NCBI GenBank assembly: GCA_964518965.1
Contig: CAZFJP010000003.1
Coordinates: 25,508-89,507, forward strand
Length of the DNA: 64,000 nucleotides
Source of the DNA: an uncultured Candidatus Saccharibacteria bacterium
Lineage (GTDB): Bacteria > Patescibacteriota > SOKK01
Reading direction: 5' to 3'
Shown here: piece after piece, positions 1 to 64,000 of the stretch
Numbering within the stretch: position 1 is the first letter of the stretch
How the letters are laid out: each line of letters begins with the position of its first letter
Notes under the pieces: model-generated
The model's database searches: none
Seen by the model: the letters and a program-made list of their open reading frames with translations, nothing else
What the model was told of the DNA's origin: nothing
Translations under genes and position numbers: made by a program

Positions 1-1358
1 CAACTTTAGCTCTTGATCCCGCCGCTAAAACTGTTAAAATTGGCGAAACCATCAGTTCCAAAGTGTTATTAAACACTGCTGGTCAGAATATCAGCAGCGT
101 GGAATTAAAAATCAATTATGATGCGGCAGCATTCTCGGTAACTGTTGATGACACTGGTTCTAAGTTCACTACTTTTGCGGAAAAAACTGCTAGTGGTGGT
201 GTTGCCAGAATTACTGCTGGTGCTAATCCTTATGTAAAGAGTGACAGTGCTTTGGTCGCTACTTTGAAATTAAAGGCGGTCAAGAATACTACTCCTGCCG
301 GTAACAATATTACTTTTGATTCTAGTTGTAAGATTTACAAACCAGGTCAATCTGCAGGTAGCAAAGTTGATATCTTCAAAGCAGGTTATGGCGCAAAATA
401 CACTGTTACCTCAACTGGTACTCAAGAAGGAAAAGGTCAATTAATCCTTTCTCCCGCAACCGCAAACCATAAGGTGAATGAAACTTTTCCGGTGAAGATT
501 TTAGTTAATACTGGTGGAGAAGAATGTAGCAGTGTTGCTGCTTACGTTGGTTTCAGTGATGAATATTTTGACGTGACGATTGATAAAGCAGGTTCTGATT
601 TCAGTACTTTTGCTCAAGCAGAAGTAAAAAATGGTACTGTCTCGATTAATGCTGGTGCTTCTACTCCCAAGAGTGGTAGCGACTTGCTCTTAGCTACGCT
701 AAAGTTGAAAGGTGTTAAAGAGACACTCTTAACTACGGCTAGAAGTGCTCAAGAAACTGGTAGTTTTATCTTTGATGAAACCAAGTCCAAGGTTTACAAG
801 TATGTTCAGGGCAGTCAACCGATTAATATTTTAGATTCGGTTACTAATGGTCAGTATGATATTACCACTACTGGTGGCGGTGGAACCTCTTTGCTTCCTC
901 CAACTGATTTAAAGGGTAAAGCTGGCAATACCATTATTGACTGGAGCTGGAAGCCAAACCCGAGTGGTCAGGCAGTTAAGGGTTATCGCATTTATGTGAG
1001 TACTGTTTCGGGGCATTATAGTGATGACGCAGTTGTAGTCACTGACGCTGTAAACGGCGCTGATGTTAAGGATGCTTTGAAATATCGTTCTACCAGTTTG
1101 ACTAACGGTAAAACTTACTATGCAATTACAAGGGCTTATGATGAAAAAGGTCGCTTAAGTGCTCCTTCTAATGAAGCAAAAGCAACTCCTACCGGCGGCG
1201 GGGGTGTTGAGAAACCAACTGAGCCAAGTACTGGTGGAATCTTTGAAATGCCGACCAGTTTAATTGCTACTGGTTTAGTCATTGGCACTGCGGTTTTGAT
1301 TGCGTTGGGTGTATCTATCTTAATCTGGATTTTTGCTCGTAAAAGAAAGAAACTCTAA
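1..1358 (+). CDS. Cohesin domain-containing cell-surface protein, 5'-partial. Reading frame 3 is open from the window start. It has two cohesin-like modules, an FN3 domain and a C-terminal sorting-signal-like tail.
   Basis: The frame stays open upstream of the GTG at 63, so the gene runs off the window. There are two ~140 aa modules with a cohesin-like pattern (ELKINYDAAAFSVTV...LVATLKLKAVK and YVGFSDEYFDVTI...LLATLKLKGVK). An FN3-like segment follows (WSWKPNPSGQAVKGYRIYVS...YYAITRAYDEKG). The C-terminus reads S-LIATG, then a hydrophobic stretch, then RKRKKL. Confidence 0.6.
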   Translation, partial: TLALDPAAKTVKIGETISSKVLLNTAGQNISSVELKINYDAAAFSVTVDDTGSKFTTFAEKTASGGVARITAGANPYVKSDSALVATLKLKAVKNTTPAGNNITFDSSCKIYKPGQSAGSKVDIFKAGYGAKYTVTSTGTQEGKGQLILSPATANHKVNETFPVKILVNTGGEECSSVAAYVGFSDEYFDVTIDKAGSDFSTFAQAEVKNGTVSINAGASTPKSGSDLLLATLKLKGVKETLLTTARSAQETGSFIFDETKSKVYKYVQGSQPINILDSVTNGQYDITTTGGGGTSLLPPTDLKGKAGNTIIDWSWKPNPSGQAVKGYRIYVSTVSGHYSDDAVVVTDAVNGADVKDALKYRSTSLTNGKTYYAITRAYDEKGRLSAPSNEAKATPTGGGGVEKPTEPSTGGIFEMPTSLIATGLVIGTAVLIALGVSILIWIFARKRKKL

Positions 1359-1491
1359 ATTCTAGAGTTTCTGAATACTTTCAAGAGGGGAAGTGGGGGG
1401 GTATTCCCCACCTCGCCAAAAACGAACTTTGACTCGTTGAGGCAGGATCAATCACTTTCCCTCTTTTTGTTTCTTTTGTTAGAACGACAGA

Positions 1492-3159
1492 ATGATGTGT
1501 AAAAATATGAAATTTGGGCAAATAATTATCTTAGGAATAATTTTCTTGATTTTAATTAGCGGCCTTTCGTTTTATTATTTTGTGATTTATCGTGCTAGGG
1601 CAGCTGAGAAGGTTACGGTTACTTTTGATTTGAATCAAAAAGAGTTCTGGTCTTCGCATGCTCAGCAAAAATACAACTATCTGCAGAAATTAGATCAGCA
1701 GAAAATTTATCCGGAGATTACTAAAGCGGTTCGGACAAAGATTGATCGTCTTTGGCAAGAAAAATTAATTAATGATAAACCAGGTAAAGAATTTTCTCAT
1801 CCGCTCAAGAAGGAAATGAAAGCGTATGTCACCGCGAAAGATATGGATTATCGGGATCGTTATATACCCGCGGATGCTTTTTCTGCGACTATTGATCAAC
1901 TTCTGGCGGTAAAGAAGATTGATAAATTTCCTGGTGACGAAGACGATTTTAAACAATATGGTGATAAAGGCAAAGAGAAAGCTGCGGAGGTTAAAAAGGA
2001 TACTTTTGAAATGGTGAGTCATCGTACTTTTAAGAAGCGAGAATGGACTTATAATCCTGCCCAACAAATTGCTAGCCAGGTACGAAATACCTACTGGAGT
2101 GGTAGTGCGCCTGCGGGGAAAGCAATAAATGCCTACACACAAGCGAATAATCTTATTTCCGGAGGTCTTATGACTGCTGCTACTGGTTTGTTTTCCCCTG
2201 CTTTCTTTATGGGGCAGGCAGGACAGTTTATTGATGCCATTATTAAGTATCTTACTGCACCCACCCAAGATTGTGAACTAACGATTTGGCGCATGTGCGC
2301 TTTAACTACTCTTAAAAATGATCTTCATGTTAAGGTAACTGGTTTAGATTCTTCCGGTCAATGGATTTTCGCTGGTAGTCTCTATGATCAAAATAAATTC
2401 CAAGGTCAGAATCGCATGTTTATTCCCAAAGCAGGAAATCCGCTTCAGGATTTAAACTTATCTTACACTGTTCCGGGTCGTAACTATGCAGTGAAATGGA
2501 ATGGTGAGCATCTCAAGGAAGGTAGCAGGAATATTGAAGAAGTTTTTGTTCCTGGTTTTACCGATCGTCAAATTGATTTGAATTCAATCAGAGTGAATGG
2601 CAAGTTGCTGAAAGATTCTGGCTTTGATGCTGAGATAGTTTTGGCTACTAATCATGTCGGCAATGGCCCTCAAAATGGTGGTGTAATTGCTTCTTCTCCT
2701 GCTCAGTGGAAATACGAATATAGCGCGGCTAATAAAAAATATTATGGCGCTTGGTTGAGTAAGGAAGTAAATGTTTGGATCAGGATAAAGAGGGGTAATT
2801 CTACTCTTTCCGTTGATAATTATATTGCTAAGGAAGCGGATTTTGATCGTAATGGGAAGGTAGATTATCTTGATTTGAAGCGTTGGATGTTGATGCGTGA
2901 TAATTTTGCGGAAGAAGAGAATAACAAAATTACTGATTTGAACCGCGGTGCTGATTTTAATCGGGATAATAAAATTGATGATGCAGATCTACGTTTATTA
3001 ATGAAAGTTTGGGGAAGTAAAAGTGGCGCAGTAACAGGGCCGGGATCTGGTTCGCAAAGTACTCCAAGTACTCCCGGTGGACAATCGGTACCGGTCTCTC
3101 CCGGCAAAGCAACATCTCCCTCACAAAATAATTCTTTTAAAACATTGCCTAGTCTTTAA
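1492..3159 (+). CDS. Membrane-anchored protein with a C-terminal type-I dockerin-like Ca-binding repeat pair and a Ser/Pro/Gly-rich tail
   Basis: An N-terminal TM helix is followed by a ~430 aa domain of unknown function. Two EF-hand-like dockerin repeats are present: DFDRNGKVDYLDLKRWM and DFNRDNKIDDADLRLLM. The tail is low-complexity (GSGSQSTPSTPGGQSVPVSPGKATSPS). Confidence 0.55.
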   Translation: MMCKNMKFGQIIILGIIFLILISGLSFYYFVIYRARAAEKVTVTFDLNQKEFWSSHAQQKYNYLQKLDQQKIYPEITKAVRTKIDRLWQEKLINDKPGKEFSHPLKKEMKAYVTAKDMDYRDRYIPADAFSATIDQLLAVKKIDKFPGDEDDFKQYGDKGKEKAAEVKKDTFEMVSHRTFKKREWTYNPAQQIASQVRNTYWSGSAPAGKAINAYTQANNLISGGLMTAATGLFSPAFFMGQAGQFIDAIIKYLTAPTQDCELTIWRMCALTTLKNDLHVKVTGLDSSGQWIFAGSLYDQNKFQGQNRMFIPKAGNPLQDLNLSYTVPGRNYAVKWNGEHLKEGSRNIEEVFVPGFTDRQIDLNSIRVNGKLLKDSGFDAEIVLATNHVGNGPQNGGVIASSPAQWKYEYSAANKKYYGAWLSKEVNVWIRIKRGNSTLSVDNYIAKEADFDRNGKVDYLDLKRWMLMRDNFAEEENNKITDLNRGADFNRDNKIDDADLRLLMKVWGSKSGAVTGPGSGSQSTPSTPGGQSVPVSPGKATSPSQNNSFKTLPSL

Positions 3160-3180
3160 TTTTTCTTAATCAAGACAAAA

Positions 3181-4131
3181 ATGAAAACTAAGAAAAGAAC
3201 GTGCAAAAGCATAAAGAAAAAGAATTTCCTTCTTCTGGTTATCGCCGGCTTGGTCCTAATTGTACTGGGAGGAAGTTTATTTTTCTTTATTAATCGTCAA
3301 ACTAAAGCCGCGACGTACAATCGTGAGTCCACTTATGATAATTACAGCTTTGCGGTAAACTGGAGCAAGAAAACTGGTCAGGCATTAGATAAGGGAGATA
3401 GTTGTTTCTTTATGGGTTTGCAGGCAATGAATTTTTGTCTCCGCGGTCAATTTAGTAAAGCTCGTGATTTATATTTGAAGTGCAAAGAGATTGATTTTTA
3501 TCGTCATCCGGATATCTATAAAGAGGCCCAAGGAAAGCCGGTTACTTATAATGGTACTTCCTTTGACATGATGGTAATTTGGGATTATGTCTGTACGAAG
3601 TGGCCACAGGTTGGTGCTCGCCCTAGTTTTCATACCCGTCAAAGTGCTTTCTGGGATGGTCGTTATCGCGCCAATTGGATGTTCAGTGCCGCGACAGTCA
3701 AGCCGCAAATTGACTATGCGATGGATCATCCCTATTTAGGCGATGACTTTTTCCGCAATCATCTTTTGATGCTGAAAATCGGCACCTCTCTTGCTTTAAA
3801 GGAAGATGCTTCTTTGAGAGCTAAGGCAGGTGATTATTTGAAGTTTTTGGAAGAGAAAACCAAAGTGAACGGAAAAGTGATTCCCAACTTATTCTTCCGT
3901 TATATTCTTGGCGTTTCGATCACAACTAATAATATTAATACTTGTTACAATTACTGGTTCCCTCAAGGTTACACTGGCAATTCTGTTTGCGAATGGATTT
4001 TTCAAAGAGATCCTAAAGTAATTGATCTCTATCGCAGTCGCAATGCCGATACCCAGTTTCATTTTGAGAAAGTGGATGGTAAGAAATTAACATTAAGTGA
4101 GCAGTTTATTAATTATTTGAGAAAAAAATAA
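3181..4131 (+). CDS. Hypothetical membrane-anchored protein (single N-terminal TM, Cys/Trp-rich ectodomain)
   Basis: Long ORF with an N-terminal TM helix, part of a co-directional tight cluster. No recognisable family. Confidence 0.45.
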   Translation: MKTKKRTCKSIKKKNFLLLVIAGLVLIVLGGSLFFFINRQTKAATYNRESTYDNYSFAVNWSKKTGQALDKGDSCFFMGLQAMNFCLRGQFSKARDLYLKCKEIDFYRHPDIYKEAQGKPVTYNGTSFDMMVIWDYVCTKWPQVGARPSFHTRQSAFWDGRYRANWMFSAATVKPQIDYAMDHPYLGDDFFRNHLLMLKIGTSLALKEDASLRAKAGDYLKFLEEKTKVNGKVIPNLFFRYILGVSITTNNINTCYNYWFPQGYTGNSVCEWIFQRDPKVIDLYRSRNADTQFHFEKVDGKKLTLSEQFINYLRKK

Positions 4132-4140
4132 TTAAAATTT

Positions 4141-4578
4141 ATGGAATCTAGCCAGCGAAAGAGAATTCGCGAATTGAAAAAACGTAGAAATAATTGGAGC
4201 AAAATGCCGTTTTGGCTTGCGGGAGTAATGTTTTTATTCGGCAGTTTATGGTTTAGCTATCAGTATTTCATTACTCCGGTGACCAAAGCAGCTTCCGAAG
4301 CAAAAAAACCAAAAGATTTTAAGGTTCAGGTTGTTGATCGTAAAGTGCAGTTGAGTTGGAACACCCCACAAACTACTAAAGATTTAGTTAAATATCGCGT
4401 TGAACGTTCGCTGAATATTCCTTCTGGCGATTACTCCAAATGGGTGAAAGAAACTAATCTCACTAGTTTAGTTGATGAGTCAGTTTCACAAGGGAAAACT
4501 TATTGGTATCGTATCTTTGCAGTTTATCAAAATAAAATTTCTGATCCGGTTGGACCGATTCCAGCAATTATTGAGTAA
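4141..4578 (+). CDS. Membrane-anchored fibronectin type III domain protein
   Basis: N-terminal TM helix. FN3-like pattern: KDFKVQVVDRKVQLSWNTP...GKTYWYRIFAVY. Confidence 0.5.
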   Translation: MESSQRKRIRELKKRRNNWSKMPFWLAGVMFLFGSLWFSYQYFITPVTKAASEAKKPKDFKVQVVDRKVQLSWNTPQTTKDLVKYRVERSLNIPSGDYSKWVKETNLTSLVDESVSQGKTYWYRIFAVYQNKISDPVGPIPAIIE

Positions 4579-4597
4579 TTAAATTTTAAGATCAAAT

Positions 4598-4963
4598 ATG
4601 CAAACAAACAATCAATCCAAATTTAAACAATTCTTAGTCAGACGCGCCAAACGCAGTTGGATTATTGCTATTGGTGTGGTAATTGCTTTAGTTGTCGGTG
4701 GTGTTTATGTTGCTCCCGACCTTGTTCGTCGCGTGAAACAAAGTTTTGCTGCGGAAAAGAATATCCAGCACACGGACTGGAGCGGTGGACCAAGAACTGC
4801 CGGTGAATCTTTAATTATCACTGATCCCTACACTAACAAATACGATACTAGCTATAACATTGATACTACTAGTGGCAAGGAGGGAATCAAACTAAAAACC
4901 TTGGATCAAAGAGGCAATACTGGCGATACTAGTAATCGGTTGCAACTTCCTCCTATAGATTAA
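4598..4963 (+). CDS. Small hypothetical membrane-anchored protein
   Basis: ORF with an N-terminal TM helix (WIIAIGVVIALVVGGVYVA), in an operon-like arrangement. Confidence 0.4.
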   Translation: MQTNNQSKFKQFLVRRAKRSWIIAIGVVIALVVGGVYVAPDLVRRVKQSFAAEKNIQHTDWSGGPRTAGESLIITDPYTNKYDTSYNIDTTSGKEGIKLKTLDQRGNTGDTSNRLQLPPID

Positions 4964-4979
4964 TTCTTTCTTATTATTT

Positions 4980-7085
4980 ATGGCGAAGAGATTGCGTTTA
5001 AACACAACTTTTTGGGTAGGGGCAGTGCTTTGTGTTTTAGGGGTCGGAGTGCTGTTGTTTTTGTTTTCCCAGCGACCGAAGGAGACCAAGGCTTCACAGG
5101 CAACGTGGTTGCAAGAGAGCTGGTCGGGGGGAGGGAACAGTCCATTCTTCCGTGAGGAGAGTAAGGACAAGTACTGGACTAAGGATGATACTGTGGATGA
5201 TCGCGAGGGCATTACACTTAAATTTAAGAAACATCAATCGAAGGAATCTTCTAACTCTCCTAACAAACCTGCAGGTAAAGAGAATGAGAGTGGCAGTGGG
5301 GCGGAGAATGGAGGAGATCGGGATGGCACTCAAACCGAACGGTTAGTTAAAGGATCGCTAATTTCATCGGTACTAGATTCTCAAAGGCTGGTTTCAGTTT
5401 TAAATGGAAGAATGGAAGGTAGTTTCAGTTCCGCGGCGGGAAACGGAGCTCATCTTTATCTTCAGAGTGGAGATTTAAGTAAGGAAACAACAAAAGAAGG
5501 TGAGATTAATATTAGTGATATCAGGTGGGGTAAGTGGGTGAGTGTTAAAGAGGTAGCAAAAGGTTCGCTCACTGGTCGCTTCCTTCGCTATCGGGTTGAT
5601 TTGGAAATGATTAGAGGGAGTGAGAACTCTCCGCGAGTTACCCGGGTTATTGTTAGTTATAAACTCTTTTCCCAGACCAAGATAGAAATTGATCCAGCGC
5701 AGTCACAAGTTACTGCGGAGAGTCCGGTGTTGATAGGTACTTCTAGTAATATTGTCATTCAACTAAAGAATGGGTCAGGTGAAGTTGTGGTAGTGCCAGA
5801 AGAGTGGTTAGAGGTGGAAGTTTCGGGATTAAGTGGTTGTCGAGTTACTCAGCTGCGCTTGGGGGCGGACCAAGGTGTTGAGAAGAAGAGCAACTCGATT
5901 TATAAGGCAAGTGTAGTTTCTAAAATCCCGGGAGTGGCAAAGATTCAAGTGATAGTTACTTCTGGTGGAAAGGGAACTGGTAGTTCCTTGAGGACTTCTC
6001 TTGAGGAAAGTGGAGGAACTGTTGCTAATCTAAATCAGATCATTTTAAATGACCAGCCGAAAATTGAGTTTGTTGACCATACAAAAGGTGATCAATATGT
6101 TAGTGAGGGATACATCAGCTCCTTAATCTTTGATGCAGGGAGTGAGGTAAAATGGAGCAAGCTTAATTACGAAGCTAATTCTCCTGAAGGGACGGCAGTT
6201 GAAGTGGGGGTAAGAGTGGGTAATGATCCAAATACTTTAGGAAAATTTCAAAAGGTCAGTGCGGGCCATCATCTTGGTCTGCGAGGGCGCTACTTTCAAT
6301 ATCATGTCACTCTCACTACAAGGAACAATTCAGTAACCCCGGTTTTTAAGAAAATTATTGTTTCCTACAGTTCTTTAAGGAAGGGAGGAAAGGAAATTCC
6401 TACTCCTTTGAACCAACAATATAATAGCAGTAGTGTTGATCCCGCTCGATCTCGTGTGACTGCAACTACTCCTCACCGTGCAGGAATTGAACGCAGTCAG
6501 GTAATCATTACTTTGAAGGATAATAACAATGTTCCAATTAAGGATTTTCCTGCGGCACGTTTTGTGCTAAGCACTGAACCGAAATTTGGTACGATTTTCT
6601 ATGACCAAGCAAAGCGAACTGATAGTGATGGCAGGATTATTTATCAATGTACTTCTACCACTGTTTCCCGTAAAGTTTTAACAGTCAAAATTAAAGATGA
6701 ATTAGGAAAGGAAATTTTAACTTTGCATGATCATCCCATAATTGATTTTGTAGATGTTAATGATAAGGATGTTTATCTAAAGAGTGGCGAGTTGAATTCA
6801 CTGATCTATGATGCAGGAGGTATCGTCGGCTGGAACAAGATTAGCTGGATCGCGGATGTACCCAAGGGAACGACAATGAGGGTAATGGTTCTCTTTGGAA
6901 ATGATCGTGAGTTTATTCAAAAAAATAACTGGGATTTGAGCTTGTGGAGAGAGGTAAAAAATGGTCAGAATCTACGTTTAAAGGCAAGATATTTTCAATA
7001 CAAGATCTTGTTTAATAATGATAATCCTTATTTGACACCGGTATTAAAAGAAATTAAGGTGAATTACCAGAACTTGGAGAGCTAA
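4980..7085 (+). CDS. Large membrane-anchored surface protein with three internal ~110 aa repeats
   Basis: N-terminal TM helix. The repeats end in RYFQY(H/K)V.L....TPV.K.I.VSY-like motifs, seen three times. A hairpin terminator follows. Confidence 0.5.
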   Translation: MAKRLRLNTTFWVGAVLCVLGVGVLLFLFSQRPKETKASQATWLQESWSGGGNSPFFREESKDKYWTKDDTVDDREGITLKFKKHQSKESSNSPNKPAGKENESGSGAENGGDRDGTQTERLVKGSLISSVLDSQRLVSVLNGRMEGSFSSAAGNGAHLYLQSGDLSKETTKEGEINISDIRWGKWVSVKEVAKGSLTGRFLRYRVDLEMIRGSENSPRVTRVIVSYKLFSQTKIEIDPAQSQVTAESPVLIGTSSNIVIQLKNGSGEVVVVPEEWLEVEVSGLSGCRVTQLRLGADQGVEKKSNSIYKASVVSKIPGVAKIQVIVTSGGKGTGSSLRTSLEESGGTVANLNQIILNDQPKIEFVDHTKGDQYVSEGYISSLIFDAGSEVKWSKLNYEANSPEGTAVEVGVRVGNDPNTLGKFQKVSAGHHLGLRGRYFQYHVTLTTRNNSVTPVFKKIIVSYSSLRKGGKEIPTPLNQQYNSSSVDPARSRVTATTPHRAGIERSQVIITLKDNNNVPIKDFPAARFVLSTEPKFGTIFYDQAKRTDSDGRIIYQCTSTTVSRKVLTVKIKDELGKEILTLHDHPIIDFVDVNDKDVYLKSGELNSLIYDAGGIVGWNKISWIADVPKGTTMRVMVLFGNDREFIQKNNWDLSLWREVKNGQNLRLKARYFQYKILFNNDNPYLTPVLKEIKVNYQNLES

Positions 7086-7111
7086 CCTTTTAAATTTGAA
7101 TTTTGTGTCTT

Positions 7112-7140
7112 AAAAAGGTGGTTCTAATCCACCTTTTTAA
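7112..7140 (+). terminator. Rho-independent terminator after the surface-protein gene
   Basis: AGGTGG-ttctaat-CCACCT hairpin followed by TTTTT. Confidence 0.6.
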
Positions 7141-7227
7141 GTTTGTTGCTTAAAGGTATAATGTAAATGTAATTTGCCAAAGTAGCAGTATTATTAACTC
7201 ACTTAGTTTGTTTTTTTGTTTTGATTA

Positions 7228-7241
7228 ACAAGCCGATGTGG
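7228..7241 (+). pseudogene. Orphan 5' fragment of tRNA-Leu(TAA), 10 nt plus 4 nt of upstream flank
   Basis: acaaGCCGATGTGG matches positions -4 to +10 of the intact tRNA-Leu(TAA) at 9211-9224. Downstream of the fragment the sequence is unrelated. Confidence 0.4.
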
Positions 7242-7408
7242 TTTGTCTACGTTCCCTCAGAGTTTCGGCAAGGCGGACGGAATTGATCTGCCTTCGTTCA
7301 AGACTTCGGCAGAAGTTCAGCGGGTAAATAAAACCCCACAACATTCGGTGGGGGGGAGTGTCAGATTTAGAATAGTCTTTTTTGACAAGTTAGTATTTTT
7401 TGATTGGG

Positions 7409-7496
7409 GCCGAAGTGGCGGAATTGGTAGACGCGCGGCGTTCAGAGCGCCGTCCCGCTTAGCGGGGTGGAGGTTCAAATCCTCTCTTCGGCACCA
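7409..7496 (+). tRNA. tRNA-Leu(CAG), type II with long variable arm, CCA encoded
   Basis: GCCGAAG acceptor pairs with CTTCGGC. Anticodon loop TTCAGAG. T-arm GGAGGTTCAAATCCTCT. Confidence 0.85.
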
Positions 7497-7609
7497 TTTT
7501 AGATGCAAAATCCAAAACGTAAAACGCAAAAGCTGTGGTATAATTTGTAGGAGAGCCTTGTTCAGAAGGTTACTTTGTGTTTTGCCTTTTGAATTTTGAG
7601 TTTAATTTT

Positions 7610-7696
7610 GGGGATGTGGCGGAATTGGTAGACGCGCAGGCTTGAGGGGCTTGTGGCCGTAAGGCCATGAGAGTTCAACTCTCTCCATCCCCACCA
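7610..7696 (+). tRNA. tRNA-Leu(GAG), type II, CCA encoded
   Basis: GGGGATG acceptor pairs with CATCCCC. Anticodon loop TTGAGGG. Long variable arm. T-arm GAGAGTTCAACTCTCTC. Confidence 0.8.
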
Positions 7697-7797
7697 GTCT
7701 AAATTTCATCATTGGGATTTAATCAGAAGTTAATTAACAAGATTCTATAGACTGGATTTAAATATTTTTGATTAGTATAAATGATGAAATTTAGGCT

Positions 7798-7872
7798 GGC
7801 GTCGTAGCCAAGTGGTAAGGCAGCGGTTTGCAAAACCGTTATGCGCGAGTTCGAATCTCGCCGACGCCTCCA
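7798..7872 (+). tRNA. tRNA-Cys(GCA), CCA encoded
   Basis: GGCGTCG pairs with CGACGCC. Anticodon loop TTGCAAA. T-arm CGCGAGTTCGAATCTCGC. Discriminator U. Confidence 0.85.
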
Positions 7873-7908
7873 AAAAGAAAGTTGGAGATTAAAAGTTAAA
7901 GGATAAAA

Positions 7909-8505
7909 GTGGAAATCATCAAGCTTCTACAGGAAAATATCCGAGAGGTTGCTTGTGAGGTTGTTTCGCGGCTGAAAGACAATCAGGTTGGAGTAATTCC
8001 AAGTGATACGAGTTATGGGATGGCAACCTTGATTCGCAGGGAGAATATTGATCACTTGTTAAAGATTAAAGGCAGATCAAGGAGGAAACCAATCTCGGTT
8101 TTTGTTTCTTCCCTTGAGTTTCTGGATGAGCTCGCGGTAGTTGATTATAATCAAAGGCAGTTTATCAAGAACCGTTTAAACAAATCACATACCTTTGTTC
8201 TGGAATTGGAATCGCAATTTAAAGATCAGTACAAGGATATTGCTCCCGACGGGAAAATTGGTATTAGGATTGTTGGTGTTCCTTTAATTCGAGAGATACT
8301 TAAAAAACTGAATGAACCAATCACTGCTACTAGTGCAAATCTCAGTAACCATACTAATTGTTACTCGCTCAAAGGATTTCTCAATCAGTTTGAAGATAAG
8401 GCAGTACAACCAGATTTCTTCATTGATGCTGGCAAACTGCCTTATTGCAGTCCTAGTACTGTGATTGATTTAACCACGAGACCCTATAGAATTATTCGCA
8501 AATAG
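7909..8505 (+). CDS. tsaC: L-threonylcarbamoyladenylate synthase TsaC/YrdC family
   Basis: YrdC-like motifs (GVIPSDTSYGMA...). Size of 198 aa is typical. Confidence 0.65.
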   Translation: MEIIKLLQENIREVACEVVSRLKDNQVGVIPSDTSYGMATLIRRENIDHLLKIKGRSRRKPISVFVSSLEFLDELAVVDYNQRQFIKNRLNKSHTFVLELESQFKDQYKDIAPDGKIGIRIVGVPLIREILKKLNEPITATSANLSNHTNCYSLKGFLNQFEDKAVQPDFFIDAGKLPYCSPSTVIDLTTRPYRIIRK

Positions 8506-8596
8506 AGTAAGTCATGCCATACGACAGAACACTCTTTGTTGGTGAATTATTGCAACAACGGATAGTTTTATCGATGTCCGATTTAGATTTAGTCAC

Positions 8597-8713
8597 GGGT
8601 TCGTAGCTCAGTTCCCGCCAGAGGCATGCTCCTGAGGCGCATTCGCCCTCTGGTGAAGGTCCGTCTTTGGCGGAGGTTACCTGCCTGCCGGCAGGCAGGG
8701 AGTGCCTCGTTTT
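8597..8713 (+). pseudogene. Duplicated tRNA-Val 5' fragment (nt 1-17) plus a 100 nt structured GC-rich insert, immediately upstream of the intact tRNA-Val(TAC)
   Basis: GGGTTCGTAGCTCAGTT occurs at 8597-8613 and again at 8714-8730. The intervening 100 nt contain two hairpins: CCGCCAGAGG...CTTTGGCGG, and the perfect palindrome CCTGCCTGCCGGCAGGCAGG. Confidence 0.6.
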
Positions 8714-8790
8714 GGGTTCGTAGCTCAGTTGGTTAGAGCGCCTCGTTTACACCGAGGAGGTCAGAGGTTCAACTCCTCTCGAACCCACCA
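8714..8790 (+). tRNA. tRNA-Val(TAC), CCA encoded
   Basis: GGGTTCG pairs with CGAACCC. Anticodon loop TTTACAC. T-arm AGAGGTTCAACTCCTCT. Confidence 0.85.
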
Positions 8791-8926
8791 TGCTCTGCAG
8801 AGCAAACTTAAAAATTAGAACGTAAAAGTTAAAAGAGAAATTCCGGTTTATGCTATAATAGATACGATTTTGTGAGATATTGCTGCATTGTTTTAAGTTT
8901 TACATTTTACGTTTTAATTTTGAAAT

Positions 8927-9002
8927 GCCGAGATAGCTCAGTTGGTAGAGCACGGCTCTGAAAAAGCCGGTGTCCCCAGTTCGATCCTGGGTCTCGGCAC
9001 CA
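8927..9002 (+). tRNA. tRNA-Phe(GAA), CCA encoded
   Basis: GCCGAGA pairs with TCTCGGC. Anticodon loop CTGAAAA. T-arm CCCAGTTCGATCCTGGG. Confidence 0.85.
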
Positions 9003-9101
9003 CTAAACAACTTAAAACTTAAAAATTAAAACGTAAAAGCTAAATCCAAAAGACCCGAATTTACTTTTTAAGTTTTACGTTTTAACTTTTGAGTTGTTTA
9101 C

Positions 9102-9176
9102 GCGGGAGTAGTTCAGTAGTAGAACGCTTCCTTGCCAAGGAAGAGGTCGCGGGTGCGAATCCCGTCTCCCGCTCCA
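9102..9176 (+). tRNA. tRNA-Gly(GCC), CCA encoded
   Basis: GCGGGAG pairs with CTCCCGC. Anticodon loop TTGCCAA. T-arm GCGGGTGCGAATCCCGT. Confidence 0.85.
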
Positions 9177-9214
9177 ACTAAAACAAATTAAAATAACTTC
9201 TATGTTATTTACAA

Positions 9215-9302
9215 GCCGATGTGGCGGAATGGTAGACGCGGCAGACTTAAAATCTGCTGGGCTTAATCGCCCATGTCGGTTCGACTCCGACCATCGGCAC
9301 CA
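9215..9302 (+). tRNA. tRNA-Leu(TAA), type II, CCA encoded
   Basis: GCCGATG pairs with CATCGGC. Anticodon loop CTTAAAA. Long variable arm. T-arm GTCGGTTCGACTCCGAC. Confidence 0.85.
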
Positions 9303-9337
9303 AGGGTAATTTAAGAGTTAAAACTTAAAATTGAAAG

Positions 9338-9363
9338 ATGCCTTTTCAGAAAGGCGTTTTTTA
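9338..9363 (+). terminator. Rho-independent terminator closing the tRNA array
   Basis: GCCTTT-tcag-AAAGGC hairpin plus TTTTTT. Confidence 0.55.
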
Positions 9364-9426
9364 GTGTCTTTGAGTATGATATAATAGTTCTGTAAGTAAT
9401 TATCCTTAATCAAAAGGGGAGAAACT

Positions 9427-10602
9427 ATGTATAAGAAACGTCTTTTCCTTGTTCTTCTGACTTCGCTTTTCTTGGTCAGTGTCCCTCTTGCTACTTTGGC
9501 AGCGACTTTCAGAACAGGCAATAATGTTACAGTTGGTAGAGATGAAGTTATTAATGGAGATTTGTATGTATCAGGAGGTTCCCTCAATATTGAGGGGTTT
9601 GTAAAGGGTGATGTCTTTGTAGCAGGGCAAACCATTGATGTTGACCATGAGGTTTCTGGAGACTTGTTTGCTGCAGGAACAAATGTTAACATTCGTAGTA
9701 CTATCTGGGATGATGTGAGAGTTTGTGGATCTAATGTTCAACTAGATGCTGGGGTTGGTGATGACATCTTTGCAGTAGGAGCAACAGTTGAGTGCACCGA
9801 AAAATCACTGATTTCGGGTAGTGCATTTTTATCTGGTGGAAATGTGAAAGTATTTGGTGATGTAAAGGGCGATTTAAATGTTTCCGCAACAGCGTTGACT
9901 ATTGAAGGAGTAATCAAGGGTAATGTTAAAGCAACTACCGATAAACTAGTTTTAGGGAAGAATGCTAAAATTGAAGGTGACTTGGAATATACTAGTAAAA
10001 ATGATCTAGAAAAAGCAGAGGGAGCTTTAGTTGTTGGAAAAACTACTCGTCATGAGTCAAAAACTAATGGTAAAATTGCTTGGCTGGGTGGGATTGCCTT
10101 GACAAGCGGTTATTTTCTTTGGAAGTTTGTTTGGTGGGTTGCCTCGTTATTGCTGCTTTTAGTTTTAATTTGGTTGATGCCTAATTTCAGTGTTAGTGTC
10201 GGTAACTATTTAAATAAAAATCCGTGGAAGAGTTTAGGATTTGGGTTACTTGCTCTCATTGTTATTCCAGTTATTGCGGTAATTTTCTGTGTTTTAATTC
10301 TCGGTTTGCCTCTCGGCATTATTATGCTCTTGGCTTATATTGTAATGATTATGATTGCTAAGGCACTGTTCGGTCTTTGGCTTGGTCGCAAGATTCTCTG
10401 GTTGTTTAATAAAAACAAGCGTGGTTATAAACCGCATTTTGTCTGGGCGGCAATCCTTGGTACTTTTGTAGCGACAATTTTATTCATGTTGCCGTTTATC
10501 GGCTGGTTAATCAAGTGGGTGGCGCTCTGGCTGATGTTCGGCGCGTTGATTATTACAACTAAGAATTTGATGAAGAGTTTTAAACGCAAAGGAACGTTAT
10601 AA
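9427..10602 (+). CDS. Membrane protein with a signal peptide, a bactofilin-like beta-helical repeat ectodomain and four C-terminal TM helices
   Basis: Signal peptide is present. Repeats follow a VxGDxxVxGxxxxIxG pattern (INGDLYVSGGSLNIEGFVKGDVFVAGQTIDVDHEVSGDLFAAG...). The C-terminus is hydrophobic. Confidence 0.45.
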   Translation: MYKKRLFLVLLTSLFLVSVPLATLAATFRTGNNVTVGRDEVINGDLYVSGGSLNIEGFVKGDVFVAGQTIDVDHEVSGDLFAAGTNVNIRSTIWDDVRVCGSNVQLDAGVGDDIFAVGATVECTEKSLISGSAFLSGGNVKVFGDVKGDLNVSATALTIEGVIKGNVKATTDKLVLGKNAKIEGDLEYTSKNDLEKAEGALVVGKTTRHESKTNGKIAWLGGIALTSGYFLWKFVWWVASLLLLLVLIWLMPNFSVSVGNYLNKNPWKSLGFGLLALIVIPVIAVIFCVLILGLPLGIIMLLAYIVMIMIAKALFGLWLGRKILWLFNKNKRGYKPHFVWAAILGTFVATILFMLPFIGWLIKWVALWLMFGALIITTKNLMKSFKRKGTL

Positions 10603-10613
10603 AACCTTATTAG

Positions 10614-10647
10614 AAAAGCCGCTTCTAAATCTGGGGGCGGCTTTTTA
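10614..10647 (+). terminator. Rho-independent terminator
   Basis: AAAGCCGC...GCGGCTTT hairpin plus TTT. Confidence 0.55.
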
Positions 10648-10702
10648 GTTGAAAAGTTCACCAACTCCTGCTACCCTAGAAATGTCTATTTAAAGCGGAA
10701 AT

Positions 10703-11551
10703 ATGCTCAAAGCTTTGAAAATCTTGTTGACTTTGTTGCTTCTTTTTATCATTGGAGCAGCTTTTGCAATTACCTGGATGATTTATTTCAAAGATTCGGG
10801 TAATCAGGGGGAGAGAGAGACTAAGTTTCCTGAAGTTCAGGAGGATAAGGGTGATTTTCGTTTTGCGGTTTGTGGTGATCCGCATAGTAACTGGAAGGTT
10901 TATAAAAAAGTTTTCCAAAGTGCTCAAAAGAGAAAAGTGAGCTTTTTGATTAATGTTGGTGATCTTACCAGAGTTGGTGCAGAATCAGAATTTTATGAAG
11001 GGAAACGATTAATGGCTGATTTTCCTTATAAAACATACTTGGTGATGGGTGGTCATGACATGACTGGGGAAGGGAGACGCTGGTTTCGGAAGTACTTTGG
11101 TAAGGATCATCAAAGTTTTAATCAGGGCAAAGCGCATTTCGTCGTTTTAAATAATGCCGATCAAAAAGAGGGGATAAGTAAAGATCAGTTGGATTGGTTG
11201 GAGAAAGATTTAGAAGAGAATAACCTGCCATTAAAGTTTGTTTTTGTTCATCAGCCCCTGGCATTTCCTTATGCTGATCCCGAAGAGATAGGTTATTTGA
11301 CAGAAAAATCCCAAGAGGCAGAACAGGATTTGGTGGAAATTCTGAAAAGGAATCACGTGAATGTTGTTTTTGCTGGTCATCTTCATTCTTATCTTACTTA
11401 TCAGTTTGGCGATATTTCTGCTATAATAACAGGGGGAGCGGGTGGACCAATCTACAGTATGCCCTTTTTAGCTGATACTCCCTACCACTATGTTTTAGTG
11501 ACAGTTAAAGGTACTGAGTATTATCCGGAGAAGATTGAAATTAATAACTAA
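10703..11551 (+). CDS. Membrane-anchored metallophosphoesterase (calcineurin-like)
   Basis: Motifs GDPH, NVGDLT, GGHD and a GHLH-like element. N-terminal TM helix. Confidence 0.65.
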   Translation: MLKALKILLTLLLLFIIGAAFAITWMIYFKDSGNQGERETKFPEVQEDKGDFRFAVCGDPHSNWKVYKKVFQSAQKRKVSFLINVGDLTRVGAESEFYEGKRLMADFPYKTYLVMGGHDMTGEGRRWFRKYFGKDHQSFNQGKAHFVVLNNADQKEGISKDQLDWLEKDLEENNLPLKFVFVHQPLAFPYADPEEIGYLTEKSQEAEQDLVEILKRNHVNVVFAGHLHSYLTYQFGDISAIITGGAGGPIYSMPFLADTPYHYVLVTVKGTEYYPEKIEINN

Positions 11552-11627
11552 TGGCTAATGCCTGCCGGTAGACAGGATTGATTAAAAAACATTTCCATTA
11601 TTCATTATCCATTAAATATTATTTTTT

Positions 11628-12095
11628 ATGTTTTCATCTCATTCTGAAAAACCAACCTTTTCCGAGAAGATTAAACAGGAACTGCAAAGAGAAGAAAAAC
11701 CCCAGACAGGTTCTTATACTCTGTTGCTACTTTTAGTTTTACTGCTTATTGCTTTAGTCTTCTTTTTTGTGGCGCTGATTAAGAATTGTACCACCGAGAA
11801 AGTAGCTGAAAGTGAAACAACTACTCCCGCAGCAGAACAATCTACTACGCCAAATAATCAAAATGAAGAGGCGATTGAAAATTCTGCTGAGGAAGAGATA
11901 ACTCCCGAAACTTCCAATTCTGGTCAGACCTATACGATTCAAGCTGGGGATACGCTCTTTGAAATTGGACAGAAGTTTGGTATAGATTGGAAAAAGATTG
12001 CCAAGGTTAATAGTCTTGAAGCTCCCTATAATCTCACTGTTGGGAAAACCTTGGTTATTCCGCCAAAGGAAAGCAGTGGTGGAACTACGCGGTAG
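11628..12095 (+). CDS. LysM domain-containing membrane-anchored protein
   Basis: C-terminal LysM: YTIQAGDTLFEIGQKFGIDWKKIAKVNSL...LTVGKTLVIP. N-terminal TM helix. Confidence 0.7.
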   Translation: MFSSHSEKPTFSEKIKQELQREEKPQTGSYTLLLLLVLLLIALVFFFVALIKNCTTEKVAESETTTPAAEQSTTPNNQNEEAIENSAEEEITPETSNSGQTYTIQAGDTLFEIGQKFGIDWKKIAKVNSLEAPYNLTVGKTLVIPPKESSGGTTR

Positions 12096-12211
12096 AATCC
12101 TGTATGAGGTTTCGCCATGCGGCGGGACGACCTGTGTTAATGAAATACTGAAAGCTAGTATTGGTTAGAATCGTTTTTGATAGTTGTAAGTCCGAATGGG
12201 CTTACACAGCC

Positions 12212-12288
12212 GGGCTTGTAGCTCAGTTGGTTAGAGCGTTCGCTTGACGTGCGAAAGGTCAGAGGTTCAACTCCTCTCAGGCCCACCA
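12212..12288 (+). tRNA. tRNA-Val(GAC), CCA encoded
   Basis: GGGCTTG pairs with CAGGCCC. Anticodon loop TTGACGT. T-arm AGAGGTTCAACTCCTCT. Confidence 0.85.
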
Positions 12289-12330
12289 TTTCAAACTTAA
12301 AACTTGAAATGTAAAACTTAAAGGGATTAT

Positions 12331-12834
12331 ATGGAGAAGGAATCTGAATATAATTGGAGAGAAAGATTGATCGAGAAAGGAAAAGAGATTGTTGAGCGAG
12401 TTGATGCGGAGACAAACGCCCAAGATTTCATTGATGTTGTAAGAAAGAGAAACGAAAAGGACTTGGGGTCTGGTTTAGGAGAGGACACTATTTCTAGCAA
12501 GGGAATAGCGGAAGCGCTTCCGATTGCAACAAAGATTGATGAAGTGAATGATTTTTATCGTAATTTTTCCAGTTTAGTTAGGAGACATCCGGAATTGGAA
12601 GGGAAAACATTGATTGATTTACTTTCACATGGAAAGAATCCTTTACGGGTAAGAAGATTACTTTCAAAAGGGGTTGAAGATCTGGTTAAAGATATTGACT
12701 GGGGAAGATACTTACTTAAAATTCGTGATTATCTTAGTCGTAAATTTCCTGAGGCAGGTATTCGAAGAGAGGAGGTAAAAGGACCAGAGGGAAAGATTGA
12801 AATTGAAATTGATGATTTCTTTAATTCGGATTGA
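12331..12834 (+). CDS. Hypothetical cytoplasmic protein
   Basis: Clean 167 aa ORF. No recognisable motifs. Confidence 0.4.
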   Translation: MEKESEYNWRERLIEKGKEIVERVDAETNAQDFIDVVRKRNEKDLGSGLGEDTISSKGIAEALPIATKIDEVNDFYRNFSSLVRRHPELEGKTLIDLLSHGKNPLRVRRLLSKGVEDLVKDIDWGRYLLKIRDYLSRKFPEAGIRREEVKGPEGKIEIEIDDFFNSD

Positions 12835-12895
12835 AGTTACTAAAAACAGAGTTTTCACTGACTCTGTTTTTTGTTTGGCCTGAATTGCTTGAAAA

Positions 12896-14644
12896 CTATC
12901 TCATCACTTTCTTTTCCTTAATCGTTACGCGGAAGCCTTTTTTCTCTAAATATTTTCCTAGAAGTAATCTTGTTTGGGAATCAAGAGCCGGGAGGGAGCT
13001 GAAAAGGATAGTGAAAATTGGGAAAATTGCCCATTGCGGAATAAAAATAAAGCGCTTCCAGAAGGGATAATTTTTAGGCTGGGGAGGGAGAAGTAATAAG
13101 CTGATGATTATTGATACTACTAACCCGATCATAGCACAGCTTAAAACAATGTTTCCTATCAAGGGATAATTATAACCCATTATTGTTTTGCTAAAATTAT
13201 GACTGGCGACGAGAGGCGCCCAGCTGACAATGGAAAGAAAGAGTGGCATTGTTGCCCAAGTGAGAAACGATTCAAAGATACGGTAAGTTTGTAAGACTTT
13301 ACGCCAGAGTGGAATTTTATTATCTAGCAAATTATTTTTTAAAACGAAAGGAATATCAATTACTCCCCAAGACCAACGCCGCAATTGTAAATATTGTTCT
13401 TTAATTGTTTTAAAGTAATTCTCCGCTAGTACCGCATCTAGGTAAACGGGAATGTGAAGCGGAACTAAACCAACTTTTCCTTTGTAGTGAAAGAACACCT
13501 GCCAGTAGATACGTGAGTCATCGGGAATAATTGTTTTATCCCAGTAACCGACGTCTTGGAGCGCTTTCAGTCCTATAGCGTGGCTGGAAAAAATGCGCAT
13601 TCGTTCCGGTCGTAATGATTCAATCATCAACCAGAAGGAGCTGCCGATTGCTGCTAAGCGGTTAACTGCCGGTACGTCCCAAATGCGATTAAAGAGCATA
13701 ATGCTAGGTTGGTAGGTATGGCATTCCCGTTTTTTGGTAGCAAGATATTTAAAGGTAAGGCAGGCAAAATACTGCGGGTGAACGCGAGTATCACAATCCA
13801 TTGCCGAGACAATTACCTGTTCAGGTTTAATTTTTTTCTGGACTAAAAACTTTTCGGCATATCGAACAGCGTAAGTAGTATTAGCACTTTTTACTTTGTT
13901 TTCGCCGGGGAGATCTTTGGGGTGAATTGTTGCCATAAACTTGCCGAATTTATTTCCAAAACGTTTCTTAAGTGCGTGAATATTCTGTTTTGCTCGACTA
14001 AGTGCTCGCTCTTCTGTTGCAAGAACAAAAATAATTCGATCTTTGGGATACTTTGTTTTAGCGAGTGCTTCTAGAGAAGGAATAAGAACGTGAAGTTTTT
14101 CGTTGTAAGTAGGAATAATAACTAAATGATAAATTGAGCGCCAAGAGGGAACATCACGTCCTAGTTTTTTTAATTTTAGTAATTCTTTTTTCTGATCTAG
14201 CAGTAAACGGTATTTTTCAAAGGGTTCTTTCTTTACGCCCAGATGAAACGGTCCTTTTTGTTTTGGATTAAAGTCATATTCTTTTTCCAAAAATCTCAAC
14301 TTATTATTAATTTGTTTTAGCGAAGTGGTTAGTTGAGATGATTTTTTGCAGAGTGATAACCAGTCAATTGCAGCAGTTTTGTGGACTTTAAAATAACCAA
14401 GGATAAGATAGGTTGAGATAGAGACAACACGAAAAAACCAAAAAAGGTCAAAAATAATGACAATGTAAGCGACAATTACTGGTGTAAAGAAAGCAAAAAC
14501 AATTGGCAAAGTTAAAATAGAATATGAAAGAAGAGCGGGAATCATCTCCATAAAACGGTAAAACTCGCTGTTTTGAGCGAGTTGGTATTTAAATTTCTGC
14601 CAATTACTTCTTGGCATTGAGGCGTTGTTTAATTTCTTTATCAA
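12896..14644 (-). CDS. Processive family-2 glycosyltransferase (cellulose/hyaluronan-synthase-like), integral membrane
   Basis: Motifs DCD (SAMDCDTRV) and QxxRW (QLRRWSWG). Multiple TM helices. Confidence 0.7.
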   Translation of the reverse strand: MIKKLNNASMPRSNWQKFKYQLAQNSEFYRFMEMIPALLSYSILTLPIVFAFFTPVIVAYIVIIFDLFWFFRVVSISTYLILGYFKVHKTAAIDWLSLCKKSSQLTTSLKQINNKLRFLEKEYDFNPKQKGPFHLGVKKEPFEKYRLLLDQKKELLKLKKLGRDVPSWRSIYHLVIIPTYNEKLHVLIPSLEALAKTKYPKDRIIFVLATEERALSRAKQNIHALKKRFGNKFGKFMATIHPKDLPGENKVKSANTTYAVRYAEKFLVQKKIKPEQVIVSAMDCDTRVHPQYFACLTFKYLATKKRECHTYQPSIMLFNRIWDVPAVNRLAAIGSSFWLMIESLRPERMRIFSSHAIGLKALQDVGYWDKTIIPDDSRIYWQVFFHYKGKVGLVPLHIPVYLDAVLAENYFKTIKEQYLQLRRWSWGVIDIPFVLKNNLLDNKIPLWRKVLQTYRIFESFLTWATMPLFLSIVSWAPLVASHNFSKTIMGYNYPLIGNIVLSCAMIGLVVSIIISLLLLPPQPKNYPFWKRFIFIPQWAIFPIFTILFSSLPALDSQTRLLLGKYLEKKGFRVTIKEKKVMR

Positions 14645-15258
14645 TCTTAGTTTGAATTAGATCCAAGAAATTTGCCAGACGATCAAGGGTAGAATTGTTG
14701 TTAACAATAATGTCAGCGTAGCGTTTGGTCGGTTCAACATAGAGTTTATACATTGGTGCGGCACTTTTGAGATATTGGGTGATAGAATATTTCAGAGAAC
14801 GGTCACGTTCTTTTAGGTCACGTTCTAGGCGACGAGCAAGACGGACATCTGTATCGGCATCAATAAAAATTTTTAGATCCATCATTTTCCGTACAAGCGG
14901 ATTACTTAAAGCAAGAATTCCTTCAATAATGATCACTGGTTTAGGATCAGCGGGGATTGTTTCCTTCCGGCGGGCATGGGTGAAGAAGTTATAAAGTGGC
15001 ATACGGATTTTTTTGCCGGCAATTAATTTTTTAAGATGAGAGATGAATAAGCGGTTATCAACAGATCCGGGGTAGTCAAAGTTCTTAGTAATTGCTTTCT
15101 TCTTGGGGATTTCCCCGTAGGCCTTGTAGTAATTATCGTGGGTGATTAAGAGAATGTTATTAGGATGACTTTCTTTCAAGATCTCAGCTACGGCGGTCTT
15201 TCCGGAGGCAGTTCCACCGGCGATGCCAATGATGTAGGGTTTTTTGGCCTTTGTCATA
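14604..15258 (-). CDS. udk: Uridine kinase
   Basis: P-loop GIAGGTASGKT plus the HDNYYK region. The start is placed at the internal Met (MTKAKKPYIIGIAGG) rather than at the longer ORF track start. Confidence 0.7.
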
Positions 15259-15366
15259 AAAGTTAACTTAAAAAGAAGTTGTGTTTCATTCTTATTTATT
15301 ATACAATAAGCTCTTCCAGAATAAAAACGAGCATCATAAGAAAAGGAGAGAAAAGGAGGTAGTACT

Positions 15367-15798
15367 TTGACAAAAGAACCTACCGCTGCGGACATCTTTT
15401 TTCAGCTAGAAGTTTACCTTCCTAGCTTTGACATTGTTGAAATGGTCTACGAAATGTTTCTTGACCTGATCTTGTTCCGAGGCAAGCTTGTTTTCTTTGA
15501 GGATCTTCCTCAACAGCTGGCAGACCGGCTTGTGAAGGCGATTCAGCAGGGTAAGGGCGCTACTCCAGTTGGAGGAACAGTTCTCCAAGGACGCCAGGCG
15601 TTTCTCCGTGCTCTTGAGGAGATTCATCATTTTTATTTTCTTTCCCTGATTTCTGATAAGGAAGGAATTCGCCAGAGGGCAGTGGAATTGCTCGGCGAGG
15701 CGCGAGAGTTTTTCCATCGTGCTGGCAAAGAGTATCCTCACGTTGCTCTCTGTCGTCTTCTCATTGATCTTCTCAAACGTCAAAATAAAGTCCCCTAA
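15367..15798 (+). CDS. Hypothetical alpha-helical protein (TTG start)
   Basis: Strong RBS AAGGAGG sits 8 nt upstream of the TTG. A stop-in-hairpin terminator follows. Preferred over the antisense ORF 15406..15783. Confidence 0.45.
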   Translation: MTKEPTAADIFFQLEVYLPSFDIVEMVYEMFLDLILFRGKLVFFEDLPQQLADRLVKAIQQGKGATPVGGTVLQGRQAFLRALEEIHHFYFLSLISDKEGIRQRAVELLGEAREFFHRAGKEYPHVALCRLLIDLLKRQNKVP

Positions 15799-15812
15799 GG
15801 GGACTTTTTAAT
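15787..15812 (+). terminator. Rho-independent terminator with the stop codon in the loop
   Basis: AAGTCCCC-taa-GGGGACTT plus TTT. Confidence 0.6.
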
Positions 15813-15919
15813 TAAAAACAGGCCAGACTATAACCAGAAGTTTCGTTTGACTGCGTTAAGCTTAGAAACTCTGCTGTGTTGTTTTTCTCTTGACTTGCTT
15901 TAGTGGTGATCTGCTAAAC

Positions 15920-16013
15920 TTTCGTCAATGATTCAAATCAAAACTTGCTAAATATCAAGACACATTGATATTAGATTATGTCTTGATTAATAATCATCAA
16001 TGATGAAGGTTTA
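15920..16013. repeat. Imperfect palindrome of the 'TTTCATCATTGA...AATCAAGAC' family (copy A), immediately 3' of the tmRNA gene
   Basis: Arms tttcgtcaatgattc...atcaagacac and gtcttgattaataatcatcaatgatgaagg. Related copies at 36552-36658 and 56627-56732. Confidence 0.6.
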
Positions 16014-16017
16014 TCTG

Positions 16018-16399
16018 GTGGAGGTGGGGGGAATTGAACCCCCGTCCAAGAGAGTAAACTAACAATATCTACAAGCTTAGTTATTTTAGTTTGATTCAGA
16101 TTGAAAACTTATCCCGCAGACGGGACCCCGCTATGCAGGGAAAAATAACAAAAAATTTTCAATCCTATTCCTAAAGATTTAACTGATTAACAAGGAAAAA
16201 TTAATCAGCGATCCCATGTTTGACGTCTTTTTCCTTCTTATGGGAGAAGAAGGAAAGACGGCTGTCACGCTAAATTAGGCAACAGCGGGTGCAAAATTTG
16301 TTCTTGCACTTAAAAATTGAAAGTTGAGTTTACGAGCCCACTTTCACACTCGGCTTGCATTGTTAATTTACAAAACTCCTGTCGAAACCTGTCACCCCC
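16018..16399 (-). ncRNA. ssrA: tmRNA (SsrA)
   Basis: The minus-strand 5' end GGGGGTGACAGGTTTCGACAGG pairs with the 3' end ...GGACGGGGGTTCAATTCCCCCCACCTCCACCA. These are tRNA-Ala-like acceptor and T-arms with a G3-U70 pair. A putative tag reading frame GCAAGAACAAATTTTGCACCCGCTGTTGCCTAA (A-R-T-N-F-A-P-A-V-A-stop) lies inside. Confidence 0.8.
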
Positions 16400-16474
16400 A
16401 GTAAGGGTAAGAGTTAAAAGGTAAAGAGGAGAATTTTGGGTTTTGATTTTACTTTTACTTTTTACCTTTTTCCT

Positions 16475-17119
16475 TTAACCTGGCCAGAAGATGAGAAAAT
16501 GTTCGATCGCGTTTGCAACCGGCAGAATAATCCGGCCAAAGAGGGGAATGTTCATAACCGTGGAGAGAATAATAATTCCGAGTAGTACAAACGGACCGAC
16601 TCGTTCAATCTCGATCATTATGTTCTCAAATGATCTTGGTGCAATAGCAACGAGGATTTTGGAACCGTCCAAAGGAGGGATAGGAATCAGATTAAAAATT
16701 GCCAGAATTAAGTTCAGTGCAATAATTGCTTGGAGAAACTGGAATATCAGAAGGGGAAGAGGCAGATTGATCAGAATCAGTAAACGGATAGTTAACCCGA
16801 AAATGGTTGCAACTATTAAGTTACTAAATGGTCCAGAAAGAGCGGTTAGAAGGTTACCCCATTTTCCATAACGAATATTATAAGGATTAATAGGAACTGG
16901 TTTTCCCCAACCAAAACCGACCAAAAAAAGCATGATTGTTCCCAAAGGGTCTAAGTGGGCAAGAGGATTTAAAGTTATTCTACCTTCCAGTTTAGCAGTA
17001 ATGTCGCCTAGTTTATAGGCCGAGAAAGCATGAGCGAATTCGTGTACACTAATTCCAACAACCAGAGCGACTACCCAGCCGATAAAGAAAGTAGGATTAG
17101 AAAATAGGTATTCTAGCAT
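16475..17119 (-). CDS. Site-2 protease family zinc metalloprotease (peptidase M50)
   Basis: HEFAHA zinc motif in TM1 and a polytopic membrane topology. Confidence 0.7.
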   Translation of the reverse strand: MLEYLFSNPTFFIGWVVALVVGISVHEFAHAFSAYKLGDITAKLEGRITLNPLAHLDPLGTIMLFLVGFGWGKPVPINPYNIRYGKWGNLLTALSGPFSNLIVATIFGLTIRLLILINLPLPLLIFQFLQAIIALNLILAIFNLIPIPPLDGSKILVAIAPRSFENIMIEIERVGPFVLLGIIILSTVMNIPLFGRIILPVANAIEHFLIFWPG

Positions 17120-17303
17120 TGAATTAGTTCAAAACTTAAAACTCAGAATGAAGAAGTTGAATCAAACTTTATTTTATGCTAATCTGTGAGGTGCAGTTAT
17201 AATAAAAACAAAAATTGCCTTTTTATTATACTTAATTTCGGCTAAAAAGTCAATTCTGCCACGAGGGCAGGATTCCGCTCTACGGGAGAAAGGGATAGAA
17301 AAA

Positions 17304-17507
17304 ATGGGAAAATTTTGTGCTATTTGTGGAAGAGGTAAACAAGTAGGTTACAATGTTAGTCATTCGCATCGGAAAACGAAGCGTTCTTTTGGAGTTAATC
17401 TTCAAAAGAAGGTAGTTGTTTTCCAAAATCGTGTTTCTCGCAGAGGCACAGTTAAGAGACGCGTTCTTGTTTGTACAAGTTGTCTCAAAAATCAAATGAA
17501 AGCTTAA
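17304..17507 (+). CDS. rpmB: 50S ribosomal protein L28
   Basis: 67 aa protein. Motif CAICGRGKQVGYNVSHSHRKTKRSFGVNL is typical of bL28. Confidence 0.75.
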   Translation: MGKFCAICGRGKQVGYNVSHSHRKTKRSFGVNLQKKVVVFQNRVSRRGTVKRRVLVCTSCLKNQMKA

Positions 17508-17519
17508 CGATTAGGTTTT

Positions 17520-19301
17520 ATGATTATAATAAGAAGAGATCCAATTTCAAGACTTAGATCTCCTCGAGATGGCGAAAAAGGATCTTTTTTTAGTAAGCTC
17601 TTTAATAAATTCTCTTTTTTCCGGTATTATCTCAAGTTAGTCCCAGCTACCTTAACACGAAGAGATAAAATTATTGTTACTATTCTTATATGGGTGATTT
17701 TAATTTCTGTAATGGGATTAGGTTTGCGATTTTATTTAAATCACTCTCATATTGTGCCGGCAAGTGGCGGTAGTTATGTTGAGGGAGTTGTTGGCAAACC
17801 AAAATATATCAATCCCCTTCTGTGTCAAACTAATGATGCTGACCGTGATCTTTGTAGTTTGATTTTTGCTGGTCTTGTCAAATATAATGTCAATCGGCAA
17901 ATTGAAGGAGATCTTGCCGAAAAATGGAAGGTTGATAGGTCAGGAAGAATTTATACTTTTTATTTAAAGGATAATCTCAAGTGGCAAGACGGCCAGGAGC
18001 TTACTGCTTACGATGTTGTCTTTACGATTCAATTAATTCAACATCCTGATTACCCTGGAACTCTAAAAACTAGCTGGAACAAGGTAAAGGTGAAAGCATT
18101 AGATAAGAAAACTGTTTGCTTTACTCTTCAAGATGCCTATACTGACTTTTTATCTAATGCTATGGTGGGGATTTTACCCAAGCATCTTTGGGAAAAGGTT
18201 GATCCAAAGAATTTATTAACTGCTGAGCGTAACCTCAATCCAGTTGGTGCGGGACCCTATCGCTATAAGGAGTTGCAGATTAAGGAAGCAGAAAATCTTG
18301 TTATGGTACGACTTGTTAGGTTTAATGATTATCGGGGTAAGAAACCCTATCTCGATGAAATTACTTTGCGGTTTTATCCTGATTTGGAACGGCTGCGGAC
18401 TGCTTTAAGCAAAAAAGAATTTGAAGGCACTTTTGATCTCAAGGGGAAAGAAGCACGAAAATTAACCCAAGATTTAGGTTATCCAGAATACCATTTTGGC
18501 ACTCCTCAGTACATTGCGGTTTTCTTTAATCAGCAGAAGAGTGACATTTTGGAAGATCCACTAGTACGTAAGGCTCTTAATTTAAGTGTTGAGCGTAATA
18601 AAATTATTCGAGAAATTTTTGACGGCGAAGCGAATCTAATCAACTCGCCAATTCTCTCACACTTTCCCGGTTTTCAGAAGTCTTTTGCCCGCAATCCGTA
18701 TAACTCAAGGCAGGCGCAAAAATTACTTTTACAAGCGGGATTTCGTCTTAACAAGCAAACCGGTGTTAGAGAAAAGGCCGGGAAAAAATTGGCATTTAGT
18801 TTAGTAACGAGTGACCAAGACGAATTTATTCGGGTTGCGGAGAGTTTACGTAGTGATTTTGAGAAAGTCGGCGTGGAAGTGAGTTTGAAAATCTATACCG
18901 TTGGTTCAATTCAGCAGGATCAGATTCGCCCCCGTGACTATCAAGCACTGCTCTTTGGTGAGAACCTTGGACCGGATTCAGATTTGTATCCTTTCTGGCA
19001 TTCTACTCAGGTTAGTGATCCTGGTTTAAACTTGTCGCTTTTCAGTAATTCTGAAGCTGATATTTTACTTGAAGCCAATCGCCAAACTAGGAGTTTGAAG
19101 CAAAAAGGTCGTAATAATCAAGAGTTGTTTAAGATTTTTAGTCGGGAGATACCTGCAATTTTTCTCGTTAACCCAACTAAAAAGTATCTAATTTCCTCAA
19201 GAATTAAAGGAATTCGGGAGGGAATGGTAGCAACACCGGCGGATCGTTTCCTTGGGATTAGTGAGTGGTATATTAGAGGTGAGAGAGAGTGGGGGAAATA
19301 G
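17520..19301 (+). CDS. ABC transporter substrate-binding protein, family 5 (peptide/nickel, OppA-like), membrane-anchored
   Basis: N-terminal TM helix. Family-5 SBP-like regions are present. Size of 593 aa fits. Confidence 0.6.
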   Translation: MIIIRRDPISRLRSPRDGEKGSFFSKLFNKFSFFRYYLKLVPATLTRRDKIIVTILIWVILISVMGLGLRFYLNHSHIVPASGGSYVEGVVGKPKYINPLLCQTNDADRDLCSLIFAGLVKYNVNRQIEGDLAEKWKVDRSGRIYTFYLKDNLKWQDGQELTAYDVVFTIQLIQHPDYPGTLKTSWNKVKVKALDKKTVCFTLQDAYTDFLSNAMVGILPKHLWEKVDPKNLLTAERNLNPVGAGPYRYKELQIKEAENLVMVRLVRFNDYRGKKPYLDEITLRFYPDLERLRTALSKKEFEGTFDLKGKEARKLTQDLGYPEYHFGTPQYIAVFFNQQKSDILEDPLVRKALNLSVERNKIIREIFDGEANLINSPILSHFPGFQKSFARNPYNSRQAQKLLLQAGFRLNKQTGVREKAGKKLAFSLVTSDQDEFIRVAESLRSDFEKVGVEVSLKIYTVGSIQQDQIRPRDYQALLFGENLGPDSDLYPFWHSTQVSDPGLNLSLFSNSEADILLEANRQTRSLKQKGRNNQELFKIFSREIPAIFLVNPTKKYLISSRIKGIREGMVATPADRFLGISEWYIRGEREWGK

Positions 19302-19403
19302 AGACAAAAATCAAAGGTAAAAATAAAGGATTGTTTGAATCATGAGATCTTTAGTCCAAATTTTTACCTTTTGTTTTCACTTTTGTTTTTTTGATTTTTA
19401 GCC

Positions 19404-20324
19404 ATGTTTATTACAACTGCCAGTAGAGTTATAAAGATGGGTTTCGTTAGTTTTTGGCGAAATAGTTTTTTGAGCCTAACTACCACTGCTATTGTTACAC
19501 TTACTTTACTTGTGATTAGTTCAGTGGTAATTATTAGTTTTTTGGGAAATATTGCCTTGAGTTCTATTCAAGATAAGATTGATATCAGTGTTTATTTTAA
19601 GCATTCCACTACTGATCAAGAAATTATGGCAATTCGGGAAAAGCTTTTAATTTTAGCGGAGGTAAAAAGTGTGGAATTTGTTTCACGCGAGAAAGCTCTG
19701 GAGAGATTTAAGGAGGAACATAAAGACGATGCTTTAGTTATTGGATCATTAAAAGGAGCAAACAATCCTCTTCCGGCTAGTTTGGAAATTAAAGCAAAAG
19801 ATCCTGGTCAATATGAAACAGTCGTGCAGGTTCTCAAAGATCCTTTTTATGAATCACTCATTGCCCAGGATGGTATCAATTATTATCAGAATAAAGCTAA
19901 AATTGATCGATTAGCTTCTGCTACTACTTTTATGCGCAAAGTAGGTTTTGGTTTGAGTTTGGGATTTATCCTGATTGCTCTTCTGGTGGTATTTAATTCT
20001 ATCCGAGTGACGATTTATACTCGTCGGGAAGAAATTGAAATTATGCAATTGGTTGGTGCTAGTAGTTGGTACATTCGCTGGCCCTTTGTTTTAGAAGGCG
20101 CGCTGTACGGGATTTTTGCTGCGGTGATCTGTTTTGCAGTTATTATTCCTCTTATTTACTTTTTCTCTCCGCAGGTAATGAAATATCTCGGTGGAGAGGG
20201 AGTAAATATGATTGGTGCTTTGAAAAGTAGTTTAATTATTTTGGTGGTTTTTCAGTTTTTAATGGGGATCGTAATTGGGATAGGGAGTAGTTTGGTGGCA
20301 ATTCACCGCCATCTGAAAATATGA
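19404..20324 (+). CDS. ftsX: Cell-division ABC transporter permease FtsX
   Basis: Topology of N-terminal TM, periplasmic domain, then three C-terminal TM helices. FtsX-like C-terminal sequence. Confidence 0.7.
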   Translation: MFITTASRVIKMGFVSFWRNSFLSLTTTAIVTLTLLVISSVVIISFLGNIALSSIQDKIDISVYFKHSTTDQEIMAIREKLLILAEVKSVEFVSREKALERFKEEHKDDALVIGSLKGANNPLPASLEIKAKDPGQYETVVQVLKDPFYESLIAQDGINYYQNKAKIDRLASATTFMRKVGFGLSLGFILIALLVVFNSIRVTIYTRREEIEIMQLVGASSWYIRWPFVLEGALYGIFAAVICFAVIIPLIYFFSPQVMKYLGGEGVNMIGALKSSLIILVVFQFLMGIVIGIGSSLVAIHRHLKI

Positions 20325-20350
20325 TAATTGGTAAGGAAGTGTTGAGGAAA

Positions 20351-20384
20351 CAAAAAACAGTGCCATTTTAGGCACTATTTTTTG
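20351..20384. terminator. Bidirectional rho-independent terminator
   Basis: A-run, then CAGTGCC-atttta-GGCACTA, then T-run. Confidence 0.6.
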
Positions 20385-20475
20385 TAAGTAAGGGCTTGTC
20401 CTGCAATGGGTGTTGCAGGAGCGAGGTTGCCCCTCCACTGTCGGGCATGAGCGCCAGGTATTCCTGAAACAAGAA
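20352..20475 (-). ncRNA. Candidate small structured RNA (GC-rich, about 125 nt) with its own sigma70-like promoter and terminator
   Basis: Minus-strand promoter: TTGACA (20501-20506 rc) plus a 17 nt spacer plus TAAACT (20478-20483 rc). A GC-rich segment with internal hairpins follows. It ends at the bidirectional terminator. Confidence 0.3.
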
Positions 20476-20641
20476 CTAGTTTAGCACACAAAAATCTCCT
20501 TGTCAAGAAATATGCGATTTATTTGACAAAAACGGTTATTTTTGGTAAGATTAAGAAGAAAGGGGAAGAATCCCGAAATTAGCGATAAATTAGTAAAGTT
20601 TTGATTATAAGCTAATTTCAGGTTTCTTTTTCCTTCTCAAT

Positions 20642-21799
20642 ATGCTTCAACAAAGCTCCAAAAGAGTTTACTCTAAAACCAAGAGATTTGTGATATCTTG
20701 CTTGGTTTTTCTTTTTATTGTAGTTTTTTGTGTTCCCAAAGTAGAGGCAGATTCCTTGAATCAGAAACAGTGGGAGTTAGACCAAATTAATCAGAAAATT
20801 GCTGAGTATCAGAAGCAAATTGATGCTAAGCAGAGTAAGATTAATTCTCTGAACAGTCAAATTAGCTTGATGAACAGTCAGATTGCTAAGTTAAATCTAG
20901 AGATCAAAGCGACTGATTTAGAGATTAAACAAAACGGGGTAAAGATTAAAGAAGTTACGGAAAAGATTGTAACCAAACAAAAGGAAATCAAACACCAGAC
21001 CGAAATTGTCGGGCGTTTGATTCTCTTAATGTACCAACAGGAACAAAAGGGGTTGTTGGAAATTATTTTGGAGAGTAACAATTTTTCGCACTTTCTTGAC
21101 CAGTTGACTTATCTTGAAATTGTTGAGAAACAAGGTCAGGAGGCACTTGATTACTTGAAAAAATTAAAAGAGGAATTAGATAAGGAAAAGAAAACTTTAG
21201 TAGAAGCAAAAAAGACTTTAAATAAATTAAAGGATAAACAAATTGCTCAGAAGCAAAGTTTAGTTTCTCAAAAGAATACTAAAAATCAATTACTTGCTAA
21301 AACTCGCGGTGAAGAAGCGGCTTATCAGGCAATGATTCAAGAAAGTTATCGCCAAGCAGCAGTAGTTCAGGCACAAATCGCGGAAATTATTGCTCGCCGT
21401 ACCGGTTCTGCTCCCCATGGTGGCTATGGCACTGGTGGTTATCCTTGGCATGGTCAGCATGGAGTTGATCCGTGGGGCTTTTATATGGGACAATGTACTT
21501 CTTATGCTGCTTGGAAATGGTCTACTTTAGGTCGGACGGTTACTTGGAGAGGCCATGCTCGTGATTGGGCTTCCCGCGCCGCGGCACAAGGATATCGAGT
21601 TGATCAGTCGCCACGTTCGGGAAACATCATTTGTTTCTTGGATTTATCTTATTATGGTCATGTTGGTATCGTCGAATCAGTTTCCGGAAGCCAAGTGACT
21701 TTTACTGATTATAACGGCTGGGGTGGTTCGGAAGAGTTTGGTTGGGGAACAATTAATTATCGCAGTGGACAATGGGGAAGGATTTATTTCATTCATTAA
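20642..21799 (+). CDS. Secreted coiled-coil plus C-terminal CHAP-domain peptidoglycan hydrolase (PcsB-like)
   Basis: Signal/TM segment, about 230 aa of coiled-coil, then a CHAP catalytic region (CTSYAAWKW...GHVGIVESV). It lies immediately downstream of ftsX. A possible + promoter is TTGACA(20523)-17 nt-TAAGAT. Confidence 0.6.
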   Translation: MLQQSSKRVYSKTKRFVISCLVFLFIVVFCVPKVEADSLNQKQWELDQINQKIAEYQKQIDAKQSKINSLNSQISLMNSQIAKLNLEIKATDLEIKQNGVKIKEVTEKIVTKQKEIKHQTEIVGRLILLMYQQEQKGLLEIILESNNFSHFLDQLTYLEIVEKQGQEALDYLKKLKEELDKEKKTLVEAKKTLNKLKDKQIAQKQSLVSQKNTKNQLLAKTRGEEAAYQAMIQESYRQAAVVQAQIAEIIARRTGSAPHGGYGTGGYPWHGQHGVDPWGFYMGQCTSYAAWKWSTLGRTVTWRGHARDWASRAAAQGYRVDQSPRSGNIICFLDLSYYGHVGIVESVSGSQVTFTDYNGWGGSEEFGWGTINYRSGQWGRIYFIH

Positions 21800-21868
21800 T
21801 TATTGAAGATAATAAACGAGAGTAGTAGTTGAAAAGGTAGGGGGATTTATTATTATTTAATTTAGTAA

Positions 21869-23065
21869 TTGATCATTAATTTAATGGGTGATTATTTAGA
21901 AAGAAAAGTAATTCGTTTTTTGAAGAAGCATCAGAATGGAGTGTTAGTTTTAATGGCGACGATGTTTCTGTTTTTAATTGCCTTGGGTCAGGTTCTGCCA
22001 ACGCAAGCAGCTTTGACTTTTGAATCAAAAGAGAAACCTCATCCGGTGTGGGATCATGTTGTAACGAAAGTAGCGATTTCCTTTGCTGATCAAAAATACC
22101 ATTTTTTTACTCGAGCGAACAGCTTGCAGGAAGCATTGGTAAAGCAAGGGTTAATCTTGGATCAACGTGATCTGGTTGAACCCAGTCCCAAGACAGTTCT
22201 TTCTGGCGGGGAGTTAAGTGTCTCAGTGGATAAAGCTGAACCTGTAGTAGTGATTGATAATAACTTGCGTTTTGAAACTAAGGCATGTGGAGAAACTGTT
22301 GGTGAGATTTTGGATAATCTCAAGTTGAAGATTCATCCCAAAGATATTGTAATGCCGCCCAAAGATAGTGTCTATCTTCCCGGTAGTGAAATTGCGATCG
22401 CCCGTGCTAAACGAGTTACTATTTTTAATTATGACCAAGAAATTAGGTATTATACTAATGCCGGTACTGTTGGTGACGTTTTGAGAGAAGTAGGAATTGC
22501 GCTAAAATCTATAGATCAAATCAAACCTAGCTTGAATCATAGTGTTTCCGACCGTTTGGTAATTCATATTTTCCATAAGGGGGAAGAGATTCTCACGGAA
22601 AAAGTACCGATTGCTTATCAGGTAACTTATCAGGATGATCCTAACCTTCCGGTCGGCGAGCAAATTATTGTCCAGCAGGGAAGGGATGGGGAAAAAGAAC
22701 AAACCTTAAAAGTCGTTCGCTATAACGGTCGCATTGTTCAGTATCTGGTTTTACGAGAGAAAGTGCTCAAAGAGCCCCGATCAGCAATTATCAAACGTGG
22801 TATCAAGTTTGAGGGTGTTTCCGAGACCGGTTATGCTAGTTGGTATGATTGGGTCAGCGGCATGACGGCAGCGCATCGCACTTTGCCCAAAGGAACAAGG
22901 GTGAGAGTGATTAATCTAGACAATGGTCGTTCCTGCATCGTTACCATTATTGATCGCGGTCCTTGGAAACCAGAGCGTATTATTGATGTCTCAAAACAGG
23001 CAGCGGGAGTGTTGGGATTTATTTCGCGGGGGGTGGCGTTGGTGAGGATTGAAGTGTTACATTAA
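21869..23065 (+). CDS. YabE-like secreted protein: DUF348/G5-like region plus a C-terminal RlpA-like double-psi beta-barrel (lytic transglycosylase-like)
   Basis: C-terminal sequence YASWYDW...TAAHRTLPKGTRVRVINLDNGRSCIVTIIDRGPW...IDVSKQAA is typical of RlpA/3D-type DPBB. N-terminal TM helix. Confidence 0.6.
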   Translation: MIINLMGDYLERKVIRFLKKHQNGVLVLMATMFLFLIALGQVLPTQAALTFESKEKPHPVWDHVVTKVAISFADQKYHFFTRANSLQEALVKQGLILDQRDLVEPSPKTVLSGGELSVSVDKAEPVVVIDNNLRFETKACGETVGEILDNLKLKIHPKDIVMPPKDSVYLPGSEIAIARAKRVTIFNYDQEIRYYTNAGTVGDVLREVGIALKSIDQIKPSLNHSVSDRLVIHIFHKGEEILTEKVPIAYQVTYQDDPNLPVGEQIIVQQGRDGEKEQTLKVVRYNGRIVQYLVLREKVLKEPRSAIIKRGIKFEGVSETGYASWYDWVSGMTAAHRTLPKGTRVRVINLDNGRSCIVTIIDRGPWKPERIIDVSKQAAGVLGFISRGVALVRIEVLH

Positions 23066-23119
23066 TAAATAATAGATTTTATAATTGTAGAGACGTGCCA
23101 TGGTACGTCTCTACTTTGT

Positions 23120-23902
23120 TTGAATAAGGTGATGGTTAGTAGTCAACGATTTAGGGCAAAAAAGTCTCTCGGTCAACATTTTTTGGTGGATTTAAACGTT
23201 GTTGATAAAATTATTGCAGCGCTTGACTTGAAAGATAATGACATTGTTCTTGAAATCGGTCCTGGTAAAGGGATTTTAACCGAATCAATTTTGCCGGAGG
23301 TAAAAAAAGTAATTGCGGTGGAGAAAGATAATCAATTATCAGAGGAATTAGCAAGGCGTTTCGGAACTAATGTTAATTTTGAACTGGTACGAGCTGACTT
23401 TTTGGATTGGAATCTTTCAAGATTGCAGCATTTTAAGATTAAAGTAGTTGGCAATCTTCCTTATAATCAAAGCAAGCCAATTTTACGTCGGCTTTTAGAA
23501 TCGCAGCTAAATGTTGAGTTAGTGGTTTTGATGTTACAGCGAGAAGTGGCCGAGAAAATTTTGAATCCTATTAAGAATAATTTATTTAGCTTAATGATTT
23601 CAGTATTTGCTAAAGCGGAGAAAATAATTTTGGTGAAGCCAAACGCGTTTGTTCCGCAACCGAAAGTAGATTCGCTTATAATCAAACTAGTTCCTTATCA
23701 AAAGCCATTGATTATAAAAGAAGACCAACTACAATTTTTTGCTTTAATTAAAAAAGCTTTTCGCTTTCCACGCAAAAAGCTTTTGAACAATTTACCGGAG
23801 TTGAGAGAGGTAGATTTAACTAGAATCGGATTAAATCCAAATGTAAGGGCGGAGGATTTACGGTTAGATCAGTGGATAGAGCTGTTAAGATTATCTAGAT
23901 AA
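23120..23902 (+). CDS. rsmA: 16S rRNA (adenine1518/1519-N6)-dimethyltransferase RsmA/KsgA
   Basis: SLGQHFLVD...ILEIGPGKGILTE...GNLPYN motifs. Confidence 0.75.
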   Translation: MNKVMVSSQRFRAKKSLGQHFLVDLNVVDKIIAALDLKDNDIVLEIGPGKGILTESILPEVKKVIAVEKDNQLSEELARRFGTNVNFELVRADFLDWNLSRLQHFKIKVVGNLPYNQSKPILRRLLESQLNVELVVLMLQREVAEKILNPIKNNLFSLMISVFAKAEKIILVKPNAFVPQPKVDSLIIKLVPYQKPLIIKEDQLQFFALIKKAFRFPRKKLLNNLPELREVDLTRIGLNPNVRAEDLRLDQWIELLRLSR

Positions 23903-24416
23903 TCTCATCTGCCAATTCTTTAAGACCTTTACTCTTCTCCAGTTCTTCAATCATAATATAGTGCGGCGTTACTTTGATGATCTTATTCCAAGGAATCAAG
24001 CGCTCCGTTTCTAGAAGACCTTTGAGGGAGGTGATCTCAATAGAGAGGCGACTGATCTGACCAATCTCTAAATCTAAAGTCAGGTCAAGCACTTTGCCGA
24101 TTTTCCGTTTTTGAGTATTAACCACTTTTTGATCAACCCATTTGAAATGTTGTTTTAGGATTTCCTGCACCCGCACAATTTCTTCAACGGGAATTAGGGA
24201 CTGGTTATTCTGAATAAGAATAAATTCTTCTTCCCACTTTAGAATATCTTGAGGGAGTAAAGCTAATTTGGGACTAAAAAATCCTGTTTTGATGAGCAAG
24301 CACAGAATTTTGCCATCTTGGGGATTAATGGCAAGATCAAGGACACTTCCCACTTTTACTTCTTGGTCTAGGGAAACTATTGGTAAATCTTTAATTGTAC
24401 TGAAATTAACTAACAT
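23895..24416 (-). CDS. PRC-barrel domain protein (two repeats)
   Basis: Two PRC-like segments (VGSVLDLAINPQDGKI... and IGKVLDLTLDLEIGQI...). Confidence 0.4.
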   Translation of the reverse strand: MLVNFSTIKDLPIVSLDQEVKVGSVLDLAINPQDGKILCLLIKTGFFSPKLALLPQDILKWEEEFILIQNNQSLIPVEEIVRVQEILKQHFKWVDQKVVNTQKRKIGKVLDLTLDLEIGQISRLSIEITSLKGLLETERLIPWNKIIKVTPHYIMIEELEKSKGLKELADEII

Positions 24417-24442
24417 AAAGCTCCCCCTGGAATTATTTGGAC

Positions 24443-24631
24443 TTAATCAATCCAGATACAACCCAGTGGGCAGTTCTCAGCGCAGGTACCATCGCCATCG
24501 CAGTTCTCGGGATGGATGACTCTTACTTTTCCATCCTCAATCCTTAAGACATTTCGTTTGCAGGTCTCAACGCACTTTCCGCAGTTATTACAGACGCTGT
24601 AATCAATTTCTGGTGTTAAATTGGAGTCCAT
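24443..24631 (-). CDS. 4Fe-4S ferredoxin
   Basis: CNNCGKCVETC and CDGDGTCAENCP cysteine clusters in a 62 aa protein. Confidence 0.65.
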   Translation of the reverse strand: MDSNLTPEIDYSVCNNCGKCVETCKRNVLRIEDGKVRVIHPENCDGDGTCAENCPLGCIWID

Positions 24632-24753
24632 AACTTTTGGTTAAGTTCCCTTTTGATAATAGCATAAAAGCAATGGGTAATGTATAATGGCTAATGAATG
24701 ATAGGCAATCGCTCATTAGTCATTAATCATTAGTCATTAATCATTATTTTTTT

Positions 24754-25575
24754 ATGTCTATTATTCAAGCAATTGTTTTAGGTATTGTTCAGGGAATTAC
24801 CGAGTTTTTACCAATTAGTTCATCCGGTCACTTGGTAATAATAGAGGATGTTTTGGGTTGGGAAAATCCCGGGATCTTTTTTGATGTTGTTCTGCATTGG
24901 GGTACTCTTATTGTATTGTTAGTTTATTTTCGGAAGGAATGGGTTAGGTTAATCAAAATGCTTCCCGATTTCTTTCGTTCTTTTTCGGGAAAAGCAGCAT
25001 TAAAGACAGAAGAATTTTTGTTAACAAAAGTATTAGTCGGTATTATTCCCGCAGTAATAGTTGGATTTTTTACTGCTGATCTTTTGGAAAAATATTTTCG
25101 TAATCTTTTTGTTGTAGCTGGCTGGATGTTTCTAATGGGAATTGTGTTTATTTTTGCTGAATCTGTAGCAAAACTGCACAAACGTTTAGCGGAGATTACT
25201 CTTTTAGATTCTCTGATTATCGGTGTAGCTCAAATTTTTGCTCTCATTCCAGGAGTTTCTCGTTCAGGAGTTACAATTAGTGCGGCATTGCTGCGGGGGG
25301 TGCGCCGAGCAATAGCGGCTAAGTTTTCCTTTATGATGGGTGCACCATTGATTTTTGGAGCAGGGCTTTATTCTTTCGTACGTTTTATTCAGAAGGGTGT
25401 TTTTCAGGAAAGCATTTGGTTTTTTATTGCTGGTTTTCTTGCGGCAGTTGTATTTAGCTACCTAGCAGTAGGGTTTTTGATGCGTTATTTAAGAAAGCAC
25501 TCACTTTTTGCTTTTGCCTATTACCTTTTTGCAGTGGCAATAGTGCTTGTGGTATTGGGAATTGTAGCTTTATAG
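24754..25575 (+). CDS. uppP: Undecaprenyl-diphosphatase
   Basis: N-terminus MSIIQAIVLGIVQGITEFLPISSSGHLVI is typical of UppP/BacA. Confidence 0.8.
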   Translation: MSIIQAIVLGIVQGITEFLPISSSGHLVIIEDVLGWENPGIFFDVVLHWGTLIVLLVYFRKEWVRLIKMLPDFFRSFSGKAALKTEEFLLTKVLVGIIPAVIVGFFTADLLEKYFRNLFVVAGWMFLMGIVFIFAESVAKLHKRLAEITLLDSLIIGVAQIFALIPGVSRSGVTISAALLRGVRRAIAAKFSFMMGAPLIFGAGLYSFVRFIQKGVFQESIWFFIAGFLAAVVFSYLAVGFLMRYLRKHSLFAFAYYLFAVAIVLVVLGIVAL

Positions 25576-25676
25576 AGTAGCTAATCTCGGATTTTAAGAT
25601 TCAAGGTTGCCCAACTTTAAAAATTTGAACTTTAAGCTTCTTTCTTCTGGTAGATATAACTTTTAACCATTTATAA

Positions 25677-26297
25677 ATGTTTGCGGAAATCATCACTGTT
25701 GTTAGTGACTTTATTATTACGCTCATCTCAAGTTTGGGCTATTTTGGAGTGGTAATTGCAATGGCAATTGAGAGTGCCTGTATCCCTCTTCCTTCCGAGA
25801 TTATCTTACCCTTCTCGGGTTTTTTAGTTTATCAAGGGCGGTTTAATTTGTGGCTGGCAGCACTGGCGGGAACGCTTGGTTGCTTAATTGGTTCATTGGT
25901 TGCTTATTACATTGGTGTTTGGGGTAGTCGGCCATTAGTGGAAAAGTACGGTAGGTATATTTTGATCTCTCATCACGATTTGGATTGGGCAGACCGTTGG
26001 TTTAAAAAGTATGGCGAGGTTACAATTTTCTTCAGTCGGCTTCTTCCAATTATCCGTACCTTTATCTCGCTACCAGCAGGGATTGCCAAGATGAACATCT
26101 GGCGCTTTATTATTTATACAGTGTTAGGTTCTTTCCCATGGTGCTTGTTTTTGGTTTATGTTGGCTATCGTTTGGGAGCGCACTGGGAAAATATTAAAAC
26201 TTATTTTCATCGTTTTGATTTGGTGATTGGGATTGTTTTGATTTTAGGAGCTGGGTGGTATGTGGGGAGGCATATTAAAAATTTAAGAAAAGGATAG
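25677..26297 (+). CDS. DedA family membrane protein
   Basis: DedA-like core (MAIESACIPLPSEIILPFSGFLV... G.W) with about 5 TM helices. Confidence 0.65.
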   Translation: MFAEIITVVSDFIITLISSLGYFGVVIAMAIESACIPLPSEIILPFSGFLVYQGRFNLWLAALAGTLGCLIGSLVAYYIGVWGSRPLVEKYGRYILISHHDLDWADRWFKKYGEVTIFFSRLLPIIRTFISLPAGIAKMNIWRFIIYTVLGSFPWCLFLVYVGYRLGAHWENIKTYFHRFDLVIGIVLILGAGWYVGRHIKNLRKG

Positions 26298-26380
26298 AGT
26301 AGATAATTATTTTAAATTATTTTAGGATTTCAAAAACGCTTCAGAATACAGAAGCGTTTTTTGATTAGATTTCATTTTGT

Positions 26381-26644
26381 TTAATAATGATGCCGGATGG
26401 GGAATTCCCTCCTTGTTTTTTTAAAAAACCATTGATAGATTCCGTAGAGCCAGCTGAAAACAAAGAGGATGCTTGTTATGAATACGCCCCATTGGTGATT
26501 GATAATTGCAGTAATAATCCAAAATGGTTGTGAAAAGAGTCCGATAACGAATCCCCATTTATTCTTTTTTCCAACAAGAATGATTGCGCTTACTGACATT
26601 ACTGTTAAACCAATTTGAGCAATGAAATCAAGATCAATGTTCAT
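26381..26644 (-). CDS. Small hypothetical membrane protein
   Basis: 87 aa with 3 TM segments. Overlaps the downstream co-directional gene by 11 nt. Confidence 0.35.
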   Translation of the reverse strand: MNIDLDFIAQIGLTVMSVSAIILVGKKNKWGFVIGLFSQPFWIITAIINHQWGVFITSILFVFSWLYGIYQWFFKKTRREFPIRHHY

Positions 26645-27326
26645 TTTTTGTTAAAATTAACTTATTTAGATACATGAATGGGATATTGATTAGACCAACC
26701 AGCCATTTGACTAGCATTTGTCCCAGTATTAGTGTTCCCAGTGGCATTAGCCCTGCGAAAGCAAGAGGAATAAAAATAAGTGTGTCTAACGCTAAAGCGG
26801 GGATGGAACTAAAGGCATTGCGACTCCAAAGATATTTTCCTTTCGTAAGTTTTTTAAACCAGGCAAAAACATAAGCGTCAAAATTTTCAGAAATGAGAAA
26901 AGCAATCCAACTTGCGAGGGTGATTCTTGGAACGAGGTTGAAAATTTTTTCCCAACTTTCCTGCAAGTTCCAAAATGGCGCCGGTGGGAATTTTACTCCC
27001 AGCCAGAAAAAGAAGACCATTGTTATCTGTGAAACAAAAGCAATTAAAATCATTTTTTGGGTCTCTTTGCGCCCAAATTTTTCATTGACAATATCGGTAA
27101 GGAGATAGGTAATTGAGAAAACAATTAAGCCACTGGGTCCACTGAATTCTCTGAAACCAAGGTCAAAGGTAGATATTTTAGCCGCGAGAACTTGAGCTAC
27201 CAAAACAAAAGTAACATAAAGTCCGATTAATAAGTCGGGCTTTTGAAACTTGCGTGCATAAAAACTGCCGAGAAGAGTAATTGAGGTAATACCAACAATC
27301 CAAAGGATGAGAAGAGTAATTGACAT
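26634..27326 (-). CDS. Queuosine-precursor transporter family (YhhQ/DUF165)-like membrane protein
   Basis: Polytopic membrane protein carrying a TDIVNEKFG motif of the D..NE.YG type. Confidence 0.5.
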   Translation of the reverse strand: MSITLLILWIVGITSITLLGSFYARKFQKPDLLIGLYVTFVLVAQVLAAKISTFDLGFREFSGPSGLIVFSITYLLTDIVNEKFGRKETQKMILIAFVSQITMVFFFWLGVKFPPAPFWNLQESWEKIFNLVPRITLASWIAFLISENFDAYVFAWFKKLTKGKYLWSRNAFSSIPALALDTLIFIPLAFAGLMPLGTLILGQMLVKWLVGLINIPFMYLNKLILTKNEH

Positions 27327-27328
27327 GA

Positions 27329-28444
27329 CTATTTGTTAAATTCAATCTTTTCCTTATTTGCACTGATACTTAGGATAATTCCGAAGCTAAGCATAAAGAG
27401 GAGTAGTGAACTTCCGCCGTAGCTGACCAGAGGCAGAGGAATGCCGGTGACCGGCATAATTCCAATGTTCATTCCGACATTGATTAATACTTGGAAAAGG
27501 ATAATGGTGAAGACCCCGATACTTAACAGTTTACCGAAGTTATCGGCGGCAAGTAAAATGATGCGGAAAATTCGCCAGAGCAGAATTCCAAAGATTCCTA
27601 GCAAAATGATTGCTCCAACAAATCCCAGTTCTTCCGCCAGAACAGCAAAGACAAAGTCGGTATGTTGAACGGGGAGGAAATTGAGATGACTTTGCGGACC
27701 GTAACCCAACCCGCGCCCAAAGATTCTTCCTGAACCAACCGCAATCATTGATTGAACAACATTGTATCCGCTGCCTAAGGGATCTTGTTTAGGATTAAGG
27801 AAAGAAATCAGTCGTTCTTTCTGGTAATCTTTGAGCAGGAAGAACCAGGCGAGGGGGAAGATTGCTCCTGCCCCCGCGCCTAAGAGGAGTAAATGGAGAG
27901 CGCGCACGCCGGCAATGGCTACCATCACAAGCCAGATCACAACATAACTTAAAGCAGTTCCCAGGTCTGGCTCAAGAATGACGAGAACTGTTGGAATAAG
28001 AACATAAAGACCGCTGATTAAGAAGTGTTTGAAAAATTTCATCTCGTGCAGGTGATCGGAGAAATACTTGGCGAGGATAATAATGAGAATTAATTTAGTA
28101 ATCTCGGATGGTTGGAAATTAAAGAAACCGAAACTAATCCAACGGGTAGAGCCGAGAACTGTTCTCCCAAGCATGAGTACGATTATTAAACTGATAATCG
28201 CAAAGAGATAGAGATAATTCGTTACGTTCCGCAAGCCGCGGTAGTTTACTACAGACATCATAAGCATAACTGTTAAACCAATCGTGGCGTAAATAGTTTG
28301 GTGAATAAAATTATTGTAATTCGGAGATTGATCTGCTTTGAAACTGGTACTGTAAATCAAAAGCAGCCCCGTAGAAATTAAAAGGACAACCAAGGCGATT
28401 AAGAGCCAGTCTAATCGGAAGAAATATTTAAATGAGAATTTCAT
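27329..28444 (-). CDS. SEDS family peptidoglycan polymerase (FtsW/RodA)
   Basis: Ten TM helices and SEDS-like conserved segments (PSEITKLILIIILAKYF, GSS...PLPLVSYGGSS). Confidence 0.75.
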   Translation of the reverse strand: MKFSFKYFFRLDWLLIALVVLLISTGLLLIYSTSFKADQSPNYNNFIHQTIYATIGLTVMLMMSVVNYRGLRNVTNYLYLFAIISLIIVLMLGRTVLGSTRWISFGFFNFQPSEITKLILIIILAKYFSDHLHEMKFFKHFLISGLYVLIPTVLVILEPDLGTALSYVVIWLVMVAIAGVRALHLLLLGAGAGAIFPLAWFFLLKDYQKERLISFLNPKQDPLGSGYNVVQSMIAVGSGRIFGRGLGYGPQSHLNFLPVQHTDFVFAVLAEELGFVGAIILLGIFGILLWRIFRIILLAADNFGKLLSIGVFTIILFQVLINVGMNIGIMPVTGIPLPLVSYGGSSLLLFMLSFGIILSISANKEKIEFNK

Positions 28445-28633
28445 AGGATAAAGGCAAAAATCAAAAATAAAAATACAAAATTGAATTAAAAAGATAAAAA
28501 TTCAAGCGTCTGTGTTTTACTTTTTCTAACTAAATAATATCTTATTTTACCTTTTACATTTAATTTTGCTTTTTGCCTTTTGCATTTTGAATTTCTGCCA
28601 AAGGCAGATTCATTATAGCTTCTTTTGAAGTAA

Positions 28634-28666
28634 GAAAAAACCCCCACACCAAGTGGTTGTGGGGGT
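28634..28666 (-). terminator. Rho-independent terminator for the GC-rich two-gene operon
   Basis: CCCCCACA-ccaagtggt-TGTGGGGG hairpin with a T-run on the minus strand. Confidence 0.6.
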
Positions 28667-28680
28667 AAGTTTTTACAGGA

Positions 28681-29778
28681 CTAGATGAGCGGCAGGCCGC
28701 ACTTTTCGCAGTGGACCGTACCGATGGGGTAACATACTCCACAGAGGGGGCACCATGGCCCTGTGTGCTCCTCGCCGGGGGCGATGAGTTCTCCGCACCT
28801 GAGACAAGTTGGCGGCTTGGGCGGGGGAGGAGGAATCGGTTCCTCCCCCTCAATTTCTCGTGCTACTTCCGCCCGAAGAATTGCTTCGGGGGAAGAGCTT
28901 TTTACCTCTGCCTCCTCCTCACGGATAATTTGGGTAAGAACTCTTTTGATTTTATCCGTGAGTTCTTCTCTCTCTTTCCCTTCACTTACACCTTTGTTGT
29001 AGATATCCTCAAAGGTGCAATGGAGAAAGAAGAGAATGATGCCGCTTTCCGAGTCCTGATCTTTGTTGTCATGAAGATAGACTCGGAGGGCATTTAAGAG
29101 CCTTGCGCTGAGGTTTTCGAGGAAGAAGCGCACCTCGCGCTCAGTTTTTTGGGGAAGAATTGTTGTTCTTTTGCCCCTCGCGAGCGCAAGGAGCTCGGTG
29201 CAGTATTTCTGGCAATTTTCCCGGGACAAACTGCGGGCGATTGTCCCGGCTGGCTCCCTGAGGTATCTGAGCAGGGAAGGAAGGTCTTTGATTAGACCAT
29301 CTTCGCCCTGCGCCATCAAGAAGCCCAACAGGCTAGTGGCCTGCTGGTCTGGAGGGGAGCCACAGGTATGTTGCCAGAGGATCACTAGTTTCTCTAGGGG
29401 GGATTCCTTGGGGATGCCGTTTTGCTGGTTGACCAGCTCTCTCAGTTCCTGGTCGAGAAGCGGGAGTTTTGACTTCGGCGTAGTGGTCAGGTAGAGGATC
29501 GTTATGATCCTCAAAAGCGAAATCCCCCAAAAGGATTCGCTTACTCGTTCATTAAGAACGAGTGAAGCAATCCCGTGCCGAACAATCCCAGCGTCGGTTT
29601 TGTTTAGGAGCTCTTTAAGTGCTGGCACAAGCTCTTCCTTAAAGCGCCTTTCGGCTTCCCTCCGGTCTATCAAGCCGAGGCGCATCTTGGCGCGGATTTC
29701 ATTTGTGCCGGTTAAGATGTCCGTTGCAACTGAAACGAAATCCTCGCTACTTATCCTAGAGTTTTTATTCTCTGGCAT
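28681..29778 (-). CDS. Hypothetical protein with a C-terminal double zinc-ribbon (GC-rich island)
   Basis: The C-terminus has four CxxC motifs (CLRCG...CPLCG...CEKCG). About 52% GC against a 38% background. Overlaps the upstream gene by 28 nt. Confidence 0.5.
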   Translation of the reverse strand: MPENKNSRISSEDFVSVATDILTGTNEIRAKMRLGLIDRREAERRFKEELVPALKELLNKTDAGIVRHGIASLVLNERVSESFWGISLLRIITILYLTTTPKSKLPLLDQELRELVNQQNGIPKESPLEKLVILWQHTCGSPPDQQATSLLGFLMAQGEDGLIKDLPSLLRYLREPAGTIARSLSRENCQKYCTELLALARGKRTTILPQKTEREVRFFLENLSARLLNALRVYLHDNKDQDSESGIILFFLHCTFEDIYNKGVSEGKEREELTDKIKRVLTQIIREEEAEVKSSSPEAILRAEVAREIEGEEPIPPPPPKPPTCLRCGELIAPGEEHTGPWCPLCGVCYPIGTVHCEKCGLPLI

Positions 29779-30419
29779 ATTGTTGACTCCACCTCCTTCC
29801 AGGTGGTTTCGATAACTACTGCCGCGAGAGGCGGCAGCGAGTTGTAGATTTCGTTGATTTCCGCTCGCGCGATTTCTACGATCAGTCCCCGCATACTCTC
29901 GTTATGCCAAGTGATTTCGGACGGTAACGCAATTGGCTGGTGGACTGATTGGGATGTTCCTTTGGGGAGGGCGAGAGGAGTGATGGTTTTGGGAGGAAGA
30001 GCTAGTGGGTATTCCTTTTTGTGAGGTTCTATCTTTTTTTCTTCGAGTTCGAGCTTCACATTCTCATTCTGATGTTTCTCTTCCTCGAGATCAAATTCGT
30101 CCACCTCAACATTTACCGGTTTGGGTAGAAGGACTTCCTTTATCCATTCTGCTAATCCCGGTATTATGAGGTGTATGATTTCAGGTTGAGGAGGTTGAGG
30201 AGGAAAAGTGAATTCAATACGAACAGGAGGGCAAAGAGTGCATTGGATGCACTCTCCCGTTTTTGGTCCGAAAACAACTTTTTTCGGTTCCGCAAAGTCA
30301 TCAGGATACAACTCTCGCGGAACCTCGCGGAACCGGACACCCGCTTTTCGCAAAGTGTCTTCGATAATGGTAATAGTCCTGTCTCCCGCAGGGACAGAAC
30401 CATTTTTATCGCTTGCCAT
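29751..30419 (-). CDS. Hypothetical protein (GC-rich island)
   Basis: 222 aa with a CIQCTLCPP motif and Pro-rich and acidic repeats. Minus-strand promoter: TTGACT-17 nt-TAAGTT near 30470-30500. RBS is GGAGG. Confidence 0.45.
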   Translation of the reverse strand: MASDKNGSVPAGDRTITIIEDTLRKAGVRFREVPRELYPDDFAEPKKVVFGPKTGECIQCTLCPPVRIEFTFPPQPPQPEIIHLIIPGLAEWIKEVLLPKPVNVEVDEFDLEEEKHQNENVKLELEEKKIEPHKKEYPLALPPKTITPLALPKGTSQSVHQPIALPSEITWHNESMRGLIVEIARAEINEIYNSLPPLAAVVIETTWKEVESTICQRIKTLG

Positions 30420-30542
30420 GGTCTTGCCTCCTCGGGAGGTTATAGTTTGGGTTTTAAAGCTACAAAGCGACAGGTTAACTTAGCACAAAGAAGCCATTAA
30501 GTCAAGATTTATTGTGTTATAATTAAAATAGAAAGAAACATC

Positions 30543-31085
30543 ATGCGCAAAAAGATTCCTAAAATTCGCTTGTTTTTTGCTTTACGACCTGAGCGAGCTA
30601 GCGAAAAGAAGCTACTTACTTTAATCCGGAGGTTAAAGAAGCAGTTTAAGGGAAGATTTTACCCGGTAAATAAGTTACACCTGACGTTAGCGTTTCTTGG
30701 TTGGGTAAGAAAGGATCGCTTGAAAGTTGTTGAGAATGTTTTTAAGGAGCAATCTGCTCACTCTCATTCTTTTAAAGTAGAAACCGATCTTCTGGAGCTT
30801 TGTCGCAGGAGCCGCTGTCGTAATCATCTTTGGTTACGTTTCAAGAATGCTGAAGTGTTGGAAAATTTTCAAAACAAGCTCTTGATTTTACTGAAAAGAA
30901 ATAAATTCCCTGTTGAGAAATGTCGTTTTCTCCCTCATCTTACCCTTGCGAGACAATTAGAAACAAAGAAGAAGATTAAAGAGCCATTAGAATTGAAATT
31001 AGAGTTTAATCAGTTCATTCTTTATCAAAGCACTTTACTTCGCCAGGGTTCACGTTATACAAAATTGTTAAGTTCTTCTAAATGA
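30543..31085 (+). CDS. thpR: RNA 2',3'-cyclic phosphodiesterase (2H family, ThpR/LigT)
   Basis: Two H-x-T-x motifs (LHLTLAFLG and PHLTLARQ) in a 180 aa protein. Confidence 0.65.
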   Translation: MRKKIPKIRLFFALRPERASEKKLLTLIRRLKKQFKGRFYPVNKLHLTLAFLGWVRKDRLKVVENVFKEQSAHSHSFKVETDLLELCRRSRCRNHLWLRFKNAEVLENFQNKLLILLKRNKFPVEKCRFLPHLTLARQLETKKKIKEPLELKLEFNQFILYQSTLLRQGSRYTKLLSSSK

Positions 31086-31726
31086 AAAAAGATCCCGATT
31101 ATCAAAAATTAGTGCAGGAGTTAATTGCTGAAAGAACACTTGTTACCAAGGAAATTATTAATGCCTTTCTTAAAATTGACCGGGTTAATTTCTTGCCGGA
31201 AGAATTAAAGACGCAAGCAGGAGTAAATACTGCTCTTCCAATTGGTTGTGAGCAGACAATATCGCAGCCATTTACGGTTGCTTTTATGTTAGAATTACTT
31301 CAGCCAAAGTCCGGCCAGAAGATTTTAGATATCGGCTCAGGTTCCGGATGGCAAACCGCCCTTTTGGCAGAGATTGCCGGAAGTAATGGCAAGGTAATTG
31401 CAATGGAAATTGTTCCGGAATTAAAAGAAGAAGGGGAGCAAAACGTCAGGAAATTCGGATTTGCTAGTGTTACTTTTATTCTCGGTGATGGTTCTCAGGG
31501 TTATACTAAGGAAGCGCCTTTTGATCGAATTATCGGTGCAGCGGCAATTCCCCAGATTCCTCAAATACTAAAAAACCAACTTAAAATTGGTGGCCGCATG
31601 GTCCTGCCGGTGGGAACAACTGATCAGGAGATTGTACTTGTTATCCGTGAAAGCGAGAAAGAATTTCATGAAGAGCATTTTTCCGGCTTTGTGTTTGTAC
31701 CGATGGTTGGTAAATATGGTATCTGA
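31082..31726 (+). CDS. pcm: Protein-L-isoaspartate O-methyltransferase
   Basis: SAM motif LDIGSGSGWQTALLAEI plus PIMT-like flanks. Start overlaps the thpR stop. Confidence 0.7.
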   Translation: MKKDPDYQKLVQELIAERTLVTKEIINAFLKIDRVNFLPEELKTQAGVNTALPIGCEQTISQPFTVAFMLELLQPKSGQKILDIGSGSGWQTALLAEIAGSNGKVIAMEIVPELKEEGEQNVRKFGFASVTFILGDGSQGYTKEAPFDRIIGAAAIPQIPQILKNQLKIGGRMVLPVGTTDQEIVLVIRESEKEFHEEHFSGFVFVPMVGKYGI

Positions 31727-31744
31727 ATAATGGATAATGTATAA

Positions 31745-31835
31745 TAAGAAATGTTAGATGTAAGATGTAAGATGTTGGATATAGGAATTCTCACATCTCA
31801 CATCTCACATTTACCATCTAACATCTAACATTTTA
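31745..31835. repeat. Imperfect palindrome built from tandem heptamers (GATGTAA x3 facing TCTCACA x3 and TCTAACA x2)
   Basis: aatgttagatgtaagatgtaagatgttgg...ctcacatctcacatctcacatttaccatctaacatctaacatt. Confidence 0.6.
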
Positions 31836-31837
31836 TT

Positions 31838-33169
31838 ATGAGAAAGTATTTTTGGTTACTTGTGTCATTGATTATTGTTCTAACGGTTTTAGCTGGTTTG
31901 GTAGATTGGCCCAAGGGACCGAATTTGGATTTAAGTTTCTTGGGGATTAATGTTAAGCGGGAATTAAAGATTCACCGCGGCTTAGATTTACAGGGTGGCT
32001 CGCACTTGGTTTATGAGGCGGATTTAAGTAAGATTCAGTCCGGCGAGGAAGAAGAGGCAATGGATGGAGTAGTGGAAGTGATTCGTAATCGTATTGATGC
32101 TTATGGTGTTGCGGAACCAAACATTCAGAAAGATAAAAGTGGCGGTAGGTGGCGGGTGATTGTAGAATTGCCGGGTGTGAAGAACGAGCAGGAAGCATTA
32201 AAATTAATTGGTAAGACTGCTCAATTGGATTTTCGTGAGCAAAAAACTGCGGAAGTTTCCAAAAAAGCAAAAAAGAATGTGCCTAGTGAAGTATTTGTTC
32301 CAACCGGTTTGACCGGAAAAGATTTTAAGAAAGCCAAGGTCCAGTTTAATCCCCAAGATAATAGTCCCGAGATTGCAATTGAGTTTACATCAGAGGGAAA
32401 GAAAAAGTTTGCTGAGATTACCAAGCGCAATGTTCAAAAACCTTTAGCAATTTACCTAGATAATGAACAGATTAGTGCACCGACAGTTCAGCAAGCGATT
32501 ACTGATGGTAAGGCGGTGATTACGGGTAACTTTACTTTGCAGTCTGCAAAAGAATTGGCGATTCAGCTGAACGCTGGTGCCTTGCCAGTTCCAATCTCAC
32601 TTGTAGAACAACGTAAAATTGGTGCAACTCTAGGTGATGAATCAGTAGAGAAGAGCTTACTTGCAGGTTTATTCGGATTATTTCTCGTAGCGTTATTTAT
32701 GATTCTTTATTATCGTCTACCGGGACTTTTGGCAGTGCTTGCGCTCTTTATTTATTCCTTGATTGTTCTTGCTATTTATAAGCTGGTACCGGTAACTTTA
32801 ACCTTGGCAGGGATTGCTGGTTTCATTCTTTCTATTGGGATGGCGGTAGATGCCAATATTCTGATTTTTGAAAGAATGAAGGAGGAATTGCGTGCTGGGA
32901 AATCGCTTTCAAGCGCTATTGAAGAAGGTTTTCGTCGTGCTTGGCTTTCTATTCGCGACTCCAACATTTCTAGTTTAATTACCTGTCTCATTCTTTACTG
33001 GTTTGGTACTGGTCAGGTGCGTGGCTTTGCCCTTACGCTGGGTATTGGTATTCTGGTAAGTATGTTCTCAGCGATTATCGTTACTCGCACTTTTTTGAGG
33101 TTTTTTGAAAGAGAAACATTTGAGAATAAGTTGCGTGGCTTCTTTGGAGTTAGTAAAACAAGTCAATAA
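31838..33169 (+). CDS. secD: Protein translocase subunit SecD
   Basis: LDLQGGSHLVYEADLS motif, a periplasmic domain, and six C-terminal TM helices (RND-like). Confidence 0.7.
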   Translation: MRKYFWLLVSLIIVLTVLAGLVDWPKGPNLDLSFLGINVKRELKIHRGLDLQGGSHLVYEADLSKIQSGEEEEAMDGVVEVIRNRIDAYGVAEPNIQKDKSGGRWRVIVELPGVKNEQEALKLIGKTAQLDFREQKTAEVSKKAKKNVPSEVFVPTGLTGKDFKKAKVQFNPQDNSPEIAIEFTSEGKKKFAEITKRNVQKPLAIYLDNEQISAPTVQQAITDGKAVITGNFTLQSAKELAIQLNAGALPVPISLVEQRKIGATLGDESVEKSLLAGLFGLFLVALFMILYYRLPGLLAVLALFIYSLIVLAIYKLVPVTLTLAGIAGFILSIGMAVDANILIFERMKEELRAGKSLSSAIEEGFRRAWLSIRDSNISSLITCLILYWFGTGQVRGFALTLGIGILVSMFSAIIVTRTFLRFFERETFENKLRGFFGVSKTSQ

Positions 33170-33189
33170 TTAGTTCTTAATTTCTAAAA

Positions 33190-33360
33190 ATGGCAGAAAA
33201 AGAAAATAGGGTTACATTAGTTTGTGAAGAATGTAAGGAAGTAAATTACTTCACGAATATTAATCATAAAAATGTTAAGGACAAATTGAAATTAAAGAAA
33301 TTTTGTCATCGTTGTAAAAAACATACTGTTCATAAAGAAAGTAAGTTCAAGAAGAAGTAA
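33190..33360 (+). CDS. rpmG: 50S ribosomal protein L33 (56 aa; below the ORF-track length cutoff)
   Basis: MAEKENRVTLVCEECKEVNYFTNINHKNVKDKLKLKKFCHRCKKHTVHKESKFKKK shows the typical bL33 Cys4 pattern. Confidence 0.75.
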   Translation: MAEKENRVTLVCEECKEVNYFTNINHKNVKDKLKLKKFCHRCKKHTVHKESKFKKK

Positions 33361-33405
33361 GTTAGTTTTATTTTTACATTTTACATTTTAATTTTTAAGT
33401 TTTTT

Positions 33406-33482
33406 AGGCCCGTAGCTCTAATGGTTAGAGCGGTGGTCTCCAAAACCACAGGTTGGGTGTTCGACTCACCCCGGGCCTGCCA
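33406..33482 (+). tRNA. tRNA-Trp(CCA), CCA encoded
   Basis: AGGCCCG pairs with CGGGCCT. Anticodon loop CTCCAAA. T-arm GGGTGTTCGACTCACCC. Classic rpmG/tRNA-Trp linkage. Confidence 0.8.
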
Positions 33483-33552
33483 AATCTGAAAAACTGCGTC
33501 TGTAGGCGGTTTTTTTAATGTAGTTCTCATGGATATAGTGTCGCATTAAAAA

Positions 33553-33590
33553 TTGACTTAAAATTTAATGTTTGATATCATATCAACGTA
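33553..33590 (+). promoter_or_regulatory. Sigma70-like promoter with an overlapping palindromic candidate ArsR operator
   Basis: TTGACT (33553-33558), 17 nt spacer, TATCAT (33576-33581). The palindrome TGATATCATATCA overlaps the -10. A second half-site ttgatatgata lies downstream. Confidence 0.45.
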
Positions 33591-33607
33591 AATTGATATG
33601 ATAAATA

Positions 33608-33934
33608 TTGATTATGGAAAATATTCCTTATTGTCGAAATAAACTAAAATCAAAAAATAATTTTCAAGAAGCAATTGAATTTTTAAGAATTATTAATGAA
33701 CCAAATCGTTTGAGAATTATTTATTTTTTGAATTACGGCGAACAATGTGTTTGCAATATTCGAAAGTCCTTGAATATTTCTCAAAACCTTACTTCTTATC
33801 ACCTCAAAACCTTGAAAGATTTTGGTTTAGTTGATTCCAGGCAAGAGGGTAAGAAGATCATTTACTCGTCAAACAAAAAATTTATGAAAAAATGTATTTC
33901 ACTTTTAAATAATTTTTTAATTTTAAATTTATGA
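33608..33934 (+). CDS. ArsR/SmtB family transcriptional regulator
   Basis: wHTH region: NRLRIIYFLNYGEQCVCNIRKSLNISQNLTSYHLKTLKDFGLV. Confidence 0.7.
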   Translation: MIMENIPYCRNKLKSKNNFQEAIEFLRIINEPNRLRIIYFLNYGEQCVCNIRKSLNISQNLTSYHLKTLKDFGLVDSRQEGKKIIYSSNKKFMKKCISLLNNFLILNL

Positions 33935-34194
33935 AAATTCAAGTTTTGGGTTCGGGTTGTGTTACTTGCGAGAATTTGCATAAGACAGTTGAAGAAGTAG
34001 TCAAAAAATTAAATCTTGATTTGAAGGTGGAATATTCTACAGATATTACTAAAATTGTTGAAATTGGTGCGATGGGTAGTCCTGTTTTTGTAATTGATGG
34101 AAAATTAATTACTGCGGGTAAAGTGCCTTCCGACAAAGAAATCGAAAAAGCCATTTTAGAGAAAATGAAAAGGAGTATGCTAGAAAAAAAATAA
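33931..34194 (+). CDS. Small thioredoxin-fold protein (redox-active disulfide protein 2-like)
   Basis: 87 aa. A CVTC motif near the N-terminus. GSPVFVIDGKL. Confidence 0.6.
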   Translation: MKIQVLGSGCVTCENLHKTVEEVVKKLNLDLKVEYSTDITKIVEIGAMGSPVFVIDGKLITAGKVPSDKEIEKAILEKMKRSMLEKK

Positions 34195-34251
34195 TCATTG
34201 CAGAACAGTTGTTTTCGCGGTGGAAATTATTAATAATTTTTTAAAAATAAT

Positions 34252-34722
34252 ATGAACAAAAAAATAATCGCTCCATCTCTTTTGTTAATTTTTTTATTAC
34301 TTACAGTCTTTTTGATGGGTTGTGATAATCAATCAAACTTTCAGGGTTCTGGAAAAAATACTCTTTCCGATTCAACCTCTGAGATTTCAAAAGCTGAAAG
34401 AGTTGAAGTAGTTTGTTTTTATGGGACCCATCGTTGCATTTCATGTAAAATTGTTGAAGAGTATGCTAAAAAAACTCTTGAGGAATTTTTTCAATCAGAA
34501 CTCCGAACTGGCAAAATCACATTTAAATCTATTAATATTGAACTTCCTGAAAACCGCGATATTGTAGTAAAATATCAAGCTCGCGGATCATCACTTTTTA
34601 TCAATGCGATTAAAGATGGAAAAGATAATATTTCAGAAGATGTCGATGTTTGGTATTTGACTGGTGATGAACAGGCTTACAAAGAATATTTCAAAGAAAA
34701 AATTGAGAAAATTTTAAATTAA
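34252..34722 (+). CDS. Lipoprotein with a thioredoxin-like CxxC motif
   Basis: Lipobox LMGC. A CISC motif in VVCFYGTHRCISCKIVEEYAKK. Confidence 0.5.
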   Translation: MNKKIIAPSLLLIFLLLTVFLMGCDNQSNFQGSGKNTLSDSTSEISKAERVEVVCFYGTHRCISCKIVEEYAKKTLEEFFQSELRTGKITFKSINIELPENRDIVVKYQARGSSLFINAIKDGKDNISEDVDVWYLTGDEQAYKEYFKEKIEKILN

Positions 34723-34726
34723 CTCC

Positions 34727-36415
34727 ATGGGAAATTTTATTGCGTCGTTAATTGATACTTATAATATCCCACTTCTAACAGCATTTTTGCTGGGAATTTT
34801 AACTTCCATTAGCCCCTGCCCGTTAGCAACCAATATTACGGCAGTCGGGTTTTTATCAAAGGATATCAAAACTGCCAAAAATACTCTTTTGAACGCACTT
34901 TTTTACATCATCGGACGGGGCATTTCTTACACTTTGCTGGCGGGTCTAATTTATTTTGGAATTTCCTCTTTTACGGTTTCGGGAATTTTTCAGGGGTGGG
35001 GAGAAAAACTACTTGCGCCTGTTTTGCTTATTATGGGATTTTTTATGCTTGGGATTTTTAAAATAAATTTACATTCTCAGGATGATAAATGGGAGAAATC
35101 TAAGCAATGGCTTTCTAAGAAAGGATATTTAGGGTCTTTGGGGCTTGGAATGATTTTTGCTTTAGCCTTTTGCCCCTATAGTGGTGTATTATTTTTCGGG
35201 ATACTAATGCCGCTTATTTTAAAATCAGCGAGCGGATTTCTTCTTGCTTCTCTTTTTGCTCTTGGCACAGGCCTACCAGTTGCGGTTTTTGCTGTATTGA
35301 TGGTCTTAAGTCTTCAAAAAATGAGTAAAATATACCGTATCACTCACAAGGTGGAAAAATATCTACGCTATATTGTCGCTTTTATCTTTATCGGGGTCGG
35401 TTTATATTTTCTTATTAAATACACATTTGGTATTGAGGATTTTGATATTTTTTATCCCTTTGCGGCGTTGGCAAACTGGTTGACATTTTCAGTTTTGGGT
35501 ATTAAGCAAGGTTCATATCTTGGCAGTAGTGTAGAATTTTTTCTTTATGATGTTCTTAAAATTTTTGCACTTATGCTGGTAATTGGTTACTCCATGAGTG
35601 CACTTCGTTATTATCTCCCCATTGAAAAGTTACGTAATTTTTTAACCAGAAGAAAGCTCTATGGACTTGATTATTTTTTTGCTGCTATTTTTGGAGTAGT
35701 TACTCCTTTTTGCTCTTGTTCCTCAATCCCGCTTTTTGTTGGATTTTTAGAAGCTCGAATTCCGCTCGGAGTTACTTTTACTTTTATGATCACTTCCCCG
35801 TTGGTTAATGAAGTGGCTATTGTTCTTTTACTTGGTATTTTTGGTTGGCGAATAATGGTATTCTATGTTATTGCAGCGATTTTAATTGGGATGGCGGGGG
35901 GATTCGTTTTAGGTAAGCTTAAAATGGAGAAGTATGTTGAGGATTTTGTTTGGAAAATTCATACTCCAAAGCAAAATCCGAAAGAAATTAAAAGAGAACC
36001 ATTTATAAAAGTATTTCCCCAACTTTCACGGGAGGCACTTGGGATAATCAAAAAAATCGCCCTTTATATTATTATTGGTGTTGGAGTAGGAGCATTTATT
36101 CATGGTTATGTTCCAGAGGGATTTTTTGAGAAATACTTGGAAAATACCGGCTTTTGGAGTGTGCCTCTCGCGACAATTTTAGCGGTGCCAATGTATGCTA
36201 ATGCTAGTGGAGTTATTCCTGTTATTCAATCATTAGTTGCGAAAGGCATTCCTCTTGGTACGGCTCTTGCTTTTATGATGGCGACCGTCGGGCTTTCATT
36301 ACCCGAAGCGCTGATTTTGAAAAAAGTTCTCAAGTGGAAACTTCTTGCGGCATTTTTTGGATTCGTAACAGTTGGAATTATTTTAATTGGTTATGTATTT
36401 AATTTTTTATTTTAA
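34727..36415 (+). CDS. Fusion membrane protein: N-terminal CcdA/DsbD-like thiol-disulfide transporter domain plus C-terminal DUF318/UPF0718 (ArsP-like) permease
   Basis: N-terminal SPCPL motif in TM1 with about 6 TM helices. The C-terminal half carries TPFCSCSSIPLFVGFL and about 8 TM helices. Confidence 0.55.
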   Translation: MGNFIASLIDTYNIPLLTAFLLGILTSISPCPLATNITAVGFLSKDIKTAKNTLLNALFYIIGRGISYTLLAGLIYFGISSFTVSGIFQGWGEKLLAPVLLIMGFFMLGIFKINLHSQDDKWEKSKQWLSKKGYLGSLGLGMIFALAFCPYSGVLFFGILMPLILKSASGFLLASLFALGTGLPVAVFAVLMVLSLQKMSKIYRITHKVEKYLRYIVAFIFIGVGLYFLIKYTFGIEDFDIFYPFAALANWLTFSVLGIKQGSYLGSSVEFFLYDVLKIFALMLVIGYSMSALRYYLPIEKLRNFLTRRKLYGLDYFFAAIFGVVTPFCSCSSIPLFVGFLEARIPLGVTFTFMITSPLVNEVAIVLLLGIFGWRIMVFYVIAAILIGMAGGFVLGKLKMEKYVEDFVWKIHTPKQNPKEIKREPFIKVFPQLSREALGIIKKIALYIIIGVGVGAFIHGYVPEGFFEKYLENTGFWSVPLATILAVPMYANASGVIPVIQSLVAKGIPLGTALAFMMATVGLSLPEALILKKVLKWKLLAAFFGFVTVGIILIGYVFNFLF

Positions 36416-36551
36416 ATAAAATTAAGGCGAAAAAGATTAGAAATAAATATCCAGTGAACGAGATGGTAGAGTGCTAGATGGTGTTAATTTGGGACATAAA
36501 CAAACTCTCCTGAATTTCTAAACACATTTCTAACATTGTCTACGACTGCCT

Positions 36552-36658
36552 GCCAGCCCAAATTTCATCAATGATATTAATCAAGATAAACTAAATCTCA
36601 TAAGCAATTTTATTTTTAGTGGTTCTTGATTAACCTTAATGATGAAACTTGGGCTGGC
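36552..36658. repeat. Palindrome of the 'TTTCATCATTGA...AATCAAGA' family (copy B), at the boundary of GC-rich island 2
   Basis: gccagcccaaatttcatcaatgatattaatcaagat ... cttgattaaccttaatgatgaaacttgggctggc. Confidence 0.6.
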
Positions 36659-36747
36659 TTGCCATTTAAATCAGGTCAAAGGTAACAGGTTAAAGGTCAA
36701 AGATAATAAATCCGGAAACTTTGATCTTTGCCCTTTAACCTTTAACC

Positions 36748-36772
36748 TTCTCCGAGAGGAGCGGTTTTTTGT
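36748..36772 (+). terminator. Possible rho-independent terminator (short stem, T7 run)
   Basis: CTCC-gaga-GGAG-cgg-TTTTTTG. It is preceded by a longer hairpin: ggttaaaggtcaaag...ctttgatctttgccctttaacc. Confidence 0.35.
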
Positions 36773-36904
36773 TTGACCTTTTCCTTGGTTTATGTTATTG
36801 TAGCTTGTCGCTTTGCGATTTTGTCAAAGAGCGATTGTACCTTTAACTCAACAATAAATAAACGGTTTATTAACAGTTTTCATAGTCCTAGGAGGCTGAT
36901 TGGC

Positions 36905-38287
36905 ATGAAATGGATTATCGCTGTTTTACTGGTAGCGAATGCCGCTTGGGGGTATCTTATCCCCCAGACAGGCGAATTGGATGTCGACGGGGTAACTCTC
37001 GTCATTGGCGCGGAAATAAACAAACCGGACGGGGAAGATCCCCGAAAGTTAATCGGGAGTGTCTTGGACGCGGATAGCGGCCGGTCATTTGAGGTGCGGG
37101 AGAAGATCGCCAATGCTATTAAAGCGGCGGAGATCTCTCCGGAACTGGATGACCAAGAAGGTCGTTGGAAGCGGGCCAAGGATGCGGTCAAGGATTGGGA
37201 AGATCGCTTGGCACTTGCTCGCGCTTTCAAGGACGAGCTGGCGAGGCATGCTACTACGGCAGCGGTATATTTTTCCATGGACCCGGCTCAGTATGAGCGA
37301 ATGCCGGATCCCTTCGGGGCAATCCAAACACTCTTGGATGACTTTAACGACCGTGTTGCCGACATTATGGCAACCGATCCTAAGCTCCTTGAGGGTGTCG
37401 CGGCTAGTTTAATGGCATTGCGCCGCAATGCCGATCAGTTCCCCAAAGGTCTGAATAAGGATGTTGAGAAGTGTTGGGGGATTCTTATCGGCGAAGGGAA
37501 ACATCCGGAGTGGTGGGACGAAGACGTCAAAGCGGTCGCTTTAGCTGCGGAGGCGAAAAATCCCCTGCGTGAGACTAAGCCCGCTGTTGCGACGGCTCTC
37601 CCATCGCCGGTTAAGGAAACCCCTGTGTCTGTACCCGCGCCTACGCCTTCTACTCCGGTCCCAACGCTGGAAGTTGATCTCGAAGAAGCCGGGATTCTAC
37701 CTCCGCCAGAAGAAAAGTATAATAAAGAAACATCTCCTCCGGTTGAGGAAAATACGACGACTGTCGCAACGGAAGTTACTTCTTCGACTGAAGTGGTTAC
37801 GACAGAAACGTCTGTGACCTCGCCGGAAGTAGTAGCGACTAAAACGACGGAGGCGCCGACCGAATTTGTATCGGTAGAAGAACTGACAGAAGGAGTATCC
37901 GAATCTTCAGAACCTCCTTCTGCCGAATACTCGGTAGCGGACTTTCGGCGGTTAGACCTAAGCTCCAAGAGCGCTGTCGTTGACGTCATCGCCAAAAAGG
38001 AATCCTGGTCCGATGCGGATTACGAAATTATTTTCCTCTCGTTAGGATTGAATGACGATCCTAACGACGAGATTGCCGCGAAGACCTGGGAAGTAATTTG
38101 CGCTCGCTATCGCGGGTCGCAGACCTCCGAGCGGGAAGTGATTCTTGCTAAGGTGCGGGAATTCCGAAATCAAAACAACCGGAAGTTTTCTTCCCGTAGA
38201 TGTGACTTCCTGCTCAAGTATCTCGAAACTCTAAATAAACCGTTTATCAAAAAGCCCTCCCCCGGGAGGGCTTTACTCTCTTGTTAG
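36905..38287 (+). CDS. Secreted acidic protein with a Thr/Ser/Pro/Glu-rich linker (GC-rich island 2)
   Basis: The start is placed at MKWIIAVLLVANAAWG (signal peptide), with RBS TAGGAGG 8 nt upstream. The ORF track starts earlier at 36773. About 55% GC. Confidence 0.5.
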   Translation: MKWIIAVLLVANAAWGYLIPQTGELDVDGVTLVIGAEINKPDGEDPRKLIGSVLDADSGRSFEVREKIANAIKAAEISPELDDQEGRWKRAKDAVKDWEDRLALARAFKDELARHATTAAVYFSMDPAQYERMPDPFGAIQTLLDDFNDRVADIMATDPKLLEGVAASLMALRRNADQFPKGLNKDVEKCWGILIGEGKHPEWWDEDVKAVALAAEAKNPLRETKPAVATALPSPVKETPVSVPAPTPSTPVPTLEVDLEEAGILPPPEEKYNKETSPPVEENTTTVATEVTSSTEVVTTETSVTSPEVVATKTTEAPTEFVSVEELTEGVSESSEPPSAEYSVADFRRLDLSSKSAVVDVIAKKESWSDADYEIIFLSLGLNDDPNDEIAAKTWEVICARYRGSQTSEREVILAKVREFRNQNNRKFSSRRCDFLLKYLETLNKPFIKKPSPGRALLSC

Positions 38288-38432
38288 TTAAGCTAAAATT
38301 AACTGCCAAGAGCGTAAATTGGGCAATTCTAACAAGTTGGAACAGTTAAAAGTGTTTTTTGTAGGTAGTCATTGGGTGAATCAAAGATTTCTGGTGAGGA
38401 AAATCGGAAGCAAAATTACTGCAAAATTACTC

Positions 38433-38627
38433 TTGACAAGTTTCATAAGATGTGCTATACTCTTTGGTCAGCCCGGAAACTAATAGAAAAAAAGCGCGTA
38501 TTCAAGCGAAAATACTCTCTTCTTTCTGTTAGTTTTAGGGTAAAACCTAGGGCTAAACAGCGTACCAAACTCAATACTCAATCCATTATCCATTCAACTC
38601 CCCTAAGCAGGGGAAGGAGGTTCAGCC
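38433..38627 (+). promoter_or_regulatory. Promoter (TTGACA-17-TGcTATACT) plus about 160 nt conserved structured leader; copy 1 of a duplicated cassette
   Basis: About 90% identical to 39441-39625 through the RBS and into the signal peptide. Contains hairpin CCCCTAAGCAGGGG adjacent to the RBS GGAAGGAGG. Confidence 0.55.
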
Positions 38628-39323
38628 ATGCGTTACTTAGTTATCGTTTTAACCCTCTCCCTGCTCTGCGCGGGGAGCGTGTTGGCGGAGACGACCTACC
38701 ACCATTGCGACCCCTTCACGGCCGGCCACTTGGTCGACGTGCCGGGTGTCGCGATGGCTTTGGTCCAAGGCGGTATTCCCGCCGGGACCGAGCCGTCTAC
38801 CCTTAAGAAGTTTTTAGAGGAGGGGGGCGTCAACGAAAAAATTCTTGAGGGATTTTTCGCCCAGGCCGATAAGGTCGGGGCGCCGATCCCAGAGGGACTC
38901 CACTCCTGGGCTTCCGTTGCGCCGGTTTTTATCAAGGCGCTAGAAGGCGGCAAAGTCGAAGTCCAGGAGATCAGCTACGGTGAAGTGATGTGGTGGGTCG
39001 GCTATGTGCCGAGTCACCCGATTAACGCCGTAGCGATTTTAACCCCCCCGCACTACTGGGCACTCGACTATCTTTTGCGGGTGTACGTTGTCCGCGGGGT
39101 TATAGTCGAGGTCGCAGGGGAGAAAGCCGAGTTGTTTATCGGTTTCATGGAGCCCTGCGGGAACTTAGTGTTCCTCGGCGGGGAAATCCTCGAGGAACCC
39201 GAGCCCGGGGTCGGTCAAAAAGGTCCGGCTCCGGGAAAGCCGCTGAAGGTCGGCAACAAACCGATCCGTAAGCCCATTATCGGGCATGAAAACTGGGTCG
39301 GTCCCTCCTTCGGCGGACCGTAA
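38628..39323 (+). CDS. Secreted hypothetical protein (paralog 1, shares signal peptide MRYLVIVLTLSLLCAGS)
   Basis: ORF with signal peptide and RBS GGAAGGAGG. GC-rich. Confidence 0.5.
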   Translation: MRYLVIVLTLSLLCAGSVLAETTYHHCDPFTAGHLVDVPGVAMALVQGGIPAGTEPSTLKKFLEEGGVNEKILEGFFAQADKVGAPIPEGLHSWASVAPVFIKALEGGKVEVQEISYGEVMWWVGYVPSHPINAVAILTPPHYWALDYLLRVYVVRGVIVEVAGEKAELFIGFMEPCGNLVFLGGEILEEPEPGVGQKGPAPGKPLKVGNKPIRKPIIGHENWVGPSFGGP

Positions 39324-39440
39324 CGCCAACAACGCCAACACAAACTGCCCCTCCTGAATCGCAAGATTCGGAGGGGCTTCTATCCTTTTTTGACTAAGCA
39401 ATTATTCAATTATTCAAAAGAGGCGTAGAATCAACTACTA

Positions 39441-39625
39441 TTGACAACTTGTCTACTTTATGCTATACTCTTTGGTCAGTCCGGAAACTAATAGAAAAAA
39501 GCGTGTATTCAAGCGAAAAGGTACTCTCTTCTTTCTGTTAGTTTTAGGGTAAAACCTAGGGCTAAACAGCGTACCAAAAAACTCAACCCATTCATCTCCC
39601 CTAAGCAGGGGAAGGAGGTTCAGTC
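39441..39625 (+). promoter_or_regulatory. Copy 2 of the promoter plus conserved leader cassette
   Basis: TTGACA (39441-39446), 17 nt spacer, TATACT (39464-39469). The leader is near-identical to copy 1. Confidence 0.55.
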
Positions 39626-40483
39626 ATGCGTTACTTAATCGTTTTAACCCTCTCCCTGCTCTGCGCGGGGAGCACGTTTGCCGACCAAGGCGCCGGCGAG
39701 GATCCGTATCAGGACCTCTCGGCGACCAATCTCGCGGAACTGGACGCATTTGCGTTCGGGCCCATGCGGGAGCCGGACCGGGCAGTTTCTTTCTACGTTT
39801 CGCACTTAACGCGGGACGAGAAAGAATATCTCGGGACGGAGTACGAGCAGAATCTTCGGATTCTCTCGGAAACGTTCGGGATAGGGCTTGACCCTTGGCG
39901 GGACGACCGCTATGGGTTCAAGTTCGGAGCTTCCGTTACGGTACAAGATTTACTGTCGCGTAACAGCTCCGGCAAATCCTATCCCCTCGGTTTCGTGAAA
40001 TTCCGTCCCGTTTATTTCTGGAAGTTCTATGACGGGATGAACGACGGTTCGGTCGGAGATCTCGAAATCGGGTGTAGCGGTTTATACCGCTGGACCCGTT
40101 TCACGGATCTACCCGACACGGTTAAACCCGGCGCCGCTGTGGAACCGACCTTACAGGTTCGGTACCGCAGCGAACGTTGGGGCGTTTCGGCGATGGGAGG
40201 TTATTTGTATAACATCCAATCGAACCAGCACGAAGATTTCGTGCAGGGTAGAACGGATCTGTTCTGGCTCTGGGGTAAATCCTTGAGTCATGAGGTTAGC
40301 TCCTCCCTCGGCGTTGGCTATTTTAGGGCCACCGAGGGCCGCGACTATGCCTTAATTCCGAGTGTGACGCTCACGGACACCCTCTGGGATACCGTCGAGC
40401 TGACCGCCGGATACGACGCGGGACTGGTACAACATCGGCTTTATGCCAACACCTGGCGCTTCGGCGCTGGCGTTGCCTTCTAG
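39626..40483 (+). CDS. Secreted hypothetical protein (paralog 2), possibly beta-rich, outer-membrane-like, ending in a C-terminal aromatic residue
   Basis: Same signal peptide (MRYLIVLTLSLLCAGS). The mature part diverges. Ends ...GAGVAF. Confidence 0.5.
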   Translation: MRYLIVLTLSLLCAGSTFADQGAGEDPYQDLSATNLAELDAFAFGPMREPDRAVSFYVSHLTRDEKEYLGTEYEQNLRILSETFGIGLDPWRDDRYGFKFGASVTVQDLLSRNSSGKSYPLGFVKFRPVYFWKFYDGMNDGSVGDLEIGCSGLYRWTRFTDLPDTVKPGAAVEPTLQVRYRSERWGVSAMGGYLYNIQSNQHEDFVQGRTDLFWLWGKSLSHEVSSSLGVGYFRATEGRDYALIPSVTLTDTLWDTVELTAGYDAGLVQHRLYANTWRFGAGVAF

Positions 40484-40510
40484 CTTCATGCTAGCGCCGA
40501 CGACATCAAA

Positions 40511-40552
40511 GGGAACCTGGACTTTTAGTTCGGGTTCCCTCTACATCTTTTC
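40511..40552 (+). terminator. Possible terminator
   Basis: GGGAACC...GGTTCCC hairpin followed by a T-rich tract. Confidence 0.35.
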
Positions 40553-40625
40553 CTGCTAAAACTAAATTAACAGTAAGAGATGTAGCGTTTCATTATTTAT
40601 CCATAAATTAATTAAAAGGAAAACT

Positions 40626-43600
40626 ATGAAAAACTTATTCAAAAAAGCAAGTAGAACCTTAGTCGGAATGGCTCTGGTGCTTTTAGTTAGTCAAATCATT
40701 GCACCGGCGCTTTCTACTCACGCTGATGGTTTTACTCCTGGTTTTAATACGAAACCGGGTGAAGCGGATTTTTATAAAATCCGCAATGTTACCAAAGGAA
40801 CAAGTTTTGGTAATAGTGTTCAGGCAGATCCCAAAGATGTGCTTGAATTTTCTATTTACTTTCATAACTCTGTTCCTTATTCTGTTGCTCGTGACTCTCG
40901 TGTCATGGCTAACTTTCCGGCTCAAACTAAGAACGGTAAAGTAACTACTACCGGATTTTTGGGTAGCAAAGATGCCCAGCCAGCAGAGATCCAGGATACT
41001 GCGGAAATTACTGCAGACGGTCAATATAATTTGACCCATGTTGCCGGCTCTACCTGGATGAAAAAGGGTGACGGCAATGGCAACTATCCGGAAACAAGAC
41101 CCCTTCCTAATGGTAATCAAATTACCCAGGAACGCGTCAGCATTGGCGATGTTGTTGGTGGTAATTTGGAATTCCAAGGTTGGGTTTATTTCCGTATGCA
41201 AGTAGGTCCTGCCGAACAGCCTCAAGAAAATTATTCTGTTAACATTGAACCCGACCGCAATGGTCAGGATTATGCCGGTCGTGAAGTAGCTTACAATCAT
41301 ACTATTACCAACACTGGTAATGTTACCGACAGCTACAATATTTCTGCGCAATCAAGCAAAGGTTGGAAGGTACGTCTTTCTAAAGACAGCACCAACCCGA
41401 CTGCTCCTAATCAAAGCCGTGACTTAACGGTTTGGGTTACTATTCCTTACGGTGCTTCTGCTAATGATGTAGATAGTACTGTGATTACGGTTACCTCTCG
41501 AACTCGCGGTAATGTTTCCGACCGGGTTACTGATCGCACCACTGTTTTAGAGCGTCAGGTTGAAGAGGCAGAGTTAGTATTGTCAGAAAAAGTAGACAAG
41601 ACAGAGGTTCAGCGCGATAATCCAAACGAATCTGCTCGCAATATTACCTATACAATGACTGTTACTAATATCGGTAATAAAGCTGCGGTGAACACTGTAT
41701 TGGTTTCTGATTTAGGTGATAACTTGGAAGGTAATGCTAACTTCATTAGTTACGGCGGTGGTCAACGTGATGGCAATAATTTAATTTATCGCATTGGTAG
41801 AATTGGGCCGGGTCAGACGGTAGAGAAGTGGTTTATTGCTGATGTCCGTTCTGATTTAGCGGACGGTTTCCGTTTAAGAAATCGCTCTTTGGTTTCTTAT
41901 GATACCGAAGGCAATGGTATTGCAGAACCGATTAATCCGGTTGAGATCTTAGATGCCACTGCTTGGAGTGAATATGTTTATACAATTGTTCGTGGTTCTG
42001 GTTTAGATTTAGCGGTTACTGACAATCGCACTGTTGCTGAACCGGGTGATACTTTGAACTATAAGCTTACTTTAAGCAATACGGGTTCTGGCCAAGGTTA
42101 TCGGGTGATTGTGAAGAATCAGGTCCCGAACTACTTAGAGAATGTTCGCAATATTAGCGATAGTGGTATCTATGATGCTTCCGCACGTGAAATTACATGG
42201 GTACCTCGGGTTATTGGTGGCAATGGTAGTCATACCTTTACCTTTAGTGCTGACATTGAAGCGGGTACTCCTCAAGGTACCGTGCTGGTTGACACTGCAA
42301 CTGCTTCTGCTAATAATGTTCCTTCAGTTTCTGCTTCTGATTCTACTTTGGTTCAATCACAAGCCAAGTTGAATCTTGTTGAAGCAGTAGATAAAGCGGA
42401 TGTTCAAAGAGATGATTCAACTCCTGGTGCCAACGAAGTTACTTATACTTTGACTTTATCCAACAATGGTTCTGGTCCTGCCAGTCATGTCATTGTCCGC
42501 TCTGATTTAACGAGCATTTTGCAAAGTGCGACTATTATTGATACTGGCGGCGGTACTATTAGTGGCAATGAATTAAGTTATGCGCCAGTTGATCTTAATG
42601 TTGGTGATGCAGTTACCTTTACTTTCCGTGCGCAGGTCAATGCTTCGGCAGCTGACGGTGCAGTGATGACTAATCAATCTACGGCGGAATACGAAGTTGG
42701 TTTTCCGGAGGGTGTTAGTTTGGCTGTGGTTCGTAGCAATACGGTTAATACTACTATTCATGCGCCGTTCTTGACTTTAACCAAAACTGATAATAAGGAT
42801 ACAACTCAGCCGGGTGATACTTCTAATTATGAAGTGAGAATTGTTAATACCGGTTCTGGTAGTGCCTATGAAGTGAATGTCGTGGATTACTTGCCGCAAT
42901 ATCTGGAAAATATTACCGATATTTCTGACGGAGGTGTCTACGATGCTACTACCCATACCATTACTTGGAGCAATTTAACTGTTGATGGTACTGGTGGTGC
43001 GGATGCAGTAGTCCCTCAAGTCATGAAGGTCCTAACCTTTGGTGGCGAGGTCTCTACAAGCGCTTCTCACGACACAATCTTATTGAACCGCGCAGTGTTA
43101 ACTGCTCGCAATCTTGCCCAATTAGAAGCCACCGATGAAACTCGTGTAGTTGCGGAACCGGTTCTTGATTTAGCCAAAACTGTTGATGTTAATGGTACTG
43201 ATCGCGCTACGGCTCGTCCTGGCGATACCTTAACCTATACTATTACTTATGGTAATAGCGGATTGGGTGCTGCAGGCAATGTGGTCTTGCAAGATCGTTT
43301 GCCGCAATATGTCACTTATGTTTCCGGTAGTGCTACCAATGGTGGTACTTACAACGGCTTGAATCGCATGATTACTTGGAATTTAGGTAATTTGGCGGTC
43401 GGCGATATTGGTTCGGTTTCTTTTCAAGTAACTGTTAATAGTGATGTTCCGCATAATTCTACAATTCGTAACCGTGCCGTTATTGTAGCCGATGGCGGAT
43501 TCAGTAACAAAGCATTTGCAGATATTTTAGCGGAACAATTGCCGGCTCTCTTTGTTCAAAAGAGCGTAGATAAAACTAATACCAAACCGGGTGATATTCT

Positions 43601-44075
43601 TACCTACACAGTCCGTTATGGCAATAACTCTCCTTATGTTTCTGCTTTCAATGCAGTTCTAACCGATGATTTATCTGGTTATGTGACTTATGTTTCGGGC
43701 AGTGCTACTTCTAGTGGTGTTTATAACAGCACTAACCATACGCTTACTTGGAACTTGGGTACTCTACCTCCCCGAAGTTCAGGTTCAGTTACCTATCAAG
43801 TAAGAGTGAATAGTGATGTTCCCAATGGAGCAATCATTAGAAACACCGTGACTTTGACTGCAAGTTATGTTGACCCAGTCAGACACTCTGTTGCAAGTTT
43901 GTCAGAGAGGGGAGTTGTGGAGAGTACAGTTACTACGAGAGTTAGCTTCCCGGGCAGCTTAACCAAGACCGGAGTGGGCTTGATTGGTTTAATCGCTCTT
44001 GTGATTACCTTCTTGATCACACTACTTGTTACTTCTCCGCGTTTCAAAGAATATCTTACCCGCTTAAAGCGTTAA
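40626..44075 (+). CDS. Giant cell-surface protein with multiple DUF11-type repeats and a C-terminal sorting-signal-like tail
   Basis: Signal peptide. Recurring motifs of the T(Y/V)T(L/I)T..N.G...A..V.V.D.LP type across about 8 repeats. The C-terminus reads S-LTKTG, then a hydrophobic stretch, then RLKR. Confidence 0.6.
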   Translation: MKNLFKKASRTLVGMALVLLVSQIIAPALSTHADGFTPGFNTKPGEADFYKIRNVTKGTSFGNSVQADPKDVLEFSIYFHNSVPYSVARDSRVMANFPAQTKNGKVTTTGFLGSKDAQPAEIQDTAEITADGQYNLTHVAGSTWMKKGDGNGNYPETRPLPNGNQITQERVSIGDVVGGNLEFQGWVYFRMQVGPAEQPQENYSVNIEPDRNGQDYAGREVAYNHTITNTGNVTDSYNISAQSSKGWKVRLSKDSTNPTAPNQSRDLTVWVTIPYGASANDVDSTVITVTSRTRGNVSDRVTDRTTVLERQVEEAELVLSEKVDKTEVQRDNPNESARNITYTMTVTNIGNKAAVNTVLVSDLGDNLEGNANFISYGGGQRDGNNLIYRIGRIGPGQTVEKWFIADVRSDLADGFRLRNRSLVSYDTEGNGIAEPINPVEILDATAWSEYVYTIVRGSGLDLAVTDNRTVAEPGDTLNYKLTLSNTGSGQGYRVIVKNQVPNYLENVRNISDSGIYDASAREITWVPRVIGGNGSHTFTFSADIEAGTPQGTVLVDTATASANNVPSVSASDSTLVQSQAKLNLVEAVDKADVQRDDSTPGANEVTYTLTLSNNGSGPASHVIVRSDLTSILQSATIIDTGGGTISGNELSYAPVDLNVGDAVTFTFRAQVNASAADGAVMTNQSTAEYEVGFPEGVSLAVVRSNTVNTTIHAPFLTLTKTDNKDTTQPGDTSNYEVRIVNTGSGSAYEVNVVDYLPQYLENITDISDGGVYDATTHTITWSNLTVDGTGGADAVVPQVMKVLTFGGEVSTSASHDTILLNRAVLTARNLAQLEATDETRVVAEPVLDLAKTVDVNGTDRATARPGDTLTYTITYGNSGLGAAGNVVLQDRLPQYVTYVSGSATNGGTYNGLNRMITWNLGNLAVGDIGSVSFQVTVNSDVPHNSTIRNRAVIVADGGFSNKAFADILAEQLPALFVQKSVDKTNTKPGDILTYTVRYGNNSPYVSAFNAVLTDDLSGYVTYVSGSATSSGVYNSTNHTLTWNLGTLPPRSSGSVTYQVRVNSDVPNGAIIRNTVTLTASYVDPVRHSVASLSERGVVESTVTTRVSFPGSLTKTGVGLIGLIALVITFLITLLVTSPRFKEYLTRLKR

Positions 44076-44100
44076 GGAATTTCGGTAGTTGCAATAAACT

Positions 44101-44134
44101 AAAAGCCCTTGCTTGAATAAAGTAGGGGCTTTTA
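44101..44134 (+). terminator. Rho-independent terminator
   Basis: AAAAGCCC...GGGCTTTT hairpin. Confidence 0.55.
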
Positions 44135-44339
44135 GAATACATAGGATAAAATCAAAAAGCAAAAATCAAAATGCAAAGGTAAATGTAAAAGGCAGGATTA
44201 AAGTATTATTAGAGTTGAAGAAAGTAAAACGAGAGAATCCCAATTTTTGCATTTTGTTTTCAATTTTGCTTTTTGCCTTTTGCGTTTTGCTTTTTAGCAA
44301 TGCTTATGTTATAATGTCTTGTGCTTAATAATTAAAATA

Positions 44340-47150
44340 ATGCGTTTGGAAGCAAAAATCTGGTTAATTATTCTTGGTATTAGTTCTCTTCTGGGAGCTC
44401 TTTTTGTAGGGGTCAATTTCTCTCAGGCAGAACAAAATGAATTCAAAGGTACTCTTTATAAAGAGCTGCCATCGTTTGATATTAGAAGGGACGGCATGGG
44501 GGTTACTGAGTCGGGTAAGCAATTTCAATCTGAAATTATCAAAACTGATTTTGGTTTTAATGCCGTTGGTTTTGTTTGGAAACAGCCGAAAGAAAATACT
44601 TACCGGCTTAAAATTAGAACGGGGACGAGTAGGAGTGCACTTAGCTCTTGGAGAACTTTATCGCTAATGGATGATGTCAAAGATGGTAGTGATCGAACAT
44701 CTACTGATCTTTATTTTCCCGATCAGAAAAGTAATTATTTCCAATATCAGCTTGAATTATTAAGAGGAGATCAATTAATTCTTGAGCAGTTTAAGCCAGT
44801 TTATCTTGATTCCACTGATTCTCAGTTTCAAACTCAAACAAGCACACAATCAAATAGTAGCCCGTATATTATTTCTCGTGCTGATTGGGGCTGTAATGAG
44901 AGTTTGATGACTTGGACGCCGGAGTATGCGCCAGTACGCAAAATTATTGTTCATCATACTGCTGGGCCCAATAATCCTTCTGATCCCAAAGCAACAATTC
45001 GGGGGATTTACCAGTATCATGCGGTAACTTTGGGTTGGGGTGATATTGGTTATAATTATTTAGTTGATCAATATGGCAATGTCTACCAAGGACGTAAGGG
45101 AGATAATGGTGTCATTGGCGGACATGCCTCTGGTTATAATACTGGCAGCGTTGGTATAGCAGTTTTAGGTACTTATACTAGTGTTGCGCCAAGCAGTGCC
45201 GCAAGAAACGCAGTGGCAAAAGTTTCGGCTTGGAAAGCAGCTTATAATGGTTTTAAGCCAAACGAAAAGAGTTCCTGGAAAGATGAGTATACCTATAATG
45301 TTGCTGGTCATCGGGATTATAATTCTACTGCTTGTCCGGGTAATGCTTTTTATAGTTGTCTTTCTTCAATCCGTTCCACAGCTTACAACAGTTATTTTAA
45401 AAATTATGAACCAGGAGCCGTTACTGATCTTCGGGTAGTAGCAAGACAACCCGATCAAGTGGAATTGGAATGGACAGCTTCAGGAGGGTTCTGGGAATAT
45501 GGTTTGCCGGAAGTTACTCAAATCTTTTATTCCACAACTCCGATTAAGGACCAGTATTCTTTTTTGGGAGTAGTAGCGGTAGCTCCAGAGATACCAGGTT
45601 CGCTTCAGCGGGAAACAGTAACTGGTCTTTCGCCGGGAGTAAGATATTACTTCGCTGTCCGGTCTAAGAACTGGAATAACAAGTGGAGCACGGTTTCTAA
45701 GAATGCCTGTGATTTTACCAAGCCAATTGTTGATTTTTTAGCTTCAGCTACTCTGGATAGCCCTTATGATACAGCGCCGGGAGGAAATCTCTATCTCTGG
45801 CGGACTTATAATTTTAGTACTGTTCTGGGTGGTACTTTGCGGGTTGAGCTAACCGGGCACGCTGATGCTAATGGTAGTTCAGATGATGACGATCTGAAGT
45901 TAATTTTAGATGGCAATGACTATGGTTGGGGTGGAGAGTATGGTCTTGATGGTAATGTCCAAGATAGTAGAGTAAAGACAATTTTGATTGAGGTAAATTC
46001 TTCTGTCGGTGATCATACTCTGGAAATTTGGGCGGATGAAACTCCCACTTTGCATAATTTCTATATTGAAGGACCAAATTGTGAGGGTAGAAGTTTTGCT
46101 ATTTATCCTCAAGAAGAAACTCCCGATTTAAATATTGCTTTATTTAAAGAATACCAATTTGAAGTAGCGGAGGCAGGGGATTATAAAATAGAAGTTACGG
46201 CTACTGCGGATAGTAATGGTTCTGCTGATGATGATGATTTACGGTTTATGATTGATGATACTGATTATGGTTGGACGGGAACAAATGGTTTTGATGGCAA
46301 GACCGAAAAGGGTCGGGAAAAAACAGTTACGGTTAACCAAAATTTAACCGCCGGGATGCATACAATTAAAATTTATGCGGATGAAACTCCGGTTCTGAAT
46401 GCCATCGAAGTTTATCCTGCCATTGATTTACAGAAAGTGTCCAGTTTGGCAGCTAATCAAAGTGGTAATTCGCGAGATCTCAACTGTGCTTTATGGCGTA
46501 TCAAGCAGTTTACTTCTGAGGGAGGAGCAGCAAAAATTAAAGTGCAGGTTGCTGCTGATAGTAATGGTTCTGCTGACGATGATGATCTGAAAATTGTTTT
46601 GGATAATGTTGATTATCACTGGAATTCCAACAAAAGTTTTGATGGGTCTTTAAATCAAAGTCAGTCCTGCACGATTGTCATTAATCAATTATTGTCTCCC
46701 GGGATACATACAATTAAAGTTTATGTTGATGAAACTCCTAATTTACAGAATATTGAAATCTTCGCGACCCCCTCTGTTCAAAATTATTTGGTGGAAAGTT
46801 ATCCGGAGGAAGTAGCAACCGGTTTGCGTACAGAATTGTGGAAGGATACTGATTATAGCTTTACTTTAACTTCTAACGCGACAGTGAAAATGGAGGTGGT
46901 TGGTGCAGCGGATAGTAATGGCAGTAACAATGATGATGATTTAAAATTGGTCTTAGTTAAAACTAATAATCCTCCAGCGACTTATGACTATGGTTGGAAT
47001 AATGATTTTGCCTTAAATGGTGCAGTTTTAAATAGTGCCTCAAAATTAGTTACCATTACTCGTACTCTTCTTGCCGGCAATTATAAATTACAGATTTGGG
47101 GCGATGCTACTCCTACACTGAATTCGGTAATTATCTCAAAGGTAAATTAA
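44340..47150 (+). CDS. Secreted N-acetylmuramoyl-L-alanine amidase (Amidase_2/PGRP-like) with an FN3 domain and four ~115 aa repeats carrying a DSNGSxDDDDLK motif
   Basis: Amidase_2 region: KIIVHHTAGPNNPSD...GWGDIGYNYLVDQYGNVYQGR...GHRDYNSTACPGN. Repeat motifs lie at about 45861, 46205, 46549 and 46906. The start is chosen at MRLEAKIW; the ORF track starts at 44319. Confidence 0.65.
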   Translation: MRLEAKIWLIILGISSLLGALFVGVNFSQAEQNEFKGTLYKELPSFDIRRDGMGVTESGKQFQSEIIKTDFGFNAVGFVWKQPKENTYRLKIRTGTSRSALSSWRTLSLMDDVKDGSDRTSTDLYFPDQKSNYFQYQLELLRGDQLILEQFKPVYLDSTDSQFQTQTSTQSNSSPYIISRADWGCNESLMTWTPEYAPVRKIIVHHTAGPNNPSDPKATIRGIYQYHAVTLGWGDIGYNYLVDQYGNVYQGRKGDNGVIGGHASGYNTGSVGIAVLGTYTSVAPSSAARNAVAKVSAWKAAYNGFKPNEKSSWKDEYTYNVAGHRDYNSTACPGNAFYSCLSSIRSTAYNSYFKNYEPGAVTDLRVVARQPDQVELEWTASGGFWEYGLPEVTQIFYSTTPIKDQYSFLGVVAVAPEIPGSLQRETVTGLSPGVRYYFAVRSKNWNNKWSTVSKNACDFTKPIVDFLASATLDSPYDTAPGGNLYLWRTYNFSTVLGGTLRVELTGHADANGSSDDDDLKLILDGNDYGWGGEYGLDGNVQDSRVKTILIEVNSSVGDHTLEIWADETPTLHNFYIEGPNCEGRSFAIYPQEETPDLNIALFKEYQFEVAEAGDYKIEVTATADSNGSADDDDLRFMIDDTDYGWTGTNGFDGKTEKGREKTVTVNQNLTAGMHTIKIYADETPVLNAIEVYPAIDLQKVSSLAANQSGNSRDLNCALWRIKQFTSEGGAAKIKVQVAADSNGSADDDDLKIVLDNVDYHWNSNKSFDGSLNQSQSCTIVINQLLSPGIHTIKVYVDETPNLQNIEIFATPSVQNYLVESYPEEVATGLRTELWKDTDYSFTLTSNATVKMEVVGAADSNGSNNDDDLKLVLVKTNNPPATYDYGWNNDFALNGAVLNSASKLVTITRTLLAGNYKLQIWGDATPTLNSVIISKVN

Positions 47151-47171
47151 CTTTTTCAATTAAATCTGAAA

Positions 47172-47204
47172 AATAACCTCCTTATGGGAGGTTTTTGCTT
47201 TTTG
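47172..47204 (+). terminator. Rho-independent terminator
   Basis: AACCTCC-ttatg-GGAGGTT plus TTTTGCTTTTT. Confidence 0.6.
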
Positions 47205-47263
47205 TCAAAATTCTCAAAAGATGCTAAAATATCCTTGAAAATAGACATTTTTAAGCTAAATCT

Positions 47264-47902
47264 ATGGATATTAAATGGTTGGGACATTCGTGTTTTTTAC
47301 TCAAGGGGGGCAAAGTCACTCTTGTAACAGATCCTTTTTCTGCTGAAACGGGACTTAAAGTTCCCAATGTCCAAGCAGATATCGTTACGATCAGTCATGA
47401 TCATTTTGACCATAATAATGCCACTGCGATTTCTGGCGAACCTTTTATTGTTAAAAGTCCGGGCGAGTATGAGGTGAAGGAAGTTTTCATCAATGGCATT
47501 CCTTCCTTTCATGATGAAAGTGAAGGCAGGGAGCGAGGGGAAAATACTATTTATGTAATTGAAATTAATGGTTTTCGCATTTGTCACTTGGGTGACTTGG
47601 GGCATAAATTGACTGACGTTCAGCTGGCGATGATTGAGAATATTGATGTGCTCTTAATTCCTGTCGGTGGCAAGTTTACCTTAGATGCAAAAAAAGCCGC
47701 GGAAGTAGTTGAGCAAGTTGAACCGCGTATTGTGATTCCAATGCACTATCATGTCAAAGGGCTTAAAGTAGAAGGTCTTACCGGTATTGAAGAATTTGCC
47801 AAGGAAATGGGTGTCAAAGAAATTAAATCCCAATCTACTCTCAAACTTAAACGTGACCAGCTCCCGCAAGATAAAACCGAGGTAGTATTTCTAAATAAGT
47901 AA
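47264..47902 (+). CDS. Metal-dependent hydrolase, metallo-beta-lactamase fold (UPF0173-like)
   Basis: MDIKWLGHSCFLLKGG...DPF...HDHFDH motifs. Confidence 0.65.
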   Translation: MDIKWLGHSCFLLKGGKVTLVTDPFSAETGLKVPNVQADIVTISHDHFDHNNATAISGEPFIVKSPGEYEVKEVFINGIPSFHDESEGRERGENTIYVIEINGFRICHLGDLGHKLTDVQLAMIENIDVLLIPVGGKFTLDAKKAAEVVEQVEPRIVIPMHYHVKGLKVEGLTGIEEFAKEMGVKEIKSQSTLKLKRDQLPQDKTEVVFLNK

Positions 47903-47963
47903 CAAGAGTGTCCATTTTATTTACGTTTTAGATTTGTCCTGTATCAGTCGGTACAGAGCGCAG

Positions 47964-48038
47964 GCGGGAGTAGTTCAGTGGTAGAATGCAACCTTCCCAA
48001 GGTTGAGGTCGCCGGTTCAAATCCGGTCTCCCGCTCCA
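47964..48038 (+). tRNA. tRNA-Gly(CCC), CCA encoded
   Basis: GCGGGAG pairs with CTCCCGC. Anticodon loop TTCCCAA. T-arm GCCGGTTCAAATCCGGT. Confidence 0.8.
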
Positions 48039-48232
48039 TCTGAAATAAATTAGAATGTAGAATGTAGAAAATAAGTTAAGAAAGTTCTTCAGGATTTACT
48101 TCCTATTCTCTATATTCCAATTCCTATTTTGTTTACTAAAACAAGTAGAATGGAGAAGTTAGAACAGAGAAAATGAATCAAGTAAGTCATCCAAGGCTTA
48201 ATTTCTACATTCTAATTTCTATGTTATTTAGT

Positions 48233-48260
48233 GCTGAGGTAGCTTAGCCTGCCATGTAGT
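48233..48260 (+). pseudogene. tRNA-like 5' fragment (GCTGAGGTAGCTTAG) followed by CCTGCC...
   Basis: Acceptor plus D-stem-like 15-mer. The same junction motif is seen at other fragments. Confidence 0.3.
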
Positions 48261-48327
48261 GGGACTTCACAGAAGTTTTAAAGATTATTTTAATGTCTTA
48301 TCTCATTGTAAATTCAAATTTTCGTGT

Positions 48328-48370
48328 GCCGACGTAGCTCAGCCCGCCTATGTCCAAAAGGCTTCGGCGG
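48328..48370 (+). pseudogene. tRNA-Thr 5' fragment (nt 1-15) plus a CCGCC...GGCGG hairpin module
   Basis: GCCGACGTAGCTCAG is identical to the 5' end of tRNA-Thr at 48437. CCCGCCtatgtccaaaaggcttcGGCGG follows. Confidence 0.55.
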
Positions 48371-48436
48371 ACTGGTAGCAAATCCTGATAATTTATTTAT
48401 TTTTAATTTTTAAGTTTTAATTTCTAACTTTCGCCC

Positions 48437-48512
48437 GCCGACGTAGCTCAGTTGGTAGAGCAGCGGTTTCGTAAATCGCGGGTCAGCGGTTCGAATCCGC
48501 TCGTCGGCTCCA
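48437..48512 (+). tRNA. tRNA-Thr(CGT), CCA encoded
   Basis: GCCGACG pairs with CGTCGGC. Anticodon loop TTCGTAA. T-arm AGCGGTTCGAATCCGCT. Confidence 0.8.
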
Positions 48513-48587
48513 CCGCAAATTAGAATTTAGAATGTAGAAATTAGAAATAAAATTAACCATTAACAATTAATCATTAATAATTATTTT

Positions 48588-49364
48588 ATGCACTTTCCTG
48601 TTCTCTTAAAATTAGGACCAATTAATGTTTATAGTTATGGATTTTTTGTGGCGTTAGCGTTTGTAGTAGGGGGGGTATTTATTTACTGGCAAACAAAAAA
48701 GAAACGCCTTCCTTTTTCTAAATTGCTCAATTTTTCTCCCTGGATTGTTATTGGCGTTATGATTGGAGCGAGAATATATTATGTTCTCCAACATTTTAGT
48801 TATTATCGCAATCATCTGCTTGAAGTTTTTGCTTTCTGGAATGGCGGGTTATCTATGTATGGTGGAGTTATTGCTGGTTTACTACTTCTGCTCCTGTTTT
48901 TACGCAGGCAAAGCCCACGAGAAAGATGGCTCTGGTTGGATGTTGTTATAATGAGTGTTTTACTTGGTTCAGCAATTGGAAGAATTGGTTGTTTTCTCAA
49001 TGGTTGTTGTTATGGTTTGCCGCTTAAGTTATCTTGGGGTGTTACTTCCGGATTATTGGGAGACGGAATTGAGCGTCATCCTACTCAACTTTACGAGTCG
49101 TTGGGTTATCTACTTTCCTTTTTTGTTACTTTCTTTGTTTATCAGAAAATTGGTAGAAAACTTACAATTGGAACAATTTTCTTTGGGGGAGTCGTTTTAC
49201 ATTCACTTACTCGTTTCATTGTTGAGCTTTTCCGTTTCAGTGATTCTTATCTTGGGCCATTTAAAACTGCACATTTAGTAACTTTCAGTATCATTGTTGT
49301 TGCGATTACTATTTATCTTGTTACTTACAAATCACGCTTAAAACTATCTTTGAAAGGAGCGTAA
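48588..49364 (+). CDS. lgt: Prolipoprotein diacylglyceryl transferase
   Basis: Lgt-like N-terminus (FPVLLKLGPINVYSYGFFVALAF), a GARIYY motif and 7 TM helices. Confidence 0.7.
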   Translation: MHFPVLLKLGPINVYSYGFFVALAFVVGGVFIYWQTKKKRLPFSKLLNFSPWIVIGVMIGARIYYVLQHFSYYRNHLLEVFAFWNGGLSMYGGVIAGLLLLLLFLRRQSPRERWLWLDVVIMSVLLGSAIGRIGCFLNGCCYGLPLKLSWGVTSGLLGDGIERHPTQLYESLGYLLSFFVTFFVYQKIGRKLTIGTIFFGGVVLHSLTRFIVELFRFSDSYLGPFKTAHLVTFSIIVVAITIYLVTYKSRLKLSLKGA

Positions 49365-49365
49365 A

Positions 49366-49749
49366 ATGAATAAAGATTATCCAGCTGAATTTATTGAGGC
49401 CCGTAAAGAGGAACTTTTGCGGCAAAAGAGGTATGTTGAGGATGAATTGAAGCATATTGCTACTTGTGATCTGCGGGGAGGGGTAGAAGGATGCAAAGCA
49501 AAATTTCCTGATTTTGGCGACAAAGAGGAGGATAATGCAACTGAAGTAGATCTCTATGAAAATTACACTTCGCTTGAGACCAATTTACAAACTCTTTTAA
49601 AAGAAGTTAATAATGCTTTGGCAAAAATCAAGCAAGGAACTTATGGCCAATGTGATAATTGCAAAGGATTAATTCCTGCGAAACGCTTAGAGGCATTTCC
49701 TGCTGCACCGCTTTGTTTGCAGTGTCAAAGCAAAAGGGAAGTGAAATAA
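49366..49749 (+). CDS. DksA/TraR family C4-type zinc-finger protein
   Basis: C-terminal CDNCKGLIPAKRLEAFPAAPLCLQCQ. Confidence 0.6.
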   Translation: MNKDYPAEFIEARKEELLRQKRYVEDELKHIATCDLRGGVEGCKAKFPDFGDKEEDNATEVDLYENYTSLETNLQTLLKEVNNALAKIKQGTYGQCDNCKGLIPAKRLEAFPAAPLCLQCQSKREVK

Positions 49750-50211
49750 ATGAAACAGTTATTTTTTCGGATTTCTGATTTAATTTGGGTTATTGTTTTA
49801 ATTCTCATTGATCGTCTTGCCAAGATTATTGTTCAAGTATTTTTGGAACAAGATAAAGAGATTATTCTGGTTAAAAAAATCGCATCTCTTCGTTTAGTTC
49901 TAAACGAAGGTGCGATTTTTAGTCTGCCATTTGGCAGATGGATTTTGGTTTTGGGAACCGTAATTATTCTTGTTATTCTGGGCGCGCTCTATCTTCGGGG
50001 GGTGTTTCATAGAGAGACGGAATGTCTCGGAGTAGCGCTCGTTTTTGCTGGTGCAGTCGGGAATTTAGTCGATCGGCTATTTTGGGGAAGAGTTATTGAT
50101 TGGCTTTCCGTCAGTTTCTGGCCAGCGTTTAATTTTGCGGATGTAATGATTGTTTTTGGTGTAATTCTCATGGGATTGGGGGTGTTTAGAGTTGGAAAGG
50201 AAATTAAATAG
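49750..50211 (+). CDS. lspA: Lipoprotein signal peptidase (signal peptidase II)
   Basis: NEGAIFSLPFG...NLVDRLFWGRVIDWL...NFADVMI motifs and 4 TM helices. Confidence 0.75.
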   Translation: MKQLFFRISDLIWVIVLILIDRLAKIIVQVFLEQDKEIILVKKIASLRLVLNEGAIFSLPFGRWILVLGTVIILVILGALYLRGVFHRETECLGVALVFAGAVGNLVDRLFWGRVIDWLSVSFWPAFNFADVMIVFGVILMGLGVFRVGKEIK

Positions 50212-50245
50212 GAAGTGATATAGTCAGTTTCTAAAATTGAATCAT

Positions 50246-50278
50246 AAAACTTCTACCGGTTATTGGTAGAAGTTTTTA
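50246..50278. terminator. Bidirectional terminator between convergent lspA and the DUF4012 gene
   Basis: AAACTTCTACC-ggttatt-GGTAGAAGTTT plus T-run. Confidence 0.6.
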
Positions 50279-50299
50279 ATATTTTAATAACCTGTGCAA

Positions 50300-52681
50300 T
50301 TATTTTTTAATAATTCCAACAATTTCTTTGTCGGTATCTAGGATGGTACTGTAATTAATATTAGAGTTCAATGGCGTGCGGCTATTTTTTAACTCAATGC
50401 GTAAAGGTGCAATGGTTTCTAGGATTATATCTAATTGACTGCCGCGACTTCCGGATTGTTTTTGGGCATAGAGAACATATTTTTGCTGGGGTTTGAAGAT
50501 GCTTACTTTCAGTTTGAATGGCAAACGATATTGCAAAGTGATTTGGGAGGTTTTCTTAATTTTTGTGATTAACCACGTGCCAAAAACTGTTTTTCCCTTC
50601 TCAATTCCAATTTCAATTGGTGAGCGATTACCTTTGCTTTCCAGAAGCACACTACCCTCTGGTACCAAAACTCGCGTATAGATAATACTATCTCCCGCAC
50701 GGAAATATTTTATTCCCTTGTGTTTGTGGGTAATGGTAATGGTGCGAATAATCTCGCCATTCTCTTCAATCTCGGTTTTGCTTTGGATTGTTTCCTTAAT
50801 TACTGCAGTACTTTTGTTACCTGCAAGGTTACTGTTTATAACACTAAGATAATCGGTATATTTGTCTTTGAATTCTTTAATCTCGCCAGCGAGATTATTC
50901 TGGAAAAGTAAGTTTTGTTCTATGGGATGATAAGAGAAAGCAAGAAAATGTTTTTGTTTAACATTCTGATCAAGGATTTTTAGATATTCAAACCATTTTG
51001 ATTTATCGCTAATTAACTTTTCTAGAAGAAGCGGCGCTAAATCTACTAGAAATTCTTTAGGATTCTTTTCATTAGTATATTCTTTTTCTACTTTAAGTTG
51101 GGTGACTTGGGTAAAGTTTTCGGCAGTAAGGGTAGTTTGATATTTTTTGAGCGTAATTGGACCGGTTGCTTTCAAGAGATTTTCAATAAAAGAATTGTCA
51201 AGGGCAATTACGCCGTCAACTGATTCTCCCCCCGAGTGCTCGTAAAACCAAGCTACTTTCTGTGCCGAGGTAGGAAAATCCGGTGACCAGTTGCTGTCGC
51301 GCATTTTGAGCTTTGTGATATGCATTTTTTGGAAGGGTTTAGGTGCTGGCACTTTGACGGTACAAATACCATCGGGATTATAGACATTATCAACAAAAAA
51401 CTTGCGTACCTGTCCTTGATAAACATGAACGAGAGCATAACTTCCGATAAATCCACCGGTTGCTCGGATTTCAGTATTATTTTGGAAGAGGATTAGATAA
51501 TGACGGTTCTCTTCACTGCCCAGTGCGTTGATAATTTGGGGCAATACTTCATTAATTAATGTTAATTTATTTTCTATCTCAGGAAGATTGTTTTTTAATT
51601 GGCTGATAATCGGTTGAATATTTTCTGGCAATTCCTCAACGGCAACTTTTTTAAAATTATTGTTAGCTTTTGTAATTTCTTTTAATCCATTGGAAAAATA
51701 TTCTTTGTTTTCTTTAAGTCTAGTCGTTAGAGAGTTTTTAGGATTAACATTAGTTTCATAATTGTCAGGTAAAAAACTTTTGCCGTTGTCTAAGAATATT
51801 GGCTCCGAGAATTTAAGAAGATATTGAGCGGCACGACTTAAGTGATAGCCGGCTTCTATGGTGTTGTTACCGCTTTGGACAATAGTGCCAAAGTGGGGAG
51901 TTTTTTCAATTACCTGACGGGGAATAACACCAATCCACCTAATTGATTTTTTTGCGTCTGCAAAGGAAAATTCTGCTTTTTGGAAATTTGCTTGCGCGTT
52001 TTTGAAATCACTTTTTTCTAGTGAAATAAGGGCGTTTTTAAGATATTGGGAAGCAGAAGAAGCATCTTGAAAGGCGTTGTCTTTTGCGGCTTGGGCATGA
52101 TTATAGGTGTTATTGGCGGAAAAGACAAGGAGTAAGATAATTGCAACACAGGAAACGGAGATCAAACCATTTTGCAGTGAAAATAGTCTTTTCAGCGGAG
52201 GAAGTTTGGGGAGAGTGATCTTCTGCAGCAATAATTTTTGGAGATTTTTACCAAGAGAGGACTTGTTTGTTTTACGATAAAATGAATCTTTGGCAAAGGA
52301 TTGTTGTTGTGATTTTTGTGAAGCGATAATAAGGGAAGGAGAGGATCGTTTGAAAAATGAAGTAGTTTTTTCTTTGCTACTGTGAAGTAGTTTTTTGAAG
52401 CGATTAAAATTAAAGGGAGAAAGTTTAATTCGCGGGAAAGTCCATTGTTTTTGGGTAGGTGGAGTAGTAGCTGCTTTGTTTTTCTTGATTAATTTTAAAT
52501 CAGGATCGCCAAAAATATTCCGTCTAACTTGAGGTTTTAATCGGGGAGGACGAGGAACAAGACGAATCCCTTCCATTGCTGGATAGTCAATTTTGATTTT
52601 TGGTGTTTTCATTAAATTGAGAAACAGGATAGTGGAGATACAATGGCAGAAATGATGGCAAATATCAGATGGCGGGAGCAA
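50300..52681 (-). CDS. DUF4012-like membrane-anchored protein of a polysaccharide locus
   Basis: TM helix near residue 150. Motif NNTEIRATGGFIGSYALV. Alternative start at 52612 (MKTPKIK...). Confidence 0.45.
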   Translation of the reverse strand: MLPPSDICHHFCHCISTILFLNLMKTPKIKIDYPAMEGIRLVPRPPRLKPQVRRNIFGDPDLKLIKKNKAATTPPTQKQWTFPRIKLSPFNFNRFKKLLHSSKEKTTSFFKRSSPSLIIASQKSQQQSFAKDSFYRKTNKSSLGKNLQKLLLQKITLPKLPPLKRLFSLQNGLISVSCVAIILLLVFSANNTYNHAQAAKDNAFQDASSASQYLKNALISLEKSDFKNAQANFQKAEFSFADAKKSIRWIGVIPRQVIEKTPHFGTIVQSGNNTIEAGYHLSRAAQYLLKFSEPIFLDNGKSFLPDNYETNVNPKNSLTTRLKENKEYFSNGLKEITKANNNFKKVAVEELPENIQPIISQLKNNLPEIENKLTLINEVLPQIINALGSEENRHYLILFQNNTEIRATGGFIGSYALVHVYQGQVRKFFVDNVYNPDGICTVKVPAPKPFQKMHITKLKMRDSNWSPDFPTSAQKVAWFYEHSGGESVDGVIALDNSFIENLLKATGPITLKKYQTTLTAENFTQVTQLKVEKEYTNEKNPKEFLVDLAPLLLEKLISDKSKWFEYLKILDQNVKQKHFLAFSYHPIEQNLLFQNNLAGEIKEFKDKYTDYLSVINSNLAGNKSTAVIKETIQSKTEIEENGEIIRTITITHKHKGIKYFRAGDSIIYTRVLVPEGSVLLESKGNRSPIEIGIEKGKTVFGTWLITKIKKTSQITLQYRLPFKLKVSIFKPQQKYVLYAQKQSGSRGSQLDIILETIAPLRIELKNSRTPLNSNINYSTILDTDKEIVGIIKK

Positions 52682-52693
52682 GCAACATATCTA

Positions 52694-53806
52694 CTACCCG
52701 CCATCTGCGATCATTTTCAATACTTTCAGAGTTTCTTGAGCAGTTTTCTCCCAACGGAATTTTTTGCTTTGCTCCTGTCCTTTTTTGCTTAACTTAATGC
52801 GCAAACGAGGATTTTGCGCAAGGGCCTTAAACGCTTGAGTGATCTCCTGGGTATTGTTGGGATTAACAAGGATGGCACAATCTGCGGTTATTTCCGGCAG
52901 AGAGGAAATGTTGCTAGTAATTACCGGAGTACCCATTCTCATTGCTTCTAAAACCGGTAAACCAAAACCCTCATAAAATGATGGTAGTGCAAAGAATTCG
53001 CAGTTTTGATAGAGATATTTTTTTTCTTTTGCTGAAATATAATCCAAGATAATAATATCGGAATCTTTCTGGGGACACTTTCCTTTTCCCGCAATTACTA
53101 ATTTGTGAGGAAGGGTAGTTTCAGTTTTAAATTTTTTAAATGCCTTGATAATTCCATTGATGTTTTTTCGTGGTTCTTTTGTACCGAGAGTAAAAATAAA
53201 AGGTTTTTCAATTTGGGTGGAGAACCGTACTTCGTTGTTATAATTATAGTCTACAGTATTATTAGAAGCATTTGTTCCGAGAAGAGTAACTGAAATCTTT
53301 TCCGCCGGGATTTTAAAGTAATGAATTAAGTCATTTTTAGTTGATTGGGAAACAGCAATTAAGTGATCACTTGTTTGCGCTTGTTTTTTTAGTCCGAGGA
53401 TTTGATGCCAAAAGCGGGTTTTAAGTGAGAGAAGATGGGGTAGAATAACAAAGCCAAGATCATGGAAGACCATAATTTTCTTCGCAGTAGTGGCAAGCGG
53501 ACGGTAACTTGGAATAATTACGATGTCAGGTTTTATTCCAAGTAATTTTTCTAATTTTGGCCTCTGAAATAAGATAAAACTAAAGTTAAGGAGTTTGTTT
53601 GGTTTTTTCCAATTTACCAATTGGACATTTTTTGGTTTTCTTAATTCTTCAAGGAACAGTTTTTCACAAGGGGAATTGTAAAAAAGAATAAACTGGTCTT
53701 GGGGGGCAAGATGGGGTAAGTAGTAGGCAAGTTGGTAAATATATTCTTCAATTCCAGTCCATTGATCAGTATAGAATAAGGAGCGGATATCAAGAGCGAT
53801 TTTCAT
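52694..53806 (-). CDS. Glycosyltransferase family 4 (GT-B)
   Basis: EGFGLPVLEAMRMGTPVITSNISSLPEI motif. Confidence 0.7.
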   Translation of the reverse strand: MKIALDIRSLFYTDQWTGIEEYIYQLAYYLPHLAPQDQFILFYNSPCEKLFLEELRKPKNVQLVNWKKPNKLLNFSFILFQRPKLEKLLGIKPDIVIIPSYRPLATTAKKIMVFHDLGFVILPHLLSLKTRFWHQILGLKKQAQTSDHLIAVSQSTKNDLIHYFKIPAEKISVTLLGTNASNNTVDYNYNNEVRFSTQIEKPFIFTLGTKEPRKNINGIIKAFKKFKTETTLPHKLVIAGKGKCPQKDSDIIILDYISAKEKKYLYQNCEFFALPSFYEGFGLPVLEAMRMGTPVITSNISSLPEITADCAILVNPNNTQEITQAFKALAQNPRLRIKLSKKGQEQSKKFRWEKTAQETLKVLKMIADGG

Positions 53807-53809
53807 TAT

Positions 53810-54931
53810 TTATTTAGTTAAGCTGAATTGTTTTTGGTGTTCGCAATATTTTTCTTCAATAAACTTCTTAATTTTTTGCTGAAAGATTTTTTTGTCAAAC
53901 TGCAAGGAATACTGACGAATTTTATTAGGGTTAAAGACATTAGGATTAAACTTGCGAATTGCATTAATGAGGCATTGCGGTGTTTGTTCGGTAAAGAAAA
54001 CGCCACTGATGCCTGGTTTTACGGTTTCCCGAGCACCACCGCGGTTATAGGCAATGACGGGTCTTCCTGATGCCATTGCTTCCACAGGAGTAATACCAAA
54101 ATCTTCTTCGGTAGGAAAAATAAAGGCCTTGGCTTCGGCATAGAGAGTAGCTAACTCTTCGTCGCTTACGTAACCGAGAAATTCAATATTTTTCTTAGCC
54201 ATCTTTTTTAGTTTTTTTAATTCTGATCCAATACCAGCAATTTTTAAAGGTAAGCCAAGATCATTAAAGGCCTTAACAATTAAATCAAATTTTTTGTAGG
54301 GGATTAGACGGCCAAAAGCAAAATAGTAATCTTTGATTTTTTTTGCGGGTTTAAACTTGGAAACATTTACGGGCGGATAAATTACTTCTGCTTTCCATCC
54401 GTAATATTTTTTAATGCGATTAGCAACAAATTGAGAGTTAGCGATAAAGTAATCCACGCGATCTGCGGCAGCCCGATCCCAAATTCTTAAGTAATTAATT
54501 AGATAGGGCATGACAAGTTTTACGAGAGGATTGAGGATTCCGTAGCGAGGATTTTTGATGTATTCATGATAGTCACTCCAGTAGTAACGAATTGGCGTGT
54601 GGCAATAACAGATATGTAAAGTTCCTGGTTTGGTGATTACTCCTTTTGCTTCGGCATGACTGTCGGAAATGACGATATCATATTTACTGAGATCAAAATT
54701 TTCAAAAGCAAGCGGCCGTAGATGGGGGAACATTTGATGTTTGCTTTTGGCAAAAGGGATTTTCTGCAGAAAAGAGGAAATAATTTTGGTGTTTTTTAAT
54801 CGGGGGAATTTTTCGGGACGGTAAACAGAAGTATAAATTGGTGCTTTGGGGTAGAGTTCATGCATTGCCAAAAGTACTTGCTCTGCACCAGCAAGATTAG
54901 TTAACCAATCATGAACAAACGCGATTCTCAT
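53810..54931 (-). CDS. Glycosyltransferase family 4 (GT-B)
   Basis: EDFGITPVEAMASGRPVIAYNRGGARETV motif. Confidence 0.7.
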   Translation of the reverse strand: MRIAFVHDWLTNLAGAEQVLLAMHELYPKAPIYTSVYRPEKFPRLKNTKIISSFLQKIPFAKSKHQMFPHLRPLAFENFDLSKYDIVISDSHAEAKGVITKPGTLHICYCHTPIRYYWSDYHEYIKNPRYGILNPLVKLVMPYLINYLRIWDRAAADRVDYFIANSQFVANRIKKYYGWKAEVIYPPVNVSKFKPAKKIKDYYFAFGRLIPYKKFDLIVKAFNDLGLPLKIAGIGSELKKLKKMAKKNIEFLGYVSDEELATLYAEAKAFIFPTEEDFGITPVEAMASGRPVIAYNRGGARETVKPGISGVFFTEQTPQCLINAIRKFNPNVFNPNKIRQYSLQFDKKIFQQKIKKFIEEKYCEHQKQFSLTK

Positions 54932-55074
54932 AGGTTAAAGGTAGAAAATGAAAGATGTCATTGCGGGTCCCATTGCGGGACGTGGCAATCCCGTCAGGTT
55001 AGCTAATGTCCTCACGGAATTGCTTCGCTCACTACGTTCGCTTGCAATGACTATTACTTTCTGTTCTTTACCTT

Positions 55075-56499
55075 TTAAGACGTATGTCCTTGACTAAACA
55101 GAATTGTCTTAATCGTGAGGAGGATAATTTTGATATCAAATAAAAGCGTCCAGTTCTCAATATAGTAAAGATCATATTTCACCCGTTCTTCAATAGAAGT
55201 GTCGCCGCGAAGACCGTTTACCTGTGCCCAACCGGTAATTCCGCCTTTAACGCGATGGCGGTAGGCATAGCGGGGAATTTCTCGGGAGAATTTCTTAACA
55301 AATCTTGGTTGTTCCGGACGAGGACCAACAATACTCATTTCTCCTTTAAGGACATTGAAAAGTTGCGGTAATTCATCAATGCTGAATTTGCGAATGATTT
55401 TACCGATTTTAGTAACACGCGGATCGTTTTTAGTGGTCCATTTTTTTAGTTTGTCGGCATCCGGACGCATTGAACGAAATTTATAAGCCCAAAATCTTTT
55501 TTCGTCACGTCCAATTCGTTCCTGTTTATAAAATATCGGTCCAAAGTCGCTTAGTTTAATAATAATTGCGGTCAGGATTAGTATTGGCGAAAGTAAAATT
55601 AAACTGATGGTAGAGAAAGTAAGATCAAAAATTCTTTTTGCTATCCGTCCCCAACCAAGAATAGTAGGTTTTTTTACTCCGTAAATGGGAATGCCGTCAA
55701 TATTGGTAATTAAGGAGTAACGAGCGAGAAGACGAGGGATATCGGGAATAAAGCGAAATTCAATATTGCGTTTGCGGCAGGTTTCGGCAAGGTTTAAAAT
55801 ACCTACTAGTTTCTTTGTTGCAGTTAGAAGAACAATATCGGGATGATATTTTTTAATAATTTCTTCCACTTTTTGTTTGGTTCCTAAATAGCGAAAGCCA
55901 TTCTCGGTGAAGAGTTTTTCATTTTCCCGCTCGCTTACAATACCAATCAATTCAAATCCGCCTGTCGTTTTCTTGGCAGTTAAGGTTTGGATAATTTTAA
56001 TTGTTTGTTTCCCGTTACCGACAATCAAAAGTTTCTTTGTCCCGACACCGTAACGGCGGAGCGCTTTGCGTACCGTTTTGACCCAGAATCTTCCCGTGAA
56101 GATAAGGATACAGCTTAGAATAAAAGCGTAAACAATAATTAAACGGGAGAAAGGCGGGTTTTCACTGAAAAAGAAGAAAAGAACAATCAGGGTAGTGCCG
56201 AAAGAAATTGCGCCGACTAGCTTGTAAAAACCGCCGGTACCTTCACTGATTTTCTCGCGATGATAAAGTTTCGCAAACCAGAAAACAATTATCCAAATTA
56301 AGGTAATTGTTGCGATATAGAGGAGGTAAGTTTTAAAATCAATCAATTCCGAAACGGTGCGAATTTCTATATTACTTCTAATGAAATAAGCAAGAATGAA
56401 TGAACCACTAATCGCGATGATATCAGAAATCAAAAAACAGGTTGCGAAGACAGCGTCTGTATCTAAAGTTTCTTTCACTTTTTTCCAAAATCTTTTCAT
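55075..56499 (-). CDS. Undecaprenyl-phosphate hexose-1-phosphate transferase (WbaP/WcaJ-type bacterial sugar transferase)
   Basis: Motifs KRIFDL..S...LLL.SP....TA..IKL.D.GP.FY.Q.R.G and DELPQLFNVLKGEMSIVGPRP. N-terminal TM block plus a C-terminal catalytic domain. Confidence 0.75.
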   Translation of the reverse strand: MKRFWKKVKETLDTDAVFATCFLISDIIAISGSFILAYFIRSNIEIRTVSELIDFKTYLLYIATITLIWIIVFWFAKLYHREKISEGTGGFYKLVGAISFGTTLIVLFFFFSENPPFSRLIIVYAFILSCILIFTGRFWVKTVRKALRRYGVGTKKLLIVGNGKQTIKIIQTLTAKKTTGGFELIGIVSERENEKLFTENGFRYLGTKQKVEEIIKKYHPDIVLLTATKKLVGILNLAETCRKRNIEFRFIPDIPRLLARYSLITNIDGIPIYGVKKPTILGWGRIAKRIFDLTFSTISLILLSPILILTAIIIKLSDFGPIFYKQERIGRDEKRFWAYKFRSMRPDADKLKKWTTKNDPRVTKIGKIIRKFSIDELPQLFNVLKGEMSIVGPRPEQPRFVKKFSREIPRYAYRHRVKGGITGWAQVNGLRGDTSIEERVKYDLYYIENWTLLFDIKIILLTIKTILFSQGHTS

Positions 56500-56626
56500 C
56501 TCTGAAGTTAGTTAATATAGATTATACCAAAAAATAGAAGTCCTAAAATTAAGCGGCTCCTTTTGGATTTTGCATTTTTCGTTTTGAATTTATTTTGTCC
56601 ATCTAATCTGTAAGCCGAGTTCTGTT

Positions 56627-56732
56627 CCCCGCCTAAGTTTCATCGTTGAACTAAATCAAGACTCACTAGAATTGTCAGAACTACTGAACTGATAATGTCT
56701 TGATGGATGTCAATGATGAAATTTAGGCGGGG
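56627..56732. repeat. Palindrome of the 'TTTCATCATTGA...AATCAAGAC' family (copy C), immediately 3' of the RNase P RNA
   Basis: ccccgcctaagtttcatcgttgaactaaatcaagac ... gtcttgatggatgtcaatgatgaaatttaggcgggg. Confidence 0.6.
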
Positions 56733-57092
56733 CGATAATCATCTCTCTAGTCCCCGACTCGCATCGGGGATCAGGCGACCAACCCGTCCCATCCGCTTCT
56801 GGCGGAGAGGCCTACTTGGTCTTACACCAGGCAGGGTTTGGCTCTTCTAAGTATCACTGCTTAGAACTGGGAGCTTTTACCTCACTCTTTTCACCCTTAC
56901 CTTAATACCGGAATGGTATAAGGCGGTTTAAGTTTCTGTGCCACTTTCCCTTGTCGTTTTCTTTTATCTAGAAGGCAAAGAAAACAACCGGTTTGGATTA
57001 CAAACTGCCTTTTTCCCAATAATGAGGGGATATGGTGCTCGGACTTTCCTCCCTGTGCCATAGGACGCAGGGCGATTATCCGATTAGATGGA
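56733..57092 (-). ncRNA. rnpB: RNase P RNA (bacterial type A-like)
   Basis: Minus strand carries the P3 hairpin CCCTGCGTCCTATGGCACAGGG, then GAGGAAAGTCCGAGCACC (P4 5' strand), then ...GGTAAGGGTGAAAAGAGTGAGGTAAAAGCTC (P10.1-P12 consensus-like). GATAATC pairs with GATTATC as a P2 candidate. An upstream promoter is TTGACA-17 nt-TAAAAT (57100-57128 rc). Both ends are approximate. Confidence 0.7.
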
Positions 57093-57443
57093 CATTCTGA
57101 TTTTAGCTTAAAATGATGTTATTGTCAAGAAGATACCATATTATTGAAAAAATGTCAATTCTCAAGGCAATTGGGAGGGACTGGAGGTTTTTGCTGTATC
57201 TCTACATTTTAGGGTTTATCTGCTAAAATAAACTTGCAATGACAAGTAGAAGATATGAAGATTGGGAGAAAAAGGTTTTGCTTAGAGTAAGGGCTCGTGA
57301 GAAGAAAAAGCAAATGATGCCTGTTTCTGGCAAGGGAGTTTTTCAGTTACAAAAATTAATTGGGCGATCTAAATTTAAAAAGAATAATTCTAAATAAGGA
57401 TTTTTAGGGTTTTGGGTTTTGCGTTTTGAGTTGAGTTTTGAGA

Positions 57444-57494
57444 CGGGGATTGGCCCAGTTTCCGCCAGGGGCGGATGCGCCTCTGGCGCACACC
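57444..57494 (+). pseudogene. tRNA-Pro 5' fragment (nt 1-17) plus double-hairpin module (copy 1)
   Basis: CGGGGATTGGCCCAGTT, then TCCGCC-agg-GGCGGA, then TGCGCC-tct-GGCGCA. Confidence 0.55.
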
Positions 57495-57530
57495 TTAGTT
57501 TATCTACATAATTTTTAAAGAAGGGACTAA

Positions 57531-57791
57531 ATGTTTTTTGTCTATTTTTTGAGAAGTAGAAAGAATCGGAAGATTTATACTGGAATGACAGCAAAGATAC
57601 CTTGTGAGAGATTAAAGGAACATAATTTAGGATCGAACAAATGGACGAGAAAAAATGGACCATTCAGTTTGCTCTATTATGAGAAATATTTCTGCAAAGC
57701 TGATGCTATGCAAAGAGAAAGATTTTATAAATCGGGGTTTGGTAGAAAAATCAGAGATTCAATTATTGTTGCTTTAACAAGATTTCAATGA
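57531..57791 (+). CDS. Stand-alone GIY-YIG nuclease family protein (UPF0213/YazA-like)
   Basis: FFVYFLRS.KNRKIYTGMT......RLKEHNLG...WTRKNGP..LLYYEKF......A..RE...K motif pattern in an 86 aa protein. Confidence 0.6.
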   Translation: MFFVYFLRSRKNRKIYTGMTAKIPCERLKEHNLGSNKWTRKNGPFSLLYYEKYFCKADAMQRERFYKSGFGRKIRDSIIVALTRFQ

Positions 57792-57876
57792 GAATAGTTA
57801 GTATTTTAGAGAGCAAGCCTGATTTCTCCGCCAGGGGCGGATGCGAAATTTGGTTTTTCTTTTATAAACTATTTTC

Positions 57877-57993
57877 CGGGGATTGGCCCAGTTTCCGCCA
57901 GGGGCGGATGCGCCTCTGGCGCACACCTGGCGTATCTCTGGTGCACAGGATGTGTTTTAAGATTTACTCTTTCTTTTATCAAGTTATTTTTTC
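57877..57993 (+). pseudogene. tRNA-Pro 5' fragment (nt 1-17) plus double-hairpin module (copy 2), immediately upstream of the intact tRNA-Pro(GGG)
   Basis: Identical 47-mer CGGGGATTGGCCCAGTTTCCGCCAGGGGCGGATGCGCCTCTGGCGCACACCT. A third partial copy of hairpin 1 lies at 57827-57845. Confidence 0.55.
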
Positions 57994-58071
57994 CGGGGAT
58001 TGGCCCAGTTGGTCTAAGGCGCACGCATGGGGTGCGTGAGATCGTGAGTTCGAATCTCACATCCCCGACCA
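57994..58071 (+). tRNA. tRNA-Pro(GGG), CCA encoded
   Basis: CGGGGAT pairs with ATCCCCG. Anticodon loop ATGGGGT. T-arm GTGAGTTCGAATCTCAC. The D-stem has one mismatch. Confidence 0.7.
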
Positions 58072-58087
58072 TTAAAGAATTAAAAGG

Positions 58088-59080
58088 ATGCCTAAGTTTT
58101 ATGAGACAATTGGGGTTGCGATCATTCTAACGCTTCTTATGGGAGGAGGTTATTTTGCATATCACGGACAAGGAGATACTCGTGATAGTTTTGGAGTTGA
58201 GAATTATTCTGAATCAGGTCAAGCTTCTGATTTGGATGTGAATGAGAAACTTTTTTATCAAGCGGTTGCAAGTGGCACTTCTGATGAGCAGATAGCAGTT
58301 TTGCAAAAGGATCTTAATCGTTTGAAAAAGCACGAACAAAGGAATTATTGGCTGATTGTTAAGTTAGGTAAGCAATTTCCGGAGAGTTTTAAGCAAGGAT
58401 ACGAGCTTGAGGATGTTTTTAGTTTTGGTAGCTTGTTACCGGCGTTAAATACCGAAGGAAGTGTAAGTGAGAATATTGCAAAGGTGTTAGGGGAAGATCT
58501 TTCGCAAAAGCAGGGGTTGTTTTGGGAGGATAAAATTGTTTTGCTGAACAGGGTTTATCTGCCTTTTAAGAAGGAGAAGTTGCTTAAACGTTTGGATAGT
58601 CCCACTGAGTTTGATCGTAATTTTCTTGAAGCGCATCCGGATTTTTTTTGGGATTGTCTTACGGAGTTAAACGGTTGGCTGAAGGGGACGGAGGTAGTTT
58701 TGGCTTTTAAGGATGAGGCGCAAAAAAAATCCCGCTTTGAATTGCGGAATTTGTTGCAACGTTTGTATTATCTGGAAGTTTATTTGCGTTATCTGAAAGC
58801 AGAAGAGCCGGATTATTGGCAGAAGTTGGTTTCGGAAAAAGGGGTGGTGTTTATGCTTCAACGTTTGTTTTATCTTGCTAATCAAACTGCTGAAGCGGGT
58901 CGTAAATCCAAGATTTTCAAGGAATATCAATTGGCTTTTAAGCGAGCAACGGATTGGAAGAATCGGGATGTTGTGAATCAATTGGTGAGTGAAGCGGGGA
59001 TTGGTAAGTTTAAGACTTTGCTGCTTTCTGATGCAAAGTTGCGGGAGAAGGGGATTGTGATTGAGTTGAGAGATTTTTAA
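58088..59080 (+). CDS. Hypothetical protein with N-terminal TM anchor
   Basis: 330 aa ORF lying between two tRNA-Pro loci. No recognisable motifs. Confidence 0.4.
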   Translation: MPKFYETIGVAIILTLLMGGGYFAYHGQGDTRDSFGVENYSESGQASDLDVNEKLFYQAVASGTSDEQIAVLQKDLNRLKKHEQRNYWLIVKLGKQFPESFKQGYELEDVFSFGSLLPALNTEGSVSENIAKVLGEDLSQKQGLFWEDKIVLLNRVYLPFKKEKLLKRLDSPTEFDRNFLEAHPDFFWDCLTELNGWLKGTEVVLAFKDEAQKKSRFELRNLLQRLYYLEVYLRYLKAEEPDYWQKLVSEKGVVFMLQRLFYLANQTAEAGRKSKIFKEYQLAFKRATDWKNRDVVNQLVSEAGIGKFKTLLLSDAKLREKGIVIELRDF

Positions 59081-59095
59081 TTTTTAATTTGTTTC

Positions 59096-59285
59096 CGGGG
59101 ACTGGTCTAATGGCTAAGGCACACGATTCGGTTTGCCTGCCGCCAAATTATTCTCGGGGATTGGCCTAGTGGATTAAGGCGCACGCTTCGGGTGCGTGAG
59201 ATCATCGGTTCGAATCCGATATCCCCGACCATGGCTCTGGTAGGCGGGGTTCGTGAGATTCTGGGTTTGAGTCCCGGGTCCCCGA
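59096..59285 (+). other. Split tRNA-Pro(CGG). The 5' half (positions 1-36, 59096-59131) and the 3' half (positions 37-73, 59249-59285) are separated by a 117 nt insert that itself contains an intact tRNA-Pro(CGG).
   Basis: The halves reconstitute a canonical cloverleaf: acceptor CGGGGAC/GTCCCCG, D-stem GTCT/AGGC, anticodon stem CACGA/TCGTG with loop TTCGG|GT, T-arm CTGGGTTTGAGTCCCGG. No CCA is encoded (CTA follows). Confidence 0.55.
59155..59231 (+). tRNA. tRNA-Pro(CGG), CCA encoded (nested inside the split tRNA-Pro)
   Basis: CGGGGAT pairs with ATCCCCG. D-stem GCCT/AGGC. Anticodon loop TTCGGGT. T-arm ATCGGTTCGAATCCGAT. Confidence 0.8.
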
Positions 59286-59472
59286 CTAAGGACAGTTTTT
59301 CTTTTTGAGAGTGTTTCAGGTTTTTCTTTAATATAGTATGGGTTTTGGAATTAGGGGATTGTTTGAAGTGGTGGTAAGGTAAAAGGTAGACGATATTGCT
59401 GGGTTTTTTAATTGGTATATTCTAGAGTTGGCTATATTTTGGGGCTAATTGACGGCTTATTAATAAAAAGTT

Positions 59473-62400
59473 ATGGCCCAAAAATTTTTACACAATGCAA
59501 ATAACGATTCACTTCCTGAATTAGCTGATAATCTTGTTTCGGAAACAAAGAAAATGCTTCATGAAACCAAAACGGAGGAAGATTTAAGAATTGGTTTTGA
59601 AAAACTTTTGGAACCGATAAGGTCCGAATTAAATCTAAATTCAACCCCAAAATACGAAAAATCTGTTTATAGTGGTCGTTCAGATGCAGTACACGGACAA
59701 GTAATAATTGAATATGAACCGCCAAAATCATTTTCATCAAAAAAGAATATAAATCATGCTTACGAGCAATTGGTAAATTACTTGTCCGATGAAGCAAAAG
59801 AAACAAAATTAACTCAATTAGTGGGAATAGGTTTTGATGGCGAGCAGATTTTCTTTGTCCAATATCAAGACAAAAACAACAAAAAGATAGACAAGGCAAA
59901 ATTTTTTATTCGTGGACCTTACCATTTTACTCCTGAAAGTGCCAGAACTTTTTTAATTCATCTACGTGCTCTGTCTCGGCTTCCGCTTAGCCCTGAAAAT
60001 TTGGCACAAAAGTTTGGTCCCCAAAGCGAACTTGCACAAAAAATGGTTTCCTCTCTTGCCAATGCTTTGGAATATTGGGTGGATCAAACACATATTCGCA
60101 CATTTTTTAATGAGTGGAAAAGATTATTTGGTATTGTTTATGGAGAACAATTTACTAGTGGATATCAAGAAAAAGAGGCAGAAAAGCTTTCAAAACTTTA
60201 CAAAGTAGGGAAAGAAACTGAATTTCAAGAGCTTTTATTTTCCATCCATACTTACTTTGCTTTTTTAATGAAACTTATTGCTGCCGAAATTTTGACTTTA
60301 AGAGAAACATCTTTTAGTTCATCTCTTGCTTCAGAACTAGCTCATATTTCGGAGGATGAACTTAAAAGCAATCTTTCCGATATAGAAAACGGTGGAATTT
60401 ATGCCCAAAAAGGAATTACTAATTTTTTGGAAGGTGATTTTTTCCGCTGGTATCTTGATGCTTTTGAATCACCGGAACTAAAAGACGCGATTAGAGAAAT
60501 TGCCAGATGTCTTTCTGAATTTGAACCGGCAACCAGCACTTTAGATCCGGTTTCAACTCGCGATCTCCTCAAAAAACTTTATCAGTATTTAGTCCCGCAG
60601 GAAGTCCGCCATCGCCTTGGCGAATATTATACACCCGATTGGTTGGCGGAATTACTACTAAATGAAGTTGGCTACGATGGCAACACCCTTAAAAGATTTT
60701 TGGACCCGGCTTGCGGCTCCGGAACATTTTTAGTTTTGGCAATTCAGCGCGCAATAAAACATGGCAGAGAAAAAGAAAAGATCTCTGATCTTGAAATCGC
60801 AAAAAGAATCGTCGCCAATATCTGGGGATTTGATTTAAATCCTTTGGCAGTTATTGCCGCGCGAACCAATTATCTTTTTGCTTTGGGAGATTTGGTAAAT
60901 GAACTGGAACGAGTGGAAATCCCAATTTACCTTTGCGATTCAGTTTTATGGCCAGAACAAATAGGGGGACAATTAATCCTCGGTTTAGAGGGAGATGTCA
61001 GAAAAATTAAAACTTCAGTTAAAGAGTTTTTCGTTCCAAGAATTTGGACCGATGAGTTTAAGTGGCGAATGGGCGAAGCCGCAGAAATTATTGAAAGAGA
61101 TGTTAAACTTCAAGTTGATTCAGAAATAGCATTAAAACATTTTAAAGATGTTGGCTTGGCTTTTCGTGGTTGCGAGAATGAGGTTAAAAATTTTTATAGT
61201 CAAATTTTGGACTTGGAAAAAGAAAGAAAAAACGGTATTTGGGCAAGATTTCTTAAAAATTTCTCTGCGCCGATAGTAGCTGGAAGAGAAAAATATGATT
61301 TTGTCGTTGGCAACCCTCCGTGGATTATGTGGCAATATTTGTCAATAGAATACAGAAAGGCTACACAAAATTTATGGGAGAATTATGGTCTTACAAAGAT
61401 CGGGCAAGTACGAAATGTCCTGATTAGGGGTAGAAGAGATTTTTCAATGCTTTTTGTTTATGCTTCCGCTGACTATTATCTTAAAGATGGAGCAAAATTA
61501 GGATTTTTAATAACCCAAGAGGTTTTTAAATCCAAAGGGGCGGGTGAGGGATTTAGGAGATTTCAGCTTGGCGAGGGTAAATATCTTAAAGTATTAAAAG
61601 CCCACGATTTAGTTTCCATTCAGCCATTTGAGGGCGCAACAAATAAAACAGCGGCAATAATTCTTAAAAAGGGAGAAAAAACAAAGTATCCTGTGCCTTA
61701 TATTGTTTGGTCAAAGAAACAAACCATGGGGAAAATCGCTACAGATAAACTTTTAGAAGAAGTAGTTCCTATGCTTTCTAAAAAACGACTCCTTGCTAGA
61801 CCAATTGGTTCAGAAACAGGAGCCTGGCAAACACAAATACAGGGTATAGTTATTAATATTGAGGGACAAAATTATTATAAAGCACATGCTGGAGCTTATA
61901 TTTCTCCTTATGGGATTTTTTGGCTAAAAGTAAAAAGTATACTATCAGATAATAACTTATTAATTGAAAATTTTACTGAAAAAGTAAAAACAAAAATTCC
62001 AAAAACAGAAGCAGTGATTGAGCAGGATTTAGTTTACCCAGCGATACGTGGCTCAGATATTCAAAAGTGGAAGGTATTACCTCAAATCTATGTCTTAATC
62101 ACTCACCCTGCATCACAGACCCCGTATATAGAAGAAGAGATGAAAAAGCAATGGCCGAGAACTTATAGTTATCTGATTAACTTCAAAAACATTTTATTGC
62201 AAAGAGCACTTTATAAACACTTTCATGAGAAATCAGACAATTCTTTTTATGGACAACGTCTTTTTGGAAATTATACTTTTTCAAAATATAAAGTTGTGTG
62301 GAAGCGAATGGCTGAAGACTTAATTTCCGCAGTTGTTTCTCAACATAAAACTTTATTCGGTTATAAAATAATAATACCTGTTGAAACGGTTACTTTCTTT

Positions 62401-62715
62401 TCAACCGACAACGAATTTGAAGCTCACTATCTCTGTGCTATTATCAATTCAACACCAGTCCGTGATTTTATTAAATCTTTCTCTTCTGCTGGTCGAGGTT
62501 TTGGCACGCCTTCGGTAATGGAGCATGTCAGCATTCCAAAATTTGACCCTAAAAATCCGCTTCACCTGAAACTTGCTGAAATTTCTAAAAAATGCCACCA
62601 ATTCAAAGCCGAAGGCAAAGAAAAAGAGATTGAAAAATTAGAAAAAGAAAACGACGAGTTAGTTAAAGAACTTTTTGCTAAAAAAGCGAAGAAAATTGCC
62701 TTATTCACTCATTAA
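59473..62715 (+). CDS. Large gamma-class N6-adenine DNA methyltransferase protein (Type IIG/IIL- or PglX-like): N-terminal domain with a possible degenerate PD-(D/E)xK, central methyltransferase, C-terminal target-recognition-like region
   Basis: Motif X GEYYTPDWLAELLL. Motif I FLDPACGSGTFLV. Motif IV VVGNPPWIMWQY. N-terminal GRSDAVHGQVIIEYEPPK is D-x9-E-x-E-like. 1080 aa. Confidence 0.65.
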   Translation: MAQKFLHNANNDSLPELADNLVSETKKMLHETKTEEDLRIGFEKLLEPIRSELNLNSTPKYEKSVYSGRSDAVHGQVIIEYEPPKSFSSKKNINHAYEQLVNYLSDEAKETKLTQLVGIGFDGEQIFFVQYQDKNNKKIDKAKFFIRGPYHFTPESARTFLIHLRALSRLPLSPENLAQKFGPQSELAQKMVSSLANALEYWVDQTHIRTFFNEWKRLFGIVYGEQFTSGYQEKEAEKLSKLYKVGKETEFQELLFSIHTYFAFLMKLIAAEILTLRETSFSSSLASELAHISEDELKSNLSDIENGGIYAQKGITNFLEGDFFRWYLDAFESPELKDAIREIARCLSEFEPATSTLDPVSTRDLLKKLYQYLVPQEVRHRLGEYYTPDWLAELLLNEVGYDGNTLKRFLDPACGSGTFLVLAIQRAIKHGREKEKISDLEIAKRIVANIWGFDLNPLAVIAARTNYLFALGDLVNELERVEIPIYLCDSVLWPEQIGGQLILGLEGDVRKIKTSVKEFFVPRIWTDEFKWRMGEAAEIIERDVKLQVDSEIALKHFKDVGLAFRGCENEVKNFYSQILDLEKERKNGIWARFLKNFSAPIVAGREKYDFVVGNPPWIMWQYLSIEYRKATQNLWENYGLTKIGQVRNVLIRGRRDFSMLFVYASADYYLKDGAKLGFLITQEVFKSKGAGEGFRRFQLGEGKYLKVLKAHDLVSIQPFEGATNKTAAIILKKGEKTKYPVPYIVWSKKQTMGKIATDKLLEEVVPMLSKKRLLARPIGSETGAWQTQIQGIVINIEGQNYYKAHAGAYISPYGIFWLKVKSILSDNNLLIENFTEKVKTKIPKTEAVIEQDLVYPAIRGSDIQKWKVLPQIYVLITHPASQTPYIEEEMKKQWPRTYSYLINFKNILLQRALYKHFHEKSDNSFYGQRLFGNYTFSKYKVVWKRMAEDLISAVVSQHKTLFGYKIIIPVETVTFFSTDNEFEAHYLCAIINSTPVRDFIKSFSSAGRGFGTPSVMEHVSIPKFDPKNPLHLKLAEISKKCHQFKAEGKEKEIEKLEKENDELVKELFAKKAKKIALFTH

Positions 62716-62833
62716 TCTTGTGATGAAGAAAGAAAGGCGAGGGAATTATTAGAAGGGGCAAAAAGAGCAGTAGAGATTGCTATTGAGAAAAACGAAGAAA
62801 AAGCGCTGGACTATATTTTGGCAAAAAATAACT

Positions 62834-63586
62834 ATGAACTCATTTAAAGATATTGCTTATCAAATTTTAAAAGAGGCGGGAAAACCTTTACATAGTAAAG
62901 AGATTACTAAAATTGCTTTAAAACGAGGTTGGCTTAAGACCAGTGGTAAAACTCCAGAAGCGACAATGAATGCCCAATTAATTGTGGATATAAACACTAG
63001 AAAAGGAGAATCGCGTTTTATAAAAACTGGCCCTTCTATTTTTGCTTTAAACCCAAATAAAAGTGCGGTTGTAAAACCAGAAACGCTTAAGGTTTATCTT
63101 CCAAACCTTAAAATCGGCGGAAAACAAAAAGGAGATATCGCTGAGGCAAGAATAGCAGAAATTATTTTGCTTTATAGTAAAGAACCCGGTCTTTCTTGCT
63201 ATAAACCCCTTTCTGACGATGAGGGAATAGATTTAATTGTTAAAACAAAAGGAGAATTTAAAACAATGTTTTTACAGATTAAAAGTCGGTTTGGTATAGA
63301 ACCAAATTTGGTTTATACAGCGACAGTTAAAAGAAAAACTTTAATCGATAATTATTCAATGGCCTTGGTTTTTTGCTATTTTGATTTATCAGATGGGGAT
63401 TTATGGGATTATCTTTGGTTTGTGCCGGCTCCTGATTTTATTAAAATGGCAAATCAACTTCAAGGTGGAAAAATGCTGGGCTTCGTGGCTGGAAGAAAAA
63501 AGAAAGAGTCAAATAAATGGGACCGGTATTTGATTGACAAAAGAGATTTGGCAAGAGTTATTGTGGGACAAATGAGAAGGATTTGA
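62834..63586 (+). CDS. Mrr-like restriction endonuclease: N-terminal winged-helix (HARE-HTH/Mrr_N-like) plus a C-terminal PD-(D/E)xK-type domain with a D...QxK variant
   Basis: N-terminus FKDIAYQILKEAGKPLHSKEITKIALKRGW. C-terminus ...DDEGIDLIVK...FLQIKSR. The start is chosen at the internal Met; the ORF track starts at 62777. Confidence 0.5.
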   Translation: MNSFKDIAYQILKEAGKPLHSKEITKIALKRGWLKTSGKTPEATMNAQLIVDINTRKGESRFIKTGPSIFALNPNKSAVVKPETLKVYLPNLKIGGKQKGDIAEARIAEIILLYSKEPGLSCYKPLSDDEGIDLIVKTKGEFKTMFLQIKSRFGIEPNLVYTATVKRKTLIDNYSMALVFCYFDLSDGDLWDYLWFVPAPDFIKMANQLQGGKMLGFVAGRKKKESNKWDRYLIDKRDLARVIVGQMRRI

Positions 63587-63756
63587 AATAATTACGGAGT
63601 AATAAAAAACGATTGAATTTAATCCTAAAATTAAAAAAGCTAATTAAAGAAATTAAAGAATTAACGAATTAACGGATTAAAAGATTGACTAATTAACTAA
63701 TTAAAAGATTAATGAATTACGAATTGAAAGACTGTAATATGCTAAAATTAATTTCT

Positions 63757-64000
63757 ATGAATAGAAAAATTTTGATTTTAGGGGTTGGTTTTTTGGTTTT
63801 GGGTCTTCTTTTTTATTTTTTAAGACAGAATTTCGTTCAAAAAAATTCCCAAGAGAAACAAATCACAGGAATAGCAAATCCGGCTTCTGTTTATTGTGAA
63901 AAAGAAGGAGGGAAATTAGAAATTAGAAAAGATAAAGATGGCAATGAAAAAGGATTTTGTATTTTTGAGGATGGTTCGGAGTGTGAGGAATGGGATTTTT
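63757..64000 (+). CDS. DUF333-like small secreted/lipoprotein (3'-partial, runs off the window)
   Basis: Signal/TM segment, then NPASVYCEKEGGKLEIRKDKDGNEKGFCIFEDGSECEEWDF, which is the DUF333 pattern. Confidence 0.45.
   Translation, partial: MNRKILILGVGFLVLGLLFYFLRQNFVQKNSQEKQITGIANPASVYCEKEGGKLEIRKDKDGNEKGFCIFEDGSECEEWDF

What the first reader, a model, noticed from the sequence alone, without database searches (positions are those of the whole stretch)
59096..59285. A complete tRNA-Pro(CGG) nested in the anticodon loop of a second, otherwise intact tRNA-Pro(CGG)
Positions 1-36 (59096-59131) and 37-73 (59249-59285) form a perfect cloverleaf, with all four stems pairing and loop TTCGG|GT. 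A 117 nt insert sits between them at position 36/37. It contains a different, complete tRNA-Pro(CGG) with encoded CCA, flanked by gcctgccgcc...ggtaggcgg. The insertion site is one nucleotide off the canonical 37/38 intron position. The insert is far too small for a group I intron, and bacteria lack the bulge-helix-bulge splicing machinery. So this is either a disrupted gene that stays suspiciously intact, with no other mutations in either half, or an unusual intron or permuted arrangement. The flanking GC motif resembles the CCNGCC junctions of the other tRNA-fragment modules.
Basis: seen in the sequence. Interest (0 to 1): 0.7.

Follow-up and report, generated by a model that had tools for sequence, protein, structure and literature searches.

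The report
A proline tRNA gene nested inside another
A working proline tRNA gene, carried on a 117-base cassette with self-pairing ends, sits inside the anticodon loop of an older, slightly decayed proline tRNA gene; the same layout recurs in related ultra-small bacteria, so it looks like an undescribed mobile insert that replaces the gene it breaks.

Summary
Bases 59096-59131 plus 59249-59285 join into a cloverleaf tRNA-Pro(CGG). The 117 nt between them hold a complete tRNA-Pro(CGG) ending in CCA. Three independent assemblies carry the identical nest.

It is not an intron of any known kind. There is no group I core and no bulge-helix-bulge, and the host is a bacterium (Patescibacteria).

The outer gene is not pristine. 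It has T at the universal C56, CTA in place of CCA (13 of 13 other window tRNAs keep both) and C11T. Twelve metagenome contigs carry the same tRNA type uninterrupted.

Three further clean nests turned up, plus one degraded one (L075). They are Pro(CGG) in Pro(CGG) at the same loop position, and Arg(CCT) in Arg(CCT) and Leu(GAG) in Leu(GAG) in D-loops. In all four clean nests guest and host share the anticodon but are only 70-77% identical. Three inserts share the ends CCTGCC...GGYAGGCG.

The same genomes carry 85-aa GIY-YIG nuclease cassettes wedged into tRNA genes, each beside a restoring tRNA copy; one lies 1.3 kb upstream of the nest.

Best reading: a palindrome-ended cassette carrying a replacement tRNA disrupted its cognate gene. 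The inner gene works and the outer is a decaying relic. How the cassette moves is inferred, not shown.

The parts
59096..59131 (+). Outer tRNA-Pro(CGG), 5' half (positions 1-36); T at position 11 (59106).
   Evidence: Joined to 59249-59285 it is called tRNA-Pro(CGG) by ARAGORN. It starts 15 nt after the stop of ORF 58088-59080, where the relative L006 has its uninterrupted tRNA-Pro.
59132..59154 (+). Left flank of the insert: TTTG, then the left end CCTGCCGCC (59136-59144), then the A/T-rich leader AAATTATTCT.
   Evidence: Pairs with the right flank at -19.8 kcal/mol, shuffle p=0.0025, second strongest of 158 tRNA flank pairs. The same CCTGCC(C)RCC end occurs in both L076 nests.
59155..59231 (+). 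Inner tRNA-Pro(CGG), complete, with encoded CCA; presumed to be the working gene.
   Evidence: ARAGORN; Rfam RF00005 62.6 bits, full length; canonical GTTCGAA T-loop and CCA like the other 12 window tRNAs.
59232..59248 (+). Right flank of the insert: TGGCTCT, then the right end GGTAGGCGGG (59239-59248).
   Evidence: In the minimum-energy fold the insert termini pair to their last bases: U37-G153 through C46-G144 plus 4 more pairs, 14 bp with 4 G.U. The L076 Pro nest ends with the same AGGCGGG.
59249..59288 (+). Outer tRNA-Pro(CGG), 3' half (37-73) plus CTA where CCA is expected; T-loop TTTGAGT with T56 at 59268.
57444..57993 (+). Neighbouring GIY-YIG cassette wedged into the sister tRNA-Pro locus. 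Two identical 52-nt units (tRNA 1-17, hairpin TCCGCCAGGGGCGGA, decayed tRNA up to the anticodon loop) lie at 57444-57495 and 57877-57928. They flank ORF 57531-57791 (86 aa). A third hairpin copy is at 57827-57841.
   Evidence: Repeats; Pfam GIY-YIG E=8.6e-15; absent from the syntenic relative L006; 68 related loci show the same tRNA association.
57994..58071 (+). Intact tRNA-Pro(GGG) downstream of the cassette; the restoring copy.
8597..8713 (+). Half-nest at tRNA-Val(TAC): Val 1-17, a CCCGCC...GGCGG hairpin, the empty palindrome CCTGCCTGCCGGCAGGCAGG (8680-8699), then Val 22-34 broken in the anticodon loop. It abuts the complete tRNA-Val at 8714-8790.
   Evidence: The same CCTGCC/GGCAGG ends as the nest, here with no cargo.
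48235..48436 (+). Two further tRNA 5' fragments joined to CCNGCC: GCTGAGGTAGCTTAG|CCTGCC, and Thr 1-15|CCCGCC...GGCGG. Both lie upstream of the complete tRNA-Thr at 48437.

Best explanation
The 117-bp insert is a small cassette with GC-rich inverted ends (CCTGCC...GGTAGGCGGG). It carries a whole tRNA-Pro(CGG) gene. It landed in the anticodon loop, between nt 36 and 37 (give or take 2), of a resident tRNA-Pro(CGG) gene of a different sequence type.

The inner gene is the working one. Transcription that used to serve the host gene runs through the cassette. The cassette ends pair into a stalk that keeps the inner tRNA folding apart from the homologous outer halves. RNase P and 3' trimming then free the inner tRNA. 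The outer halves become leader and trailer and are decaying.

Because the cassette brings the same anticodon it destroys, the insertion costs the cell nothing. That is why only cognate-in-cognate nests are seen.

The nest belongs to a recurrent class in Patescibacteria. I infer that it spreads in one of two ways. A break is made in a tRNA-gene loop, probably by the small GIY-YIG nucleases that infest tRNA genes in these genomes. That break is then either repaired by copying from a nest-bearing allele (homing), or it captures the cassette directly.

Shown: the anatomy, the recurrence, the conserved ends, the matched anticodons, the decay of the outer gene and the co-occurrence with GIY-YIG cassettes.

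Inferred: expression and processing, the direction of insertion, and the mobilising enzyme.
For: 1. Both genes are real and nested, and the nest is identical in three independent assemblies.
2. The outer gene has lost universal features that all 13 other window tRNAs keep: C56 and CCA. It also differs from 12 uninterrupted homologues at C11 and C56.
3. The syntenic relative L006 has a plain tRNA-Pro immediately after the orthologous ORF. It has no fragments and no GIY-YIG gene.
4. Further nests: L076 Pro(CGG) at the same loop position with the same insert ends; L076 Arg(CCT) and L021 Leu(GAG) in D-loops; L075 Pro(CGG), degraded. In the four clean nests the outer and inner genes share the anticodon but are only 70-77% identical.
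5. The ends CCTGCC(C)RCC...GGYAGGCG enclose three different guests. In viral contigs at least 120 matches to the same pattern enclose no tRNA.
6. Flank pairing is exceptional: -19.8 kcal/mol, p=0.0025, rank 2 of 158. Four of the 14 pairs are G.U, so the helix is better as + strand RNA than as DNA repeats.
7. An empty CCTGCCTGCC/GGCAGGCAGG palindrome and CCNGCC-joined tRNA fragments lie elsewhere in the window.
8. GIY-YIG cassettes abut tRNA genes in 47 of 68 loci and come with duplicated tRNA parts. L051 shows the nuclease gene plus a complete tRNA-Asn inserted in the anticodon region of an Asn gene, with that gene's 3' half following. L056 is similar but keeps only the 3' end.
9. Nest and GIY-YIG cassette co-occur in the window (1.3 kb apart) and in L021 (about 50 nt apart).
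Against: - No nuclease or transposase gene lies inside the 117-nt insert. The GIY-YIG-bearing nests (L051, L056) lack the CCTGCC/GGCAGG ends, so the link between the two element types is by association only.
- The direction of the event is uncertain. The inner gene resembles the lineage's other tRNA-Pro genes (window GGG gene, L006), while the outer type is the one seen elsewhere.
- The outer gene carries only three or four point changes. In L076 and L021 the outer genes look intact, so a role for the outer RNA is not excluded.
- No promoter or terminator was found by consensus scan, and no expression data exist.
- Only five nests were found, in four contigs.
- The L076 nest does not fold into nested cloverleaves by energy minimisation.
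Confidence: 0.6

Rival explanations
1. Functional intron. The 117 nt are removed from the outer pre-tRNA and the halves are ligated, so both tRNA-Pro(CGG) molecules are made.
For: All four outer stems still pair. The insert sits in the anticodon loop, closed by a helix that brings the exon ends together. The outer genes of L076 and L021 look intact. Patescibacteria do carry self-splicing introns in tRNA anticodon loops (PMC13011429).
Against: There is no group I core (no Rfam match at E<=10), and 117 nt is below the 184-894 nt range reported for such introns. No bulge-helix-bulge forms; the junction nucleotides are single unpaired G's next to a continuous helix. The host is a bacterium. The outer gene has lost C56 and CCA. 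Other outer genes carry extra insertions (L076 Arg) or a wrecked anticodon loop (L075). A second identical-anticodon tRNA gives no obvious benefit.
Confidence: 0.05
2. Split tRNA. After RNase P and 3' processing release the inner tRNA, the two outer pieces stay paired through the acceptor and anticodon stems and the flank helix, and act as a two-piece tRNA or another small RNA.
For: Strong flank helix with G.U pairs, which points to RNA-level pairing. This resembles the GC-rich leader/trailer pairing of split tRNA halves in Nanoarchaeum (own knowledge).
Against: A break next to the anticodon would abolish decoding. There is no CCA, and C56 is lost. No ligation or BHB machinery is expected in a bacterium. 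The outer genes decay in other nests.
Confidence: 0.03
3. One-off local rearrangement, such as duplication or gene conversion among neighbouring tRNA-Pro paralogues, with no dedicated mobile cassette.
For: Two tRNA-Pro genes and several fragments lie within 2 kb. The anticodons of the two syntenic genes are swapped relative to L006, which shows exchange between paralogues.
Against: The inner and outer genes are only 77% identical, with compensatory stem differences, so this is not a recent in-place duplication. The insertion is clean to the nucleotide. A second organism has the same insertion point and the same insert ends. A third nest shares the ends around a different tRNA.
Confidence: 0.12
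4. Remnant of a GIY-YIG homing cassette. The insert once read [nuclease gene + replacement tRNA], as in L051 and L056, and the gene was later deleted.
For: L051 has exactly this layout, and L056 keeps part of it. A GIY-YIG cassette lies 1.3 kb upstream. Loss of the nuclease gene after fixation is the usual fate of homing elements (own knowledge).
Against: The 23-nt and 17-nt flanks keep no trace of the ORF or of the 30-nt double hairpin that marks 59 of 68 cassettes. L051 and L056 lack the CCTGCC/GGCAGG ends. Three nests of about 105-117 nt with the same ends argue for a unit that never held an ORF.
Confidence: 0.15

Closest known systems
Group I introns in bacterial tRNA anticodon loops, including position 35/36 of tRNA-Asn/Asp in Patescibacteria (Nakagawa et al. 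2026, PMC13011429) and 36/37 of tRNA-Arg(CCU)
   Same: Same phylum, same target (the anticodon loop of a tRNA gene), and position 36/37 is a known intron site. Group I-like interruptions at 35/36 were also seen here downstream of GIY-YIG cassettes (L065, L066; Rfam group I in L021).
   Different: The insert has no ribozyme core. It is 117 nt against 184-894 nt, consists mostly of a tRNA gene, and shows no sign of being spliced.
Archaeal bulge-helix-bulge tRNA introns, their transposition among tRNA genes in Thermoproteales, and split tRNA genes of Nanoarchaeum (own knowledge)
   Same: Short GC-rich inserts at D-, anticodon- and T-loop positions of tRNA genes. A helix brings the two halves together.
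   Different: The host is a bacterium (tmRNA, class A RNase P RNA). No BHB forms at the junctions. An intact copy always accompanies the interrupted one, so no splicing is needed.
Free-standing GIY-YIG homing endonucleases of phage T4, notably SegB in the T4 tRNA gene cluster (own knowledge)
   Same: A GIY-YIG nuclease gene sits among tRNA genes and promotes inheritance of its own tRNA region by break repair.
   Different: The Patescibacteria protein is only about 85 aa, a catalytic domain alone, closest to UPF0213. It sits inside duplicated tRNA genes and is flanked by a conserved 30-nt double hairpin. The nest itself has no nuclease gene.
Integrative elements that insert into tRNA genes and carry a copy of the displaced part (own knowledge)
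   Same: The tRNA gene is the target, and the element restores what it disrupts.
   Different: There is no integrase. The insert is 117 bp, carries the whole tRNA rather than a 3' segment, and sits in a loop rather than at the 3' end.
Miniature palindromic elements that insert inside genes, such as Rickettsia palindromic elements and MITEs (own knowledge)
   Same: Small size, inverted ends, several copies per genome, insertion within functional genes.
   Different: The cargo here is a complete tRNA gene matching the target's anticodon. No clear target-site duplication is present, and the helix is better in RNA than in DNA.

Membership tests
Group I intron | Conserved catalytic core (P3-P9) detectable by the Rfam RF00028 model | tested here: not met
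   No Intron_gpI match at E<=10 in 57500-60000. The model does detect a group I intron in L021, so the search works.
Group I intron | Length of at least about 180 nt (184-894 nt in bacterial tRNA genes, PMC13011429) | tested here: not met
   The insert is 117 nt, and 77 of these are a tRNA.
Archaeal/eukaryal protein-spliced tRNA intron | Bulge-helix-bulge motif: two 3-nt bulges carrying the splice sites, separated by a 4-bp helix | tested here: not met
   In the minimum-energy fold the junctions flank single unpaired G's (positions 36 and 154) next to a continuous 10+4 bp helix.
Archaeal/eukaryal protein-spliced tRNA intron | Host encodes a tRNA splicing endonuclease and ligase | not testable with these tools
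   Only 64 kb of the genome is available. tmRNA and bacterial RNase P RNA and SecD relatives place it in Patescibacteria, where no such enzyme is expected.
tRNA pseudogene made by insertion | Two halves that rebuild one gene when the insert is removed | tested here: met
   ARAGORN calls the joined halves tRNA-Pro(CGG).
tRNA pseudogene made by insertion | Loss of invariant features relative to functional homologues | tested here: met
   C56T, CCA->CTA and C11T, judged against 12 uninterrupted homologues and 13 of 13 window tRNAs. Only three or four changes, so the event is recent or decay is slow.
tRNA pseudogene made by insertion | Relatives carry an uninterrupted gene | tested here: met
   L006 has a plain tRNA-Pro at the syntenic position, though with anticodon GGG. 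The outer sequence type is uninterrupted in L075-L086.
Inverted-repeat mobile element (MITE-like) | Terminal inverted repeats conserved between copies | tested here: met
   CCTGCC...GGYAGG in the window and in two L076 nests. An empty CCTGCCTGCCGGCAGGCAGG lies at 8680-8699. Flank pairing p=0.0025.
Inverted-repeat mobile element (MITE-like) | Target-site duplication | tested here: inconclusive
   Only a 2-nt GG overlap at both Pro nests. No clear duplication at the D-loop nests.
Inverted-repeat mobile element (MITE-like) | Presence/absence polymorphism or a cognate transposase | not tested
   All three strains carry the nest. No transposase was identified.
GIY-YIG homing cassette of Patescibacteria tRNA genes (defined here) | GIY-YIG ORF inside the insert | tested here: not met
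   No ORF fits in the 23-nt or 17-nt flanks. The only GIY-YIG gene in the window is at 57531-57791.
GIY-YIG homing cassette of Patescibacteria tRNA genes (defined here) | 15-nt hairpin YCNGCC-NNN-GGCNGR, usually doubled, after AGTT/AGCT of a dead tRNA copy | tested here: not met
   The strict motif is found at 57461, 57827 and 57894 but not in the nest. The nest ends resemble a single such hairpin split by its cargo, which is an inference.
GIY-YIG homing cassette of Patescibacteria tRNA genes (defined here) | A complete tRNA accompanies a broken copy of the same tRNA | tested here: met

The most novel reading that the evidence does not exclude
Patescibacteria harbour an undescribed class of self-compensating mobile cassettes. 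These are palindrome-ended mini-elements that carry a whole tRNA gene. They insert into a loop of the tRNA gene with the same anticodon and so replace one allele by another. They would be mobilised, directly or through break repair, by the roughly 85-aa GIY-YIG nucleases that sit inside tRNA genes across the phylum. The window's nest would be one fixed copy.
Probability: 0.35. Interest if true: 0.85.

Novelty: new variant of a known kind. Interest (0 to 1): 0.66.

Why it matters
If this is right, tRNA genes in these minimal genomes are being overwritten by cassettes that bring their own replacement. That is a way for selfish DNA to live inside single-copy essential genes without needing to splice.

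- It would explain why Patescibacteria tRNA loci are littered with fragments.
- It warns that annotation pipelines can miss or mis-call tRNAs there.
- It offers a bacterial model for how split, interrupted and duplicated tRNA genes arise.
- The much larger set of 85-aa GIY-YIG genes fused to tRNA genes, with stop codons falling at tRNA positions 8-10, was not found in the searchable literature. It is directly testable by biochemistry.

Tried and rejected
- Assembly artefact: rejected. The nest is identical in three independent assemblies.
- Group I intron: rejected.
- Bulge-helix-bulge intron: rejected by folding.
- ARAGORN intron mode (-i0,300): it reported only the inner gene, so the outer gene had to be shown by explicit joining.
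- Recent in-place duplication: rejected. Identity is 77%, with compensatory stem differences.
- CCNGCC as a stand-alone signal: too common to mean anything alone (90 matches against 63 expected). Only the junction context matters.
- Promoter and terminator scan: nothing usable near the nest.
- Viral-contig scan for the insert ends: at least 120 hits, none enclosing a tRNA. It served only as a negative control.
- Energy folding of the L076 nest: it did not recover the cloverleaves.
- Orthologous loci in closer relatives: the neighbouring 330-aa protein has only one homologue in 5.8 billion proteins, so only L006 was available.
- Literature searches for GIY-YIG plus tRNA in Patescibacteria/CPR: nothing on this.
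- Integron attC, IS200/IS605 and REP/RAYT analogies: considered from memory and dropped, because no matching recombinase or end structure is present.

Full report
**What is there**

The window is from a bacterium. It has a tmRNA and a class A RNase P RNA. Its SecD is closest to proteins named 'Patescibacteria group bacterium', at 80% identity.

- 36 nt of a tRNA-Pro(CGG), ending TTCGG;
- a 117-nt insert;
- then GT and the remaining 35 nt of that tRNA.

Joined, the halves are called tRNA-Pro(CGG) by ARAGORN with all four stems.

The insert has three parts:
- a 23-nt left flank (TTTG-CCTGCCGCC-AAATTATTCT);
- a complete tRNA-Pro(CGG) with CCA at 59155-59231 (ARAGORN; Rfam 62.6 bits);
- a 17-nt right flank (TGGCTCT-GGTAGGCGGG).

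Because of a G run the junction can slide by up to two bases, so the site is 34/35 to 36/37.

The 220-nt region is identical in three other assemblies from different samples. Their flanks differ from the window by up to 1.6%. It is therefore not a chimera.

**Is the outer gene intact?**

Not quite. A metagenome scan with the joined anticodon arm found 12 contigs with uninterrupted tRNA-Pro(CGG) genes of the same sequence type.

Aligned to them, the outer gene differs at columns that are invariant in all 12: C11 to T and C56 to T, plus a D-loop indel. It ends CTA where 10 of the 12 have CCA. In the window itself all 13 other tRNA genes end in CCA and keep C56.

The three point changes are C-to-T transitions. 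They leave the stems pairable as G.U but remove universal features. This is the look of a young pseudogene.

**Orthologous locus**

The 330-aa ORF just upstream has a single distant homologue in the protein collection, at 65% identity. Its contig (L006) is syntenic: RNase P RNA, a 52-aa ORF, tRNA-Pro, the ORF, tRNA-Pro.

In L006 both tRNA-Pro genes are plain. There is no nest, no fragment and no GIY-YIG gene. The gene after the ORF starts 5 nt past the stop codon, which is where the window's outer gene starts (15 nt past the stop). The two anticodons are swapped between the genomes (CGG..GGG against GGG..CGG).

**Known intron types are excluded**

- An Rfam scan at E<=10 finds only the two tRNAs in 57500-60000.
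- The published group I introns of Patescibacteria tRNA genes are 184-894 nt long and sit at 35/36 of Asn and Asp (PMC13011429).
- The fold of the whole nest gives two nested cloverleaves. The insert termini pair to their last bases in a 10+4 bp helix that stacks on the outer anticodon stem. The junctions sit beside single unpaired G's, not in a bulge-helix-bulge.

**The nest is not unique**

I searched every one of 170 tRNA genes in the window and the fetched loci for flanking halves that rebuild a tRNA. Besides the window, this gave four nests:
- L076, Pro(CGG) in Pro(CGG), at the same loop position. The insert starts CCTGCC and ends GGCAGGCGGG and is 116 nt long.
- L076, Arg(CCT) in Arg(CCT), in the D-loop. 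The insert starts CCTGCCCGCC and ends GGCAGGCG.
- L021, Leu(GAG) in Leu(GAG), in the D-loop. The ends are CCTGCACC and GGTGCGGG.
- L075, a tRNA-Pro(CGG) inside a degraded tRNA-Pro-like outer gene. Its anticodon loop is wrecked, so cognacy cannot be confirmed.

In the four clean cases ARAGORN gives the same anticodon for host and guest, although they are only 70-77% identical. These are different alleles of the same isoacceptor, not local duplicates.

In L076 the roles are reversed relative to the window. The guest there is the window's outer type, and the host resembles the window's inner type.

Some outer genes are visibly dead. The Arg host has a second hairpin insertion (CGCGCCCGCC...GCGGGCGGG), and the L075 host has a wrecked anticodon loop. 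Others still look whole. That is the mix of ages expected for relics.

**The insert ends are a real feature**

- Pairing between the 23-nt and 17-nt flanks is -19.8 kcal/mol (shuffle p=0.0025).
- Among the flank pairs of 158 tRNA genes the window nest ranks 2nd, L076 Pro 3rd and L076 Arg 7th. The median is -4 kcal/mol.
- The pattern CCTGCCNNCC-N(75-105)-GGYAGGCGG matches at least 120 viral contigs by chance, but none of those matches encloses a tRNA. Every match in the Patescibacteria set does.
- Four of the 14 pairs in the window helix are G.U. It is therefore a better helix in + strand RNA than as DNA inverted repeats.
- The window also holds an empty version, CCTGCCTGCC-GGCAGGCAGG, at 8680-8699 inside a dead tRNA-Val copy. 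It holds tRNA 5' fragments joined to CCTGCC or CCCGCC at 8614, 48250 and 48343.

**Context: nuclease cassettes in tRNA genes**

A GIY-YIG ORF of 86 aa (Pfam E=8.6e-15) lies 1.3 kb upstream, at 57531-57791. It is flanked by two identical 52-nt units. Each unit is the first 17 nt of tRNA-Pro, then the hairpin TCCGCCAGGGGCGGA, then a decayed remainder. An intact tRNA-Pro(GGG) follows.

Its homologues are Patescibacteria proteins. In 68 genome loci:
- 41 have a same-strand tRNA starting within -23 to +25 nt of the stop codon.
- In 15 of these the overlap is exactly 10 nt, so the ORF stops at tRNA positions 8-10 (TAG).
- 7 have a tRNA ending 0-13 nt before the start codon.
- 59 of 68 carry the hairpin YCNGCC-NNN-GGCNGR. 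It usually appears as a 30-nt double hairpin placed after CAGTT or TAGCT of a broken tRNA copy.
- The broken copy is often 100% identical to the intact one over tRNA positions 18 to 77.
- In L051 the nuclease gene and a complete tRNA-Asn lie in the anticodon region of an Asn gene, and that gene's 3' half follows. This is a nest with the nuclease inside. L056 is similar but keeps only the T-arm and acceptor 3' end.
- These cassettes are not inside group I introns.
- The protein is closest to the UPF0213 family of uncharacterised small GIY-YIG proteins. It matches the group I intron endonuclease family only below threshold.

I found no paper describing this association.

**Interpretation**

Shown:
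- A cassette with conserved pairing ends, carrying a whole tRNA, interrupts a tRNA gene of the same anticodon.
- The interrupted gene is decaying.
- The arrangement recurs.
- It lives alongside nuclease cassettes that also break tRNA genes and supply a replacement.

Inferred:
- The inner gene is expressed from the host gene's transcription unit and freed by RNase P and 3' trimming, with the stalk insulating its folding.
- The cognate-only pattern reflects either survival (only a matching cargo makes the insertion harmless) or homology-guided copying from a nest-bearing allele after a break in the loop.
- The small GIY-YIG nuclease makes that break.

Uncertain: which of the two genes is the newcomer. 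The inner one resembles this lineage's other tRNA-Pro genes, while the outer one sits at the ancestral position.

**Verdict**

The finding is confirmed as an observation. The intron and permuted readings are not supported. 'Simple insertional pseudogene' is right but incomplete. The insert belongs to a recurrent family that I could not find described, and that is where the interest lies.

Noticed in passing
L007-L074 (ORF mostly at 2501-27xx); window 57531-57791: About 85-aa GIY-YIG genes of Patescibacteria and some other MAGs are physically fused to tRNA genes. 41 of 68 have a tRNA within -23..+25 nt of the stop. 15 overlap by exactly 10 nt, so the stop codon is the tRNA's U8-A9-G10. I found no description of this in the literature searches.
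   Followed up: partly
L007-L072; window 57461-57475, 57827-57841, 57894-57908: A conserved 15-nt hairpin TCCGCC-NNN-GGCGGA / YCAGCC-NNN-GGCTGR, usually doubled into a 30-nt near-perfect palindrome. It is inserted after CAGTT or TAGCT (D-loop 17/18, 12/13, sometimes the T-loop or anticodon stem) of dead tRNA copies. Some nuclease ORFs read through it, giving C-termini such as KGGPASGGG.
   Followed up: partly
window 8597-8790: tRNA-Val(TAC) is preceded by a dead 5' half of itself (1-17, hairpins, 22-34) that ends in the anticodon loop and abuts the complete gene. This is a nest without a 3' half.
   Followed up: partly
window 48235-48436: Two tRNA 5' fragments (15 nt each) joined to CCTGCC and CCCGCC lie upstream of tRNA-Thr(CGT). 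The first fragment matches no tRNA in the window.
   Followed up: no
window 56595-57091 (-), insertion 56627-56732: The RNase P RNA is 497 nt against a 367-position model. A roughly 106-nt palindromic insertion bounded by CCCCGCC...GGCGGGG lies near the 3' end. Its GC-clamped style resembles the tRNA inserts.
   Followed up: no
window 57994-58071 and 59155-59231 versus L006 589-666 and 1758-1835: The two syntenic tRNA-Pro genes have swapped anticodons between the genomes (GGG then CGG, against CGG then GGG), while the upstream gene keeps the same T-arm. This suggests exchange of anticodon arms or whole-gene replacement.
   Followed up: no
window 9102-9176: tRNA-Gly(GCC) has the T-loop TGCGAAT, with G where the universal U55 is expected. 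It still scores 69.9 bits in Rfam.
   Followed up: no
L013 2296-2458, L024 2289-2458, L056 2809-2980: After a complete tRNA come a terminator-like hairpin and then a 110-150-nt element. In L013 and L024 it starts with an antisense copy of the tRNA's 3' end. In all three it ends with the sense acceptor 3' strand and CCA (part of the T-arm included).
   Followed up: no
L070 2855-3545: Seven tandem 103-nt units, each a double hairpin plus tRNA-Asn positions 29-74, lie downstream of a GIY-YIG gene and an intact tRNA-Asn.
   Followed up: no
L065 ~2760-2800, L066 ~2820-2860: The tRNA-Asn downstream of the nuclease cassette is itself interrupted after GGCTGT (35/36) by a sequence beginning GA..AAACGCAGC, as reported for group I introns. 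The dead upstream copy is broken at the same position.
   Followed up: no
window 37000-40500: A GC-rich island (up to 0.51 against about 0.38) contains two ORFs that share the first 29 bases of a GC-rich stretch (at 38649 and 39644). It is possibly acquired DNA.
   Followed up: no
window 7500-9100, 33360-33400, 57400-57440: A/T-rich motifs of the form TTTTACGTTTTAA / TTAAAACGTAAAA recur in inverted pairs in the spacers around tRNA genes.
   Followed up: no

Follow-up and report, generated by a model that had tools for sequence, protein, structure and literature searches.

A TspDTI-like restriction and methyltransferase gene beside a HARE-HTH nuclease-family gene in a Candidatus Saccharibacteria contig: one module or two functions?

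When a gene for a large methyltransferase protein is followed on the same strand by a gene for a small nuclease-like protein, do the two form one dedicated restriction module, or do they carry separate functions that happen to be neighbours? The question is raised by a locus in a 64,000-nucleotide stretch of DNA from an uncultured Candidatus Saccharibacteria bacterium, the whole of which we call the window. An initial annotation of this locus, made from the sequence alone, had suggested that the pair could be a minimal restriction-modification system, in which the large protein, with a nuclease motif that looked degenerate, provides methylation and specificity and the small protein is its trans-acting cutter, or else a methylation-sensing defence module. 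Here we re-examine both proteins, their relatives and their genomic neighbourhoods.

The locus and its two genes

Both open reading frames and the motifs cited for them are present in the window, with a correction to one frame: the small one had been listed from a TTG at 62777, and we place its start at the ATG at 62834 (stop at 63586) because every homologue begins MNSFKDIA. The features of the locus are the following.

59155..59231, + strand: tRNA-Pro(cgg), found by ARAGORN and Rfam; outside the system, marking a variable junction
59473..62715, + strand: large gene (1080 aa), TspDTI-subfamily (Type IIS/IIC/IIG) single-chain endonuclease-methyltransferase by BLASTP to TspDTI and PADLOC PDLC03630
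59560..59877, + strand: N-terminal PD-(D/E)XK-type nuclease core, residues ~30-135, with E35, E62, D71, E80 and E82 (D-EXE)
59920..60552, + strand: all-helical linker, residues ~150-360, the 'Mh' domain of TspDTI-type enzymes, from AlphaFold secondary structure
60553..61662, + strand: gamma-class N6-adenine methyltransferase domain, from Pfam N6_Mtase and Eco57I
60619-60636, + strand: motif X, GEYYTP, residues 383-388
60703-60729, + strand: motif I, DPACGSGTF, residues 411-419
61312-61323, + strand: motif IV, NPPW, residues 614-617
61663..62715, + strand: target-recognition region (TaqI_C-like) and charged C-terminal tail, from a weak TaqI_C match and alignment to the target-recognition domain (TRD) of M.BseCI
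62834..63586, + strand: small gene (250 aa), HARE-HTH and PD-(D/E)XK nuclease protein, start shared with homologues
62834..63058, + strand: HARE-HTH winged helix, residues 1-75, from Pfam HARE-HTH
63119..63583, + strand: PD-(D/E)XK nuclease domain, residues 96-250, from Foldseek and invariant residues
63143-63145, + strand: E104, predicted nuclease active site
63230-63232, + strand: D133, predicted nuclease active site
63275-63283, + strand: Q148-I-K150 (QxK), predicted nuclease active site

The two genes lie 118 nt apart on the same strand and are probably co-transcribed, since we found no terminator between them. The locus does lie beside a tRNA-Pro gene in variable DNA, as had been noted: the tRNA is 241 nt upstream of the large gene, and near-identical copies of that gene from other samples are no longer similar to the window 5' of nt 59506. 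The upstream side carries tRNAs, RNase P RNA and glycosyltransferases, the next gene 3' of the small gene encodes a DUF333 protein, and an unknown ORF is also among the neighbours. We found no BREX genes (PglZ, BrxC, others) near the locus, in agreement with the initial annotation.

The large protein and the TspDTI subfamily

The large protein matches a complete single-polypeptide Type IIG enzyme. By BLASTP it aligned to TspDTI, whose sequence we transcribed from Additional file 2 of PMC3384240, with 36% identity, 54% positives and 608 bits (query residues 18-1069 of 1080, subject residues 13-1085 of 1112). It also matched the PADLOC REase_MTase_IIG profile PDLC03630, a profile that may include predicted enzymes, at E=1.3e-268 and 892 bits (residues 20-1076 of the protein, positions 10-1089 of 1100 in the profile). 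The TspDTI domain scheme is R-Mh-Mc-S (PMC3384240). Together with the Pfam matches to N6_Mtase, Eco57I and, weakly, TaqI_C (E=0.0097), these results bear out the proposal that the protein is Type IIG-like, with an N-terminal domain fused to a gamma N6-adenine methyltransferase and a target-recognition domain.

The methyltransferase motifs occur in the order X, I, IV that is typical of the gamma class. The long spacer between motifs I and IV, which the initial annotation had reported, is also real (~195 aa), and its length is due to an insert of ~100 aa (residues ~496-595) common to the whole family. In a comparison with the PDB, the family profile matched the methyltransferases of CamA, M.BseCI, BsaXI, PglX and DrdV. 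Among close relatives the helical linker is conserved (mean identity 79%), and the target-recognition domain is the most variable region, with identities of 0.51-0.57 versus 0.87 in the methyltransferase core.

The N-terminal nuclease is where our reading departs from the earlier one, which had taken its motif to be D-x9-EYE and degenerate. The actual spacing is D71-x8-E80-Y-E82, and in the alignment these three residues stand in register with D66, E75 and E77 of TspDTI. This D-EXE is the "atypical" nuclease motif of TspDTI, Tth111II and TsoI, all of them active enzymes (PMC3384240), so that the nuclease cannot be called lost on the strength of its motif. Among 79 diverse full-length relatives, D71 is present in 100% and E80 in 96%, while residue 82 is a lysine in 46 relatives and a glutamate in 33. 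The AlphaFold model (pLDDT 84) has an alpha-beta-beta-beta-alpha-beta-beta core here, for which the best fold match in the PDB, a weak one, was DrdV (E=0.08). TspDTI itself, carrying D-EXE, DPACGSG and NPPW, is active as a purified single polypeptide; the assignment of D-EXE is bioinformatic, and the activity measured is that of the whole polypeptide only (PMC3384240).

Because D-EYE aligns exactly with the D-EXE of the TspDTI subfamily, the large protein should require no trans-acting nuclease, and the sequence comparison indicates that it is very probably a self-sufficient TspDTI-type enzyme. By analogy with TspDTI, we infer that such a self-contained protein would recognise a short asymmetric site through its C-terminal target-recognition domain, would N6-methylate adenine at this site by means of DPACGSG and NPPW, and would use the D-EXE nuclease at its N-terminus to cut unmodified DNA ~10 bp away.

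The small protein, its neighbours and its possible roles

The small protein had been described as a HARE-HTH/Mrr_N-like winged helix joined to a D...QIK nuclease core. The HARE-HTH part of this description stands (Pfam PF05066, 78.7 bits versus a cutoff of 25.9, 4e-22), and the region has a fold match in the RNA polymerase delta subunit (8x6g_E), but Mrr_N was detected by Pfam neither in the window protein nor in 90 relatives. The nuclease core stands as well: E104, D133, Q148 and K150 are invariant in 90 aligned sequences, down to 40% identity, and structure prediction (AlphaFold, pLDDT 86) gives a PD-(D/E)XK fold. The Foldseek matches of this domain to known PD-(D/E)XK nucleases span E values of 1e-5 to 1e-3, and include the SPARDA nuclease domain (1e-5) and I-Ssp6803I (2e-5, TM 0.69), as well as Hjc, EcoRV and NhoI. 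D133...Q148-I-K150 forms the PD-QxK motif of the Mrr type, where it has been named as the catalytic motif (PMC11037411). In Pfam, the window protein scored 20.7 bits against PDDEXK_5 (PF11645; cutoff 26.1), and all 90 aligned members matched both HARE-HTH and PDDEXK_5, the latter at E <=0.1 (best 9e-7). Mrr_cat (PF04471) gave weak matches, below threshold, in 53 of the 90 relatives (best 1.4e-3) and none at E <=0.1 in the window protein.

Do these two proteins belong together? Several observations favour the minimal two-gene restriction-modification system first proposed: the genes are adjacent and co-oriented with no terminator in the 118 nt between them, the canonical motif lysine is a glutamate in the large protein, and the nuclease site of the small protein is intact. 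Against it stand the D-EXE shared with active TspDTI, Tth111II and TsoI, the family-wide conservation of D71 and E80, and the distribution of both genes. First, a TspDTI-type gene was found within 10 kb of the small gene in none of 78 genome loci. Second, the small gene was present in only one of 21 metagenome loci that encode the large protein, a near-identical (98%) copy; it was absent beside relatives of the large protein that are 60-79% identical and carry the same motif, and we found no conserved neighbour of large-gene homologues. Finally, relatives of the small protein mostly follow complete Type I/III systems that have their own nucleases. With the pairing missing in both directions at all other loci examined, bar that one near-identical copy, we are largely confident that the two genes are not a dedicated module, and the two-gene model itself is most improbable.

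The small family has a distribution of its own. Its hundreds of members occur in Patescibacteria, Omnitrophota, Legionella and others, with 60-70% identity across phyla and in varied contexts, and the gene was free-standing in every locus examined. It usually lies on the same strand as, and directly 3' of, Type I, Type III or other Type IIG genes: a same-strand upstream gene was present in 48 of 56 loci, and the gap is often <=13 nt, with frequent overlap between the start of the small gene and a Res, HsdS or HsdR stop. The upstream genes include ResIII, HsdR, HsdS, N6_N4_Mtase, N6_Mtase and Eco57I, and other partners are AlwI, GmrSD and AbiE. A methyltransferase or helicase gene lies <=6 kb upstream on the same strand in 36 of 57 loci, and such genes account for 72 of 314 nearby genes versus 6 of 326 distant genes at the same loci, with a ~12-fold enrichment upstream. 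About one-third of the loci have no restriction gene nearby, and in Legionella the sole partner of the gene is a small XRE regulator. A crude regular expression detected no C5-methyltransferase signature in the vicinity of any family member, and the literature searched contained no experimentally tested member of the family.

We favour, with a probability of roughly 0.6, the explanation that the locus holds two independent restriction functions side by side. Next to the self-contained large enzyme, the small protein would act as a Type IV-like nuclease against DNA with a foreign modification, probably one other than N6-methyladenine, and would add a second defence layer rather than do the cutting for its neighbour. 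We infer its Type IV-like nature because the family is tied to no one methyltransferase and its DNA-binding domain is not diversifying; modification dependence as such is a tentative proposal, to which we give somewhat less than even odds. In the RNA polymerase delta subunit, HARE-HTH binds protein, and it is therefore not assured that this domain reads DNA modification. Nuclease fusions of HARE-HTH have been predicted computationally to discriminate modified DNA, as related in later papers that cite the prediction (PMC4738411, PMC10853773, PMC12839542).

The tight, often overlapping coupling to upstream restriction genes is as compatible with a functional accessory as with an independent Type IV enzyme. 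The small protein might accordingly be a generic auxiliary or back-up effector coupled to the upstream restriction system; it could, for example, degrade DNA that its partner has nicked or cut, or become active once the partner is inhibited. On the one hand, the gene is usually the last on its strand, with a start that often overlaps a Res/HsdS/HsdR stop, restriction genes are enriched ~12-fold upstream of it, and recent comparative work lists HARE-HTH nuclease fusions among the 'backup effectors' of BREX-type and Dnd systems. On the other hand, a third or so of the loci lack a nearby restriction gene, the Legionella gene has only its XRE regulator, and the partners come from unrelated protein families (Type I, Type III, Type IIG, AlwI, GmrSD, AbiE), which makes a common physical interface unlikely. 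We regard an auxiliary role as unlikely. Similarly doubtful is the broader proposal that the family is a universal 'tail gene' of restriction operons, cooperating with any preceding Type I/III/IIG system, as a shared second-stage nuclease or as a fail-safe when the partner is blocked; if true, it would represent a new type-independent accessory layer of restriction-modification.

Two further readings of the small gene, next to the independent Type IV-like nuclease that we prefer, carry very little weight. It is hard to see it as a selfish, homing-endonuclease-like element inserting 3' of restriction operons: its closest family in sequence and fold is PDDEXK_5 / I-Ssp6803I, a homing endonuclease, and its 60-70% identity over distant phyla in varied contexts also speaks for this, but it lacks intron or intein context (an Rfam search found no intron at 56400-64000), is all but missing from collections of phages and plasmids and seldom occurs in viral contigs, and shows no repeated target sequence at its borders. 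There is likewise scant reason to view the protein as mainly a regulator of the upstream restriction genes, binding DNA or RNA polymerase and using its nuclease-like domain only for oligomerisation; HARE-HTH does occur in the RNA polymerase delta subunit and the gene does sit in an operon with restriction genes, but the invariance of E104, D133, Q148 and K150 argues for a working active site, and known controller proteins are encoded ahead of their target genes rather than at the end of the operon.

What the analysis yields for this locus is chiefly a correction: TspDTI-type Type IIG is a suitable annotation for the large gene, whose nuclease motif is of a working type, and the locus does not belong in a list of new two-component defence systems. 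The more useful by-product is a very conserved nuclease family that is strongly and directionally linked to several types of restriction operon. The HARE-HTH domain is shared with human ASXL proteins, and the small family bears on whether this domain really reads modified DNA.

Comparison with known systems

The large protein is closest to the TspDTI/Tth111II/TthHB27I/TsoI subfamily (PMC3384240), with which it shares a single polypeptide of ~1100 aa, the R-Mh-Mc-S order, and the motifs D-x8-E-x-E, DPACGSG and NPPW. It differs in coming from a low-GC Patescibacteria-type genome, not from Thermus, and in its diverged target-recognition domain. The Type IIL enzymes MmeI and DrdV and BREX PglX share the same general plan (N-terminal domain, helical domain, gamma N6-adenine methyltransferase, target-recognition domain) and have related methyltransferase domains, DrdV being also the best, but weak, N-terminal fold match. 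The sequence match to these proteins, however, is confined to the methyltransferase core (MmeI in the PDB, E=0.18). PglX is further set apart by the NCBIfam models, the best of which scored 44.7 bits versus a cutoff of 400 (BREX-2; all cutoffs at least 400), and by the lack of BREX accessory genes at the locus.

The small protein resembles E. coli Mrr and winged-helix Type IV enzymes (PMC11037411) in combining a winged-helix reader with PD-QxK, in having no cognate methyltransferase and in adjoining restriction genes, but its reader is a HARE-HTH with an extra helix, Mrr_N is not detected and Mrr_cat stays below threshold. I-Ssp6803I and archaeal Hjc are the best fold matches of its nuclease domain (TM 0.6-0.7 on target), and PDDEXK_5 is the best Pfam family; the small protein differs from them in its lack of intron context, in its added HARE-HTH, and in the Q that replaces the second acidic motif residue. 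Finally, HARE-HTH nuclease fusions beside DNA-modification systems are already described computationally. The description of fusions with a restriction-endonuclease fold by Aravind, Iyer and co-workers (Cell Cycle 2012), as far as it is conveyed by the papers citing it (PMC4738411, PMC10853773, PMC12839542), shares with our family the two-domain architecture and the position directly 3' of DNA-modification genes. Their class, so conveyed, spans restriction-modification, Dnd and BREX contexts, whereas the neighbourhood counts given here concern a single, highly conserved family of 250 aa proteins encoded after operons of Types I, III and IIG.

Layout and edges of the locus

The restriction locus comprises only the large and small genes, since it is bounded by a tRNA-Pro gene upstream and a DUF333 protein gene downstream.

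Features of the locus and motifs of the large protein
57994-58071, tRNA-Pro(ggg), the second tRNA-Pro gene
59155-59231, tRNA-Pro(cgg), 241 nt upstream of the large ORF
59473-62715, + strand, large ORF, 1080 aa
62834 (ATG) to 63586 (stop), same strand as the large ORF, small ORF, 250 aa
63757, start of the DUF333 protein gene, next gene downstream of the small gene
Large-protein residues 383-388, motif GEYYTP
Large-protein residues 411-419, motif DPACGSGTF
Large-protein residues 614-617, motif NPPW

The ORFs and motifs are thus as the initial annotation cited them. The ORF listing places the start of the small ORF at a TTG, 62777; since all homologues open with MNSFKDIA, its true start is the ATG at 62834. 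A promoter scan of the locus gave background level only, no terminator-like site was found between the two genes (the promoter/terminator scan being uninformative), and base composition is not distinctive and gives no sign of foreign origin. The spacer between the small and DUF333 genes holds five overlapping copies of an AT-rich tandem repeat of 8-nt period (63644-63707; ATTAAAGA / ATTAACGA). Between both tRNA-Pro genes lies a 330 aa ORF (58088-59080, + strand) lacking a match in Pfam, NCBIfam or PADLOC, while further upstream (56595-57091, - strand) a bacterial RNase P RNA of class A (182 bits) spans 497 nt against a model of 367 positions, and hence has sizeable insertions.

Comparison with near-identical copies from other samples agrees with the suggestion that this is a site for mobile DNA. 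Their similarity to the window starts only at nt 59506 (codon 12 of the large gene), with nucleotide identities of 98.8% (loci L001 and L080) and 93% (L099). In L001 the match continues across the small gene and reaches 63905 or beyond, and the copies have the right flank in common up to the limit of the contig. To the left of 59506 three unlike flanks occur: tRNA-Pro in the window itself; in L001 (1-498) and L080 (1-319), a small methyltransferase-like ORF; and in L099 (1-2335), an Obg-type GTPase with DUF3800. Given these three different flanks, the left edge of the locus is a recombination breakpoint.

An 86 aa GIY-YIG ORF (57531-57791), directly upstream of the intact tRNA-Pro(ggg), is bracketed by the two copies of a perfect 52-nt direct repeat (57444-57495 and 57877-57928), made up of the first 17 nt of tRNA-Pro and then two GC-rich hairpins; one of the hairpins occurs a third time, at 57827-57845, and Rfam found no intron nearby. 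These repeats could be the scar of a mobile element targeting tRNA-Pro.

The large protein and the TspDTI subfamily

The large protein adds a member to an established family. It matches the PADLOC profile for Type IIG endonuclease-methyltransferases (PDLC03630) end to end (E=1.3e-268; residues 20-1076 on profile positions 10-1089 of 1100), and Pfam assigns it N6_Mtase and Eco57I, with MmeI_Mtase borderline and TaqI_C weak. A likeness to BREX PglX had been suggested, but the methyltransferase core alone is hit by the NCBIfam PglX models, reaching 45 bits where at least 400 are required, and a BREX assignment of the locus was rejected on these scores.

The most telling comparison is with TspDTI, the prototype of the Thermus bifunctional Type IIS/IIC/IIG subfamily, a 1112 aa enzyme with domain order R-Mh-Mc-S, SAM motif DPACGSG and catalytic motif NPPW, which is active as a purified recombinant single polypeptide (PMC3384240). 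Using the sequence transcribed from Additional file 2 of that paper, we aligned residues 18-1069 of the large protein with TspDTI 13-1085 at 36% identity and 54% positives (608 bits). The nuclease motif of TspDTI is an 'atypical D-EXE' (D66, E75, E77), as in BamHI, other homologues carrying the usual D-EXK (PMC3384240), and D71, E80 and E82 of the large protein fall exactly on these residues. Among 79 diverse full-length representatives of the large-protein family, D71 is invariant and E80 is kept in 96%, while position 82 (window 59716-59718) is K in 46 and E in 33, so that both forms coexist in one family. The motif that had been called degenerate is therefore, on this alignment and family conservation, normal for a subfamily of active enzymes.

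Other features of the protein are likewise family-wide. The unusually long spacer between motifs I and IV is real and reflects an insert of ~100 aa found throughout its relatives. A search of 1.8 billion representative proteins returned 942 relatives of the N-terminal 360 residues, the non-truncated ones being mostly ~1050-1130 aa long. Conservation among close relatives is highest in the methyltransferase core (0.87 identity) and lowest in the insert and TRD (0.47-0.62), the pattern expected of enzymes that change specificity. For residues 1-360 AlphaFold predicts (pLDDT 84) an alpha-beta-beta-beta-alpha-beta-beta core with a helical domain after it; the model's top PDB fold match, the Type IIL enzyme DrdV, reached only E=0.08, so structural evidence for an N-terminal nuclease fold is weak and the assignment rests on homology. 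Single-sequence searches of the PDB with either protein gave nothing useful. Judged from its sequence, the large protein is very probably a TspDTI-type restriction-modification enzyme that would need no partner. In several homologues of its gene (L095 10001-13222, L096 2069-5246, L098 4-1667) frameshifts or stops leave two to five separate ORFs; these are decaying restriction-enzyme copies.

Association between the two genes

The large and small genes are not a dedicated module, a conclusion to which we assign a probability of about 0.85. Scanning one genome per species, we found 78 loci with a small-protein relative of 40-71% identity; they belong to Patescibacteria, Omnitrophota, Legionella, other Gammaproteobacteria and Chloroflexota, among others. 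By tblastn, none of the 78 had a full-length large-protein relative within 10 kb, the only matches being two weak ones to a methyltransferase core. Conversely, of 21 metagenome loci with large-protein relatives, one (L080) carried the small gene, and at 98% identity it represents the same lineage. The small gene was not found in those large-gene contigs of 60-79% identity that extend downstream, nor did large-protein relatives have any recurrent neighbour, as expected of a self-sufficient single-chain enzyme. The proposed two-gene system of non-standard architecture is thus not upheld, while the view that both genes are restriction-related and that the small one encodes a nuclease stands.

The small nuclease family and its genomic company

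All 90 aligned relatives of the small protein, which take in two subfamilies ~40% identical to one another, match HARE-HTH and PDDEXK_5, and 53 show weak matches to Mrr_cat; the window's own protein scores 20.7 bits against PDDEXK_5 (cutoff 26.1), and no corresponding model was found in PADLOC or NCBIfam. Residues E104, D128, D133, Q148 and K150 are invariant in the alignment, forming an E...D...QxK site; the Mrr catalytic domain is described as having a PD-QxK motif (PMC11037411). In the AlphaFold model (pLDDT 86) a disordered linker (78-88) joins a winged N-terminal domain of three helices to a C-terminal alpha/beta domain. In Foldseek the N-terminal domain resembled the RNA polymerase delta subunit, and the C-terminal domain the SPARDA nuclease domain (1e-5), the homing endonuclease I-Ssp6803I (2e-5, TM 0.69 on target), Hjc resolvases, EcoRV and the methyl-dependent enzyme NhoI. 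With these fold matches and invariant residues, the small ORF encodes a real protein of predicted PD-(D/E)XK nuclease fold with a conserved active site.

The family of the small protein is conserved and mobile, and comes to lie at the 3' end of restriction operons, whatever their type. Of 56 loci with full-length copies, 48 have an upstream gene in the same orientation, often with a gap of at most 13 nt or an overlap. By Pfam, immediate upstream genes include ResIII (10), XRE-type HTH (6), Methylase_S (4), HsdR-type ATPase (3), N6_N4_Mtase (3), Eco57I (2), GmrSD_N (2) and one case each of AlwI, AbiEii and Fic; for the second gene upstream the matches are N6_N4_Mtase (7), N6_Mtase (6), ResIII (6), Eco57I (4) and HsdR (3). 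Methyltransferase and SF2 helicase genes were labelled by iterative profiles built locally, under one combined label because these profiles partly merged the beta and gamma classes. So labelled, a same-strand gene lay within 6 kb in 36 of the 57 loci whose upstream sequence spans 3 kb or more, and such genes made up 72 of 314 nearby upstream genes versus 6 of 326 distant genes at the same loci. Precomputed annotation of independent metagenome contigs showed the orders Mod-Res-small (2 nt gap) and HsdR-HsdM-HsdS-small (genes overlapping). Crude regular expressions over the 1031 ORFs neighbouring the 78 small-gene homologues found amino-methyltransferase motif IV, (D/N/S)PP(Y/F/W), in 53 and the C5-cytosine methyltransferase signature (PCQxFS + ENV) in none. 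Homologues were absent from plasmid and phage collections; IMG/VR held only one close homologue, on a contig whose gene order is that of ordinary metagenome contigs from related samples.

Further arrangements were seen beside these genes. In Legionella the homologue has as its partner an XRE-type HTH gene of ~100 aa, transcribed divergently (L027, L028, L031, L036, L048; about 9560-10760 in each), which resembles the controller gene of a toxic nuclease. A 2088 aa ORF without Pfam match lies directly 3' of homologues that themselves follow a Type III Mod-Res pair (L107 8264-14530, L108 8173-14439, L109 1621-7887). A recurring pair, PLD-nuclease/SNF2-helicase plus a Type IIG-like methyltransferase of ~1150-1250 aa, adjoins others (L023 666-8615, L060 3093-9997, L111 481-7166) and resembles the BREX-related systems of PMC12839542.

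As for function, the simplest reading, which we hold tentatively, is that the small protein may be a Type IV-like nuclease dependent on DNA modification. The main rival, which the tight operon coupling keeps in contention but which seems to us rather improbable, is that the small protein truly serves the preceding system, whichever that is, as accessory or back-up effector. A homing-endonuclease-like role, I-Ssp6803I being among the fold matches, and a regulatory role are less likely. Pairing the small protein, as endonuclease, with its neighbour's methyltransferase in a classical Type II system was rejected because the small protein is nearly constant while the partner methyltransferases differ in family and type; with no fixed partner, and a reader domain nearly constant across phyla, a classical sequence-specific Type II role is unlikely. 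If the nuclease is modification-dependent, its target is probably not m6A as such, since the partner systems all make N6-methyladenine, at many specificities.

The family's strong directional link to several types of restriction operon is the only part that merits follow-up; the class itself has already been described computationally. In E. coli, mrr adjoins hsd, and the role proposed here for the small protein resembles that arrangement. The modification-dependent reading also agrees with the prediction of the Aravind group, as cited in later papers, that fusions of HARE-HTH to a nuclease lie 3' of Dnd, BREX and R-M modification genes and discriminate modified DNA (PMC4738411, PMC10853773, PMC12839542).
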